From Sideroxydans sp. (lineage in GTDB: Bacteria; Pseudomonadota; Gammaproteobacteria; Burkholderiales; Gallionellaceae), in assembly GCA_041653255.1 (NCBI GenBank), contig JBAZFV010000001.1, forward strand, positions 255-64,254: DNA of 64,000 bases, written 5' to 3'. The notes beneath the pieces are model-generated. The model had not been told where the DNA came from. It made no database searches and saw only the letters and a program-made list of their open reading frames with translations. This document shows positions 1 through 64,000 of this stretch, piece by piece. Within the stretch, counting starts at the first letter, position 1; every line of letters begins with the position of its first letter. Made by a program: the position numbers and the translations under genes.

Positions 1-8
1 CCTCTCAT

Positions 9-1865
9 TCAATTTGCTTCATCAATGTCCGAGACCGCCAGCCGGCGCATGGTTGGACGCTGCTTGTCGTGGTGGCCGCTCATGCGTTGCAGCACACCGC
101 GCAGAAAACCCACAGTTTCGACGATATACGGCCCTTTGTTCAGCATCACGCATTCTGCGCGGATCGACAGCGCCGCATCGGATACTTCAGCGCGCGAAGG
201 GATGCCGCGCTTGGCCATAGTTTCCAGCACTTGTGTTGCCCAGATAACCGGGACATGCGCCGCCTCGCACAGGCAGAGTATCTCCTCCTGCACTTCAGAC
301 AGGCGTTCAAATCCGATTTCAACCGCGAGATCACCGCGCGCCAGCATGATGCCCAGTCCGGTGTACTGCATTCCAGCCAGCAGGATGTGTGGCAGATTTT
401 CGAATCCCCGACGCGTCTCGATTTTCAGCACACATCCAAGGTGCGCGGCCTTTGCAGCCTGCAATTGCCGGTGCAGCGCGCGCACATCTTCAGCCTGACG
501 CACAAAGGAGAGACCGACAATATCGATATGAGCTGCCAGTGCGTTCAGATTGGCGATATCGTCCACGGTCAATGCCGGCACCTTAAGATCGGTATCCGGC
601 AGATTGATGCCCTTCTCCGGCCACAGCTTGCTGCCGCGTGGCGCAGCATGCGTGATCTCAACCCCGATGCATGCCGGCTCGACCGACCTGACAATGCCGC
701 CGATCTTGCCATCGTCGAACCAGATCGCATGCTCCACTTTGACCGCATCGAACACGGCATCCAGTGAACAGGGAATGCGCGCCGGCTGTAGACAGCGCCC
801 TTCATCGTCACAGACAGCCAGTTCGCCCGTCTGGTCACTGCGCACGAGATGCAGCAGGTCCCCCTGATGAAGCAGGATTGGCAGACGGATTTCCGGCAGT
901 TCGCCCGGCGCGCCTTCGGCGATCAGATTCTCCTGACGATAGAGTTTGCAGCGCGCGTTCTGATCGATGAAGGCATGCTGATGGCACTTGGCGAGCCAGG
1001 AATCCCCATATCGTTCATGCACGATGAGATGCCGGCGCGAGCCGCGCGTGTCGTCCACATCCAGCGTGTCGCGCGCGTGCACCTGTGCCAGCAGCTCATC
1101 TGCGATGGGCAGCACGGCATCGACCGCCAGTGTCGGCGTCTCCGGCCTCCCGGCCGGGGTCAACCAGACCAGTGCTGGCGCAGCCTCACGCCCCCAGGCA
1201 TCCCGTCTGACCTTGAACTCAAGCAAACGGCCGGACGCACTGATTTCCCCCGTGCGTAATTTCGGCCCCGCCAGATCCGCATACACCTTGCATGACTTGC
1301 CGAGCACCTTTCCGGCACTGTGCAGATGGGCGATCATCGCCAGCCAGGCGGCGGCATCATCATGCGCGCAGTTGATACGCATCACCTTCATGCCCGCCGC
1401 CAGCAGGCCATACACCAATTGCGGATCATTCGCCGCCTCACCCGGCATAGTCACCATGATGCGGGTCGGGAATGGATCGGCGGTCGCGCCAAATAATGCC
1501 TGAGTGTGTTCCCCCAGCAGGGTACAGCCTTGTGCCAGAACAGAATGTGCGGGCTCGTCTTCCGGATAAGGCAGGCCGGCAAGCGCATGCAGGGCGTTCG
1601 CCACTGCATTGAGACTGCCGAGGGTATGGGCTTCGGCACGCCCGAGCCGGCTCAAGCCAAGTTCGGCCAATTCCAGTTGCAGCTCGCGAATGTCGTGTTG
1701 GCGCAAAGCCAGATAATGCAGCAGATTACAGGCGCTTTCCTGATAGGTGTGCACACTGGATGAAACCAATTCTTCATGCTGCGCGGCGAACGCGAACACA
1801 TCCTGACGCAGCTTATCCAATGCCGGGATGAGATAACGGGAGATTCTTTCGCGGCTTGGCTTCAT
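9..1865 (-). CDS. pyk: Pyruvate kinase (long form, expanded B region, no C-terminal regulatory domain)
   Basis: Motifs RIMVT, RINCAH, DLAGPKLRTG, KGINLP, KIET, ARGDL, ATQVLE, RAEVSD. Start placed at ATG 1865 (ORF is open to 1946). Confidence 0.85.
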   Translation of the reverse strand: MKPSRERISRYLIPALDKLRQDVFAFAAQHEELVSSSVHTYQESACNLLHYLALRQHDIRELQLELAELGLSRLGRAEAHTLGSLNAVANALHALAGLPYPEDEPAHSVLAQGCTLLGEHTQALFGATADPFPTRIMVTMPGEAANDPQLVYGLLAAGMKVMRINCAHDDAAAWLAMIAHLHSAGKVLGKSCKVYADLAGPKLRTGEISASGRLLEFKVRRDAWGREAAPALVWLTPAGRPETPTLAVDAVLPIADELLAQVHARDTLDVDDTRGSRRHLIVHERYGDSWLAKCHQHAFIDQNARCKLYRQENLIAEGAPGELPEIRLPILLHQGDLLHLVRSDQTGELAVCDDEGRCLQPARIPCSLDAVFDAVKVEHAIWFDDGKIGGIVRSVEPACIGVEITHAAPRGSKLWPEKGINLPDTDLKVPALTVDDIANLNALAAHIDIVGLSFVRQAEDVRALHRQLQAAKAAHLGCVLKIETRRGFENLPHILLAGMQYTGLGIMLARGDLAVEIGFERLSEVQEEILCLCEAAHVPVIWATQVLETMAKRGIPSRAEVSDAALSIRAECVMLNKGPYIVETVGFLRGVLQRMSGHHDKQRPTMRRLAVSDIDEAN

Positions 1866-1939
1866 AATGGGGCATGTGACCTGTGATTGTTTATTGCAAG
1901 TCTGCCGAATAATTGTGACACGAAGATTGCACTCCCGAA

Positions 1940-2677
1940 ATGCCATTAGAACAAATACGTCTCTCCAAACTCATGTCCGCACAGGGACTCTGCTCGCGCC
2001 GCGAAGCGGATGATTACATCGCCAAAGGCTGGGTGAAAGTGGACGGCGTGACCGTCAGCGAACTCGGCAGCAAGATATTGCCGACGCAGAAGATCACGCT
2101 GGAGCGAGCCGCACAGGCCAAACAGGCAGGGCGCGTCACCATCCTGCTGCACAAGCCGGTGGGCTATGTGTCGGGGCAGGCGGAGCAGGGTTACAAACCC
2201 GCTATTCTGCTGATCGATGGATCCACGCGTTGGGAGCAGGATGCCACGCCACTGCGCTTCCATCGCAGCCAGTTCCTCAACCTCGCTCCCGCCGGACGCC
2301 TCGACATCGACTCGACCGGACTGCTGGTGCTGACCCAGGACGGGCGCATCGCCAAACAGCTTGTCGGTGAGGATTCGCCGATTGAAAAAGAATATCTGGT
2401 GCGCGTACAGGGCACGTTAGTCGGCAATGGCATGGCGCTGCTCAATCACGGCCTGACGCTGGACGGAAAGAAACTCAAACCGGCCAAAGTGAGCTGGCAA
2501 AATGATGACCAGCTGCGCTTCATCCTGCAGGAAGGGAAGAAACGCCAGATCCGCCGCATGTGCGAGATGGTGGGGTTGAGAGTCAGCGCATTGAAACGCG
2601 TGCGCATCGGGAAAGTCAGGCTGGGCGAGTTGCCGCAGGGGCAGTGGCGCTATCTGCGCGAGGATGAAACATTTTAG
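1940..2677 (+). CDS. RsuA/RluF-family rRNA pseudouridine synthase
   Basis: S4 domain (RLSKLM..CSRREAD), HKPVGY, GRLDIDSTGLL, EGKKRQIRRM. Confidence 0.9.
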   Translation: MPLEQIRLSKLMSAQGLCSRREADDYIAKGWVKVDGVTVSELGSKILPTQKITLERAAQAKQAGRVTILLHKPVGYVSGQAEQGYKPAILLIDGSTRWEQDATPLRFHRSQFLNLAPAGRLDIDSTGLLVLTQDGRIAKQLVGEDSPIEKEYLVRVQGTLVGNGMALLNHGLTLDGKKLKPAKVSWQNDDQLRFILQEGKKRQIRRMCEMVGLRVSALKRVRIGKVRLGELPQGQWRYLREDETF

Positions 2678-2706
2678 GCGGGGGATACAAGCACCATGAG
2701 CCGATC

Positions 2707-3564
2707 ATGATCTCCCACCTGTCCGCCTTGCTGGTTCTAATCGGCCTGATCATTCATATGGCAACGCTCGCCCCGCTGCGCAGACTGATCGCGCTGCTCC
2801 CCGCCGGAACACTGCGCACCAAATGGTTTGCCATGAGCGGTCTGATTTTTATCTTCATCGCGGGTTACCTCGGCTACATCGTGGTGCTTTGGGGCAAACA
2901 GACCGGATGGCACGAACTCCCCATTCCCGGCATATTTCTTCTTGGCGCAATATTTGTGCGGCTGACGATTGGGCTCTCGCTGCAAACCGCTATTGATCTG
3001 CGGCGCATCGATTTACTTGAATCCGAGAACATCACCGATCAGCTGACACAGGTATATAACCGCCGCTATCTGGATCGCCGCCTTGAAGAAGAAGTCGCAC
3101 GATCATCCAGATATGCGCTCGACCTTTCCGTTCTGCTGCTCGACATCGATCATTTCAAGCAGGTCAATGACACTTATGGTCACCAGACCGGCGACGCCAC
3201 CTTGAGTGCATTGGGTGGTCTGATAAAGTCCTCGCTGCGTAATCTGGATGTTGTCGCGCGCTATGGCGGAGAAGAATTTCTGGTGATTTGTACCAATACC
3301 GCCATCGATGGCGCTGCCCTGGTGGCAGAGAATCTGCGCCATCTGATTGAGTCACACCCGATCGAGATTGCGGATACCTCAGGCGCAATTCGAACCATTC
3401 AGGTCAACATCAGCATTGGCGTGGCAGGATTGAGTGCAAGTATCGACAGCAAAGAAAAACTGATTCAAGCCGCAGACCGCGCACTGTATCAGGCAAAAGA
3501 ACAAGGCAGGAATCGCGTCATCGTTGCCACGACTGAAGTCATGGAATCCGTGAAACCTTTATAG
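2707..3564 (+). CDS. Membrane-anchored diguanylate cyclase
   Basis: N-terminal hydrophobic helices; DQLT..NRR, DIDHFKQVND, RxxD I-site (RNLD) and GGEEF. Confidence 0.9.
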   Translation: MISHLSALLVLIGLIIHMATLAPLRRLIALLPAGTLRTKWFAMSGLIFIFIAGYLGYIVVLWGKQTGWHELPIPGIFLLGAIFVRLTIGLSLQTAIDLRRIDLLESENITDQLTQVYNRRYLDRRLEEEVARSSRYALDLSVLLLDIDHFKQVNDTYGHQTGDATLSALGGLIKSSLRNLDVVARYGGEEFLVICTNTAIDGAALVAENLRHLIESHPIEIADTSGAIRTIQVNISIGVAGLSASIDSKEKLIQAADRALYQAKEQGRNRVIVATTEVMESVKPL

Positions 3565-3614
3565 TCAAACACCAGCTTCCTCACCTGCCGCCTTGTCTTG
3601 GCCGGACTGTCGCT

Positions 3615-4475
3615 TCAATGTTCCGCTTCTCCGCCGGGCACCGGCGCGTGCTCCACCAACAGCGAATACAGCCTGCGGCTATCGGCACGCATTACTGTGA
3701 ATTTACATTCGCCTAGTTGGAAATGCTCGCCGCGCTTGGGGAGCTGACCAGCTGCCTTGAGCACGAGGCCGCCGACAGTATCGTAGTCATCGTCGCTGAA
3801 CGCCGTGCCCAGAATCGTATTGAAGTCAACAATCTCGGTATCGGCCTTGACGCGCCAGTGCGTATCGTCCTGGCGGATGATGTTGTCTTCGTCCTCGTCA
3901 AAATCGAATTCATCGGCGATATCGCCAACGATCTGTTCCAGCACATCCTCGATCGTCACCATGCCGCAAACACCGCCGTATTCATCCACCACCAGCGCGA
4001 GATGATTGTGGTTACTGCGAAAATCGCGCAGCAGCACATTGAGTCGTTTTGATTCTGGAACAAACACAGCTGGACGCAGCATATCGCGCACATCGAATTC
4101 TTCACCCGCGTAGTGGCGCAACAGGTCTTTCGCCAGCAGGATGCCAATGATGTTGTCCTTGTCGCCATCGGCGACAGGGAAACGCGAGTGTGCGGTCTCG
4201 ATAACGAACGGAACGAATTGCTCCAGTGGCTGACTGATGTCGATGACATCCATCTGCGCGCGCGGAATCATGATATCGCGCACTTTGGTCTCGGAAACCG
4301 AGATCACACCTTCCATCATGGAAAGCGCATCAGCATCGAGCAGATTGCGCTGATAGGCGTTGTACAGCAGCGCGATGAGCTGTTCGCGATCCTCCGGCTC
4401 CCGCAACAACATCGTGGAAAGCCGTTCCAACAAGGTGGGTTTATTGCCGTTACTGCTACTGTCTGAACCGTCCAT
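3615..4475 (-). CDS. corC: CorC/HlyC CBS-domain Mg/Co transport protein
   Basis: [36 protein letters not shown]; follows ybeY. Confidence 0.9.
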   Translation of the reverse strand: MDGSDSSSNGNKPTLLERLSTMLLREPEDREQLIALLYNAYQRNLLDADALSMMEGVISVSETKVRDIMIPRAQMDVIDISQPLEQFVPFVIETAHSRFPVADGDKDNIIGILLAKDLLRHYAGEEFDVRDMLRPAVFVPESKRLNVLLRDFRSNHNHLALVVDEYGGVCGMVTIEDVLEQIVGDIADEFDFDEDEDNIIRQDDTHWRVKADTEIVDFNTILGTAFSDDDYDTVGGLVLKAAGQLPKRGEHFQLGECKFTVMRADSRRLYSLLVEHAPVPGGEAEH

Positions 4476-4484
4476 TACCTAACA

Positions 4485-4940
4485 TCAACTAACAAGATAA
4501 GGCGCAGGATACCGTAATTTTAGAAGCAACGCAGTCTCGCGCGCTTCCATCCGCCCTGCCTCGCGCTGCTTCTGGTGGTCATAGCCCTGCAGATGCAGCG
4601 TTGCGTGCAGGGTGAGATGCGCATAATGCGCGAGCAAATCCTTGCCATGCTCCTTCGCCTCGCGCGCCACCACCGGCGCACAGATCACCACGTCTCCGTA
4701 CAGTGTGCAGTCCGGCATATCGTCATAAACGAAAGTCAGCACATTGGTTGAGTAATCCTTGCCGCGATAGGCCAGGTTCAGCGCGTGCCCCTCGATCTCA
4801 TCCACGATGCGCAAGACCATCTGCACGTCACGCTCCAGTGCGATCTTTACCCAGCGCCGAAATTGTTGCCGCGTCGGCATTTCTTTCGCGGTGCTGGCGT
4901 ATTGCACCGACAGCGAAAGTTTATGCGCGTCAGTCATCAT
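4485..4940 (-). CDS. ybeY: rRNA maturation endoribonuclease YbeY
   Basis: LN..YRGKDYSTNVLTF and HATLHLQGYDH; start at ATG 4940 or 4937. Confidence 0.9.
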   Translation of the reverse strand: MMTDAHKLSLSVQYASTAKEMPTRQQFRRWVKIALERDVQMVLRIVDEIEGHALNLAYRGKDYSTNVLTFVYDDMPDCTLYGDVVICAPVVAREAKEHGKDLLAHYAHLTLHATLHLQGYDHQKQREAGRMEARETALLLKLRYPAPYLVS

Positions 4941-5883
4941 TTTTATGGTCGACCTTCTCGTAGGCGGAAACAATCTTCTGCACCAGCGGATGGCGCACCA
5001 CGTCCTCTGCCATAAATTGCTGGAAGGCGATGCCGCGTACATCCTTGAGCACGACACGCGCATCGTTGAGTCCACTCTTCTGCCCGCGCGCCAGGTCGAT
5101 CTGGGTTACATCGCCGGTGATGACCGCCTTGCTGCCGAAACCGATGCGAGTGAGAAACATTTTCATCTGTTCCGGCGTGGTGTTCTGCGCCTCGTCCAGG
5201 ATGATGAAAGCGTGGTTCAGCGTGCGCCCGCGCATATACGCCAGTGGCGCAATCTCGATCGCGCCGCGCTCGAATGCCTTGGCCACTTTTTCCAGCCCCA
5301 TCAGATCGTAAAGCGCATCGTACAAGGGACGCAGATAGGGGTCGACCTTTTGCGCCAGATCACCGGGCAGAAATCCGAGACGCTCGCCCGCCTCCACTGC
5401 CGGACGTACCAGCACCAGGCGCTTCACGTTCTCGCGTTGCAGTGCATCGACCGCCGAGGCAACCGCAAGATAGGTTTTGCCGGTTCCGGCCGGACCGATA
5501 CCGAAGGTGATATCGTGTTGCTGGATGGCTTGCAGATATTCATTCTGGCGCACCGTCCTTCCGCGCACCTCGGCTTTGCGCGTCATCAGTAGCGGCACAG
5601 ATTCACTGCCCGCATCATGCAGGTCGCGCTTCATCGATTCGATCAGACCGAGTTGCAAACGCTCCAGCGTGATGTCGTGTTTCGCTTCCAGATAGAATCG
5701 CTCCAGCACGGCACGTGCCAGCCCGGCCTGCTCGCCAGAAATGGTGAAATGTTCGCCGCGATGGGAGATGTTCACCTCCAGCGCGGTTTCAATCTGACGC
5801 AGGTTCTCATCAAATGCGCCGCACAGATTGGCCATGCGTTCATTGTCCACCGGTTCGAAAGAAAGATGCTCACTGCCACTCAT
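4930..5883 (-). CDS. phoH: PhoH-family ATPase
   Basis: GPAGTGKT, RPAVEAGERLGFLPGD, YMRGRTL, DEAQN. Confidence 0.95.
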   Translation of the reverse strand: MSGSEHLSFEPVDNERMANLCGAFDENLRQIETALEVNISHRGEHFTISGEQAGLARAVLERFYLEAKHDITLERLQLGLIESMKRDLHDAGSESVPLLMTRKAEVRGRTVRQNEYLQAIQQHDITFGIGPAGTGKTYLAVASAVDALQRENVKRLVLVRPAVEAGERLGFLPGDLAQKVDPYLRPLYDALYDLMGLEKVAKAFERGAIEIAPLAYMRGRTLNHAFIILDEAQNTTPEQMKMFLTRIGFGSKAVITGDVTQIDLARGQKSGLNDARVVLKDVRGIAFQQFMAEDVVRHPLVQKIVSAYEKVDHKNDD

Positions 5884-5885
5884 CG

Positions 5886-7211
5886 TTACGCCTCCACTTC
5901 GCCGCGCAGGGTATGCATGGTCCCGGACAGAATTCGTACATCCACATAGCGCCCCAACATGCCCGGGGATCCTGCAAAATTCACCACCCGATTGTTTTCA
6001 GTGCGTCCCGCCATCTCCTGTTCGCTCTTGCGCGAAATATTCTCCACCAGCACACGCTGCACTGTCCCTGCCATCGCATTGCTGACTTGCTGCTCCAGCT
6101 CGGCGATACGCGCTTGCACCCGATGCAAACGCGCCAGTTTGGTTTCGTGAGGTGTTTCGTCTGCCATCTCGGCAGCCGGTGTACCGGGGCGCGGACTGAA
6201 GAGGAAGCTGAAACTGGCATCGAATCCAACTTCGTCGATGAGCTTCATCGTCGCCTCGAAATCAGCATCTGTCTCACCGGGAAAGCCGATGATGAAATCT
6301 GAAGTGATCGAGATATCCGGCCTTGCGGCGCGCAACTTGCGCACGATGGATTTGTATTCCAGCGCGGTGTAGCCGCGCTTCATCGCCGCCAGAATACGAT
6401 CAGAACCCGATTGCACCGGCAAATGCAGATGGCCGGCCAACTTGGGCGTGGCGGCATACAGATCGATCAAGCGCTGCGACATCTCGCGCGGATGCGAAGT
6501 GGTATAGCGCAAACGTTGCACCAGAGGCTTTGCAGCGACGGCCTGCAAAAGGAAGGCGAAATCGACGGTATCGCCATCTTCGGTCTCGCCCTGATAGGCA
6601 TTCACATTCTGCCCGAGCAGAGTGATCTCGCTCACACCCTGCGCCGCCAACCCGTCCACTTCACGCATCACATCGGCAAATGGACGCGAAACCTCCTCGC
6701 CACGCGTATATGGCACCACGCAGAAAGTGCAGTACTTGCTGCACCCTTCCATGATGGAGACAAACGCCGTGCCATGCGTGGTCTGCGCGGCAGGCAAGTG
6801 GTCGAATTTCTCGATCTCGGGGAAACTGATATCGACCTGCGACCTACCGCTTGCACGCCGTGCTGCAATCAGTTGCGGCAAGCGATGCAGCGTCTGCGGG
6901 CCAAACACCATATCCACGTAGGGCGCGCGCTTGATGATCGCCTCGCCCTCCTGGCTGGCCACACAACCGCCGACACCGATCAGCAGGTTCGGGTTGTGTT
7001 GCTTCAACGCGCGCACACGCCCTAGGTCAGAAAAAACCTTTTCTTCCGCCTTCTCACGGATCGAACAGGTGTTGAACAGGATGATATCCGCCTCTTCCGG
7101 ACGGTCGGTTTGCGTCATATCCTCACAGGCATGGAGCACATCGGCCATCTTGTCCGAGTCGTACTCGTTCATCTGGCAGCCGTAGGTCTTGATGTAAAGC
7201 TTGCTAGTCAT
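5886..7211 (-). CDS. miaB: tRNA ms2i6A37 methylthiotransferase MiaB
   Basis: [11 protein letters not shown], radical SAM CxxxCxxC (GCSKYCTFC), C-terminal TRAM domain. Confidence 0.97.
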
Positions 7212-7427
7212 GCTGTCTTCCGTTCTGGTTAATTCTGTTTGGGTGGGGAAAACCCTGAAAAACTGAATATTTCAAGCTTCCTCACACCTATAGCCATGCC
7301 CGCCCGAGGTGGTCCGGCGCAGGGCATATTACATAAAAAAGTGTCCGCTCAAAGAAATCCCAAGTAAGCCTTTGGTTTTACTGCCGGGACAGATCCTGCT
7401 TTGAATACAAATCCAGGCACAAAGAAT

Positions 7428-7455
7428 TTGCCTGCCCGATTGTTTGTGCTAGGAT
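7428..7455 (+). promoter_or_regulatory. Putative sigma70 promoter for the small ORF
   Basis: TTGCCT (7428-33), 16 nt, TAGGAT (7450-55) with extended -10 TGn. Confidence 0.5.
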
Positions 7456-7513
7456 TGCACCCGATTCTTTTGATAGTCGTTTGTTCAACCTAAGTCTCTG
7501 GAGGAGAAGCATT

Positions 7514-7606
7514 ATGGCCTTTATTACTGACGTGGCTTCCATCGGAACCGCTATCGCATCCGTCGTTTTTGCGGTATGGATGATTAAACAGTTGTTCGCT
7601 GATTAA
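7514..7606 (+). CDS. 30-aa hydrophobic small protein (MAFITDVASIGTAIASVVFAVWMIKQLFAD)
   Basis: GAGGAG at 7501-06, ATG 7514, TAA 7604-06; one hydrophobic helix; terminator follows. Confidence 0.7.
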   Translation: MAFITDVASIGTAIASVVFAVWMIKQLFAD

Positions 7607-7634
7607 GATCGGCCAACAACCGCTGCTCCAAAAC

Positions 7635-7663
7635 AAAACTCCAGCCTCGGCTGGAGTTTTTTT
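7635..7663. terminator. Bidirectional intrinsic terminator
   Basis: AAAACTCCAGCC-TC-GGCTGGAGTTTTTTT. Confidence 0.85.
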
Positions 7664-7666
7664 ATT

Positions 7667-7687
7667 TGGTGGATAGGTGACCTTGAA
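7667..7687 (-). repeat. Degenerate copy of the tRNA-Met 3' end (att-like)
   Basis: tggtgg--ataggtgaccttgaa versus tRNA tggtggtgataggtggatttgaa (from 9003). Confidence 0.6.
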
Positions 7688-7996
7688 TAATTTTCCGAGC
7701 AGCTTGATTTGATTAAATTAAATCTATCGTAAAGTCACCAGTTGCCCCCAAATCGCAATTCAAACGAACACGCACTTGAACCATAAACCGCCAACTCGTA
7801 CAGCGTGGGAATTATACAATTTTCAGGAAGCAAAATCGACCCATGATCGAGACACTCTCTAACACGTAATGGGCGCCGGACTACCGCAACAACCTCAAGT
7901 ATCACTACGAATTAACATTCCATTTTTCAAATTCTTTTGGCAACACCATTTTCATTTGCCTGCATTGGCGCTTGACTAAAGAAATACCAAATGGCC

Positions 7997-8024
7997 TAAT
8001 CGACTCCATAATATGAGCCGATTA
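7997..8024. promoter_or_regulatory. Putative TA operator inverted repeat around a -10-like box
   Basis: TAATCGACTC-cataatat-GAGCCGATTA (9/10 match). Confidence 0.5.
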
Positions 8025-8036
8025 AGGAGCTATAAA

Positions 8037-8294
8037 ATGGCAATGGAAACGATACTGTCCGACTTGTCAGTCAGCATGACTGAATTTAAGAAGAACCCCA
8101 ATGAGGCTCTCAGAGAGTCGGGCGGACGCGCTGTAGCCGTGCTCAGCCACAATAAGCCCGCCTTTTATATGGTGCCGCCGGACCGTTACGAAGCCATGCT
8201 AGAAGAAATCGACGACCTGCATCTTGTGCGCGTAGCCAAAGAACGCCTAAAACAAAAAGATCGCGCCATCGAGGTAAAGCTGGATGACCTCTAG
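8037..8294 (+). CDS. Phd/YefM (StbD-like) antitoxin
   Basis: SMTEFKKNP, VAVLSHNKPAFYMVP; AAGGAG RBS; overlaps the toxin start. Confidence 0.9.
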   Translation: MAMETILSDLSVSMTEFKKNPNEALRESGGRAVAVLSHNKPAFYMVPPDRYEAMLEEIDDLHLVRVAKERLKQKDRAIEVKLDDL

Positions 8295-8607
8295 GCAGGC
8301 CGAACACAAACCCGCCACCAAATACCGCCTCAAATTCGTGCCTGATGCATGGCGAGAATGGCAGGCGCTGGACGGCTCAATCAAACAGGCACTCAAACCT
8401 CTGTTGGCAAAACGCCTGCAAAACCCGCATGTACCCGGCGCACTCCTGCACAGGGAATTAGCTGGTTGCTACAAAATAAAGTTGCTCAAGCAGGGATACC
8501 GCTTGGTTTACGTGATTGAGAACAACGAGCTGGTTGTGCTGGTGTTGTCCGTAGGCAAGCGCGAAAACAACGCCGCATATCTGACGGCAGCAAAACGCAT
8601 TAAATAA
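8284..8607 (+). CDS. RelE/StbE-family toxin
   Basis: AWREWQALD, CYKIKL..GYRLVY, VLSVGKRE. Confidence 0.9.
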   Translation: MTSRQAEHKPATKYRLKFVPDAWREWQALDGSIKQALKPLLAKRLQNPHVPGALLHRELAGCYKIKLLKQGYRLVYVIENNELVVLVLSVGKRENNAAYLTAAKRIK

Positions 8608-8684
8608 TCGATAGTTAACGAGTCTTTTTTCAGCAAGCCGAAGTAATTTATTCAGGTAATTTGCGCCGCATTTGGGGAGGGGTG

Positions 8685-8783
8685 TCAATTGACAATCAAA
8701 GTCAGACCATCACCGTCGCTAAGCCCATATTGTTTGTCACGTGGCCGTGTTGCTTGTACCGCCTTATCGTTCAACTTTCCCAT
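8685..8783 (-). pseudogene. N-terminal stub of a P4-like tyrosine integrase (arm-binding domain)
   Basis: MGKLNDKAVQATRPRDKQYGLSDGDGLTLIVN* with GGAG RBS; matches the typical L.D..i...kP.dK.Y.lsDG.GL.L.V start; next to the tRNA. Confidence 0.8.
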
Positions 8784-8806
8784 TTTGTCTCCAATCCATA
8801 TACCAG

Positions 8807-8856
8807 TACTCACAGACTAAAATAACCGGCGAGATTACTCACCCCGATACTCACAG
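8807..8856. repeat. Three TACTCAC direct repeats (integrase arm-type sites)
   Basis: TACTCACAG 8807, TACTCACCC 8836, TACTCACAG 8848. Confidence 0.6.
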
Positions 8857-8897
8857 CCGGATTGGACGCAGGCGAACAATTGAGAACTGTCCTGAAC

Positions 8898-8936
8898 AAA
8901 TACGAACAACTAAAAAATTTTTAGTTGTTCGTATTT
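8898..8936. repeat. Perfect 39-bp palindrome
   Basis: AAATACGAACAACTAAAAA-A-TTTTTAGTTGTTCGTATTT. Confidence 0.95.
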
Positions 8937-8961
8937 ATGAGACATTTTGTGATTTTTTGAC

Positions 8962-8995
8962 AATAAATAAAGCCAGCCTACGGGGGCTGACTTTT
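8962..8995 (-). terminator. Intrinsic terminator after tRNA-Met
   Basis: Minus strand AAAGTCAGCC-CCCGTA-GGCTGGCTTT-ATTTATT. Confidence 0.7.
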
Positions 8996-9002
8996 CATGA
9001 TT

Positions 9003-9079
9003 TGGTGGTGATAGGTGGATTTGAACCACCGACCCCAGCATTATGAGTGCTGTGCTCTAACCAACTGAGCTATATCACC
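9003..9079 (-). tRNA. tRNA-Met (CAT), elongator-type
   Basis: GGTGATATAGCTCAGTTGGTTAGAGCACAGCACTCATAATGCTGGGGTCGGTGGTTCAAATCCACCTATCACCACCA; cloverleaf with encoded CCA; arms resemble elongator Met more than Ile2. Confidence 0.93.
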
Positions 9080-9123
9080 AGAATTCTTCGAGCAGAAGGA
9101 TATCCGGCCAAAAAGAGGGCGGC

Positions 9124-9152
9124 ATTTTGCTGATTTAGGCGCTCCCTGTCAA
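9124..9152 (-). promoter_or_regulatory. sigma70 promoter of tRNA-Met
   Basis: TTGACA, 17 nt, CAAAAT, then a GC-rich discriminator. Confidence 0.7.
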
Positions 9153-9865
9153 TTGCAGTCTGTGGATTTCAGCTCACTATCCGGGAAATCCTGCTGCATC
9201 TGGTTCAATTTATCTTCGATTCCCGCATCGATTCCGGTCAATTCAAATATGGTGAATTTAAGCCTGCTCTGCCGCTCGCCCACTTTCGCCGTGCGCACCC
9301 CTTTGGTTTTCAATACTTCCAGGAAGTTGCCGGCCGCCTGTTCGGTGCGAAATACACCGAGCGAGATGGCATGCAACCATTCACCTTTTTCCTGCACCAC
9401 AAAGTAGTCATTCACACCAAGTTTCTTAAGCTGATCAATTTTTCGATTTACCTGGTTGATATTCTTTTGCGGCGGCATATACACCCAGTAACCGCCTACA
9501 TGTTCGACGCTGCGCCGTTGCAATCTATCTCCAAGTTGCAGTGTTGCCAGCGCCGCGTCCGCCTGCACCAGATTCTCGCCGGAGAACTCTCCCCATACCA
9601 GACAGCGCGGGGCGGGAGGTATCACGGTCAGTTCCGGGCTCAATTGCGAGGCAGGTGGCACGGCAGCGGCCTGTGGTGCACTGACGGGGACAGGATCGGC
9701 GAGTAAACGCGGGGCTGCCGCATCCCGCAACCGGATTTTGTTCGCATTGAACTCTGCTTGCGTCAATAGTGCTTCCGGCGTGTCGGTTAGTGCCGCACCC
9801 CAGCGTATCAGGACAAAGAACAATACATTGACCAGCAACAACAGTATCAACCAGACCCTGCTCAT
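9149..9865 (-). CDS. SPOR-domain protein
   Basis: N-terminal TM, Pro/Ala linker, YWVY.P and AISLGVF motifs; usual position after coaX. Confidence 0.75.
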   Translation of the reverse strand: MSRVWLILLLLVNVLFFVLIRWGAALTDTPEALLTQAEFNANKIRLRDAAAPRLLADPVPVSAPQAAAVPPASQLSPELTVIPPAPRCLVWGEFSGENLVQADAALATLQLGDRLQRRSVEHVGGYWVYMPPQKNINQVNRKIDQLKKLGVNDYFVVQEKGEWLHAISLGVFRTEQAAGNFLEVLKTKGVRTAKVGERQSRLKFTIFELTGIDAGIEDKLNQMQQDFPDSELKSTDCN

Positions 9866-10584
9866 ACCTTATTTTCTCCGATCACTTGCAAACCGTGTAG
9901 CACCAATTCATCCACCCGCTCACAGGGTACAGCCAGTTGTGCCATGACGGATTCGGCCGCCCCGCCCGCTATGATGCAGCGCGCAACACCGCAACGCTGC
10001 TGCAACAATGCGTACTGCTGTGTGATTGCGCCCTGTGTTGCGCGCAGCGCACCAGTCGTCATCGCATCTGCGGTATTCAAGGGGAAATCGCAGAGAGCAC
10101 CCTTCTCCGCTTGCACTTGTGCAGTGTTGGCGTTCAAGCTGCGCCGCAGCAAAGTCAGGCCGGGCAAAATCAGGCCACCAATGAACTCCCCATCGGCGGA
10201 TAAGGCATCCAGTGTGGTGGCGGTGCCACAATTAATCACCAGACATGTTCCACGCACTTGGTGCCACGCACCAATGAGTGCAGCCCAGCGGTCGCTGCCG
10301 AGCTGTTGCGGCAGTTGATAACCGTTGCGCACCCCGCATTGCTCCGCGCAAGCCGTAACGAAGGTCGGTGCACACGACCACACTGAAAGAAGCGTGCGCA
10401 GCCGAGCCGCCATGTCTGCTCCCGCCACATTGGAAACCAGAATGCGAGACGGCGCTGGCAACTGTGCGAACACACTTGCCAGCGTGTCGATCTGTGCATT
10501 GTCGAGCACGCCGCGCTCCACCCAGCACCCGGCTTCGACCCGCACCCATTTGCAGCGACTATTCCCGATGTCCAGCAACAACAC
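9862..10584 (-). CDS. coaX: Type III pantothenate kinase
   Basis: LLDIGNSRCKW, LGSDRW, GTATTLD, GGLILPG. Confidence 0.93.
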   Translation of the reverse strand: MLLLDIGNSRCKWVRVEAGCWVERGVLDNAQIDTLASVFAQLPAPSRILVSNVAGADMAARLRTLLSVWSCAPTFVTACAEQCGVRNGYQLPQQLGSDRWAALIGAWHQVRGTCLVINCGTATTLDALSADGEFIGGLILPGLTLLRRSLNANTAQVQAEKGALCDFPLNTADAMTTGALRATQGAITQQYALLQQRCGVARCIIAGGAAESVMAQLAVPCERVDELVLHGLQVIGENKV

Positions 10585-11583
10585 TCAACACCCCCTCAAA
10601 CTGATCTCACCTGCATGGAATACCTGTTCACCTGCCGCCGTTGTCACACGCAATGCGCCTTCATCGGTCACACCACGCACTTGCCCGGTAACCTGCACCC
10701 CGTCCGGCAAGACCAAGGTGACGGTGCGCTGCTGGAATACATGGTTGCGCTCCCACTCGGCACGCAACACGCCAAATCCGTGTGCTGCGAACTCATCCAA
10801 TATACGCAACAGATGCTTCAACAACATTCCAAACACCCGATTGCGTTCGGCCAGCGGCACGCCAGCTGCGGCAAGATCACCCACCGGCTGGCCGATCGCG
10901 GCACGCGTGGTTTCACTCACCGCCAGATTCAGGCCGATACCGATTACCACCGCGCTCGGCCCCAGCATATCGCCCTGTGCCTCCAGCAAAATGCCCGCCA
11001 ATTTACCCTCGCCCAACAGGATATCGTTTGGCCATTTCAGACCGACACCCTGCACACCCAGTTCATCCATGGCACGCAGAACGGCAACACCGACTGCCAG
11101 GCTCAAGCCGGACAGCGCCCCCACCCCGCAACCGAAGCGCCAGAGCAGGGAGAACGTCAGCGCATCACCCAGTCCCGCATGCCACGATCTGCCCAGACGC
11201 CCGCGCCCGGCACTTTGCCACTCCGCCGCCAGCACGCTGCCGGACGGTGCGCCGAGTGCCGCGCGCTGCAACAACACGGCATTGGTGGAAGTCGCGTGAT
11301 CGGCGATTTCCAGATGCACCTTTCTGCCCACATCGGCCAGTTGGCTCTCGATCATTGCGGTATTTAGCCAATACAGGGGCTGCGCCAGCCGATAGCCGCG
11401 TCCGCGCACACGGTGCAAAACCAGACCACACCCACCGGTATCGTGCAGGGCGTTATGCACACTCGCCCGCGAAAAGCCAAGCTGCGCAGCCATTGCTTCA
11501 CCGGAGTGGAATTCGCCATCTGCCAGCAAGTGCAGCAAAGCGAATGTCAGCGGGCGCGGAGTATCTTTCACAGCGGGATTCAT
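10585..11583 (-). CDS. birA: Biotin protein ligase/repressor BirA
   Basis: HTH (DGEFHSG), STN, Q.AGRGR, LKWPND, KLAGILLE. Confidence 0.95.
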   Translation of the reverse strand: MNPAVKDTPRPLTFALLHLLADGEFHSGEAMAAQLGFSRASVHNALHDTGGCGLVLHRVRGRGYRLAQPLYWLNTAMIESQLADVGRKVHLEIADHATSTNAVLLQRAALGAPSGSVLAAEWQSAGRGRLGRSWHAGLGDALTFSLLWRFGCGVGALSGLSLAVGVAVLRAMDELGVQGVGLKWPNDILLGEGKLAGILLEAQGDMLGPSAVVIGIGLNLAVSETTRAAIGQPVGDLAAAGVPLAERNRVFGMLLKHLLRILDEFAAHGFGVLRAEWERNHVFQQRTVTLVLPDGVQVTGQVRGVTDEGALRVTTAAGEQVFHAGEISLRGC

Positions 11584-12752
11584 TGTGCCAGATCAGTACA
11601 CAGCGGCACTCCACCCTGCTCCAGGAACTGTACGATTTCTTCGCGGCGTTTCAAGGTGTCCTGATAACCGAGATCAATCAGCGCGCGGCAATAAGATTTT
11701 TCGAACAGCAGATAACTGACCAGATTGGCACCATTCCCCCGTCTTACCCCAAGCAAGCGCAACGACACACGGATCGTCCACGGCAGATGCTTTATATAGC
11801 GCTCGGCGATCTTCTCCAGCGGTTGACTGGGCGTGATCACCAGTGCGTCTATTTTGCGCAGCGTGAGCTGTGAGCGTAGCGCCTCGGGAATCATGCTCAC
11901 GGTACGATTGATACGTTGCAGGCTCTCCAGATCCACTTCCAGACCGTCGAGGAAAATACTGTCCAGCGCATGTCCCGCAATCTCCGCCAACGATGGGTAG
12001 CGCTCGATCTTGGCGCGCTTGTCCGTTTCATCTTCCGCCTGTTGGCCGACCCCAACCACCAGCACCCGTTCCGCCCCCAGATGCAGGGCAGAGCTGATGG
12101 GAGCGATCTGCCGCATCGAGCCATCACCGAAGAATTCGCGATTGACGTGCACTGCCGGAAACATGAAAGGCAATGCCGAGGAGGCCAGCAGATGCTGAAT
12201 GTCAATCAAGGTCGGAACACCGACCCGGCGCGCACGCCTCCATGGCTTGATTTCAGCCGCGCCCTGATAAAAAGTCACAGAATGACCGGAGCCATAACCG
12301 GATGCAGTAATACCAAGCGCATGCACTATGCCGTCATCAATCTGGCGCTGGATCAGCTCGCACGGCAGAATGCGTTCCAGAAAGGTGCGCAAGGGAGAAT
12401 TGTCCAGCAACGACACCTGGTTGTAGCGATTGCTGCCCAGCATGCTCAACATCAGCCCCAACAGCCAGCGCCCGCTATTGCTCAACACACCCAGGACATC
12501 GGCGCGGTAAATATCGGTAATATTCGCGTTGTTCCAGACATTGAGCAGGTAGCGCACACCCTTGCGAAAATGTCGCGCGTTAACCGCCAGTGTTACCGCA
12601 TTCAGCGCACCCGCAGAAGTGCCGCATACCACACTGAACGGAAGTTTTGCACGATAAGGCGTGAACTCAGCCAGCGCCTTCAGCACACCAACCTGATAGG
12701 CGACACGCGCACCGCCACCGGTAAGGATGAGTCCGATCTTCTGTTTCGACAT
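11580..12752 (-). CDS. Patatin-like phospholipase
   Basis: GGGAR, GTSAG, DGS motifs. Confidence 0.9.
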   Translation of the reverse strand: MSKQKIGLILTGGGARVAYQVGVLKALAEFTPYRAKLPFSVVCGTSAGALNAVTLAVNARHFRKGVRYLLNVWNNANITDIYRADVLGVLSNSGRWLLGLMLSMLGSNRYNQVSLLDNSPLRTFLERILPCELIQRQIDDGIVHALGITASGYGSGHSVTFYQGAAEIKPWRRARRVGVPTLIDIQHLLASSALPFMFPAVHVNREFFGDGSMRQIAPISSALHLGAERVLVVGVGQQAEDETDKRAKIERYPSLAEIAGHALDSIFLDGLEVDLESLQRINRTVSMIPEALRSQLTLRKIDALVITPSQPLEKIAERYIKHLPWTIRVSLRLLGVRRGNGANLVSYLLFEKSYCRALIDLGYQDTLKRREEIVQFLEQGGVPLCTDLAQ

Positions 12753-12768
12753 CGTCTGCAGGTCTTGT

Positions 12769-13002
12769 TTACGCGCGCGTTCTTACTGACTCGAGTGCAT
12801 CCCGCAAGGTCTCTTCGGGCAGTTCATTGAGATATTCGGCTATCTTCTCCGCGGGCTCTACTGCCTTTGGTTGCAGCAAGGCAACCTCAACGTTATCCAC
12901 CAGCACCGCGGCTGCCCCGACCACTCTGAGCAGGCGCGTGCGCTCCGCCATCAACATCTCGATTTCCTTGCTCAACAACTCGACTTCCTGTTTGTTCATC
13001 AC
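12769..13002 (-). CDS. Small hypothetical protein
   Basis: 77 aa helical ORF; start overlaps the maeB stop; AGGAG RBS. Confidence 0.7.
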   Translation of the reverse strand: MMNKQEVELLSKEIEMLMAERTRLLRVVGAAAVLVDNVEVALLQPKAVEPAEKIAEYLNELPEETLRDALESVRTRA

Positions 13003-15275
13003 TCGCTCCTTGTTTTGACGCTGGCGACCGCCAGCGCACTCATGTTCACGATGCGGCGCGCGGTTGCGGTCGCGGTCAGAATATGCGCTGACTTGTTCGC
13101 TCCCAGCAGAATGCTGCCGATGGTGATGCCATCACCCGCCGTCATCTTGAGCAGATTGTAGGCGATATTGGCCGCATCCAGATTGGGCATCACCAGCAGA
13201 TTCGCTTGCCCCTTCAGACGTGCCGCCGGGAATATCTGGTTGCGCATGGTTTCCGACAGTGCCGCATCACCATGGATCTCACCCTCCACTTCCAGCTCCG
13301 GCGCTTGCAGCTCCAGCAATTCGCGCGCGCGCGCCATCTTGCGCGCCGAGGCATCATCATGGCTACCGAAGTTGGAATGTGACAGCAGCGCGACCTTGGG
13401 CACGATACCGAAGTAGCGCACCTCTTCTGCCGCCAGCATCGTCAGCTCGGCCAACTGCTCGGCGCTCGGGTCGAGATTAACATGCGTATCGCAGATGAAC
13501 AGGGTGTGCTTCGGCAACAGCAGGATGTTCATCGCACCGTATACGCTGCCGCCGGGGCGATGGCCGATCACCTCGTCGATGTAGCGCAAGTGGTAGAGAG
13601 GCTGATCCACCGTGCCGCACAACATGGCCTCAGCCGCACCCATGTGTACCAGCATGGCGGCGATCAACGTGCTGCGCCGGTGCATCTCACGCTTGGCAAC
13701 ATCGGGGGTCACCCCGCCACGTGCGCGCAGGCGATGGTATTCCATCCAGTATTCACGGAAACGCGCGTCATTGTTCGGGTCGACCAGTTCAAAGTCCTGG
13801 CCGGGACGGATGCGCAAACCCAGTCGCTCGATGCGTGTCGCAATCACATCCGGGCGACCAACCAGAATCGGTTTTGCAATCCCTTCGTCCACCACGGTCT
13901 GCACCGCATGCAGCACGCGCTCATCTTCACCCTCGGCATAAGCCAGCCGGCGTGGTGATTTCTTTGCCATCTCGAACACCGGCCTCATCAGCAGGTTGGA
14001 GTGATAGATAAAACCGGACAGATGTTCAATGTAAGCGCGCATATCGGCGATCGGGCGTGTTGCCACACCGCTGTCCATTGCCGCCTGCGCCACCGCCGGT
14101 GCGACCTTGGAGATCAGGCGCGGATCAAACGGTTTCGGGATTAGGTATTGCGGCCCAAAACTCAAGCTTTCTTCGCTATATACTGCCGCCACCTCTTCCG
14201 ACTGCTCCGCTTCGGCCAACTCGGCGATGGCGTACACCGCCGCTTTCTTCATCGCCTCGTTGATGGCGGTCGCACCCACATCCAGCGCACCACGGAAGAT
14301 GTAGGGAAAACACAGAACGTTGTTCACCTGGTTCGGATAGTCGGAGCGGCCCGTCGCCAGGATCGCATCCGGACGCACCTCCAGCGCTTCCGTCGGCAAT
14401 ATTTCAGGTGTGGGGTTGGCCAAGGCAAAGATCAGAGGCCTCGCCGCCATCTGCTGCACCATCTCCGGCTTCAGTACGTCGCCTGCCGACAGCCCCAAAA
14501 ACACATCTGCACCCTCAATGACCTCGGCCAGTTTGCGCTGGGGAATGTCGCGTGCATAGCGCGCCTTGTTGTCGTCCATCTCCTCCGCTCGACCCTTGTA
14601 CACCACGCCTTTGATATCAGTGACGATGACGTTCTCCATGCGCACACCGAGACTGACCAGCATATCCAGGCAAGCCAGTGCCGCCGCACCCGCGCCACTC
14701 GCCACCAGCTTCACATCTTCGATCTTCTTGCCGACTACTTTGAGGCCGTTCAACAACGCCGCGCCAACGATGATGGCCGTGCCATGCTGGTCATCGTGGA
14801 ACACCGGGATATGCATGCGCTCGCGCAGTTTGCGCTCGACATAGAAACATTCGGGCGCCTTGATATCTTCCAGATTGATGCCGCCAAAAGTCGGCTCCAG
14901 CGAAGCGATGATATCTACCAGTTTTTCAGGGTCGTTCTCCGCAATCTCGATATCGAACACGTCGATCCCGGCAAACTTCTTGAACAAGACCGCCTTGCCT
15001 TCCATCACCGGCTTCGCCGCCAGCGGGCCGATATTGCCCAGACCCAGCACTGCTGTGCCGTTGCTGATGACCGCCACCAGATTGCCGCGCGCCGTCATGT
15101 TGCGCACCTCGGACGGGTCCGCCACGATCAGCTCGCAGGCCGCCGCCACCCCGGGCGAATACGCCAGTGCCAGATCGCGTGCCGTGTGCAGCGGCTTGCT
15201 CGCATTGACCGTGATCTTGCCCGCCGGGGATTGGCGATGATATTGCAGTGCGGCTTCGCGCATTTGCCTGTCCAT
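12999..15275 (-). CDS. maeB: NADP-dependent malic enzyme with PTA-like domain
   Basis: [43 protein letters not shown]. Confidence 0.96.
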
Positions 15276-15348
15276 GGTGGTCTCGTCTGTTGTTAAGAGC
15301 GTAATGCCCGAGGATTATAGTCTTCGAACCGAGCCGAGGGGATCGCCT

Positions 15349-16848
15349 TCACGCCTCGCGCGGCTGATGATTCAGCCCCAACGTACGCAAGGTGTGCTGG
15401 CGCAGCTCGTGCAGCAATGACACGTTTTCATCCAGCGATTCACCGTAGGATGGGACCATCTCCTTCAGCTTGCGTTGCCACTCGGCGGATCTCATACGCG
15501 GTTTGAAACAACGTTCGATCACTTCGATCATCGCCTGCACCGAAGTCGAGGCGCCGGGTGATGCACCCAACAGCGTGGCCAGCGTGCAATCCCGGGAAGT
15601 AACGATCTCGGTGCCGAATTCCAGCTTGCCACCATTGGTATCGCAGCCTTTGATGATTTGCACGCGCTGGCCGGCTGCTGCCAATTGCCATTGATGCTCG
15701 GTCGCATCGGCGTAGAACTCGCGCAGGGAGGCAACCCGCTCTTTGTGCGACTTGAAGGCTTCGCCCACCAGATAACGCGTGAGATTCATATTGTCCCGCG
15801 CCACCGACAACATCGGTTTCAGATTTGCCGATTTCAGTGAAGAGAACAGATCAAGCACCGACCCTTCCTTGAGAAACTTGGTGGTGATGCTGGCGAACGG
15901 ACCGAACAGCAAGACCGACTCGCCGCCAATGATGCGTGCATCCAGATGTGGCACCGACATCGGCGGCGCACCGACTGCGGCACGCCCATACACTTTGGTC
16001 GTGTGCTGGCACACGATCTTGGGGTCATGGCAGATCAGCCACTGTCCACTAATGGGAAAGCCGCCGTAACCCTTCGCTTCAGGGATACCGGATTTTTGCA
16101 GCAGCGGCAGCGCGCCACCACCCGCACCCAGAAATACGAATCCGGCTTCGATCGTCCTGGTCTTGTCGCTGTGGTTGTCTTTCACCCGCACATGCCAGCT
16201 TCCGTCATCATGTTGCTTCATGCTCGTGATGGTATGGCTCAGTTTCAATTCAAAGTTATCCAGCTTCAACAACGCCCTCACCAGCTTGCGCGTCAGGAAA
16301 CCGAAATCGATATCCGTACCGTGCTTCACCTGCGTCGCGGCAACTTTCTCTTGCGGGTCGCGCCGGTGCATCACCAGCGGCATCCACTGTCGCAACACGG
16401 CATGCTCCTCGCTGTACTCCATCTCCTCGAACAGATGGTGTTTATGCAGTGCCTGATAACGTTTGCGCAGGAAGGCAACATCCTCCGCCCCGCGTACGAA
16501 GCTCTGGTGATAAACCGGATTGATAAATTTCTCCGGCGTCGGCAACAAACCCTGCTCAACCAGATACGACCAGAATTGCAGAGACATCTCAAACGCCGCA
16601 TTTATTTCCAGCGCACGGTCAATATTGATGCTGCCATCGGGCATTTCGGGGGTGTAGTTAAGTTCACAATACCCCGCGTGCCCGGTACCGGCATTGTTCA
16701 AACCGTGCGAGCTTTCGTTCGCCACTCTGGCCTGCCGTTCGACCATCAATATCTTCAGCGACGGATCGAGCTGCGCCAGCAACTTGCCCAGCGTCGCACT
16801 CATCACGCCCGCCCCGACCAATAACACATCCACTTTCTGGTTCGACAT
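15349..16848 (-). CDS. mqo: Malate:quinone oxidoreductase
   Basis: GAGVMSATL, NNAGTGHA.CELNY, PPMSVPHLD, AGQRVQ, GASPGAS. Confidence 0.95.
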   Translation of the reverse strand: MSNQKVDVLLVGAGVMSATLGKLLAQLDPSLKILMVERQARVANESSHGLNNAGTGHAGYCELNYTPEMPDGSINIDRALEINAAFEMSLQFWSYLVEQGLLPTPEKFINPVYHQSFVRGAEDVAFLRKRYQALHKHHLFEEMEYSEEHAVLRQWMPLVMHRRDPQEKVAATQVKHGTDIDFGFLTRKLVRALLKLDNFELKLSHTITSMKQHDDGSWHVRVKDNHSDKTRTIEAGFVFLGAGGGALPLLQKSGIPEAKGYGGFPISGQWLICHDPKIVCQHTTKVYGRAAVGAPPMSVPHLDARIIGGESVLLFGPFASITTKFLKEGSVLDLFSSLKSANLKPMLSVARDNMNLTRYLVGEAFKSHKERVASLREFYADATEHQWQLAAAGQRVQIIKGCDTNGGKLEFGTEIVTSRDCTLATLLGASPGASTSVQAMIEVIERCFKPRMRSAEWQRKLKEMVPSYGESLDENVSLLHELRQHTLRTLGLNHQPREA

Positions 16849-16896
16849 CTCATTCTTCCGTAATCTGTCGGACTGAAGTCCGACCTGCACGCCATT

Positions 16897-19800
16897 CTAC
16901 CTGCTCATCCCCGCCAGTATCTTTTCCAGCCGCTTCACCGACACGATCACAGGTGTCTTCAGTTCCTGTGCGAACAGCGATACGCGCAGTTCCTGCAACA
17001 TCCAGCCGAAGTCATCCAGCCGTTCGTCGCGTACGCCCTGCTGTGCTTGCAGCCTGCGCTGCCATTGCTGCTGCAGCGGCTGCAACTGGGACATGTTCGT
17101 CGCGTCGCGCGCGGGGTTGCTGCGCAGCTTTTCCAGCCGCACATTGATCCCCTTCAGATAGCGCGGCATATGCTGCATGCGCTCGTAGGGCGTGCGGGCG
17201 ATCCAGCCTTTGCCGAGCAGTGATTCCAGTTGCTGGCGGATGTCTTGCGTGACCAGTCCGTGCGATTTGAATGCGGGCAATGTTTTCTGCAGTGCCTGAT
17301 GTTCGGTCAGCACCGTACCGACCAAGCGCGCGATCTCCTGCCCCACCAGATTGAGGCGCGATTTGGCGTCTTTGCAGCGCGCATTGAAAGACTTCTCGTC
17401 ATCCGGCAGCGGGTCGTTCAGGCAGCAACGGTCGAAGGTCACGGTGAGTATCTGCTGCTGCAAGTCCTGCTGGCTGCCGAAGGGCAGGAATAACATGGCC
17501 ATCTTTTGCAAGTCGGGCAGGTTCTTCTCCAGAAACTTTATCTGCTCTTTCAGCGCCAGCATAAACAAGCGACGCAGACCGGCATGATGCACAACCTGCG
17601 CTTCGTCGGCGGTATCGAAAGCTTGTAAGGTCACCGCATCGCCTTCGTCATGCAGCGCGTTGAACACCGTCACTTGCTGTCCGGCGCGCGGCACTTGTGT
17701 GGTCTCGGCGAAGTCGCCGAAGGTCCATGATGTGTAGCGTTCTTTGTTGCTCGTGACTGCGGCCTGCGCCTGCTTCACCGGCGCACTGGCAGCCAACGAT
17801 ACTTTGGGTGCCCACTCACCGCGCAATTGCAGGAAGTTGCGTCCCATTCCAAGCTGGCGCCCATGTTCATCGATCACGCGAAAGTTCATCAGCAGGTGCG
17901 GCGGCAGTTGTTCCAGACGGAAAGCATCCGGCGGCACGTCGACTTGTTTCTGCTCACGCATGTAGCGCGCGATGGCTTGCAACAGTGAGACGTCGGATGC
18001 CTTCACTTCGGCACAGAAGGCAGCAGCGAACTCCGGCACCGGTACACAATGACGACGCAGTTTCTGCGGCAATGATTTCAGCAGTTGCGCCACCTTCTCC
18101 GCCAGAATGCCAGGCACCAGCCATTCGCAGCGCGCAGGTTGTACCTGATTGACCAGCGCCTGCGGCACAGTCAGCGTCACGCCGTCGTCGCTCTTGCCCG
18201 GTGCGAAGTTGTAGGCCAGCGCATAGCTCACGTTGTTCATGACGAGTTGCGGCGGGAAATGTTCGGTAGTGATGCCGGCCGCTTCGTGCCGCATCAGGTC
18301 ATCTTTTTTCAGGTACAGCAATTTTGGATTTTCACGTTCGGCATCTTTGCGCCAATGCTCGAACGCCGCACCGTTATGCATGCCCGCCGGGATGCGCGCA
18401 TCGTAGAAAGCGAAGATCAGTTCATCATCCACCAGCACATCGGGACGGCGCGATTTATGTTCCAGCACTTCGATGTCGGCGATGAGCTTCTGGTTATGCG
18501 CAAAGAACTGGGCTTGCGTGTTGAACTCGCCGTTCACCAGTGCCTCACGAATGAATACTTCGCGCGCCTCCTCCGGGTTCATCGGCCCGTAATGCACGCG
18601 CTTCTTCGGATTGATGAGCAGGCCGTGCAAGGTGCTGCGTTCCCACGCCGCCACCTGTGCCGATTTCTTCTCCCAGTGCGGCTCGTAGTAGCTGCGCCGG
18701 ATCAGGTGCGTGCCGACCTCTTCCAGCCACTCCGGTTCAACCCGTGCCACGCAGCGTGCATAGAGCCGGGTCGTCTCCACGATCTCGGCCGCCATCACCC
18801 AGCGCGCGCCTTTCTTCGCCAGCACGGAGTTGGGGGCGATGAAGAACTTGATGCCGCGCGCACCAAGGTAATACGGTTCGCGATCCACCCCCTTGGTGCC
18901 GATATTGCCGAGCAGTCCGGTGAGCAGGGCTTTGTGAATTTGTTCGTAACTGGCGGGTTGCTCGTTGCAGCGCATCCCCATCTCTGCCATCTGCGCATGC
19001 AACTGCTGGTGCAGTTCGTGCCACTCGCGCAGCCGGATTGGCGACAGGAATTTCTCGCGGCACTCAATCGCCCACAGCCTGTTGCTTTTCTTGTGCTTCA
19101 CCGCCTCCTGGAACCACACCCACAGCTTTAAATAAGCAAGGAAATCGGAACGCTCATCGTTGAAACGCTGGTGTGCGGCATCCGCCGCATCACGTCGCTC
19201 GCTCGGCCGGTCACGCGGGTCTTGCAGCGCCAGCGCACTGGCAATGACGAGAATCTCGTTCAGGCAGTGATATTGCCGCCCCGCCAGCAACAGCCGCGCC
19301 ACCTTGGGATCGAGCGGCAGCTTGGCCAACTCTTTGCCGAGCGGAGTCAATTGGCGCACGTCATCAATGGCATTCAGCTCCTGCAGCAACTGGTAACCGT
19401 CAGTGATGGCGCGCGAACCCGGTGGTTCGATGAATGGAAAAGCTTCAACCTCGCCCAAGCCCAGCGCGCTCATGCGCAGGATGACGGTCGCCAGCGACAC
19501 CCGGAATATCTCGGCATCGGTGTATGCCGGCCGTTGCAGGAAATCCGCCTCGTCATACAGGCGGATACACACCCCGTTCATCACCCGTCCGCAGCGTCCC
19601 GCGCGCTGGTTGGCGGCGGCCTGTGCAATGTTCTCGACGTGCAACTGCTCCACCTTCTGCCGCACGCTGTAGCGGTTGATGCGCGCCAGCCCGCTGTCTA
19701 TGACATAACCGATGTTGGGCACAGTAAGCGAGGTCTCCGCCACGTTGGTCGCCAGCACCACGCGGCGCACCCCGGAGGTGGGCTTGAACACGCGGTCCTG

Positions 19801-20643
19801 CTCGCTCACTGACAGGCGCGAGAACAGGGGTAATATCTCGATACCTTTGTGCTGATGCTTGCGCAGTGCCTCGGCGGTGTCGCGGATCTCGCGCTCGCCC
19901 GGCAGGAACACCAGCACATCGCCGCGCAATCCACCGATAGACAATTCATCCAGTGCGCTGCAGATCGCCTGCGGGATATCCTGCGTGTCGCCTTCCTCGT
20001 TCTGTTGCGGCTGGCGATAACGCACTTCGACCGGCCAGGTACGGCCGGAAACTTGCAGCACGGGCGCACCGGAAAAATGTTTGGAAAATCGCTCCGCATC
20101 CAGTGTCGCCGAAGTGATGATGAGTTTCAGATCAGGACGGCGCGGCAACAGTTGCTTCAAATAGCCCAGCAGGAAATCGATGTTGAGCGAGCGCTCGTGT
20201 GCTTCGTCGATGATGAGGGTGTCGTAATGCTTGAGCAGCGGATCGCGATGGATCTCCGCCAGCAGTATGCCGTCGGTCATCAGTTTGACCGCGCTGTCTG
20301 GTGCCACCTTGTCGTTGAAGCGCACCTTGTAGCCGACCAATCCGCCCAGTTCGGATTTCAGCTCATGCGCGATACGTGCAGCCACCGAACGCGCGGCCAC
20401 CCGGCGCGGCTGGGTGTGACCGATGACACCCGACACACCGCGCCCCAGACTCAGACATATCTTGGGCAGTTGCGTGGTCTTGCCAGAGCCGGTCTCGCCG
20501 CAGACGATCACCACCTGATGTCGTTCAATGGCCCGCGCCAGTTCGTCGCGGCGCGCAACAACAGGCAGCTCGGCGGGATATTCGATGGGTTGTGCCGCCG
20601 CAATACGTGCCAGGCGGCGCTCGGCCAGGGCGGACAACTTCAT
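16897..20643 (-). CDS. hrpA: ATP-dependent RNA helicase HrpA
   Basis: GETGSGKTT, DEAH, SAT, QRAGRCGR, C-terminal ELRVSLFAQEL; ATG 20643 overlaps the nuclease stop (ATGA). Confidence 0.95.
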   Translation of the reverse strand: MKLSALAERRLARIAAAQPIEYPAELPVVARRDELARAIERHQVVIVCGETGSGKTTQLPKICLSLGRGVSGVIGHTQPRRVAARSVAARIAHELKSELGGLVGYKVRFNDKVAPDSAVKLMTDGILLAEIHRDPLLKHYDTLIIDEAHERSLNIDFLLGYLKQLLPRRPDLKLIITSATLDAERFSKHFSGAPVLQVSGRTWPVEVRYRQPQQNEEGDTQDIPQAICSALDELSIGGLRGDVLVFLPGEREIRDTAEALRKHQHKGIEILPLFSRLSVSEQDRVFKPTSGVRRVVLATNVAETSLTVPNIGYVIDSGLARINRYSVRQKVEQLHVENIAQAAANQRAGRCGRVMNGVCIRLYDEADFLQRPAYTDAEIFRVSLATVILRMSALGLGEVEAFPFIEPPGSRAITDGYQLLQELNAIDDVRQLTPLGKELAKLPLDPKVARLLLAGRQYHCLNEILVIASALALQDPRDRPSERRDAADAAHQRFNDERSDFLAYLKLWVWFQEAVKHKKSNRLWAIECREKFLSPIRLREWHELHQQLHAQMAEMGMRCNEQPASYEQIHKALLTGLLGNIGTKGVDREPYYLGARGIKFFIAPNSVLAKKGARWVMAAEIVETTRLYARCVARVEPEWLEEVGTHLIRRSYYEPHWEKKSAQVAAWERSTLHGLLINPKKRVHYGPMNPEEAREVFIREALVNGEFNTQAQFFAHNQKLIADIEVLEHKSRRPDVLVDDELIFAFYDARIPAGMHNGAAFEHWRKDAERENPKLLYLKKDDLMRHEAAGITTEHFPPQLVMNNVSYALAYNFAPGKSDDGVTLTVPQALVNQVQPARCEWLVPGILAEKVAQLLKSLPQKLRRHCVPVPEFAAAFCAEVKASDVSLLQAIARYMREQKQVDVPPDAFRLEQLPPHLLMNFRVIDEHGRQLGMGRNFLQLRGEWAPKVSLAASAPVKQAQAAVTSNKERYTSWTFGDFAETTQVPRAGQQVTVFNALHDEGDAVTLQAFDTADEAQVVHHAGLRRLFMLALKEQIKFLEKNLPDLQKMAMLFLPFGSQQDLQQQILTVTFDRCCLNDPLPDDEKSFNARCKDAKSRLNLVGQEIARLVGTVLTEHQALQKTLPAFKSHGLVTQDIRQQLESLLGKGWIARTPYERMQHMPRYLKGINVRLEKLRSNPARDATNMSQLQPLQQQWQRRLQAQQGVRDERLDDFGWMLQELRVSLFAQELKTPVIVSVKRLEKILAGMSR

Positions 20644-21425
20644 TGCGCAGTCGGCTCCGTTTTCGGTTGCCACGGATGCGGTCGCGACGCGGTGGGGCGA
20701 AGCCCGCTGGTGCGGGAGCGACCGTCTGGCACCCCCTCCCGCAATCGGCTGGCTTCGCCAGGAACGTGTCGGGGGTGCGGTCGCGACACGGTGGGGCGGA
20801 GCCCGCTGGTGCGGGAGCGACCGTCTGGCACTCCCTCCCGCAATCGGCTGGCTTCGCCAGGAACGTGTCGGGGGTGCTCCTTTCGCCATTGCCACGGCGG
20901 TTCCGGTGCATTCTGCTGCCACAGGCCGCGTTGCGCCGTCCGTGCTTCGCTTTGCAGATCGAGATAAGTGCGGTCGCGGTGATAGTACGAGTATTCCCAC
21001 GCCATGCCGCGCCGTACCTGTTCCTGATTCACATTCAGTCCCGCCACATACAGTGTGCCGATGATGCGCTTATATTGATCGACGGCACGCTGCTCAATCT
21101 GCACCTCGCGCTTGCACGCCAGTTCGCACAAAGAGCGGCGCGACTGCTTGCCGTAAGGCTGCGCCTTTTCCGGCGCATCGATGTCGGCCAGGCGCACCTT
21201 CAACACTTTACTGGCGGAGCCAGCCGATTGCGGGAGAAGGTGCGATGCAGCCTCTCCCGCACCAGAGGGCTCCGCCCCACCGTCTCGTGGCCGCACCTTG
21301 AGTTTATGTGTACCACGCAGCACCAGCACGGTATCGCCATCCAGCACCGCGATCACTTTGGCATCGAAGGTTTCCGCCTGAACATTGAACGCCAAGCCGC
21401 AAAGCAGACCGAACCACCACTTCAT
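20640..21425 (-). CDS. Exported thermonuclease (SNase family) with three in-frame 33-aa repeat inserts
   Basis: Signal peptide MKWWFGLLCGLAFNVQA; VLDGDT, RLADIDAPE, DQYKR, GMAW, RGLW. Confidence 0.9.
   Translation of the reverse strand: MKWWFGLLCGLAFNVQAETFDAKVIAVLDGDTVLVLRGTHKLKVRPRDGGAEPSGAGEAASHLLPQSAGSASKVLKVRLADIDAPEKAQPYGKQSRRSLCELACKREVQIEQRAVDQYKRIIGTLYVAGLNVNQEQVRRGMAWEYSYYHRDRTYLDLQSEARTAQRGLWQQNAPEPPWQWRKEHPRHVPGEASRLREGVPDGRSRTSGLRPTVSRPHPRHVPGEASRLREGVPDGRSRTSGLRPTASRPHPWQPKTEPTAQ
20678..20877 (+). repeat. Tandem dimer of a 99-bp-period palindromic element
   Basis: 20677-20775 and 20776-20874 differ at 3 positions. Confidence 0.95.
21194..21294 (-). repeat. Third, inverted and diverged copy of the same element
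   Basis: Collinear without gaps with the reverse complement of the tandem unit; CGCACCTT repeated at 21193 and 21292. Confidence 0.93.
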
Positions 21426-21928
21426 GTCAGTCCAGTTTTGATGATGGCCAAGCAAAGCAGAGCATAGCCCGCCGCCAGAATGTCGTCGAACATCACGCCG
21501 AGGCCGCCATGCCAGTTCTTGTCAAAATGACGAATAGGCTGGGGTTTCAGAATATCGAAGAAGCGAAACAGCAAGAACGCCAGTAGTTGCCATGCCGGTT
21601 CATCCGGGGTGAAGAACAGCACCAGCAGAAAGGCGACCACTTCGTCCCACACGATACCACCATGATCCGCCACACCCAGCGCCTTGCCGGTGATGTCACA
21701 CACCCTCACACCGATGACGAACGCCAGGACCAGTATCAGGATAAACGCCATATCCGACAGGCGCGGCGCCAGATACCAATAGAACGGGAAAGCGACCAGC
21801 GTGCCGAAGGTACCGGGCGCTTTGCGCGCCAGCCCGCTGCCAAAGCCAAACGCCAGCAGATGAGCGGGATGGCTGAACAGAAAACGCCAGCCGGGTTGGA
21901 CTCTCAGCTCGTCATGCGAAGTGGTCAT
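21422..21928 (-). CDS. pgpA: Phosphatidylglycerophosphatase A
   Basis: GFGSGL..APGTFGT, DHGGIVWDE, FRFFDILKP, GGLGVMFDD. Confidence 0.95.
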   Translation of the reverse strand: MTTSHDELRVQPGWRFLFSHPAHLLAFGFGSGLARKAPGTFGTLVAFPFYWYLAPRLSDMAFILILVLAFVIGVRVCDITGKALGVADHGGIVWDEVVAFLLVLFFTPDEPAWQLLAFLLFRFFDILKPQPIRHFDKNWHGGLGVMFDDILAAGYALLCLAIIKTGLT

Positions 21929-22856
21929 AACCTGTCTTTTCAATTTTTATTTGTTTGCCCGCCGCGTCATGCAGCACACAGTCGTATCCGGCCCGGATCT
22001 GCCCGATGTGCGTGAGCGGCAAAGCAAGTTGCGCAGCCAATGCAGCCAATGTGCCGCGCGCAGCAACAGGTGCGGTGAAGCAAAGTTCGTAATCGTCACC
22101 ACCGGTCAGTGCGCAGCGTTGTGCATCCGGCTGCGCCACACCTTGCTGCATGACGGGCAGAGATTCGAGATTCACTTCGGCGCCGACTGCAGAACGTTCC
22201 AGAATGTGCCCGAGATCGGCCAGCAGGCCATCAGAGATGTCGATTGCGCTACGAGCAATGCCCCGCAAAGCCAGACCCAGCGCCACGCGCGGTTGTGGCT
22301 GTTGCAATGCCGCCAGGCACATGTCGCGTGTCACCCCATCAAGAACGAATTCGCCTTTGGTATGGGCCAATCCAAGCGCTGCCATGCCCAATACACCCGA
22401 GACCCAGATGTCGTCACCCACTTTTGCGCCATCGCGCCGCAAAGCCTGACCGCGCGGTACTTCACCCATGATGGTGACGCAAATATTGAGCGGCCCGCGC
22501 GTGGTGTCACCGCCCACCAGTTCCACCCCATGCGCGTCGGCCAGTGCGAAGAAACCCGCACTGAAACGCTGCAACCAATCTTCTTCTGCTCGCGGCAGGG
22601 CAAGCGCCAGTGTCGCCCAGCGCGGGACAGCACCCATCGACGCCATATCGGACAGGTTGACCGCCAGCGCCTTGTGTCCCAATCGGAAAGGGTCGGTATC
22701 CGCCAAAAAGTGCGTGCCACTGACCAGCATGTCTGAGGACACTGCCAGCTCCATGCCGTCGCCCGTGCACAGCAGCGCCGCATCGTCGCCCACGCCCAAG
22801 GTCGCACTCGGTGCAGGACGGGTGAAATAGCGCTGGATAAGATCGAATTCCGACAA
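21912..22856 (-). CDS. thiL: Thiamine-monophosphate kinase
   Basis: EFDLI.RYF, GDDAA, VNLSD, GGDT, DISDGL, GGDDYEL; TTG start assumed. Confidence 0.93.
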   Translation of the reverse strand: MSEFDLIQRYFTRPAPSATLGVGDDAALLCTGDGMELAVSSDMLVSGTHFLADTDPFRLGHKALAVNLSDMASMGAVPRWATLALALPRAEEDWLQRFSAGFFALADAHGVELVGGDTTRGPLNICVTIMGEVPRGQALRRDGAKVGDDIWVSGVLGMAALGLAHTKGEFVLDGVTRDMCLAALQQPQPRVALGLALRGIARSAIDISDGLLADLGHILERSAVGAEVNLESLPVMQQGVAQPDAQRCALTGGDDYELCFTAPVAARGTLAALAAQLALPLTHIGQIRAGYDCVLHDAAGKQIKIEKTGYDHFA

Positions 22857-22875
22857 ACCGAACCCCAAAGAATCA

Positions 22876-22942
22876 GCTACAGAGAACACAGAGACTGCGC
22901 AGAGCTTCCGCGCGCCGCAACTTTTTCCGTGATCTCTGTGGC
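22876..22942. repeat. Intergenic hairpin of 9-mer (CACAGAG) repeats
   Basis: gctacagag aacacagag ... ttccgtgat ctctgtggc. Confidence 0.75.
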
Positions 22943-22955
22943 AAGGTTTACGAAA

Positions 22956-23402
22956 TCACTTCGCCTTCACTTCAGCCGCGCGCACTTGCGCCGCCAGTTT
23001 GTCCAGCACGCCGTTGACGAATTTGTGGCCGTCGCTACCGCCGAAGGTCTTGGCCAGTTCCACCGCTTCGTTGATGACCACGCGATACGGCACTTCCGGC
23101 TGGTGCGTCAGCTCGTATGTGCCCAGCAGCAGCACCGAGAACTCGATCGGACTCAATTCATCCAGGGGTCGATCGAGGTACGGCGTGATCTGCGCACCCA
23201 GCGCCTCTTGTTGCGCAATCGTGCCGCGCAACAATTGCTGGTACAACTCGGCGTCGTAGCGCCCCAGACTCTTGTCATCACCGGTGCTGCGCCCGATCTC
23301 GGTCGCGCTGCTGCCCGACAAGCGCCACTCGTAAATACCCTGCAAAGCCAGTTCGCGCGCACGGTGGCGCGGGCTGACCGCGGGTTTCTTTGTTGCGATC
23401 AT
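22956..23402 (-). CDS. nusB: Transcription antitermination factor NusB
   Basis: [31 protein letters not shown]. Confidence 0.96.
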
Positions 23403-23851
23403 GCCAAGTCACGCGCCAGATTGACCATCTCGATCGCAACCAGTGCCGCTTCGGCGCCCTTCACATTCATGCGTGCTTCCGCCTGTTCGTCGGTGTCGGT
23501 GGTCAGGATCGCATTAGCGATGGGGATACCGACCGCGAGCTGCACTTCACCCACACCGCGTGCCGACTCGTTGGAGACGATTTCGAAATGATAGGTATCG
23601 CCACGGATCACCGCACCGAGCGCGATCAGCGCATCGTAATCGTGGCTCTCCGCCATTTCCCACAGCACCAGTGGAATCTCCAGCGCACCGGGCACGGTGG
23701 CCAGTACGATGTCGTCATCCGCCACCCCGCTTTGCAGCAGTTGTGCGCGGCAGGCTGCGAGCAATCCTTCGCACACAATCGGGTTGAAACGGCTCTGCAC
23801 GATACCGATGCGCATGCCACTGCCGTTCAGATTCTTTGCTATTTCTCTCAT
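23399..23851 (-). CDS. ribH: Lumazine synthase
   Basis: [24 protein letters not shown]. Confidence 0.96.
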
Positions 23852-24969
23852 TTTTTATCCTTGTCAGAACCCTTATATTTGGCCGAACAATATCCGGTGA
23901 TCTCCAGCCCGAAGCCGGTCATACTGGGCATCTTGCGCGGGGTGGCGATCAAACACATCTTGCCCACGCCGACATCGCGCAGGATCTGCGCGCCGATACC
24001 GTAACTCTTGGGATCCCATTTGGTTGCATGATGGTCGGCGTGGGTATCCAAGGCGCGGGCACGCAAGCTCTGCGCCGTTTCATCCTGATGCATCAGCACC
24101 AGCACACCGCTCGATGCCGCGCTGATCTTCTGCATCGCCTCATGCACGCTGGTACCCTGCTGAAAGCTGGCCTGCTCCATGAAATCCAGCACCGACAACG
24201 GCTCGTGCACACGCACCAGCGTCTCGAACTGCGGCTGAATATCACCATGCACCAGCGCAAGATGGGTGCGCTGCGTGCTCTTGTCGGCATACACGAACAA
24301 CTCGAATTCGCCATAAGCCGTTTGCAAAGTGCGTCGGCCAACGCGCTCGATCAGGGTCTCGTTGTGGGAGCGGTATTCGATCAGATCGGCGATGGTGCCG
24401 ATCTTCAGTCCATGCTGTTTGGCGAACGGGATCAAGTCTGGCAGACGCGCCATCTCGCCGTCTTCCTTTAATATTTCGCAGATAACAGCCGCCGGGGTCA
24501 ACCCCGCCAGCTGCGCCAGGTCGCAGCCGGCTTCGGTATGGCCGGCGCGCACCAGCACCCCGCCGTTCTGCGCCATCAGCGGGAAGATGTGTCCCGGCTG
24601 CACAATGTCGCCGGGGAGGGCATCCCTGTTCGCCGCCGCCAGAATGGTGCGGGCACGGTCGGTTGCCGAAATGCCGGTGGTGACACCGCTTGCCGCCTCG
24701 ATGCTGAGGGTGAAGTTGGTCGCCAGCGGCAGTCCGTTCTCGCGCACCATCAGCGGCAGGTCGAGTTGTCTGCAATGCGCCTGCGTCAGCGTCAGGCAGA
24801 TCAGGCCGCGCCCGTGCCTGGCCATGAAGTTAACCATTTCCGGCGTGGCGAATTCGGCCGCAAAGACCAGGTCACCTTCGTTCTCGCGATCTTCCTCGTC
24901 CACCAGCACGACCATGCGCCCGGCACGTATCTCTTCGATGATCTCTGTGATCGGTGCAACGTCTGTCAT
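23848..24969 (-). CDS. ribB: DHBP synthase fused to a degenerate GTP cyclohydrolase II domain (RibBX-like)
   Basis: [24 protein letters not shown]; C-terminal domain has VRVHEP without the Zn-binding Cys residues. Confidence 0.9.
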
Positions 24970-24982
24970 ATCTTTTTCTCTT

Positions 24983-25588
24983 TCACGTTTTTAATTCCTG
25001 TTCAGCTTGCAGCATTCGTTCCACATAGCGCGCAATGAGATCAATCTCCAGATTCACTGCCATGCCCGCTTTCAATTCATTCAAGGTAGTCATTTGCAGC
25101 GTATGCGGAATCAGATTCACTTCGAACTCATGCCCAGCCACCCGGTTCACCGTCAGGCTGACGCCGTTAATCGTGATCGAGCCTTTCACCGCGATATATT
25201 TGGCCAGTGCCTGCGGTGCACGCACAATCAGGCGCCAGCTCTCGCCGATATCGTTGAATGCGATCACCTCACCCACGCCGTCCACATGACCGCTGACCAG
25301 ATGACCGCCGATACGGTCAGAAAGGCGCATCGCCTTTTCCAGATTGATGTGCGCGCCTTGATGCTCCAGTCCCGTGGTGCAATCCAGCGTCTCGCGCGAA
25401 ACATCGACTGTAAAGTCGTTGCCATCGATCTCCACCACGGTGAGACAGACGCCGTTCACCGCGATACTGTCGCCCAATACAACGTCATCCATGCCGAGCA
25501 ACTCGGTCGCCACCGTCAAACGCAGACCACCCTCGCGGGCCTGTACCGATTTGATCAAACCCGTATCCGCTATGATTCCACTAAACAT
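24983..25588 (-). CDS. ribE: Riboflavin synthase
   Basis: MFSGII, GDSIAVNGVCLT, GGHLVSGHVDG. Confidence 0.95.
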   Translation of the reverse strand: MFSGIIADTGLIKSVQAREGGLRLTVATELLGMDDVVLGDSIAVNGVCLTVVEIDGNDFTVDVSRETLDCTTGLEHQGAHINLEKAMRLSDRIGGHLVSGHVDGVGEVIAFNDIGESWRLIVRAPQALAKYIAVKGSITINGVSLTVNRVAGHEFEVNLIPHTLQMTTLNELKAGMAVNLEIDLIARYVERMLQAEQELKT

Positions 25589-26669
25589 GCCCAATCCTCA
25601 CTGTGATTCGCAGATCACCGCCCACATGACGCACGTCCCGCCATTGTAGTTCCACGCGCTGATCCAGTTGCGTCAGCTCGCCCATATCCGCCAAACCGTG
25701 TGCCGCATCGCCCAGAAACTGCGGGGCGAGATACAACACCAACTCATTCACCAGCGCCGCCCGCAACAGCGCGCCATTCAGCGTCTTGCCCGCTTCTACC
25801 AGTACTTCGTTGATGCCGCGCTGTGCCAGATCGCGCAGCACCGCCGCCAGATCGACCCGCCCGCCGACGGCCGGCAGCATAACGACTTCCGCTCCCACGG
25901 CCTGTAGCGCCGCCCGCTTGCCTTCATCCGTCACGGCGGTATAGATCAGTGTCCCGCCGTCCTGCAACACGCGGGCGGCAGGCGATATGCGCAGATTACT
26001 ATCCAATACCACACGCAAGGGCTGGCGTTCAGTTTCGATTCGCACATCGAGCCGCGGATCATCCGCCAGCACCGTCCCGATACCGGTCAGTATCGCGCAG
26101 GAACGGGCACGCCAATGCTGCACATCGAGTCGCGCCGCCGCGCCGGTGATCCATTTGCTCGTGCCGTTCGCCAGTGCCGTGCGCCCGTCCAGACTGGCCG
26201 CGATCTTGCTGCGCACGAAGGGCAGGCCGCGCGTCATGCGCGACACGAAACCGATATTCAGTTCACGCGCCGCCGCTTCCATCAGGCCGAATTCGACCGC
26301 GATGCCTGCCGTCTGTAGACGGGCGATACCCTGACCGGCGACCAGCGGGTTGGGGTCCTGCATCGCCGTCACCACACGCGCCACACCCGCTCCGACCAGC
26401 GCATCTGCACAGGGCGGCGTTCTGCCGTGATGGCTGCACGGTTCAAGGGTGACATAAGCGGTCGCCCCCCTGGCCGCTGTGCCTGCGGCGCGCAGCGCAT
26501 ACACCTCGGCATGCGGCTCACCGGCGCGCTGATGCCAACCTTCGCCGATAAGCGCGTTGTTCTTTACCAGCACACAGCCAACGAGCGGGTTGGGCGCGAC
26601 GGTCAAACGCCCCCGCTCCGCCAGTTGCAGTGCATGCGCCATCCATTCGTTGTCAGTCGGGATCGACAT
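25581..26669 (-). CDS. ribD: Riboflavin deaminase/reductase RibD
   Basis: HAE, LEPCSHHGRTPPC, SLDG, DDPRL. Confidence 0.96.
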   Translation of the reverse strand: MSIPTDNEWMAHALQLAERGRLTVAPNPLVGCVLVKNNALIGEGWHQRAGEPHAEVYALRAAGTAARGATAYVTLEPCSHHGRTPPCADALVGAGVARVVTAMQDPNPLVAGQGIARLQTAGIAVEFGLMEAAARELNIGFVSRMTRGLPFVRSKIAASLDGRTALANGTSKWITGAAARLDVQHWRARSCAILTGIGTVLADDPRLDVRIETERQPLRVVLDSNLRISPAARVLQDGGTLIYTAVTDEGKRAALQAVGAEVVMLPAVGGRVDLAAVLRDLAQRGINEVLVEAGKTLNGALLRAALVNELVLYLAPQFLGDAAHGLADMGELTQLDQRVELQWRDVRHVGGDLRITVRIGHV

Positions 26670-26678
26670 ACACCGGGA

Positions 26679-27155
26679 TCAATCGCTTTTACGCCGGCGC
26701 GCGGAGGGTTTTCGTACCGCATCCACCGCATCGGTAAAATCATCCACGTCCTGAAAACTCTTGTACACCGAGGCAAAGCGGATGTAGGCGACCTTGTCCA
26801 GTTTCAGTAATTCTTTCATCACCAGCTCGCCGATCTGGCGCGAACCGATCTCGCGCTCGCCGAACGCAAATACCTTTTGCGTGACATGATCGATGGCCGC
26901 ATCGACCAGCTCGGTGGGGACCGGACGTTTGTGCAGGGCGCGCGAGAAACTGGTGCGCAATTTATCCGCATCGAAATCGCTGCGCATCCCGTTCTGCTTC
27001 ACCACTTGCGGCATGCGCAACTCCACCGTCTCGTACGTGGTGAATCGCTTGTCGCACGATACACAGCGGCGGCGGCGGCGAATGCTGTCGCCCTCGTCGC
27101 TCTCGCGCGTATCGATCACCTGGGTGTTATCACCTTTGCAGAACGGACATTTCAT
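26679..27155 (-). CDS. nrdR: Transcriptional repressor NrdR
   Basis: MKCPFC, IRRRRRC..C, ATP cone, AYIRFASVY. Confidence 0.97.
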
Positions 27156-27228
27156 AGGATTCAGGAATCAGGACTCAGGATTTGGACAGGGCCTTCCCCG
27201 GTTACCAAATCCCAGCTCCAAAATCCTA
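27155..27228. repeat. Heptamer-repeat (AGGATTC-type) hairpin filling the glyA-nrdR gap
   Basis: aggattc aggaatc aggactc aggattt gg ... ccaaatccca gctccaa aatccta. Confidence 0.8.
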
Positions 27229-28470
27229 GCCGTACACCGGGAAGGCGGTGGTCAACTTCTTCACTTCGTCCACCACGCGCGCAATCACGCTGTCACTGGT
27301 CGGTTCATCGAGCACATCGGCCACCAGATGCGCCAGTTTCTCGGCTTCCAGCTCCGTGAAACCGCGCGTGGTCATTGCCGGAGTGCCGATGCGGATGCCG
27401 CTGGTCACGAACGGTTTTTGTGGGTCATTGGGAATTGCATTCTTGTTCACCGTGATGTGGGCGCGTCCGAGTGCCGCCTCGGCTTCCTTGCCGGTGATGT
27501 TCTTGGCTCGCAGATCGACCAGGAACAGATGGCTGTCGGTGCGGCCGGAGACGATACGCAACCCGCGTTCAGCCAGCACTTTCGTCATCACGCGCGCGTT
27601 GTCCACCACTTGTTTCTGATAGGCCTTGAACTCCTTGCTTCCCGCCTCCTTGAATGCCACCGCCTTGGCCGCGATGACGTGCATCAGCGGGCCACCCTGG
27701 ATACCGGGGAAAATTGCCGAGTTCAACAGCTTCTCGTGTTCCGCCTTGGCCATGATGATGCCGCCGCGCGGGCCGCGCAGCGTCTTGTGGGTGGTGGTGG
27801 TGACAAAGTCGGCAATGCCGACCGGACTGGGATATACACCCGCCGCCACCAGACCGGCGTAGTGCGCCATATCCGCGAACAGGTAGGCACCGACGCTGTC
27901 TGCAATGGCGCGGAAACGCTTCCAGTCGATCACCAACGAATAGGCCGAAGCACCTGCCACGATCATCTTCGGCTTGTGTTCGTTCGCCAGTGCCTGCACC
28001 TGGTCGTAGTCGATCTCTTCCTTGTCATTCAGACCGTACTGCACGGCGTGGTACAACTTGCCGCTGATATTCACCGACGCGCCGTGCGTCAAATGGCCGC
28101 CGTGCGCCAGGCTCATGCCGAGGATGGTGTCGCCGGGTTTCAGCACGGAGACATAAACTCCCTGATTTGCCTGCGAACCTGAGTGTGGTTGCACATTGAC
28201 ATATTCCGCGCCAAACAGCGCCTTGGCGCGATCGATTGCAAGCTGTTCCGCGACATCCACAAACTCGCAACCACCGTAATAACGCTTGCCCGGATAACCC
28301 TCGGCATATTTGTTGGTGAGCTGGCTGCCCTGCGCTTCCATCACTGCCGGGCTGGCATAGTTCTCCGAGGCGATCAATTCGATATGATCTTCCTGACGGG
28401 CGTTTTCTTTTTGAATCGCATCCCACAGATCGGGATCGACAACGGCGAGGGTATTTTTGCGCGGGAACAT
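27226..28470 (-). CDS. glyA: Serine hydroxymethyltransferase
   Basis: [32 protein letters not shown]. Confidence 0.98.
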
Positions 28471-28632
28471 GGTATGCCTTCCAAATTAAGGGAAACTGAA
28501 AAGGGCGCGCATTTTATCACGCCCTTACCAACAAGGCATTTGCGATCATGGCCGGCAATCCAAACTGTTTACCCGCCACACAGATGTCAGTGCGGCAGGA
28601 AAGGTATTCCTTGCCTGTTCACCGTTTTACGC

Positions 28633-29976
28633 CTATCCCGCAATCGCCATGCGCCCGATCAACACCGAGCCGCAGCGGCGCGAACCTTGCGCCAGCACGT
28701 CGTTACCGAGGGCGACGATATCCATGTACATCTCTTTCAGATTTCCGGCGATGGTGATTTCTTCCACCGGATACTGTATCTCGCCGTGTTCCACCCAAAA
28801 GCCGGCCGCACCACGCGAATAGTCACCAGTCACCGCATTCACCCCGTGCCCGAGCAGTTCGGTCACCAGCAGGCCGCGTCCCATCTGGCGCAACAACCCG
28901 TCAAAGTCCAGGGTGCCGGGACGAATCAGCAGATTGTGCGTGCCGCCCGCGTTGCCGGTGCTGTGCAGCCCCAGTTTGCGCGCGCTGTAAGTGCCAAGGA
29001 AATAACCGCGCAACACACCGTTCTCGACGATGGTGCGATGTTGGGTGCGCACGCCTTCGTTATCGAATGGACTGCTGCCGAGACCGCGCACAATGTCGGG
29101 CACATCCTCCACTTGCACGAGGGGAGAGAACACCGGCTCATCCAGCCGGTCGAGCAGGAATGAAGATTTGCGATACAGGCTGCCACCGCTGACCGCGCCC
29201 ACAAAATGTCCGAACAGGCTGGTCGCCACCGGCGCCTCGAATAGCACCGGGCACTGCGTAGTCGGCAACTTGCGCGCCTTAAGGCGGCGCACGGTGCGCT
29301 CGGCGGCGATGCGCCCAATCTCTTCAACTTTAAGGATATCCGCCGGATGGCGCGCCGTGCTGTACCAGTAATCGCGCTGCATGGCATCGCCCTTGCCGGC
29401 AATCACGGCACAACCAACGCTGTGCCGTGACGAGGTATAACCACCATTGAAGCCAAGGCTGTTCGCCAGCACGAAACTGCCGCTGCCGACATTGACGCTG
29501 GCACCTTCGGAATTGACGATGCGCCGATCAGTAGCGAACGCGGCACGCTCACAGTCCCGCGCCAGTTCGACCGCCTGCGCCACATCGATCGGCCACGCGT
29601 GATGCAGATCCAGGTCCGGCCAGTCACGCGCCAGCAATGACTCTTCCGGCAAGCCGGCGCAATCATCTTCTGCCGTGAATCGCGCGATATTCAATGCCGC
29701 TTGCACCGCATCCTGCATCGCCTGGCGTGAGAAATCCGAGGTGCTGGCCTGACCACGGCGTTGCCCAAGATAGATGCTGACCCCCAAGCCCTTGTCACGG
29801 TTGTACTCGATCGTCTCGATCTCACCCTGGCGCACGCTGACGCTCTGCCCCAGCCCGGCTGATACTTCGGCGACGCTGGCCGATGCACCTTGTTTGCGCG
29901 CATAAGCAATGATGTCGGCCGCCATCTGGCGCAAAGAGTCCGGCGAGGTTGTGCTGCTTTTCACGGGCGTAGGCAT
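28633..29976 (-). CDS. pmbA: Metalloprotease subunit PmbA/TldE
   Basis: SVSVR.GEIE, GSLYRKSSFL, PFDNEG, TGDYSRGAAG. Confidence 0.93.
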   Translation of the reverse strand: MPTPVKSSTTSPDSLRQMAADIIAYARKQGASASVAEVSAGLGQSVSVRQGEIETIEYNRDKGLGVSIYLGQRRGQASTSDFSRQAMQDAVQAALNIARFTAEDDCAGLPEESLLARDWPDLDLHHAWPIDVAQAVELARDCERAAFATDRRIVNSEGASVNVGSGSFVLANSLGFNGGYTSSRHSVGCAVIAGKGDAMQRDYWYSTARHPADILKVEEIGRIAAERTVRRLKARKLPTTQCPVLFEAPVATSLFGHFVGAVSGGSLYRKSSFLLDRLDEPVFSPLVQVEDVPDIVRGLGSSPFDNEGVRTQHRTIVENGVLRGYFLGTYSARKLGLHSTGNAGGTHNLLIRPGTLDFDGLLRQMGRGLLVTELLGHGVNAVTGDYSRGAAGFWVEHGEIQYPVEEITIAGNLKEMYMDIVALGNDVLAQGSRRCGSVLIGRMAIAG

Positions 29977-30044
29977 AAAATTTTCAGTCGGGCAGATACG
30001 GCAGGGGCGCTATCATACCAACATCGCGACAGCCACCGACAACC

Positions 30045-30563
30045 ATGATCAACCGAACTGACACAACCGAAGACCTGGAGCAGGAACTGCCCCCCAGCAA
30101 GACCAAAGTCAAAAAACAGATGCACGACCTGCGCGATCTGGGCAAACAGCTGACGGAGTTATCCAAGGAAAAGTGGCGCGCACTGGATCTGCCGGAAAAT
30201 CTGCTGGAAGCACTGGCAGAGTACAAGCGCATCACCAAATTCGGCGCACAGAAACGCCAGATGCAATATATCGGCAAGCTGATGCGCGAGGTGGAGATCG
30301 ACCCCATCCTGGCCAAGCTTGATGCCTGGAACGGCACCTCGCGCGAGCACACCGCCTGGCTGCATCAGGTCGAACAGTGGCGCGACCGCCTGCTGGAAGA
30401 CAGCACCGCCCTGACCACCTTGCTGGCGCAATATCCGCAAGCCGACGCGCAACGTCTACGTGCGCTGATCCGCAATGCGCTGAAGGAAAAAGAGCTGGAG
30501 AAGCCGCCAAAATCTTATCGCGAGATATTCCAGCTATTGCGCGAGATCATTCCGGCACCATGA
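30045..30563 (+). CDS. yjgA: Ribosome biogenesis factor YjgA/DarP
   Basis: PSKT.VK..M, RQMQYIGKLMR, YREIFQ. Confidence 0.9.
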   Translation: MINRTDTTEDLEQELPPSKTKVKKQMHDLRDLGKQLTELSKEKWRALDLPENLLEALAEYKRITKFGAQKRQMQYIGKLMREVEIDPILAKLDAWNGTSREHTAWLHQVEQWRDRLLEDSTALTTLLAQYPQADAQRLRALIRNALKEKELEKPPKSYREIFQLLREIIPAP

Positions 30564-31231
30564 GCGAACTCCTGCCCCGCATCATCATGGACTGCGGTGA
30601 TGCGCCGCACTTCAGCGTCATCTGGCTGCACGGGCTGGGTGCCAGCGGCGAAGATTTCGTACCCGTCGCACAGGAGTTGCATTTGCCGCAGGCGGTACGC
30701 TTCATCTTTCCGCACGCACCGCAACGCCCGGTCACAATCAACGGTGGCTATGTGATGGCCGCCTGGTACGACATCAGCAGCAGCGAGATCGATGCAGCAC
30801 AGGATGCCGCCGGCATTGCCGCATCCCGCCATGAAATTGAAAAACTGATCGCTAACGAAGTCACGAATGGCATCTCCCCGGCACGGATATTTGTTGCAGG
30901 ATTCTCACAGGGCGGCGCCGTTGCATTGCACACCGGCTTGCATGCGCACGCGAAGCTTGGCGGAATTATGGCGCTTTCCACCTATCTGCCACTGGCGGAC
31001 ACCACACACACCGCCGATATCAGCCACGCGCTGGACACCCCGATATTCATGGCGCACGGCCTGCAGGATCCGGTCGTCCCCTACGCCTTGGGCAGGCAGT
31101 CCGCCGAATATCTGCAGCAACTGGGTTGCTCGGTGAGCTGGCATGAATACGCGATGCCGCACAGCGTGTGCATGGAAGAAATCCGGGATATCGAGTGCTG
31201 GCTGGCACAGCAAATGCGGGCTGCAGCTTAA
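30560..31231 (+). CDS. Carboxylesterase (alpha/beta hydrolase)
   Basis: WLHGLGA, AWYD, GFSQG, HG..DPVVP, HSV. Confidence 0.92.
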   Translation: MSELLPRIIMDCGDAPHFSVIWLHGLGASGEDFVPVAQELHLPQAVRFIFPHAPQRPVTINGGYVMAAWYDISSSEIDAAQDAAGIAASRHEIEKLIANEVTNGISPARIFVAGFSQGGAVALHTGLHAHAKLGGIMALSTYLPLADTTHTADISHALDTPIFMAHGLQDPVVPYALGRQSAEYLQQLGCSVSWHEYAMPHSVCMEEIRDIECWLAQQMRAAA

Positions 31232-32757
31232 TCTTCGCTCTGAGTGTCCGGCGCCATCATGCGATAGCGCGCCAAGTCATAATCTTCGCCCTGCTCGACC
31301 AGCGCCAGCGGCAACAACAGATACTCCTTGTCACCCAGTTGCATTTTCAGGCTGCGGGCAAGCACGAACGCATCCTGCTTCATCAACAGCCATGCCTCGC
31401 CGCTGCTGTCATTCGGGCGGTTGAGATACATGCCAATCTGTACAGAGGCATCGTCAGGGTTGGCATAGTCGAGCAACGGCACACCGACAATACGCGGGCT
31501 CAACAGCTCGATTCCAACATGAAGATTGCCTTCGAGATCGCGGCTCAAACGCCGCACCACTCCCGCGCCCCAATGTGAAACACCGGCAGGCTGGCTACCC
31601 AGAAGCGAACCCACACGAACGTCATTTACGTGCGCGGCAGGGATTACGCTGCGAAAACCGGTAGCGCTGATATCTTCGATCTCCCACAACTCGCTTTCTT
31701 CCGCCCCGAAACTCAAGCCGACATCGGAGCGTTCCAGCATCTTGCTGAAGCCGTTGGCCACCTTCAGGTTGACCTTGATCTTGCGTCGCGGGTTGCGCCG
31801 CGTCGGCGGCGGCAACGTGAGACTTTGCAACAAGCGCTGTGCAATATCACGCACCAGCTCCACATCATATTTCGCCCCGTAAAAATTCAACCCCTCGGGA
31901 AGAATGCCCTTGTCCATGGTTTTCACCAGGCCAGCCAACTGCTGGCGCAACCTGTCCGCCGCCACAAAACGCAACGCGGGATGGATGGTCGCCCCCGCCG
32001 TGGCCCGCATGGGCGGCGTCGGCTGTGCCAGATCGAACGCGAACAACCCCGCCCCATCATAGGTGCTGGAAACGGCGATGCCACCACCCAATGCGGAAAA
32101 CAAACGTTCCGCAATGTGTTCCTGCAGCGGGCTCAAACTGCCCGCGCTGCTGCCGTACCAGATGACCAGAACGGCAAAAGACTCCGAAACACTGGTGTTA
32201 GTGCCCACATACAACGTGAGCGGAGTGTTCAAACAATCATTCTCTTCAGCCAGCAGGTAATAATCCGCCAGCCGCCGCCACAATGTCGGGTCGACCATGG
32301 TGTAGCGGGCAGCGGCCAGTTTCAACTGGCCGGTGATCGCATGAATGCCGCGCGCGCACAACAATGGAATATCTTCCTTGATCGATGCCGCCCCTTTCGC
32401 ACCGGCACGATAACGCGTCAGCACATCAAAATGGCATAAATCACTATGCGAGTAATAGTCTTCCAGCAACGTCCACAGGCGATTCTCCTGGAATTGAGAG
32501 GCCGGTTGCGGCGCAAAGTAATCGTGCAGCAATTTGCGCACATGCGCCTGTGCCGCCTGGTCGTACAGGCGCAACACCGCCCATTGGTGGTCGAGGCGAA
32601 AATTTCCCGCCTGTTCGCGAATCGCCTCTACCCAGCCACTGATTTCCTGCAAAGCCTTGAGAGAATCGCCCTTCGGAATTTCATCCAGCAACGCTTGTGC
32701 GGATTTCATTTCCGCCAAGGGATGATCCGATTTCTTGCCAAACAGCCCCAGAACCAC
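31228..32757 (-). CDS. Hypothetical protein with a C-terminal PilZ-like domain
   Basis: 509 aa; RRNPRR (RxxxR) followed by DISATG (D/NxSxxG). Confidence 0.7.
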   Translation of the reverse strand: MVLGLFGKKSDHPLAEMKSAQALLDEIPKGDSLKALQEISGWVEAIREQAGNFRLDHQWAVLRLYDQAAQAHVRKLLHDYFAPQPASQFQENRLWTLLEDYYSHSDLCHFDVLTRYRAGAKGAASIKEDIPLLCARGIHAITGQLKLAAARYTMVDPTLWRRLADYYLLAEENDCLNTPLTLYVGTNTSVSESFAVLVIWYGSSAGSLSPLQEHIAERLFSALGGGIAVSSTYDGAGLFAFDLAQPTPPMRATAGATIHPALRFVAADRLRQQLAGLVKTMDKGILPEGLNFYGAKYDVELVRDIAQRLLQSLTLPPPTRRNPRRKIKVNLKVANGFSKMLERSDVGLSFGAEESELWEIEDISATGFRSVIPAAHVNDVRVGSLLGSQPAGVSHWGAGVVRRLSRDLEGNLHVGIELLSPRIVGVPLLDYANPDDASVQIGMYLNRPNDSSGEAWLLMKQDAFVLARSLKMQLGDKEYLLLPLALVEQGEDYDLARYRMMAPDTQSED

Positions 32758-32922
32758 GATTGCCTCCCAGCCGAATATTTTTTGTCAGGTGCAATATAAG
32801 CACAGTTCGCCTTCGCTGCCTATATGCCAAAGGGCCTAATACCCCGTCCGTATCTCCCGCTATCCGGGATGATGCGCGATCAGGATTGAACCCGGCCGCC
32901 ATGCAACGTATTCTCACCCGCC

Positions 32923-33600
32923 ATGCCCTTTCCACCCGTCGAACAAGCACTGCTTCATCCCAACGGCCTGCTCGCTGTTGGTGGCGATTTGTCACCGGCG
33001 CGCCTGCTGGCCGCTTACCGGCGCGGCATCTTCCCCTGGTTCAGCCCCGGCGACCCCGTCCTGTGGTGGAGTCCAGACCCGCGCACGGTGCTGTTCCCGG
33101 CGGAGTTCGCCTGCTCACACTCGCTGAAGAAGACCCTGCGCAAAGGCCACTACGAAATTTGCACCGACAGCGCATTCGAACAAGTCATGCGCGCCTGTGC
33201 CGCACCACGCCATGGACACGGTGGCACATGGATTGTCGAGGAGATGATCGCCGCCTATGCAGCGTTGCATCATCTGGGCCACGCCCATTCGGTTGAAGTG
33301 TGGATGGATGGCAAACTGGCAGGCGGTTTGTACGGGGTCGCCATCGGCGCGATGTTCTACGGCGAATCGATGTTCAGCCACCGGCGCGATGCATCCAAGA
33401 TCGCTCTCGCTCACCTCGCCGCGCAGTGGCAGCGCTGGCATGGCGCGCAAGGCCTGATCGACTGCCAGATGCACACCCCGCACCTGGCCTCGCTCGGTGC
33501 ACGCGAAATTCCGCGCACGGAATTCGTCGCTCATGTACAGGAATTGATAAACTGCGTACCCGCAACCGACTTTCGCTTCGATTCCAATTTATTCCGATGA
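32923..33600 (+). CDS. aat: Leu/Phe-tRNA protein transferase
   Basis: GGDLS, GIFPW, WWSPDPR, GESMF, ASK, IDCQ; exact start uncertain. Confidence 0.93.
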
Positions 33601-34337
33601 GCCTGCTCAACGACATCCCGCTCTCCACGCTCCAGCTTTACCTGACTGCACCCTACCCGTGCAGTTACCTGCCGCAGCAGGAGGCGCGGTCGCAGGTCGC
33701 CACACCCGCCTTCCTGATCACGCCCAAGGTATATACCGAGCTGGTGCACCACGGCTTCCGCCGCAGCGGCAGTTTCACTTACCGTCCGCGCTGCGGCAGT
33801 TGCCAACAGTGCGTACCTGTGCGTGTCATGGTGGATGAATTCCGCCCCTCGCGCGCGCAGCGCCGCAGCTGGAAACGGCATCATGCATTGCGTGTCGAGA
33901 TTCTTCCTTTGCAGGACAAGGCAGAGTACTTTGCGCTGTACGAACGCTACCAACGGACCCGCCACAGTAATGGCAGCATGGCCGAGAACACACCGGAGCA
34001 GTACCGCAATTTCCTGCTGCAGAGTCATGTCGACAGCCTGCTGGTGGAGTTTCGGGAGCACGGCGAATTGCGCATGGTAAGCGTGGTGGATGTGCTGGGG
34101 GATGGCTTGTCTGCGGTCTACACCTTTTACGACCCGGACATCGCACAAACCAGCTTTGGCATCTTCAGCGTGTTATGGCAGATCGAGCTGTGCCGGAAAT
34201 TACAACTGCCTTATCTGTATCTGGGCTACTGGATCCGCGCCTCGCACAAAATGTCATACAAGATAAACTTCCCTCCCTTGCAGGGTTTGCGCAACGGCGA
34301 GTGGGCGCGCTTAACCAAAGAGGAAACAGAATGTTGA
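33597..34337 (+). CDS. bpt: Bpt/Ate-family aminoacyl-protein transferase
   Basis: [33 protein letters not shown]. Confidence 0.88.
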
Positions 34338-35203
34338 TGCGCCTGGCACTATTTGTTTGCAGCCTGCTCTTGTTGCCCCTGCTGGCGCGTTGGCTGGCCG
34401 ATGCTCTGCCTGAATGGACTACATTCCCCCTCGTGCCATTGGCGCCACTGGCACTGGCACTGGTTGCCGCGTTCATCATGCTGTGGCTTGCCGACTGGTG
34501 GCAGGGGCGACACGGCGGGCACAGTCTGCTGCGCCTGCAACGCAATTATTTTCTGGCCGTCGCGGTGGCGAGTGCATTGCTGGGCTGGTTGCTCGCCTGG
34601 CTCAACCTGTTCGCCGAAAGCTGGCTGCTGCCGGGCTCTCACGATTTCACCAGCGGTCTGCTGCAAACCATGTTATTTGCGCTGCTCGCTCCACTTGTGC
34701 TGCTGCTGCGCACCGCCTTCGCGGCGCAGGCAGGCTTGCTTAAATTCCTGGCCGGCATGACCACGCTGCAATGGGTTACGCGTCACACTGCCGCCCACGC
34801 TCTGCTGCCGCTGGCGCTGTTGGGTCTGACCCTTGGTAGCGTCTGGCCTGAATACGGATTCTGGCTGCTATGGCTGGCGCCGCTGATATTGCTCGTTGCG
34901 CTGCAATTGTTGTGGCACGAGAGCACCGTGTTCGACGGGGTCACGCGCGGCGACTGGGGGCGCGTGATCGGCGCCGTCTTGTCCGGGCTGGCTGTCGGCA
35001 ATCTGCTGTGGCTCACTTTCAAACTCGGCGGCGGCACGCTCATCGTGCAGTTGCCGAATGCCGGTTTCACCCAGCTCGGTTATGCGCTGCTCGGCCTGCT
35101 CTGCCTGCAACTGGGCGACATCATCGCCGAATTCTGGCGCGGCAAACAGCGCGGCGAAGTCTTCAAGCGCAAACCCTTCCCCATTCCCGTCATCAAGAAA
35201 TGA
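34331..35203 (+). CDS. Multi-pass membrane protein of unknown function
   Basis: Many hydrophobic segments; overlaps the bpt stop and pyrD start; GAGG RBS. Confidence 0.75.
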
Positions 35204-36219
35204 ACCCCTATAACCTGTTCCGCCCCGCCCTGTTCTCGCTCGATCCGGAAACCGCGCACGACGCCACTCTGACCTCGCTCAACACGGCGCACTGCCTCGG
35301 CCTGTCGCGCCTAATCCCGCAGCCCGCAGCCGATCCGCGCACAGTGATGGGCATCACATTTCCCAACCCGGTCGGGCTCGCCGCCGGACTGGACAAGAAC
35401 GGCGAATGCATCAACGGCCTCGCCGCACTCGGCTTCGGTTTCATCGAGATCGGCACCGTCACCCCGCGCCCGCAACCCGGCAACCCGCGCCCGCGGCTGT
35501 TCCGCATCCCCGAAGCACAGGGCATCATCAACCGCATGGGGTTCAACAACGGCGGCGTGGATGCGCTGATCGAGAACGTCAGGCGTGCCAAATTCACCGG
35601 CGTACTCGGAATCAACATCGGCAAAAACGCCAACACACCGATTGAAAAAGCCGCCGACGATTACCTCATCGGCCTGCGCAAAGTCTATGCGCACGCCAGC
35701 TACGTCGCCATCAACATCTCTTCACCCAACACCCAGAATCTGCGTCAACTGCAAGGCGGCGAAGAACTCGACGCATTGCTGGCACAACTAAAAACCGAAC
35801 AGGAAAAACTGGCGCAGCAGCATGGCAAATACGTGCCGCTGGCGGTGAAGATCGCGCCCGACCTCGACCCAGATCAAATCAAACAAATTGCCGCTCTGCT
35901 CATTCAGCATCACATCGACGGCGTCATCGCCACCAACACCACCTTGTCGCGCGAAGGCGTGGAAAACCTCCCGCACGGCAACGAGACCGGCGGCCTGAGC
36001 GGTGCGCCGGTGCGCGAGAAATCCACCCGCATCATCCGCGCCCTCGCGACAGAACTGCAAGGGGCGGTGCCCATCATCGGCGTGGGCGGAATTTTGAAAG
36101 GTGCGGATGCGCTGGAAAAAATGCAGGCCGGCGCAGCGCTGGTGCAGATGTACAGCGGCTTGATCTATCGCGGCCAGGCGCTGGTGAAGGAATGCGCGGC
36201 GGCCATCCGAACCCCGTAG
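35200..36219 (+). CDS. pyrD: Dihydroorotate dehydrogenase (quinone)
   Basis: [32 protein letters not shown]. Confidence 0.96.
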
Positions 36220-36304
36220 GAGCGTGATCTGGTGGGTAGGCATCCACGTTGAGGGAGGACCCGGCGGGCTTTGACCAGTGCAGGCGGCGGCTTGTACGGG
36301 GCAG

Positions 36305-38221
36305 CTAGGAATTGAATACGGTGCGATTCCGTCCCTGCGTCTTGGCTGCATACAAGCTGCCATCGGCGCGGTTGACCAGTTCATTTATTTCGTTCATGGC
36401 ACGCTCTTTCTGTGCCACGCCGATGCTGATCGTGAGCGGCAGATAGTGGCCGCCCGCAACCGGCACGCGCAGTGATTCCACTGCAATGCGCATGCGTTCT
36501 GCCGCCTGATAGGCCGCTTCCATCCCGCTGTCCGGACAGATCACCAGAAATTCCTCGCCGCCGTAACGGCACACCACATCCTGCACCCGCGCTGTTTTGC
36601 GCAGGATATCGGCAACCTGTTGCAGCGCCACATCTCCCAATTGGTGGCCGAAGCGGTCGTTGATGGATTTAAAGTGATCGATGTCCAGCATCATGCAGGA
36701 CAGGGCGCGATCGCCACGCCGCGCAAGCGCCCATTCCTGCGCCAGCCGCTCCATGGCAAAACGGCGGTTGGGGAGATCAGTCAGGGCATCGGTCAACGCC
36801 TGCTGTTGCAGGCGTTCGTTCGCAGCGGACAGTTCATTCGAGAAACGCACCAATTGCTCCCGCTCGAATGCCAGCTCCTCCTGCAACTGCACCACCCGTT
36901 GCGCCGCGCACAGACGGGCAAAAAATAGTTTGGGCACAAGCGGTTTGAGCAGGTAATCATCCACGCCCGCATCAAAGGCTTCCACCAGTTTATCCGGTGT
37001 AGTCTCGGTCGTTACCGCGATCAGATACGTATCACGATGTCGCGGCAAGCGGCGCAGCTCACGACTCAACGCAATGCCGTCCATGCGCGGCATATGCCAA
37101 TCGGTAAGCACCACTTGAGGCAGATGTAGTTCAGCCATTTTCAGTGCCGCCATTCCGTCTTCTGCCACGCTGACACGATGGCCGGCTGCACTCAACCATT
37201 GCTCCAGCAGATTGCGGATGGCGCTGTCATCCTCGACCACCAGCACCCGCATCTTGTAATCATGCACGCCCGGCGCATACGGCAAAGTGTCACCGGTAGC
37301 TATCGGCGTTTCCTGCGCGGCGAACAAGAGAGACAGTTCCGGCAGATGCAGACGGCCGATACCGAGCAACTCGGACCACTCTTGCGCCTCGTGTGCACAG
37401 CTCGCCGCCAGTTTCAGCAACTCGCTTTCCTCGATAGCCAACCCTGCTGCGGCGCATTGCGCCGCAGCGACCGGGCATGACCGGGTATCATTGCCGGCCA
37501 GCCATACATCGGCCAGCAACCCGGCGAGATTGAGGGTATGCAGCAACCGCCATTCGCGCGTGCCTTCCGCCATCCCGCTTGTTTGTGGCGTTCGGTAGTT
37601 GCGCGCCAATACCTGAAACAGCACGGGAAAACGCATATCTTCCAGAAGTGCAGCTGTGATTTCGGTGTGATCGAAGCCGAATTGCGCATGCTCCATTTCG
37701 CGCAGACGGTCTTCCGTTTCGTGCTGCCGCAGCATGTCGCAAAACGCCTGCGGATAGACGGTCGCCAGCGCCAGTTGGCCGATTTGCCCGAGCAACCCCA
37801 GCACAAACACCTCTTCCGGCGCCATCAGCTTGGCTTGTTGCGCCAGTTGCCGTGCGGCGAGTGCGGTCAGCAGCGAGTGTTGCCAGAAACGAATGTAATC
37901 AAAATTGACACAGGGGCCATGGCGGTAGTCGGCGATTAGGGCGATGCCCAGCACCAGTTGACGCAGCGCGCGCAAACCCAACACCGTAACAGCATCATGA
38001 ATCGTCACCACCGGACGCGACACATGGCCGAGCAAGGCATTGGCCGCCTTGACCACGCGCTGGCTCAAGGCCGGATCGACACCGATCAACCGCACCAGAT
38101 CGTGATTGGAAACGCCGTCCTGCTGGGATAGTTCGATGACCTGCAAAGCCACGCCCTTGGGGGTAGGCAACTGACCGCCGATTTTCAGTTTGTCGAGGAT
38201 TTGCTGTGAGGTAAGTGGCAC
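36305..38221 (-). CDS. HDOD-REC-GGDEF diguanylate cyclase
   Basis: HDOD N-terminus (LPTP, DPALS, FW.HS), REC (VVEDD, D..MP, KP), RVQD plus GGEEF. Confidence 0.88.
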   Translation of the reverse strand: MPLTSQQILDKLKIGGQLPTPKGVALQVIELSQQDGVSNHDLVRLIGVDPALSQRVVKAANALLGHVSRPVVTIHDAVTVLGLRALRQLVLGIALIADYRHGPCVNFDYIRFWQHSLLTALAARQLAQQAKLMAPEEVFVLGLLGQIGQLALATVYPQAFCDMLRQHETEDRLREMEHAQFGFDHTEITAALLEDMRFPVLFQVLARNYRTPQTSGMAEGTREWRLLHTLNLAGLLADVWLAGNDTRSCPVAAAQCAAAGLAIEESELLKLAASCAHEAQEWSELLGIGRLHLPELSLLFAAQETPIATGDTLPYAPGVHDYKMRVLVVEDDSAIRNLLEQWLSAAGHRVSVAEDGMAALKMAELHLPQVVLTDWHMPRMDGIALSRELRRLPRHRDTYLIAVTTETTPDKLVEAFDAGVDDYLLKPLVPKLFFARLCAAQRVVQLQEELAFEREQLVRFSNELSAANERLQQQALTDALTDLPNRRFAMERLAQEWALARRGDRALSCMMLDIDHFKSINDRFGHQLGDVALQQVADILRKTARVQDVVCRYGGEEFLVICPDSGMEAAYQAAERMRIAVESLRVPVAGGHYLPLTISIGVAQKERAMNEINELVNRADGSLYAAKTQGRNRTVFNS

Positions 38222-38301
38222 TTGGTTCTTCCTTTTTGCTTGAATCTAACACAGACCGTCCATGATCCCACCCCGGTTATATGGATATAGCCCGGCCGTG
38301 G

Positions 38302-38330
38302 TTGAAGCACCTCCTGAACGGGCGCATAAT
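38302..38330 (+). promoter_or_regulatory. sigma70 promoter of the rnf operon
   Basis: TTGAAG, 17 nt, CATAAT. Confidence 0.6.
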
Positions 38331-38370
38331 CCGCCCCTCTTTTTTCGCGCTCCGGCGGCACATTTCTTCA

Positions 38371-38946
38371 ATGTCAGAATACTTCCTGATCGTGATCGGC
38401 ACGGTGTTCGTCAACAACATCGTGATGGTCAAGATTCTCGGGCTGTGCCCGTTCATGGGCGTTTCCAGAAAACTGGAAACGTCGTTGAGCATGGGTGCGG
38501 CCACCACTTTCGTATTGACCATTGCCTCCGGCTCCAGCTATCTGATCAACCATTACCTGCTCGGCCCGGATCTGGCCTATCTCACCACTCTTTCTTTCAT
38601 CGTGGTGATCGCCGCCATCGTGCAATTCACCGAGATGGTAATAAAAAAAACCAGCCCTGTGTTGTATCAGGTGCTCGGCATCTATCTGCCGCTGATCACC
38701 ACCAATTGCGCGGTGCTCGGCATTCCCCTGCTCAATGTGCAGGCCAAACATGATTTCATCGAGTCGCTGCTGTTTGGTTTCGGCGGCGCCATCGGATTCA
38801 CGCTGGTGATGGTGCTGTTCGCCGGCATGCGCGAGCGGCTTGAAGGGGCGGATGTGCCGGTCATCTTTCGCGGCACCGCCATCGCCATGGTCACTGCGGG
38901 GTTGATGAGTCTGGCATTCATGGGTTTCTCGGGTCTGGTGAAATGA
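38371..38946 (+). CDS. rnfA: Rnf/Rsx subunit A
   Basis: [22 protein letters not shown]. Confidence 0.95.
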
Positions 38947-39491
38947 TCACCGCATTGTGGGTGATGATCGCCATCGCGGTCGTACTTGGCGTTGTGCTCG
39001 GCTATGCGGCGATCCGCTTCCGCGTCGAGGGAAATCCACTGGTCGAGAAGATCGACGCGGTGTTGCCGCAAACCCAGTGCGGCCAATGCGGTTATCCCGG
39101 CTGCAAGCCCTACGCCGAAGCTATCGCCAAGGGTGAAGCAGATATCAATCTGTGTCCGCCGGGAGGCGAGGAAGGCATCCACAAGCTGGCTGAGCTGCTC
39201 GGTGTCGAGCCGAAACCATTTGGTGCGGACAGGCAGCCCCGGGCCAAGGCGGTCGCCTTCATCGACGAAAAAGACTGCATCGGCTGCACCCTGTGCATTC
39301 AGGCATGCCCGGTCGATGCCATCGCCGGTGCGGCAAAACAGATGCACACCATCATCGCTGCCGAATGCACCGGTTGCGAGTTGTGTGTCGCGCCCTGCCC
39401 GGTGGATTGCATCAGCATGCAGCCGCTCCCGGAAAGGCCGAACACCTGGAAATGGAAATATCCGGTTATTCTCCTGAGGCCGCAGAAATGA
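38943..39491 (+). CDS. rnfB: Rnf/Rsx subunit B
   Basis: [14 protein letters not shown] and two 4Fe-4S motifs. Confidence 0.95.
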
Positions 39492-41179
39492 GGCAGCTAT
39501 ACACCTTTCATGGCGGCATCCACCCACCGACCAACAAAGCACAGTCGACGACGCAGCCGATTGCGTACGCACCGTTGCCGGCAGAGTTGGTTATCTCCCT
39601 GCACCAGCATGCAGGCGAGGTAGCAAAACCGTTGGTGGAAGTGGGCGAGCGAGTATTGAAGGGACAGTTGATCGGTGCACCGGTCAGCGGTTTTTCCGCC
39701 GCCATCCATGCGCCAACTTCCGGCACTGTCGCTGCCATCGGGCTGCAGATCGTGGCGCATCCATCTTCTTTGCCCGAGCTGTGCATTACCTTGCAGGCGG
39801 ACGGCAAGGAAGAATGGGCAGCGCGACACCCGGTGGATTTCCGCACCCTGTCCAATGCTGAATTGCAAAGCCACCTGCGTGCGCAAGGTGTGGTCGGCCT
39901 GGGCGGTGCCGTCTTCCCCAGTGACATGAAGCTGCGCCACAGTATTCCGGTCGAGACGCTGATCATGAATGGCGCGGAGTGCGAACCCTACATCACTTGC
40001 GACGATATGCTGATGCGCGAACGCGCAGCAGAGATCGTGCGTGGTACAGAAATCCTGCGCCATGCACTAAACACAAAAAGCGTTCTTTTTGGTATTGAAG
40101 ACAATAAACCTGAAGCCATCGCCGCGATGCAACAAGCGATAGACGACAGCAGCCTGCCTTTCGAGGTGGTCGCGGTACCGACCCTCTATCCCGGCGGCAG
40201 CGCCAAGCACCTGATCAAGGTGCTGACCGGACTGGAAGTACCTTCAGGTAAATTGCCGACCGACATCGGTGTGCAATGTTTCAACGTGGGCACAGCCTAC
40301 AGTGTCAAACGCGCCTGCGACGATGGCGAGCCATTGATCGCGCGCGTGGTCACGGTGACCGGCAACGTGGCACAGCCGCGCAACTACGAGGCGCTGATCG
40401 GCACAAGATTTGCGGAACTGGTATCCGCCAGCGGGGCACTGCCGGGTACCGACCGCTACATCATGGGCGGGCCGATGATGGGGCTGGAACTGCCCGGCGC
40501 CAACGTGCCGCTGGTCAAGGCCAGCAATTGTCTTATTGCCGCTTCCGACGCGTTGTTCCCGCCACAGCCTGCGCCGCTGCCCTGCATCCGTTGCACGCGC
40601 TGCGTGGGCGTGTGTCCGGCCGAGTTGCAACCGCAGGATTTGTACTGGTTCGCCCAGTCGAACAATTTCGGTAAAGCGCAGGAATGGAATCTGTTCGATT
40701 GTATCGAGTGTGGCGCCTGTGCCTATGTCTGCCCAAGCAGTATTCCGCTGGTGCACTACTACCGCTATGCCAAAAGCGAGATTCGCGCGCGCGATCAGGA
40801 AAAGCGCGCCGCCGACCTGGCACGCGAACGGCATGAATTCCGCCAGCTGCGCATCGAGCGCGAGAAACAGGAAAAAGCCAACCGGCTGGCGCAAAAAGAG
40901 CGCGCAGCAACCACTGCAAATGCAAAAACAGTTGCCGAAACTGCCTCCGTTCCAACCCCGGCCAAACCCGTTGTCACAGTCGATGATACCCAGCAGCTGC
41001 GCATCAATACCGCACTGGAAAGGGCCAAGGCGCAAGCCACCGCTGCGCGCCCGAAGAACACCGACCACCTGACCCCGGAACAGCTGGCCGAGATCGCCGC
41101 CATCGAAGCACGCCGCTCCCATATCCATGACATCGCCGCCGACACCGGCGCCGACGACGAGCCGCCGAAACAGAGTTAA
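39488..41179 (+). CDS. rnfC: Rnf/Rsx subunit C
   Basis: [29 protein letters not shown], two Fe-S motifs. Confidence 0.95.
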
Positions 41180-41193
41180 GGAAAACCAAAACC

Positions 41194-42222
41194 ATGCTGT
41201 CATCCCCCTTCCTTACGCGCCCGCTTCCAGTCAATCAGATCATGCTGCGTGTACTGCTGGCACTACTTCCCGGCATCGCCCTGTATGTGTGGTATTTCGG
41301 CCCGGCCATCCTGATCTCGCTGATGCTGGCCTCGCTCACGGCACTGGCTACCGAGGCGCTGATGCTCAAACTGCGTGCGCGCCCGCTCAAGCCCTTTCTC
41401 TCCGATAACAGTGCACTGCTCACCGCATGGCTGCTGGCGCTGTCGGTGCCGCCACTGGCTCCGTGGTGGCTGGTGGTGATTGGGACCGCCTTTGCCATCG
41501 TCGTGGCCAAGCAACTTTACGGCGGCCTCGGCAACAACCCGTTCAACCCAGCCATGATCGGCTATGCCGTGCTTATCATTTCTTTCCCGCACGAAATGAC
41601 GCACTGGGTTTCACCGCAGTCGCTCGGCGGCGTCCAGCTGTCGTTCACCGAGCAGATGAGTTACATCTTTTTACATACCCTCCCACCCGGATTGACACTG
41701 GATGCAATCACTATGTCCACTCCGTTGGATACGCTCAAGACCCAATTGCATCTCGGCCATTCCGTGGGCGAGATCCGCGAGCTGCCGATCTATGGTCGGC
41801 TGGCCGGACAAGGCAGCGAAATGGTAGCCGCCGGTTTTGCAATCGGCGGCATCTACCTTTTATTCACACGAATCATTTCATGGCATCTGCCGCTGGTTTA
41901 CCTCGGCACGCTGTTTGTAATGGCCGGCATTTTCCATCTGTTCGATCCCGCGCATTATGTGGCCCCCTTGTTCCACTGGTTTTCGGGGGCTGCCATGATC
42001 GGTGCGTTTTTCATCCTGACCGATCCGATCAGCTCGCCGACCACCGCCAAGGGGAAAATCATCTTTGCCGCTGGCGCCGGCATGCTCACTTACCTGGTCC
42101 GTGTGTTCGGCGGATTTCCGGATAGCGTTGCCTTTGCCACTATCCTGATGAATATGTGTGTGCCCATCATCGACGCCTATACGCAGCCCGCAATTTTTGG
42201 CCGGAAGGATGCGCATAAATGA
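41194..42222 (+). CDS. rnfD: Rnf/Rsx subunit D
   Basis: KQLYGGLG.NPFNPAM, STPL flavinylation motif, TDP.SSP. Confidence 0.95.
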   Translation: MLSSPFLTRPLPVNQIMLRVLLALLPGIALYVWYFGPAILISLMLASLTALATEALMLKLRARPLKPFLSDNSALLTAWLLALSVPPLAPWWLVVIGTAFAIVVAKQLYGGLGNNPFNPAMIGYAVLIISFPHEMTHWVSPQSLGGVQLSFTEQMSYIFLHTLPPGLTLDAITMSTPLDTLKTQLHLGHSVGEIRELPIYGRLAGQGSEMVAAGFAIGGIYLLFTRIISWHLPLVYLGTLFVMAGIFHLFDPAHYVAPLFHWFSGAAMIGAFFILTDPISSPTTAKGKIIFAAGAGMLTYLVRVFGGFPDSVAFATILMNMCVPIIDAYTQPAIFGRKDAHK

Positions 42223-42851
42223 AACGTATTGTCCGCTCAACCCTGGAAACCGCCGTCAACCTGGTATTTTTCGCCACTATCGGCACTGCCATCCTGGCCA
42301 CCACCTACTTTCTGACCCGCGACACCATCACCGCGACAGTAGCGGCGGCCAAACTCAAACTGATTACACAACTGCTGCCTGCGGACAGCTACGACAACGA
42401 CATCATGCGCGACACGCTCACTTTGCCCGCAGATATTCTGTTGGGTACGGACGATCCTTCGCTGGCGCATATCGCGCGGCGCAACGGCGAACCGGTTGCG
42501 GTGATTCTGGAAGTTGTTGCGCGCGAAGGTTACAGCGGCGATATCCAGATGGTGCTGGGGATCCGCAGCGATGGCGCGCTGTCCGGTGTGCGCGTAGTCA
42601 ATCACAAGGAGACACCGGGGCTGGGCGACTATATCGACATCGCCAAAAACGACTGGATCCGTGTGTTCGAGGACAAGCGGCGCGGCAACGATGCAGACTG
42701 GAAAGTGAAGAAAGATGGCGGCCAGTTTGACAGCATGTCCGGTGCTACCATCACCCCGCGCGCCGTGGTCAAAGCCAGCCATCTCGCCCTGCAATACTTT
42801 GACAGTCATCGCGCTGAACTGTTGCCACAGACAAAAGGAACCCGGCCATGA
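42219..42851 (+). CDS. rnfG: Rnf/Rsx subunit G
   Basis: GYSG, ETPGLG, SGATIT flavinylation motif. Confidence 0.95.
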
Positions 42852-43543
42852 ACTGGAACGAATTCAAAACCATCGCCCACAATGGATTATGGAAACAGAA
42901 TCCCGGACTGGTCCAGTTGCTCGGTCTGTGCCCGCTGCTGGCGGTGAGCAACACGCTGGTGAATGCGGTCAGCCTCGGCCTTGCCACCACCCTGGTCATC
43001 ACCCTGAGTAACACCACCATCGCGCCGGTACGCAGCTACGTGCCGAACGAGATCCGCATTCCGGTGTTCGTGCTGATCATCGCGGTGCTGGTCACCGTGG
43101 TGCAATATCTGATGAACGCCTACCTGTACGACCTGTATCTCGTGCTCGGCATATTCGTGCCGCTGATCGTGACCAACTGCATCGTGCTGGCACGGGCGGA
43201 ATCGTTCGCCTCAAAAAACCCAATATTGCCTTCCGCCGTGGACGGTCTGATGATGGGACTGGGGTTGACCGCCGTGCTGGCAACACTGGGCGGGATGCGC
43301 GAGATCGTTGGCAAGGGCACACTGCTCTCCGGCATCGACCTGGTCTTTGGCGATGGTGCGAAAACATGGGTGGTCCATGTCATTCCCGACTACCACGGCT
43401 TCCTGATCGCCATCCTGCCGCCCGGCGCATTCATCGGTCTCGGCCTCATCATTGCCGCCAGAAACTGGCTCAATCTGAGTGCCGAACAAGAAGTGCGCAG
43501 CCAGCCCGTTCCGGTCGCCCTGCCCGAGGCAGCACAGGGATGA
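42848..43543 (+). CDS. rnfE: Rnf/Rsx subunit E
   Basis: [25 protein letters not shown]. Confidence 0.95.
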
Positions 43544-44172
43544 ATGCGGCCAAACGGCGCGCGATGTTTTTGCGCCTGCAAACGACAAACCCGCATCCCT
43601 CCACCGAGCTGGCATACCGCACACCGTTTGAACTGCTGGTTGCGGTGATTCTCTCGGCGCAGGCAACAGACAAAAGTGTCAACCTCGCCACCCGCGAGCT
43701 GTTTCCCGTCGCCAATACACCACAGAAAATTCTCGACCTCGGCGAGCATGGTTTGCGCGAGTATGTGCAGCGCATCGGCCTGTACCAGACCAAGAGCAAA
43801 CACATCATCCGGATGTGCCAACTCCTGCTGCAACTGCACGATGGCGAAGTGCCGCAGACGCGTGAAGCACTGGAAGCCTTGCCCGGTGTGGGACGCAAGA
43901 CGGCCAGCGTGATCCTCAATACCGCCTTCGGCCAGCCCGTCATCGCCGTCGATACGCATATTTTTCGTGTCAGCAACCGTACCGGCCTCGCACCCGGTAA
44001 AGATGTGCTTGAGGTGGAGAAGAAGCTGCTGAAGTTTGTGCCCGCCGAATTTAAACTTGACGCCCATCATTGGCTCATCCTGCATGGCCGTTACGTGTGT
44101 CAGGCGCGCACGCCCAAATGCCGTGAGTGTGTTATTGAAGACCTGTGCGAATTCAGGAAGAAGGTGTTTTGA
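43540..44172 (+). CDS. nth: Endonuclease III
   Basis: LSAQATD, Hh[15 protein letters not shown]-terminal 4Fe-4S Cys motif. Confidence 0.96.
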
Positions 44173-44594
44173 TGTTCCAGCCGACGCGCGATGAAGCACG
44201 GAATTTTCTGTTCGAATCCTGGCGCAAGCGCACTGCGGGAGAATTGCTGTCGCCGCTGGAGGACCTGACGGCGCAGTTAATCGATAAACACCCGGAATAT
44301 CACACGCTGTTCAACGACGTGCAGAGCAATCAGGACAGGGACTACGCGCCGGACGGTACTGTGGTCAACCCATTCCTGCACCTGATGATGCACCTGACCA
44401 TCGAGGAGCAGATATCTATCGGTCAGCCACACGGTATCCGCGAACAGTTCGTGCGCCTCTCACAGAAATACGAATCTGAACACAAGGCGCAGCATGCGAT
44501 GATGGATTGCCTCGGCGAAATGATCTGGCAGGCACAGCGCAACAAAACCGCACCCGATGCCACGGTCTACCTTTCCTGTCTGGAGAAACAATGA
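44172..44594 (+). CDS. DUF1841-like protein
   Basis: HPEYH, NPFLH..MHL.I.EQ..I.QP.GI. Confidence 0.75.
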   Translation: MFQPTRDEARNFLFESWRKRTAGELLSPLEDLTAQLIDKHPEYHTLFNDVQSNQDRDYAPDGTVVNPFLHLMMHLTIEEQISIGQPHGIREQFVRLSQKYESEHKAQHAMMDCLGEMIWQAQRNKTAPDATVYLSCLEKQ

Positions 44595-45124
44595 GACTAA
44601 GCAAGATCACCACCCGCACCGGCGACGATGGCCATACCGGCCTGGCCGACGGCACGCGCCTGCCCAAGAATCACCCGCGCATCGCCGTCATCGGCAGTGT
44701 GGATGAACTCAACAGCCAGCTCGGCGTGCTACTCGCCGAAACCCTGTCGGACGGTGTGCGCGCGGAACTGCTGCGCATCCAGAACGATCTGTTCGACCTC
44801 GGCGGGATGCTGGCTGTGCCAGGCGCACCCTTTGCCGTCGCCAAACTCGCACGACTGGATAAGGCCATCACACATTACAACGCGGAGTTGCCGCCGCTTA
44901 AGGAATTCATCCTTCCCGGCGGCTGCCGCGCCGCCGCCCTGTGCCATGTGGCACGCAGTGTGGCGCGCCGCATCGAGCGCGATTATATGCAACTTATGCA
45001 TGGGGAAACGATCCCGGCTGAGGGACTGCACTATCTGAATCGGCTTTCCGATTTATTGTTTGTGTTTTGCCGTGTACTTAACCGTACAGCCGGCTGTGCG
45101 GAGACGCTCTGGTCGCGAGATTAA
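44591..45124 (+). CDS. PduO-type cob(I)alamin adenosyltransferase
   Basis: TRTGD.G.T, G.VDELNS, FILPGG, YLNRLSD. Confidence 0.92.
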   Translation: MRLSKITTRTGDDGHTGLADGTRLPKNHPRIAVIGSVDELNSQLGVLLAETLSDGVRAELLRIQNDLFDLGGMLAVPGAPFAVAKLARLDKAITHYNAELPPLKEFILPGGCRAAALCHVARSVARRIERDYMQLMHGETIPAEGLHYLNRLSDLLFVFCRVLNRTAGCAETLWSRD

Positions 45125-45219
45125 GACTGTGTCGCCGCGTTCCCACACTGACGTAATCAGCCCTTGGCGCTATAATTCCGCCTGTTGCTATTACAACCAT
45201 CTGCTTGAAGGAGAGTTTC

Positions 45220-45795
45220 ATGCCGCATCACCAGCCGCAGCCTTTTGTTCTGAAGACCACCACCCAACTGCAGGAGATTATGGAACCGAGCAACGATCCC
45301 TGGCAGGTTGACCTGAAAGATACTGCAGTATCGGTCATGACCGATTTCCGTGTTCGCGCGATGTTCAAGCTCACGCCTGAAGAAACCATAGATGAAGCGC
45401 TGCAAAAGATGAAAGTCGCCGGTCTGCGTATCGCTTTCGTCAAGGAAAAGGGGTCGGAAAAATTGCTGGGCCTCATTACCTCCTACGACATCCTGGGCGA
45501 AAAGCCGATGCGCTATCTGCAAAGCGTCGGCTTTGCGGATCGCGGTGTCACGCACAAGGACATCCGTGTCAGCGACATCATGGAATACCCAAAAGACTGG
45601 GTCGTTGCCGAATTGCACGAGGTTGAAAAGGCTTCAGTGAAGGATGTGCTGGAGGCCCTGCAGAAAATCGGCAGGTCGCACCTGCCGGTGGTTGAGCGCA
45701 AGGACGGCGAGCCGCCCAGACTACGCGGTCTGTTCTCTTCTGCCAAAATCCTGCGTCTGACCGAAACCAGCCGCCAGAAGGCAGCCGCAAAATAA
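45220..45795 (+). CDS. Standalone CBS-pair protein
   Basis: Two CBS-like repeats; TATAAT at 45171 and AAGGAG RBS. Confidence 0.8.
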   Translation: MPHHQPQPFVLKTTTQLQEIMEPSNDPWQVDLKDTAVSVMTDFRVRAMFKLTPEETIDEALQKMKVAGLRIAFVKEKGSEKLLGLITSYDILGEKPMRYLQSVGFADRGVTHKDIRVSDIMEYPKDWVVAELHEVEKASVKDVLEALQKIGRSHLPVVERKDGEPPRLRGLFSSAKILRLTETSRQKAAAK

Positions 45796-45810
45796 ACTGT
45801 CCATACTGAA

Positions 45811-45844
45811 GCAAAAGGGCGCATCGTACGATGCGCCCTTTTGC
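45811..45844. terminator. Bidirectional intrinsic terminator
   Basis: GCAAAAGGGCGCATCG-TA-CGATGCGCCCTTTTGC between convergent genes. Confidence 0.9.
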
Positions 45845-45855
45845 ATGGTGCAAGA

Positions 45856-46614
45856 TCAAGGTTGCGGAGGCGGCAGTGGCTTGGGTTTGCGCAGATCGAG
45901 CAAGGTCATCACATAGCCGGACAGGCAATAGCCCAGGAACAGCAGGAACAGGTGCAGCGGCGGATCAACCGACACCAGAATGAAGAAGATGGCGAACAGA
46001 AAGATGACAATAAACGGCACGCTCTTGCGCATATTGATCGCCTTGAAGCTGTAGTACTTGAGGCTGCTGACCATGCTCATGCCGGCAAATACGGTGAGCG
46101 CGGCGGCATACCAGCGCAGGTCGTTGCCGCTGAAACGGTTATCCGCCATGACCCAGACGAATCCGGCCACCAGCGCCGCCGCCGCCGGGCTGGGAAGCCC
46201 CTGAAAATAACGCTTATCAATCACGTCGATGTTGGTGTTGAAGCGCGCCAGCCGCAAAGCGGCACCCGCACAATAGATGAAGGCGGCGAACCAGCCCCAT
46301 TTGCCCAAGTCACGGAACGCCCATTCATACATAAGAATGGAAGGTGCGACACCAAACGAGACCATGTCGGACAGGCTGTCGTATTCGGCCCCGAACTCGC
46401 TTTGGGTATGTGTCATGCGTGCCACGCGCCCATCCAACCCGTCCAGCACCATGGCAATGAAGATCGACACCGCCGCAATTTCATAGCGCCCGTTCATCGA
46501 CTGCACTATGGCGTAAAACCCGGCAAACAAGGCAGCCGTGGTGAGCAGGTTGGGCAGCAGGTAGATGCCGCGCCGCCGCAAATCCATTTTGCTGCGTTGA
46601 TTCATCGGGTTCAT
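45856..46614 (-). CDS. pssA: Phosphatidylserine synthase
   Basis: LPN..T, DGLDGRVAR...G..YDSLSD, LRLARFN. Confidence 0.95.
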   Translation of the reverse strand: MNPMNQRSKMDLRRRGIYLLPNLLTTAALFAGFYAIVQSMNGRYEIAAVSIFIAMVLDGLDGRVARMTHTQSEFGAEYDSLSDMVSFGVAPSILMYEWAFRDLGKWGWFAAFIYCAGAALRLARFNTNIDVIDKRYFQGLPSPAAAALVAGFVWVMADNRFSGNDLRWYAAALTVFAGMSMVSSLKYYSFKAINMRKSVPFIVIFLFAIFFILVSVDPPLHLFLLFLGYCLSGYVMTLLDLRKPKPLPPPQP

Positions 46615-46619
46615 GGAGT

Positions 46620-47261
46620 TCAGCCGAGCCGCGCCAGGATGGTTTCAGTAGCGGACACTTTATCACCGATGCTGACCTTGACGGTAGCGGTCAATGGCAG
46701 ATAGACATCCACCCGCGAGCCGAAGCGGATAAAACCGTAACGTTGGCCGCGCGCCAGCACATCGCCCGCCTTGACGTAACACAGAATACGCCGCGCGATG
46801 AGACCGGCCACTTGTACAAAAGTCACCGTCTGTCCGTCATTGGTGGTCAGCACCACCGCATTGCGCTCGTTTTCGGTGGAGGCCTTGTCCAGATCGGCAT
46901 TGACGAACTTGCCGGGGAAATACTGGATTTTCTCGATCTTGCCGTCGACCGGACTGCGATTGGAATGCACATTGAAGACGTTCATGAACACGCTGATCAG
47001 GAGTGCTTCGCGTTGTGCGTAAGGATCTTGCGTGCGTTCGACCTTGATCACGCGACCGTCGGCGGGTGACAGCACCGCATCCGCATCCTGCGGAATCTCG
47101 CGCGCCGGATCACGGAAAAACTGCAACACGAACAGGAAGATGATCCACAACGGGATCGACCAAGTCACACACCATGCAGTGGCTGCAACGGCCAAAACCA
47201 GTGAAATCGTCAGGAATGGCCAGCCCTCGCGGGCAATGATTGGGTGGGGATAGTTGGTCAT
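46620..47261 (-). CDS. psd: Phosphatidylserine decarboxylase
   Basis: FFRDP.R, SPADG, NER, FGSRVD. Confidence 0.95.
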
Positions 47262-47360
47262 GTAGTCGCTGAGTTAATAGCCGTTAGTTGAAAGCACTAG
47301 TCGCCAGACGAAAAAGGTTGATCTTTACTAACGACTAGCGACTAGCGTAAATCGACTGAT
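47262..47360. repeat. Heptamer-repeat (TAGTCGC-type) hairpin filling the ilvC-psd gap
   Basis: tagtcgc..tagccgt tagttga..tagtcgc / tactaac gactagc gactagc gtaaatc gactgat. Confidence 0.75.
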
Positions 47361-47361
47361 T

Positions 47362-48990
<1,629 letters not shown>

Positions 48991-48991
<1 letters not shown>

Positions 48992-50697
48992 TACAGATCC
49001 TCCGCCATGATAATTTCGGACAGCCCCTTGCCGCCCGGAACCATGGGGAACACGTTCTCGGTGGGATCGGTGCGGAAGTCGAGAAATACCAGATCATCCT
49101 TGCGCGCAAAGGCTTCCTTGAGTGCACCCTCCACGTCGCCGGGCTGGTCCACCCGCACCCCCACATGACCATAAGCCTCGGCCAGTCTCACAAAATCGGG
49201 GAGCGCATCCATATAGGATTCGGAATAGCGGTTGCCGTGGAAGAACTCCTGCCACTGGCGCACCATGCCCAGATAGCCATTGTTGAGCAGGATAATCTTG
49301 AGCGGCAGGTGAAATTGTTTGCAGGTGGACAACTCCTGGATATTCATCTGGATACTGCCTTCACCGGTCACACAGGCTACCGGTGCGCCCGGGTGTGCCA
49401 ACTGCACCCCCATTGCCGCCGGCAGGCCAAAGCCCATGGTGCCGAGACCGCCGGAATTGATCCAGCGACGCGGCTGGTTGAACTTGTAATACTGCGCCGC
49501 CCACATCTGGTGTTGTCCCACATCCGAGGTGATGAAAGCATCGCCCCGCGTGATCTCGTACAATTTCTCGATCACATACTGCGGCTTGATGACTTCGGTC
49601 GAATTGCGGTACGTCAATGATTTGCGTCCGCGCCATTCCTCAACCTGCTGCCACCAAGCCTTGAGGGTGGCGACATCGGGTTTCTGCTTGCTGGCACGCA
49701 GCAATGACAGAATATCGTCGAGTACGTGCCGCACATCACCAACCAAAGGCACATCCACCTTCACCCGCTTGGAAATCGAAGCAGGGTCGATATCGATATG
49801 GATGATCTTGCGCGACACTTCGGCGAAATGCTCCACATTACCAATCACACGATCATCGAAACGTGCGCCGATCGCCAGCAGCACATCGCAATGCTGCATC
49901 GCCATATTGGCTTCCAGCGTACCGTGCATGCCAAGCATGCCGAGAAAGTTTTTGTCCGGTGAAGGGTAGCCACCCAGACCCATCAGGGTGTTGGTGCAGG
50001 GGAAATCCAGCAGCCGAACCAGCTCGGTCAATTGCCTGGCGGCATCGGACAACACCACGCCACCACCTGTATAGACCATCGGACGCTTGGCCGCGAGCAG
50101 CATCTGTACCGCCTGTTTGACCAAGGCGGGATCCCCCTTGGTCGCCGGATTGTAGGAGCGAATATTGACCGAAGCCGGGTACTCGTAAGTGGCTTTCTGG
50201 TTTGAGACGTCCTTGGGAATATCCACCAGCACAGGGCCTGGGCGGCCTGTTTTGGCCAGGTAGAACGCCTTCTTCAAGGTGATGGCAATATCCTTCGCAT
50301 CCTTCACCAGGAAGTTGTGTTTGACGCAGGGGCGGGTGATGCCGACCGCATCCACCTCCTGAAAGGCATCCTCACCGATGAAACCGGTAGGCACCTGACC
50401 GCTGATGACCACCAGCGGAATTGAATCCATGTACGCGGTGGCGATACCGGTCACCGCGTTGGTCAGACCAGGACCCGAAGTGACCAGCGCCACCCCGACC
50501 TTGTCGGTAGAGCGCGCATAGCCGTCGGCGGCGTGCAGAGCGGCCTGCTCATGCCGCACCAGAACGTGCTTGACCTGTTCCTGCTTGAACAGCTCATCAT
50601 AGATAAACAACACCGCGCCGCCGGGATAGCCAAAAATATACTCGACTCCCTCTTCCTGTAAGCAGCGGACGGTTATTTCAGCACCGGTCAGTTCCAT
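48991..50697 (-). CDS. ilvI: Acetolactate synthase large subunit
   Basis: FGYPGGA, RHEQ, TSGPG, SGGLGTMG, GEGS..N TPP motif. Confidence 0.96.
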
Positions 50698-50856
50698 GAG
50701 ACAACTACCTGTAGATTGCGTCGATTAAAAGGTCGTGCACGATAAAGGCTGGCAGCATTTTGGTCAACCCCGCAGTGCTTGTGGGCGGGTTGAAAACCCT
50801 TGTTGCAACAGGAATTTGCTATTATCGGCCCACCTTCAGCACAACCCCTGCCACCC

Positions 50857-51438
50857 TTGTCCACTTCAGTCCAGCTTTCCGACTTTCTCGCCAGTGTCGA
50901 GCGCCGCGCCTTCAAGTACGCAGTCTACGCTGTGCACGACGAACAGGCCGCGCTGGACATAGTGCAGGATGCCATGATCAAGCTGGCGGAACGCTACGGG
51001 GACAAGCCTGCTGAAGAGTTTCCACCGTTGTTCCAGAGAATCCTGCAAAATACCATTCGCGACCATTTCCGTCGCCAAAAAGTACGCAGTGCCCGCTTCA
51101 GCCTGTTTTCATCGTTCACTACGTCGCAAAGCGAGGATGACGTGGATGTGCTGGATATCCTGCAGGACGAAGATAACCCCAGCCAGCCCGAAACCCCGCA
51201 CACGGCAGTCGCCGGGCAGCAGTTGGTCACTATCATTGAGGCTGCATTGCGCCAATTGCCAGCGCGTCAACGCGAAGCCTTCCTGCTGCGTTATTGGGAG
51301 GGCTTCGATACGGCAGAAACAGCGGTGGCGATGGGCTGCTCCGAAGGGAGCGTCAAGACCCACTGTTCGCGCGCAACCACTACAATGGCACATATCCTGA
51401 AACGAAAGGGGGTAGACCTGACATGGGCATCAAACTAG
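50857..51438 (+). CDS. ECF sigma factor
   Basis: ALDIVQDAMIKL, LP.RQREAFLLR, GSVKTHCSRA; start uncertain (TTG 50857 or 50800). Confidence 0.88.
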   Translation: MSTSVQLSDFLASVERRAFKYAVYAVHDEQAALDIVQDAMIKLAERYGDKPAEEFPPLFQRILQNTIRDHFRRQKVRSARFSLFSSFTTSQSEDDVDVLDILQDEDNPSQPETPHTAVAGQQLVTIIEAALRQLPARQREAFLLRYWEGFDTAETAVAMGCSEGSVKTHCSRATTTMAHILKRKGVDLTWASN

Positions 51439-51761
51439 ATCGAAAAACACTAGCCTCACTACTCGATGATTCGACGCGCCAACTGCCGCCGACTGTCGAG
51501 GCACGTCTTTTCAGCGCGCGGCAAGCTGCATTACAGCAACAAGCGCGACACAGTACGCTCCAGGCGCGCCTGTATCAGCTGGTGCCGGCACTGGCCGTAC
51601 CGATGCGCCAGCATCCAGTCGGCTGGGGCGCGGCCTTCCTGTTCACCGCCATCCTCGTTGTGGTTCTTTTCCAGTGGCAGCATCTCGCCGTACACGACCA
51701 CAGCGCGCTTGATCTTGCCATACTGATTGATGATTTGCCGGTAAGGATGTACGTCGATTAA
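51423..51761 (+). CDS. DUF3619-like membrane protein (putative anti-sigma)
   Basis: RL..AR..AL, one TM helix, L.DDLP..Y.D terminus; follows the ECF sigma gene. Confidence 0.7.
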   Translation: MGIKLDRKTLASLLDDSTRQLPPTVEARLFSARQAALQQQARHSTLQARLYQLVPALAVPMRQHPVGWGAAFLFTAILVVVLFQWQHLAVHDHSALDLAILIDDLPVRMYVD

Positions 51762-52184
51762 ATGGTCACAATGCGAAAAAAGAACCCTCAAATCTGGTAT
51801 ATCGCAGCGTTGTGCGGTCTGCTGTTAGTGCCCACTGTGTCGCGCGCGGAAAAGTGGGATGATCTCACGCCGCTACAGCAACAATTGCTGGCGCCACTCG
51901 CCCAAGGCTGGAACAAACTGGAGAAAACAGAGCAAAAGAGCTTCATCGGAATTACCAGCGCGTATCCGCAACTTCCCCCCGACAAACAACAGCGCCTGCG
52001 TGAACAGATTTCGACTTGGGCAACACTAACTCCGGAACAACGTCATCGGGCACGGGAGAAATTCACTGCTTTCAGCAAGGTGCCCGCAGAAAGACGAAAT
52101 GCTGTAAAGCAGATCGTGCGCGAACAGGAAACCAGGCCGGAGCCACCTCAGGGAAACACCGAGTCAAGCCAAAAACCTGATTGA
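51762..52184 (+). CDS. DUF3106-like periplasmic protein
   Basis: Signal peptide and repeated W..L.P..Q motifs. Confidence 0.75.
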   Translation: MVTMRKKNPQIWYIAALCGLLLVPTVSRAEKWDDLTPLQQQLLAPLAQGWNKLEKTEQKSFIGITSAYPQLPPDKQQRLREQISTWATLTPEQRHRAREKFTAFSKVPAERRNAVKQIVREQETRPEPPQGNTESSQKPD

Positions 52185-52222
52185 GCCCCGAATGAACGGT
52201 GGCTAAGTTACATTCCCTGGTC

Positions 52223-53299
52223 TTAACGACGTTCGGCCCGCCACAATAAAATCAGCGCCAGGCTTAGAAAAATCCAGCTCATGGCAGTTGCACTAAAGAC
52301 AGCGGGCCATTCATTCAGCGCACCCAGATTGGCAAACAGGCGTCCGACAAAATGGAAGCTCAAACCCAGCACCACCCCGACGAATATCTTTCCGCCGATG
52401 CCGCCTTCGCGCCGCTGATAGGATGAGAACGGCAGCGCCAGCAACAACATGACCAGCACCGCAAAGGGGTAGACCAGCTTGTTCCAGAGCGCGATGTCGT
52501 ACCGCACGGTTTTTTGCTTGTTGTCAGCCAGGTGCTGAATATATTGGTACAGGTTCCAGGCTGACATCTGTTCCGGCACCACCATCAGCACGTTCAGAAT
52601 ATCGGGGTTGAGTGTGGAGCGCCACTCCGCAACGGGCTGCACATCGACAGTCGTACCCTGTCCCGAAAACAGGGTCCGCCTTACCTCTTCCAGTTGCCAG
52701 AATCCCTCGCGTTGATAAGTGGCGCGCCCGGCTGCGGTGATGCTCTGCAGTTGGTAATTTTCATCGAACTGATAGATGCTCACATTGAGCAGCGAGGTGT
52801 CGTGCAGCACGTTCCTGACATTGATGAAACTGCCCTCATCCTTTACCCATACTCCGGATCGGAATTCCTTGATATTGACCTGCGCATTTTGTGCTTTGAG
52901 TTTGATCTGCTGGGCCAGTTTCTCACTCGGCGGCGCGATGAACTCGCCAAATATAAAACAGAGTACGAGCAAGGGTGCGCCAATACCCAACAAAGTGACG
53001 ATCATCTGGCGCAACGACACACCGGAAGCGCGGTAAACCGTCAACTCCGAACTTGCCGCCAGCTGCACCAGGGCGAAAATCGCCCCGATCAATACAGCGA
53101 CCGGGAACAACTCATAGATGTGTCCGGGCAGGGTCAGTAGCACGAACAGCAGGACGTAACTCAACTGGTAATCACCACGTCCCATCTCGTTGAGCTGGTT
53201 GATCAGGTCGAGCAAGGCAAACAACATCAACAAGGCGGCAAACACCAGACCGATGCTGAAGTAGATTTCTCGCGCCAGATAGCGGGCAAGCAGCTTCAC
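52223..53299 (-). CDS. lptG: LPS export permease LptG
   Basis: RYLAREI, SELTV.RASG; GTG start overlapping the lptF stop. Confidence 0.9.
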   Translation of the reverse strand: MKLLARYLAREIYFSIGLVFAALLMLFALLDLINQLNEMGRGDYQLSYVLLFVLLTLPGHIYELFPVAVLIGAIFALVQLAASSELTVYRASGVSLRQMIVTLLGIGAPLLVLCFIFGEFIAPPSEKLAQQIKLKAQNAQVNIKEFRSGVWVKDEGSFINVRNVLHDTSLLNVSIYQFDENYQLQSITAAGRATYQREGFWQLEEVRRTLFSGQGTTVDVQPVAEWRSTLNPDILNVLMVVPEQMSAWNLYQYIQHLADNKQKTVRYDIALWNKLVYPFAVLVMLLLALPFSSYQRREGGIGGKIFVGVVLGLSFHFVGRLFANLGALNEWPAVFSATAMSWIFLSLALILLWRAERR

Positions 53300-54438
53300 C
53301 GCTTGAACCTCCACCACGGCGTAACAGAGGAGCGGTAGTGAAACAGGATCAGCAGGATCAGAACCATAAATAGATGCAAGCCCCACAAACCGATCAACGG
53401 GCTGACCTTCTTCAATGCCACCCAGGAGTTGGTGACACTGATCATATTGTTGTAGAACATGTAGACCACCATCGCGGTGATCAGATTCAGCGAGCGCCCT
53501 GCACGCGGATCAACATAGCTCAGCGGAATGGCGAGCAACGCCAGAATCAGTGCGCTGAGCGGCAATCCGATGCGCCAGTGCAGTTCCGCCGTATGCAGGG
53601 AATGCGGATGCTGCAACAGGTAGAGTGTGGAATAGGCTTTGATATTGGGGAGCGCACGGCCCAACTCGGCCGGTTCAATGCGTACCGCGTAGCGTTCGAA
53701 GTGTGAGATTCTGAAGTCAGCCTGGCCCGGAACACCTTCATACCGCGAGCCATTCAACAACACCAGGAATCGGTCTCCATTTTCAGCGGTTTCCTGATAA
53801 CCCTCCTTCGCCACCATGGTTCCTTCTTTGCCATTCTGCACCGAACGCACAAAAATATTGCCTACGCGCTTGCTGCTGGTATCCACGTCTTCCAGAAAGA
53901 ACACGCGGTCCGCCTGTTTTGATTCACGAAAAGCACCGGGGGTGGCATGCGACACATCGTCTCGACTATCCAGTTGGCGCTTGAATTCGTCCGCCTTGGA
54001 TAATGCCCAAGGTGACAACACCAGACTCATGAAGGCGATCAGCACGGCAACCGGAATGGCATAGCCCAATACCGGGCGCATCCAGCGTGCGAGGCCGATG
54101 CCGGATGAGAACCACACCACCATCTCGCTATCACGATAACAACGCGAGAGGGTGATCAGGATCGAGAGGAACAGGCTGATCGAAAGCAACACGGGCAGAT
54201 AGTTCATGGCGCTGAAACCCAGCATCACCAGAATACCGTCCACTGCGAGCAGGCCGCTGACTGACTCGCTGAGGAATCGGATCAACTGGGTGAACACCAC
54301 AATACCAAGCAAAATGGAAAATACCAGCAGCCCGCTGGCGACGAATTCACGGATCAGCGTGCGAAAGAAAATACCGCGTATCCTGGGCGAACCGGACAAT
54401 TTTGACTTTTGCGGCGTGGATTGCGGATAATCCGGCAT
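53296..54438 (-). CDS. lptF: LPS export permease LptF (start uncertain)
   Basis: RDSEMVVW.SSG, ELHWR, LAIPLS...PR.GR. Confidence 0.88.
   Translation of the reverse strand: MPDYPQSTPQKSKLSGSPRIRGIFFRTLIREFVASGLLVFSILLGIVVFTQLIRFLSESVSGLLAVDGILVMLGFSAMNYLPVLLSISLFLSILITLSRCYRDSEMVVWFSSGIGLARWMRPVLGYAIPVAVLIAFMSLVLSPWALSKADEFKRQLDSRDDVSHATPGAFRESKQADRVFFLEDVDTSSKRVGNIFVRSVQNGKEGTMVAKEGYQETAENGDRFLVLLNGSRYEGVPGQADFRISHFERYAVRIEPAELGRALPNIKAYSTLYLLQHPHSLHTAELHWRIGLPLSALILALLAIPLSYVDPRAGRSLNLITAMVVYMFYNNMISVTNSWVALKKVSPLIGLWGLHLFMVLILLILFHYRSSVTPWWRFKR
54402..54431 (+). promoter_or_regulatory. Putative sigma70 promoter of pepA
   Basis: TTGACT, 18 nt, GATAAT. Confidence 0.55.
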
Positions 54439-54473
54439 CTGGGTGGATTCAGAGATCAATTGAGGAGAGGCGC

Positions 54474-55961
54474 GTGGAATTTAGCATAAAACAGGGTAGT
54501 CCGGAAAAACTGAAGAGTGATTGCGTGGTGGTTGGTGTGTTTGAAGGCGGCAAGCTGTCCCGTGCGGCACAAACACTCGACAAGGCCTGCAAAAATATAT
54601 TGAGCGACTTGGTCGCACATGGCGACATGAGTGGAAAGTCTGCCTCCACGCTGCTGTTGCATAAGTTGCCTGGCATCCTCGCTCCACGTGTGTTACTCGT
54701 CGGCTTGGGCAAGGCCGATGGACAAACCTGCAAATCCCGCATCGAGATTTTGCACGCCCTGTTCAAGACATTGCACGGCACACCGGCAAAAGATGCGGTG
54801 CTGTATCTGGCCGAAGAGGAAATGGGGCAGGATACAGCATGGGTATTGCGTCAAGCCGTGTTCATCGGCACCGAACACGCTTTCCGCGCCGACGGGCTGA
54901 AGAGCAAACCTGCCGATGCAGCAAAATTGAAACACATTACCTTTGCCACATTGGACAAACCGGCGGCGCAACTGAAGGAGGTGGTTGCACAAACCGCCGC
55001 CGGCACGCGTGGAATGGAGCTGACCAAGACTCTTGCCAACTTGCCCGGCAACATCTGTACTCCGACCTACCTCGCCGCGCAAGCGCTGGCGCTGGGCAAA
55101 GCGCACAAAAAGATCAAGACCACCGTGCTGGAAGAAAAGGATATGCGCAAGCTGGGGATGGGCGCTTTCCTCGCCGTCACACGCGGCAGCGAACAACCCG
55201 CCAAACTCATCACACTCGAATACAACGGCACAGACAAGAAACACAAACCCGTTGTACTGGTCGGCAAGGGCATAACCTTCGACAGCGGCGGCATCTCGCT
55301 CAAACCGGGTGCCGAGATGGACGAGATGAAATACGACATGTGCGGCGCGGCCAGCGTGCTCGGTACTATTCAGGCCATCGCCGAGATGGGTCTGAAGATC
55401 AACGTGGTCGGCGTCATTCCAAGTAGCGAGAACCTGCCCTCCGGCACCGCCACCAAGCCGGGTGACATCGTCACCAGCATGTCCGGCCAGTCCATCGAGA
55501 TACTCAATACAGATGCCGAAGGTCGCCTCGTGTTGTGTGACGCACTCACTTACTCGGCCAAATTCAAGCCCGACACCGTGATTGACATCGCCACTCTCAC
55601 CGGCGCCTGCGTCATCGCATTGGGGCATGTGGCCAGCGGCCTGTTCAGCAACGACAGCAATCTTGCCCGGGAACTGCTGGCAGCAGGAGAACAGACGCAC
55701 GACCGCGCCTGGCAACTGCCGCTATGGGAAGACTACCAACCGCTGCTGGATTCCAACTTCGCCGATATGCAGAATATCGGTGGCCGCGCGGGCGGCACCA
55801 TCACCGCCGCCTGTTTCCTGTCACGCTTCACCAAGGATTACCACTGGGCGCACCTCGACATCGCGGGCACAGCATGGAAATCCGGCAAAGAAAAAGGCGC
55901 AACCGGGCGGCCTCTGCCGCTGCTCACGCAATATTTAATCAATCGGGCAAATAGCAAATGA
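54474..55961 (+). CDS. pepA: Leucyl aminopeptidase
   Basis: GKGITFDSGG, MKYDM, NTDAEGRL, HLDIAG; GAGGAG upstream of GTG. Confidence 0.97.
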   Translation: MEFSIKQGSPEKLKSDCVVVGVFEGGKLSRAAQTLDKACKNILSDLVAHGDMSGKSASTLLLHKLPGILAPRVLLVGLGKADGQTCKSRIEILHALFKTLHGTPAKDAVLYLAEEEMGQDTAWVLRQAVFIGTEHAFRADGLKSKPADAAKLKHITFATLDKPAAQLKEVVAQTAAGTRGMELTKTLANLPGNICTPTYLAAQALALGKAHKKIKTTVLEEKDMRKLGMGAFLAVTRGSEQPAKLITLEYNGTDKKHKPVVLVGKGITFDSGGISLKPGAEMDEMKYDMCGAASVLGTIQAIAEMGLKINVVGVIPSSENLPSGTATKPGDIVTSMSGQSIEILNTDAEGRLVLCDALTYSAKFKPDTVIDIATLTGACVIALGHVASGLFSNDSNLARELLAAGEQTHDRAWQLPLWEDYQPLLDSNFADMQNIGGRAGGTITAACFLSRFTKDYHWAHLDIAGTAWKSGKEKGATGRPLPLLTQYLINRANSK

Positions 55962-55964
55962 TTT

Positions 55965-56017
55965 GCCGCAGAATACACAGAGAAGAAAGATGATGTTCCC
56001 TCTGTACACTCTGTGGC
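55965..56017. repeat. Intergenic hairpin of 9-mer (CACAGAG) repeats
   Basis: gccgcagaa tacacagag ... ctctgtaca ctctgtggc. Confidence 0.75.
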
Positions 56018-56032
56018 TAACTGGTTTCAGTT

Positions 56033-56458
56033 ATGACTAAAATCGACTTCTACACCGGCAGCGAAGACAAGCTGCGCACAGCCTGTCAGCTGAGCCACAA
56101 GGCGATGCAGAACGGATTGCACGTGCTGCTGCATGTGCCGGATGACGGGCTGGCCGACAGGCTGGACAAACTGCTGTGGCACTATCCCGCCACCGCCTTC
56201 ATGCCGCACTGCCGTAGTCACGATGCGGAGGCGGCCAGCATGCCGGTAGTCATCGGGCGCGACGAGAATTTCCCCCACTCCGAGTTGCTGATCAGCCTGC
56301 ATGAGGAATGCGTGACGTTCTTCAGCCGCTTCGAGCGCGTCATCGAGATTGTCGGTTGCGACACGGAGGAAGCCGCACACGGACGCCTGCGCTTCAAATA
56401 TTACCGTGACCGCGGCTACGAACTCGGGCACACCGACCTTGCCAAGCTACGCGCATGA
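56033..56458 (+). CDS. holC: DNA polymerase III chi subunit
   Basis: IDFY, LD.LLW, F.PH, R.RF.YYR.RGY; located between pepA and valS. Confidence 0.92.
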   Translation: MTKIDFYTGSEDKLRTACQLSHKAMQNGLHVLLHVPDDGLADRLDKLLWHYPATAFMPHCRSHDAEAASMPVVIGRDENFPHSELLISLHEECVTFFSRFERVIEIVGCDTEEAAHGRLRFKYYRDRGYELGHTDLAKLRA

Positions 56459-56757
56459 CCCAGCCACACTCCATCCCGTTGCTGACCGAGGTCGTTCCCG
56501 ATACGACAGACGACTTGCCGGTGCTGACCGACATTGCGCCGGACACACCGCCCGCACCAGCCAGCTCCTCCTCGCCGGACACCCTGCCCGGTTTGCAACA
56601 AACTCTCGAAACGTATATCGAGACCGTATTTGCCGACAAGCTAAAAACTCACCTGGCAACCGCCAATCAATGGGCGATTGAAGCAGCCATTGCTGAATTG
56701 AAAAATGAGCTGCCACAACTGATCCGCAAGGCACAGGAGCGAACCAGCACTGACTGA
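56455..56757 (+). CDS. Hypothetical protein (IPxLTE-type N-terminus)
   Basis: ATGA overlap with holC; IPLLTE and LPVLTD motifs plus a helical tail. Confidence 0.65.
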   Translation: MTQPHSIPLLTEVVPDTTDDLPVLTDIAPDTPPAPASSSSPDTLPGLQQTLETYIETVFADKLKTHLATANQWAIEAAIAELKNELPQLIRKAQERTSTD

Positions 56758-56784
56758 TAGCCTGCCTCGGGCCCTGCACAGAGT

Positions 56785-56793
56785 TGGTATAAT
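56785..56793 (+). promoter_or_regulatory. Extended -10 promoter of valS
   Basis: TGGTATAAT followed by a GC-rich discriminator. Confidence 0.6.
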
Positions 56794-56828
56794 CGCGGCC
56801 TTTTCCGCCGCACATCAATCTGACCAAA

Positions 56829-59621
56829 ATGGAACTCGCCAAAAGTTTTGACCCAAAAGATATTGAAGCACGCTGGTATCCCGCATGGGAAAACGCCGGG
56901 TACTTCAAGGCCGGACTCGACACCTCGAAACAAGAGAATTTCTGCATCCTGCTACCGCCGCCAAACGTCACCGGCACGCTGCACATGGGGCACGGCTTCA
57001 ACCAGACCCTGATGGACGCGCTGACGCGCTATCACCGTATGCGCGGGGACAACACACTGTGGCAACCAGGCACCGATCATGCGGGCATCGCCACCCAGAT
57101 CGTGGTGGAGCGCCAGCTCGACGCGCAGGGTATCTCTCGCCACGACCTAGGGCGCGAGAAGTTCATTGAAAAAGTGTGGGAATGGAAAGAATATTCCGGC
57201 AACACCATCACCAAACAGATGCGTCGTCTCGGCACTTCGCCAGACTGGTCGCGCGAACGCTTCACCATGGACGAAGGTCTGTCGCAATCCGTTACCGAAA
57301 CATTCGTGCGCCTGTTCAACGAAGGTCTGATCTATCGCGGCAAGCGTCTGGTGAACTGGGATCCGAAACTGCACACCGCCGTGTCCGATCTGGAAGTGGT
57401 GCAGGAAGAAGAAGACGGCTTCATGTATCACATCCGCTATCCGCTGGCGGACGGTTCCGGTCATCTGACGGTTGCGACGACGCGCCCCGAGACCATGCTG
57501 GGTGACGTGGCAGTGATGGTGAATCCGGAAGATGAACGTTACCAGCACCTCATCGGTAAACAGGTAAAACTGCCGCTGTGCGGACGCGATATCCCGATCA
57601 TCGCCGACGACTATGTCGACAAGGAATTCGGCACCGGCGTGGTGAAAGTCACGCCAGCGCATGACTTCAACGACTATGCGGTCGGTCAGCGTCACAAGCT
57701 GGAGATAATCTCCATCCTCACGCTGGATGCAAAGATCAACGAGCACGCGCCCAAGCAATATCAAGGCATGGATAGATTCGCTGCGCGCAAACAGATCGTT
57801 GCCGATCTGGAAGCCGCAGGAGTGTTCGAAAAAGCCGACAAGCACAAACTCAAAGTGCCGCGCGGAGACCGCACCGGCGTGGTAATCGAACCGATGCTGA
57901 CCGACCAGTGGTTCGTGGCGATGAGCAAACCCGGTGACGGCGGCAAGAGCATTACCGCGCAGGCGCTGGAATGTGTGGCCTCGGGCGAAATCAAGTTCCA
58001 CCCGGAGAACTGGGTGAACACCTACAACCAGTGGCTGAACAACATTCAGGACTGGTGCATCTCGCGGCAACTGTGGTGGGGACACCAGATTCCCGCGTGG
58101 TACGGCGTGAACGGCGAAGTGTTCGTCGCGCACGACGAGGCCGAGGCGCGCCATCTGGCGGACAAGGCCGGTTACGCCGGACAGCTTGATCGCGACAGCG
58201 ACGTGCTCGACACCTGGTTCTCTTCCGCGCTGTGGCCGTTCTCAACACTGGACTGGGTGGGCGATGCGGACAAGGATGCAAAGAACCCGTTCGTGCAGCA
58301 ATACCTGCCGTCGTCGGTGCTGGTCACCGGCTTCGACATCATCTTCTTCTGGGTGGCGCGTATGGTGATGATGACCAAACACATCACCGGCAAGATCCCG
58401 TTCAAGGATGTGTACGTGCACGGCTTGATCCGCGATGCGGAAGGCCAGAAGATGTCCAAGTCCAAGGGTAATGTGCTCGACCCCATCGACCTGATCGATG
58501 GCATCAACCTCGACTCTCTGGTGAAAAAGCGCACTGCCGGATTGATGAACCCCAAGGACGCGGAGAAGATCGAAAAACGCACACGCAGGGAGTTCCCCGA
58601 CGGGATTACTGCTTTCGGCACCGACGCGTTGCGCTTCACCTTCGCCTCACTCGCCTCGCCCGGTCGCGACATCAAGTTTGATATGCAACGCTGTGAAGGC
58701 TATCGCAACTTCTGCAACAAGCTATGGAACGCCACGCGTTTCGTACTGATGAACTGCGACGGCAAGGATGTCGGTCTCGACGAAAGCTTCCCCCTGGACT
58801 TCTCCGCCGCCGACAAGTGGATGATCAGTGTGTTGCAGCAGGCCGAGGCCGAGATGGCGGCTCACTTCGCCGATTACCGTTTCGACATGGCCGCGCGCAC
58901 CGTGTACGAACTGGTGTGGAACACCTACTGCGACTGGTATGTGGAACTGGCCAAGGTGCAGATGGCCAACGGCAGCGAAGCGCAGCAGCGCGCCACACGA
59001 CGCACACTGGTTCGCGTGCTGGAAACTATTCTGCGTCTGGCACACCCCATCATCCCATTCATTACTGAAGAGTTGTGGCAATCAGTCGCACCGATGGCGA
59101 AGGCAAAGGGTAACAGCATCATGCTGCAAGCCTATCCCAAGGCTGACACCAGCAAGGTCGACGAAACCGCCATCGCACAGGTCGCACTGTTGCAGGAACT
59201 GGTCACCGCCACCCGCAGCCTGCGCAGCGAGATGAATTTGTCCCCCGCCGCACGCGTGCCGTTGGTTGCAGCAGGCAATGCAACAATGTTGAACGCACTT
59301 GCCCCTTACATCAGCAGCCTCGGCAAGTTGAGCGAAGTTCAGGTCGTCGCCGAATTACCGGAAGGTGACGCACCCATATCAATCGTCGGTAGCTTCAAGC
59401 TGATGTTGAAGGTGGAAGTCGACGTGGTGGCGGAACGTGAACGTCTGGATAAAGAAATCGCACGTCTCTCCAACGAGATCGCCAAAGCACATGCCAAGCT
59501 CGGTAACGAAAGCTTCGTTGCACGCGCCCCGGCGGCGGTAGTGGAACAGGAAAAGAAACGGATGGAGGATTTCAGTACAACGCTGGTGCAGTTACAGGCA
59601 CAGCGAAAGAAGCTGGGATAA
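56829..59621 (+). CDS. valS: Valine--tRNA ligase
   Basis: PPPNVTG.LHMGH, KMSKS, C-terminal coiled coil. Confidence 0.98.
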
Positions 59622-59645
59622 AAGCAAGCACTCCACTCCCTCTCC

Positions 59646-59798
59646 TCGCTGGCGCTGAAAGAAACATTGCGCGACATCATCGACACTATTGTCGTACCGA
59701 GCAAGGACACGCTGATGATTCTCAGTGGTATCGTGGTGATTCGAACCGTGATGGCTTATTTCCTGTCGCAGGAAATCGAGAAGAAGACCGCCGAATGA
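59646..59798 (+). pseudogene. C-terminal remnant of a DUF1622-like membrane protein
   Basis: SLALKETLRDIIDTIVVPSKDTLMILSGIVVIRTVMAYFLSQEIEKKTAE*; no 5' half and no RBS. Confidence 0.6.
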
Positions 59799-59809
59799 AT
59801 TGAGACAAC

Positions 59810-60046
59810 TCAACGGCGGCGAATCAGAAATACAAACTCTGCATTTCGTTCAGTCGAAGACAACAACTCGTTACCAGTCTTGCTGCAGAAATCCATAAAA
59901 TCCCTGGGCGATCCCTTATCGGTGGCGACAACCTGCAGCACCTGGCCGGCGCTCATCTCTGCCAGCGCTTTCTTGGCGCGCAAGATTGGCAACGGGCAGG
60001 CAAGTTTGCGCACATCCAGCGCCACATCAAATATGATCCCGCTCAT
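59810..60046 (-). CDS. TusA/SirA-family sulfur carrier
   Basis: LDVRKLACPLP, ATD.GS..D. Confidence 0.9.
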   Translation of the reverse strand: MSGIIFDVALDVRKLACPLPILRAKKALAEMSAGQVLQVVATDKGSPRDFMDFCSKTGNELLSSTERNAEFVFLIRRR

Positions 60047-60208
60047 GCCTCGAGCCTCCCGCCGGCGTGGTACCAGATAGTAGTAACACCTTGTGGATTG
60101 CAGGTGTTGGCATACCCTTGCGATGCGTTCACTCTTGCAAGAAGTCGCTGCGATCCACTTGCACTCATGTTTCCGAATACATTCACACCCTTCTCCAGTT
60201 GGAAATGG

Positions 60209-61507
60209 TTATTCATCCGCATGATCGCTCAATAATCTGGATATGCGCGTATTGGCCACCGCCAGGCGCTTGACCAGCATGTGCAGGAACGCTTCACCAA
60301 ACTGGTAGCGGCAATTGGCTGATGCACGCGCCAGCACATCCGGATCTATTTCGATCAGTTTTACATCCGTCTTGGCGAAAATATCAGTCGTGCGTTTAGC
60401 GTCTTTCCCGGTGAGGTGCGCCATTTCACCGAAACAATCACCTTTGTGCAATAAACTCAGCAATCGCCCCTGCTTCAATACTCGCACCGAGCCGGTGGCG
60501 ATGATGTAGAAGGTCTGGCCGATTCCCCCTTCATTCAATATCTGCTCGCCCTTGGGTGCCTTGCGCCATTCGCTGATGCGCAGTACTTCCCACAATTCAA
60601 CATCGCTGAAATCAGAGAAGAATGGCAAGGCACGAACGGTATCGAATTTTTCGGTATCGAATATCTGTTCCTGTTGCGGCATGTCAGTGCTGATGAATGC
60701 GACCAGATCACGTGCCATTACATCCCAGCTGTGGTAGCGCTGTATCGCCTCCTTGCACATCGCACGCTGCACGATGGCATCCAGTGCGGGCGGAATCTCG
60801 GGGCGATAGTTGCTGGGCGGGGGCGGCTCGATATTCATGATCTGGTAGATCATGCTGAAGTTGTTGGCTGCTTCGAACGGCAGCCTCCCTGTCAGCATGC
60901 GATACATCGTCACACCCAGAGAATAGATGTCGGTCTGATGCGTCAGGGTTTGTTCCTTGATTTGCTCCGGCGACATATAGGCTGGCGACCCCACCCCGCT
61001 CACCTGTGTGGTCTGCTGGTTTTCCAGAAATGCCGCGCCAAAATCCGATATCTTGATGTCACTCTCCCCGCGCAGCAGGATATTGGCCGGTTTGATGTCG
61101 CGGTGAATCACACCCTGATATTGCGCGTACTCGAGCGCTTTACAGCATTTATAGATGATTTCGGCGATGCGTCCGAGCGGCAACAAATGATCGACCTCGG
61201 CATACTTTTCCAGCGTCTCGCCTTCGATATATTCCATCACCATGTAATTAACATCGCCATCCATGACCGCATCGTAAATTTTCACGATGTGTGGATGCGA
61301 CAATTTACCGGCGAGTGATGCCTCGGTCAGCAATAATTTTCTAAAGGCCTTGCTGCTGGCGCCATGCTGCAGCACACCGGCATTGAACAGTTTGAGCGCG
61401 ACACGCTGCTGGCTAAATGGGTCGAGAGCAAGAAACACGGTACTGGTTGCACCGCGTCCGATTTCTTTTATAACATGGTATTTGCCGATCGATTTCATGC
61501 TGGCCAT
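60209..61507 (-). CDS. Hanks-type Ser/Thr kinase with C-terminal cNMP-binding domain
   Basis: GRG, VALK, HRDIKPAN, DFG, SPE; GDCFGEMA and R.T in the cNMP domain. Confidence 0.9.
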   Translation of the reverse strand: MASMKSIGKYHVIKEIGRGATSTVFLALDPFSQQRVALKLFNAGVLQHGASSKAFRKLLLTEASLAGKLSHPHIVKIYDAVMDGDVNYMVMEYIEGETLEKYAEVDHLLPLGRIAEIIYKCCKALEYAQYQGVIHRDIKPANILLRGESDIKISDFGAAFLENQQTTQVSGVGSPAYMSPEQIKEQTLTHQTDIYSLGVTMYRMLTGRLPFEAANNFSMIYQIMNIEPPPPSNYRPEIPPALDAIVQRAMCKEAIQRYHSWDVMARDLVAFISTDMPQQEQIFDTEKFDTVRALPFFSDFSDVELWEVLRISEWRKAPKGEQILNEGGIGQTFYIIATGSVRVLKQGRLLSLLHKGDCFGEMAHLTGKDAKRTTDIFAKTDVKLIEIDPDVLARASANCRYQFGEAFLHMLVKRLAVANTRISRLLSDHADE

Positions 61508-61598
61508 TGCGCTTACGGATGCACATTCTCCCGTTTTGCCTCATACCTGTCCAGCACACACAGGTGAACCAATTTAAGTGGGTGCTATCATACCGGCC

Positions 61599-63020
61599 AT
61601 GAAAAAAATCATTCCATTCCTGCTAATCCTGTTTCCCCTGCATCTTGCGGCAGACGGCCTGCCCGACCTGGGAGATGTATCGCAAACGGCCGTGTCACCA
61701 CTGATGGAACGTCAGATCGGCGAGCAAAGTATGCTGCAGATTCGTGCCAGTGACCGCTATCTGGACGACCCGGAGTTGGCCGGTTACCTCAACCGACTGG
61801 GAAAGCATCTGGTCGCCAACAGTAGCGAGCCCGGACAGTCGTTTGAATTCTTTGTACTGGATGACGGCGCCATCAATGCCTTCGCCTTGCCGGGGGGATT
61901 TATCGGTGTCAATACCGGACTGATCCTGCTGACGCAAAACGAATCTGAATTGGCCTCGGTGTTGAGCCATGAAATATCACACGTCACCCAACACCATCTG
62001 GCGCGGATAGTATCCGGCCAGAAATATGACTCACTTGCCGCCATGGCCACCATTGCCGTCGCCATTCTTGCTGCACGCAACAATCCGCAGGCGGCAGAGG
62101 CAGGTATCATCGGCGCACAGAGTGGCTTGGTACAACGCCGGCTCGACTTCACACGAGAGCATGAAAAAGAGGCTGACCGCATCGGTCTCGGCATCCTGCA
62201 GCGATCCGGTTTCGACCCCCATGCCATGCCCAGTTTCTTTGAGCGCCTGCAAAAGGCCACCCAACTGGTTGAAGGCAACGCCCCCAGTTATTTGCGCACT
62301 CACCCACTCACCGCTGAACGGGTTTCCGACGTGGGCAACCGTGTGCAGCAAATCCCTTTTAAACTGATAGCGGACAGCCTTGATTTTCAGCTGATGCGTG
62401 CGCGCGTAATTGCGTCACAAAAAACACCGCAAGATGCAATCGCGTATTTCGAGTCGGCACTGGGTGACAAAAAATACGGCAATCCGCTGGCTCACCGCTA
62501 CGGGCTGGTGCTCGCCCTGTTGCGCGCCAAGCAGGACTCCCGTGCCGCACAAGAATTCAACACACTCCACCGTTTGGCACCACCAAACGCTACTATTACC
62601 ACACTGGCTGGCAACATCAGACGAGCAGAAGGAAACGACCAGAAGACCCTCGACTTCTATCGCGAAGCACTCAAGCAATACCCGACCCATCAGGCACTGA
62701 TTTTTGACTACGTAGTGATGCTGTTAAGTCAGCATCACTACGCCGAAGCACTAAACCTGCTGGACAAGGAAGTTGCACATGACGGCAATAATGCCAAGCT
62801 TTACGAACTGCAGGCACGTGCCTACACGGCGCTGGGCCGACACCAAGAGGCGCATCACGTGCTGGCTTATTTCCAGATTTTGCATGGCAATTTGCGTGGT
62901 GCAATTGAACAACTGGAGCTAGCAAAACTGGCCGGGAATGATTACTACCAACTTTCCACAATCGAAACAGAGCTCAAGCAGTACCGGGAAATCCTGGACG
63001 CACAACGCAAGCGTCGATAA
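61599..63020 (+). CDS. bepA: M48 metalloprotease BepA/YfgC with TPR region
   Basis: Signal peptide, LPDLG, NAFALPGG, HEISH, EKEAD, THP. Confidence 0.88.
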   Translation: MKKIIPFLLILFPLHLAADGLPDLGDVSQTAVSPLMERQIGEQSMLQIRASDRYLDDPELAGYLNRLGKHLVANSSEPGQSFEFFVLDDGAINAFALPGGFIGVNTGLILLTQNESELASVLSHEISHVTQHHLARIVSGQKYDSLAAMATIAVAILAARNNPQAAEAGIIGAQSGLVQRRLDFTREHEKEADRIGLGILQRSGFDPHAMPSFFERLQKATQLVEGNAPSYLRTHPLTAERVSDVGNRVQQIPFKLIADSLDFQLMRARVIASQKTPQDAIAYFESALGDKKYGNPLAHRYGLVLALLRAKQDSRAAQEFNTLHRLAPPNATITTLAGNIRRAEGNDQKTLDFYREALKQYPTHQALIFDYVVMLLSQHHYAEALNLLDKEVAHDGNNAKLYELQARAYTALGRHQEAHHVLAYFQILHGNLRGAIEQLELAKLAGNDYYQLSTIETELKQYREILDAQRKRR

Positions 63021-63036
63021 TCGAGTGTGCGAAGTT

Positions 63037-64000
63037 TCATGCGTCGACTTGTGTCCGCACCAATTCCTGCAGCAAACGCCTCACCGGGGTTGGTATTGCA
63101 GCCCCCAACGCCTCCGTCAAATCCAGCCAGACACTACCCGGCTGCGCGGTACGTTGAGCTTTATGTGCAAGCTCCACCCTTAACGGTGTGATATGCAATT
63201 TGAAGTGCGTGAAGGTATGAACGAATGTATCCAACCGTTCTCCTGTGCTTGCTTCCATTCCGTTTCTCACGAACCATGCCATAGCCGCCGACTCGGCATC
63301 GAATTGCGGCGGGCACCATAACCCGCCCCAGATACCGTTGCCGGGACGCTTTTCCAGCAGAATGTCACCGCCATGTATTAGCAGCAGAAAAATGGTGTGC
63401 CTTTCCGGCACGACCTGTCTGGGGCGCATAGCAGGAAGTTCGGCGGTGCGTTCTGTCCGCAGCGCAACACAATCGGCTTGCACCGGGCAAGTGACACATT
63501 TCGGGCGGCCACGGATACAAACTGTGGCGCCCAAATCCATCAACGCCTGAGTGTAGATTGCAACATCCTGTTGCGGCAGTGAGGCTTCGGCTTGCCGCCA
63601 AAGATTTTCTTCTACTTCCCGTTTCCCCGGCCAACCTTCGATGCCGAAGTGACGCGCCAGTACACGCTTGACGTTGCCGTCAAGAACAGCACGGCGTTCG
63701 TGGTAAGCCAAGGCACAGATAGCGGCAGCGGTGGAGCGTCCTATTCCCGGCAATTCATGAATATCCGAAAACTCATGCGGAAACTCCCCTTCATGCCGGG
63801 CGACAATAAGCCGCGCGGCACGGTGCAGATTGCGCCCTCTGGCGTAGTAGCCAAGACCACTCCAGTGTGCGAGCACCCGCTCCTCGCTGGCGGCAGCAAG
63901 CGTGGCGACACAAGGAAAGGATTCGATGAAACGCCGGTAATACGGAATGACAGTGACGACCTGCGTCTGTTGCAGCATAACCTCTGACAACCAGATGCGA
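63037..64000 (-). CDS. mutY: A/G-specific adenine glycosylase (5' end outside the window)
   Basis: SEVMLQQT, W.GLGYY.R, LPGIGRSTA, DGNVKR, Fe-S Cys motif, NUDIX-like tail. Confidence 0.95.
   Translation of the reverse strand, partial: RIWLSEVMLQQTQVVTVIPYYRRFIESFPCVATLAAASEERVLAHWSGLGYYARGRNLHRAARLIVARHEGEFPHEFSDIHELPGIGRSTAAAICALAYHERRAVLDGNVKRVLARHFGIEGWPGKREVEENLWRQAEASLPQQDVAIYTQALMDLGATVCIRGRPKCVTCPVQADCVALRTERTAELPAMRPRQVVPERHTIFLLLIHGGDILLEKRPGNGIWGGLWCPPQFDAESAAMAWFVRNGMEASTGERLDTFVHTFTHFKLHITPLRVELAHKAQRTAQPGSVWLDLTEALGAAIPTPVRRLLQELVRTQVDA

Follow-up and report, generated by a model that had tools for sequence, protein, structure and literature searches.

Three copies of a 99-bp repeat lie in frame within one nuclease gene of the 64,000-nucleotide stretch of Sideroxydans DNA analysed here (the window), and they raise the question of whether such an element finds its insertion sites by base-pairing with them. 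An earlier note on this DNA had suggested as much for one copy, A3, in which GCACCTT stands both in the stem (21194-21200) and where the host sequence resumes (21293-21299), with the complement AAGGTGC in the interior (21237-21243). All three words lie at these positions, and the direct repeat at A3 extends to 8 bp (CGCACCTT at 21193-21200 and 21292-21299, 99 apart). The words given for the tandem dimer formed by the other two copies, A1 and A2, were equally accurate: GGGGTGC at its end (20871-20877), GCACCCC and GCACTCC in its interior, and CGGATGC in its flank (20673-20679, a 5/7 match). A3 is an insert of 33 codons with a model match of 117 bits. The stop of the nuclease gene overlaps the start of hrpA. 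The features of the locus, in window coordinates, are as follows.

20640..21425, minus strand: host gene, a staphylococcal-nuclease homologue (PF00565, E 5.5e-21)
20677..20779, plus strand: A1, first unit of the tandem dimer, arms GGTCGC and GGGGGT, in frame in the 3' tail of the nuclease gene
20776..20878, plus strand: A2, second unit of the dimer
21193..21295, minus strand: A3 copy of the 99-bp element, both core copies with one flanking base on each side
21246..21295, minus strand: A3 unit 1 hairpin (helices 1-2; 13/13 pairs changed on both sides)
21295-21287, minus strand: unit 1 outer end, with flank T, core GC (21294-21293) and arm A, GGCCAC (21292-21287)
Unit 1 interior, minus strand: conserved GACAC-type box, GNA mini-hairpin (21277-21267) and TGCGGGA box
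21254-21249, minus strand: unit 1 inner complement A', followed by GC and one centre base
21193..21244, plus strand: A3 unit 2 hairpin, the unit 1 design on the opposite strand (helices 3-4)
Unit 2 outer end, plus strand: arm B (21201-21196) and core (21195-21194)
Unit 2 interior, plus strand: mini-hairpin (21223-21211) and inner complement (21243-21236), which contains AAGGTGC
21293..21301, minus strand: host left target, CAAGGT plus core, found in empty orthologues
21188..21193, minus strand: host right target, GCCTGG

The element consists of two inverted hairpin units of about 50 nt around a GC core, the second half repeating the design of the first on the other strand. In element orientation the first half runs core GC, arm A (6 nt), GACACGG, mini-hairpin, TGCGGGA, A' and GC; the second half continues with a 3-nt centre, GC, B', TCCCGCA, mini-hairpin, TAACGTGTC, arm B (6 nt) and core GC. 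The earlier note had described a single variable arm and a shared GCA core; it overlooked the second variable arm with its own inner complement, and the core that is shared is GC, best read as a 4-nt N-GC-N. With one copy counted per site, the outer and inner arms pair at 721/756 (A with A') and 702/744 (B with B') positions. Across 63 gap-free sequences 96.4% of 1701 cells of the two-hairpin structure are paired and 24/27 pairs have changed on both sides, with 281 both-side against 9 one-side changes. This covariation is strictly Watson-Crick, G-T or G-U wobble being almost absent. Loops of the C-GNA-G type are present in 56/64 unit 1 copies (top strand) and 53/64 unit 2 copies (bottom strand), with all four bases represented at N; GCGNAGC forms a very stable DNA mini-hairpin, according to PMC13037366. 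We infer that the two-hairpin structure works as single-stranded DNA. The stems extend one pair outward past the core (paired in 46/64 and 49/64), so that two copies of the 4-nt core complement, separated by one base, stand in the interior. Where a subfamily has GG or GA as its core, the inner complement is altered accordingly. The minimum-energy fold, a long rod, was rejected as the selected structure, as covariation was found in 3/38 of its pairs, below shuffles. Arm positions -5 and +5 (alignment A1, columns 8 and 96) are identical in 48/64 sites; the resulting mismatch would keep the competing rod from extending, though the identity may reflect subfamily history alone.

The repeat was detected by BLAST in 28/36 genomes of the same genus and by a covariance model in 19/151 genomes of the order, with strong matches (E below 1e-7) in 8 families and the two-unit design unchanged. 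Exact-pattern scans found at least 120 stretches in each of the genome and metagenome collections (about 480 and 660 estimated), mostly from Gallionellaceae among the matches listed; collections of phages and plasmids gave no match. Copies are also present at gene junctions of prophage contigs, for which Mu-like is our own label. After removal of 60 opposite-strand readings of the same copy, 388 matches left 328 copies at 133 sites. Flanks facing a tandem copy and copies with less than 30-40 nt of flank were left out of the counts, and copies of other lengths were left out of the 99-nt tests. The length is 99 nt at 76/133 sites and 96 nt at 14/133; copies are in tandem at 31/133 sites, and the members of 14 adjacent pairs differ from each other at 0-4 bases. 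An open frame was assigned at 61/78 99-nt sites, by a heuristic that is wrong for the frame of the window copy. No description of the family was found in the literature searched; supplements, which lay outside the search, could list it. The portion of the Minerva preprint available to us (10.64898/2026.09.22.753630) does not mention Gallionella, and an Rfam search of 1 kb around A3 returned chance miRNA matches only, none near the gathering score.

Comparison with empty homologues shows a net gain of exactly one unit, with duplication of the core. At 34/64 testable 99-nt sites, the sequence left after removal of the unit and one core aligns in frame and without gaps to an empty homologue, with GC as the core in 20 of the 34. 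The duplicated cores are identical at 81/112 sites, and both inner arms include the core. No circle junction or excision product was seen in Logan contigs, which by their nature cannot exclude one. RNA-level splicing is a superfluous explanation, given the 99-nt and 96-nt lengths and the open frames. Rewriting of the target by the donor was considered at one glgA-like site, where the exact occupied codons occur in 0/29 empty orthologues read, and is not needed there because close empty orthologues already carry PKIR or PKVR.

The empty site that the earlier note had inferred at A3 is real, as removal of one unit restores the 25-residue stretch found in empty nuclease orthologues (58 residues in the window gene). 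CAAGGT GC is present in 4/21 orthologue sites read at the A3 position, with an identical 14-mer in 2/21, so the target word predates the insertion. A3 matches on one side, with 5/6 positions for arm B on the left and only 2/6 for arm A on the right, and its arms rebuild the KVR strand and a conserved HP motif of the host protein. AAGG precedes 0.4% of TGC sites in genome G000, and the single-base difference between GAAGG and GGAGG arms is echoed in the flanks: AAGG before TGC is found at 5/15 sites with a GAAGG arm, 1/30 with GGAGG and 0/29 with others, whereas GAGG occurs in the flank at 1/15 sites with the GAAGG arm and 4/30 with the GGAGG arm. At the dimer, exactly 198 bp are missing from the contig of a relative (run X3), the site reading GGGGTGC and matching the arm at 7/7 positions against 5/7 for the window flank; this comparison involves one contig, about 85-88% identical, with the breakpoint set by the aligner.

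Two further observations concern the host gene. The listed hrpA reading frame (1367 aa, window 16897-21000) owes its upstream extension to the dimer, which that frame also reads without a stop, and the hrpA start is likely the ATG overlapping the nuclease stop near 20644. In other genomes (L097-L100) another kind of hairpin repeat sits in frame in the same nuclease gene. It is about 55 nt long, likewise has GCGGGAG and a GNA mini-hairpin, and occurs once or as a double copy, upstream of the A3 site by a few codons.

Arms match their flanks across the family as well. With one copy per site, the left flank agrees with arm B at 335/756 positions (expected 273.6, z 6.0) and the right flank with arm A at 318/744 (expected 233.4, z 8.3), and the swapped-arm and 6-nt-shifted controls are null. 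In a strict set of 55 99-nt sites, frame-stratified and with deliberately over-strict merging, arms match flanks at 310/660 positions (262.7 expected, z 5.6), or 230/550 after omission of the core-adjacent bases (206.3 expected, z 3.4). The match is partial: its mean is only about 47%, and 9/55 strict sites match at no more than 3/12 positions. Matches of 5-6/6 on one side are found at 26/112 sites (6.8 expected), and on both sides at only 2. Empty orthologous sites agree with the arms of their own copy at 172/408 positions, against 146.2 for permuted arms (z 4.1) and 107 at shifted positions; targets are therefore similar to the consensus junction, and more similar still to that of their own copy. 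The earlier note had named independence of stem and flank as the outcome that would speak against it, and the test gave the opposite (z 5-8 on both sides, null controls). Its proposed three-way covariation is present on both sides, but the inner arm tracks the outer arm (about 95%) and not the flank (about 45%). Where inner and outer arms disagree the flank shows no preference for the inner (right 8 vs 14, left 8 vs 7), which gives no reason to single out an inner guide. At 13/27 sites where the outer arm mismatches the first host base of the right flank, the centre base pairs with that base (null 5.7, p 0.0005); the corresponding left test is not significant (9/18, p 0.10). The arms of the nearest copy by scaffold predicted the flank in a mixed-length set (z 2.9-5.0) but failed to do so in the strict set (z 0.4 without the linker, 1.7 with it). 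Where occupied and empty flanks differ, the arm equals the occupied flank at 59 positions and the empty flank at 33, a result that does not favour target choice by pairing and also fits change after insertion.

The main alternative, which we consider somewhat unlikely, is that an enzyme recognises a fixed word (about GGTGCG) and that selection on the host protein or on a ribosome-binding site then draws the outer arms towards the residues they had displaced, with template switching in the hairpin carrying each change into the inner arm. Several observations fit this explanation: the prevalence of open frames noted above, the host strand and motif rebuilt by the A3 arms, and a match signal that is stronger at codon positions 1-2 than at the third. 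Identical scaffolds also bear quite different arms, and at 25 multi-copy sites we counted 20 extra Watson-Crick pair types against 26 mismatches and 11 G-T types, the compensated changes affecting the arms and even the core itself. Such compensated changes between copies at the same site mean that inner/outer covariation alone requires no targeting. Template switching can yield compensation in one step, the evidence for short stems being called circumstantial by the authors (PMC8794818). On the other hand, the excess persists at third codon positions (88/220 vs 73.5, z 3.4, 55 sites; 69/176 vs 61.9, z 2.0, p 0.035, 44 stricter sites), which weakens but does not remove the caveat, made in the earlier note, that protein-level selection could enrich such matches. 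In the strict set, arms that recur at three or more sites predict their own flanks (z 3.7 on the right and 3.6 on the left) though most of their sites mismatch them, and a similar tendency is seen at 15 sites that are unassigned or non-coding (z 1.7 and 1.9). Two arms fit empty alleles at synonymous positions better than they fit their own flank: the L072 arm GCAACT is identical to the empty G000 site, unlike the drifted flank of L072 itself, and the window dimer equals the empty allele of a relative.

Part of the target might instead be written into the outer arms at insertion, by variable-length duplication or a crossover outside the core, with the inner arms repaired to match. We regard this as improbable. 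Some full matches are of the kind it predicts (L019 at 12/12 plus core; 6/6 on one side at 7/112 sites, 0.7 expected), rare arms match strongly on the right (117/246 vs 75), the centre base follows the host base, and arms are more variable than the scaffold. However, arms agree with their own flank at 198/408 positions, fewer than the 263/408 at which that flank agrees with the empty site of another species, even though the arms are about 95% paired, and for this reason exact copying at each insertion is unlikely. The commonest arm, GGCCAC, occurs at 19 sites with diverse flanks, A3 included. The interpretation in the earlier note, selection of the target by the stem or copying of the target into it, is partly supported; exact copying at every insertion is not.

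The earlier note had also drawn parallels with IS110 and TnpA, and we found no link to either. Genome G000 (85% complete) contains no IS110 gene and two Y1 genes, neither flanked by the element. The element was present at 0/75 Y1 or IS110 loci (0/39 and 0/36, respectively), the Y1 figure covering 1.5-kb flanks and not every Y1 gene of those genomes. Two genomes that are 98% complete and have 16-17 model matches carry neither gene. Among genomes of which many are incomplete, Y1 is present in 11/14 high-copy and 14/23 low-copy genomes and IS110 in 7/14 and 9/23, respectively. The 32 largest neighbour clusters, read by eye, showed no evident mobile-gene family. The enzyme search at family level covered Y1 and IS110. 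On one metagenome contig (L311:581-683) a copy is inserted within a RAYT-like Y1 gene. In the distant genomes G039 and G101 (L460, L463, L478, L480, L499-L511) the arms are nearly constant and the copies lie within a host word that is itself repeated, with a longer duplication; these genomes are without Y1 or IS110 matches and are therefore good places to seek the enzyme.

The element could also be a non-autonomous IS110-type module with a transcript serving as bridge RNA, but this is very unlikely. As in IS621 (PMC11208160), there is a 14-nt site with the central dinucleotide inside both pairings, the core dinucleotide is duplicated on insertion and included in each guide pairing, and guide and target covary across copies; insertions into other hairpin repeats are a further likeness. 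In contrast, the element has a single guide pair with DNA-type loops, and its target and donor functions are not divided between separate loops. Its two inner arms are complementary to one and the same strand, unlike the loop halves of bridge RNA, which read opposite strands (PMC11208160), and its target match of about 47% compares with 0-2 mismatches in IS621/IS110 (PMC11208160). G-U wobble is almost nil, no DEDD recombinase gene of the IS110 type was found in the element or linked to it (none in G000, and no copy at the 36 IS110 loci), and half of the high-copy genomes (7/14), like G000, lack an IS110 gene.

Closer likenesses are found among repeats that act as DNA hairpins. REP doublets (BIME/REPIN) likewise have inverted hairpin units, one per strand, with DNA-level hairpins and tandem clusters. 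In IS200/IS605 TnpA and in TnpA-REP/RAYT, element sequence base-pairs with the cut site, and the guide is a tetranucleotide 5' of the hairpin foot, as described in PMC6006769 and PMC5934647. The complement of the 99-bp element, by comparison, is 8-9 nt, Watson-Crick, 3' in each unit, variable between copies and present at both ends. The GTAG/GTGG tetranucleotide that lies 0-2 nt 5' of the foot in REP sequences is absent: GTG precedes the unit 1 mini-hairpin, with a variable stem base in fourth place (G in 33/63), and unit 2 has GTTA. No tnpA-REP gene flanked by the repeat was seen among the 39 Y1 loci, and REP doublets are largely extragenic whereas this element is mostly intragenic. Rickettsia palindromic elements (RPE) resemble it in being palindromic repeats of about 100-150 bp, in frame in unrelated housekeeping genes and with no evident mobiliser; accounts of them, in the available text of PMC10969869, are without variable arms, inner complements or target covariation, and in the 99-bp element the rod fold does not covary. 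A MITE of a DDE transposase was rejected, since terminal rod pairs fail to covary and each element end pairs inward. Integron attC sites are similar in that a folded single strand would provide a double-stranded recombination site with variable bases that covary with an internal complement. The 99-bp element differs from attC in the absence of a GTT/AAC core, in a conserved core outside the variable arm, in having two hairpins and in the absence of a linked integrase. The element fails tested defining features of IS110, REP/RAYT and DDE MITEs; in its workings it comes closest to a REP doublet or an IS200/IS605 end, it is RPE-like in lifestyle and has a core-in-guide geometry like that of bridge RNA.

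What is observed is the two-hairpin fold, the in-frame placement and, for both arms, a partial match that is specific to the copy and is seen with occupied and empty targets alike. The interpretation that we prefer, with about even confidence, is that of a non-coding repeat that likely moves as folded single-stranded DNA and whose target is likely picked by tolerant base-pairing. On this account the two 9-bp stems would hold both core copies one base apart, and a trans-acting nicking and joining enzyme would cleave the element at the cores and link these to give a circle. By analogy from the inverted units and DNA hairpins, the HUH type is a candidate class for this enzyme. The 14-nt junction (arm B, GC core and arm A, or the inner complement) would pair tolerantly with similar host sequence, and the circle would capture a target having the same core and roughly one arm. 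Tandem arrays may form because the ends of the element are themselves good targets, or through local slippage. The arms probably keep changing after insertion, which would erode the match to the flank, while the inner copy may be corrected by template switching or variant replacement; the inner arm could follow the outer in this way, or by replacement via a tandem stage, without targeting. A stronger form of this interpretation is tentative: a protein-free, self-guided DNA element of 99 nt with a reprogrammable 14-nt junction, moved by an unrecognised recombinase and spread over at least eight families of one order. The details that such a self-guided element would combine, a core varying with its complement, Watson-Crick pairing to its own interior and symmetry on both strands, are put forward equally tentatively.

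How REP doublets and Rickettsia-type in-frame repeats choose their sites and spread is a standing question. Their mobilisation is termed likely and undemonstrated in PMC6006769. The present family is unusually testable: its arms vary, it carries their complements, and its natural insertions, for which empty orthologues exist, number in the hundreds. If pairing does steer insertion, the 99-nt cassette and its recodable 14-nt guide would point the way to a small programmable system for joining DNA; otherwise the 281 against 9 changes document, cleanly and in nature, one-step compensation in DNA hairpins. Should the element be self-guided, it would be a DNA-guided counterpart of IS110 bridge RNA at a fifth of insertion-sequence size.

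Variations in the arrangement of the repeat were also seen. Copies lie at overlapping stop/start junctions of prophage-like genes (L091-L094; L020, L047, L059, L166), where an arm that ends in AT introduces an in-frame stop; the consensus sequence of arm B, GGAGGT, is a Shine-Dalgarno word. A 96-nt variant rides in a larger MITE-like repeat with terminal inverted repeats, 33 copies of which form one cluster (L050, L052-L056, L060-L064, L068-L070, L134), and a third repeat inserts into both. Copies in G000 occupy the apex of REP-like hairpins (C4:25133-25231 and C4:47925-48006) and several further clusters are also inside host repeats, which suggests that the element is fond of hairpin loops. 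Finally, solo copies of unit 1 with intact arm pairing and no unit 2 are found in G000 at C2:48755-48801, C23:2425-2471, C50:10654-10702 and C15:11187-11242.
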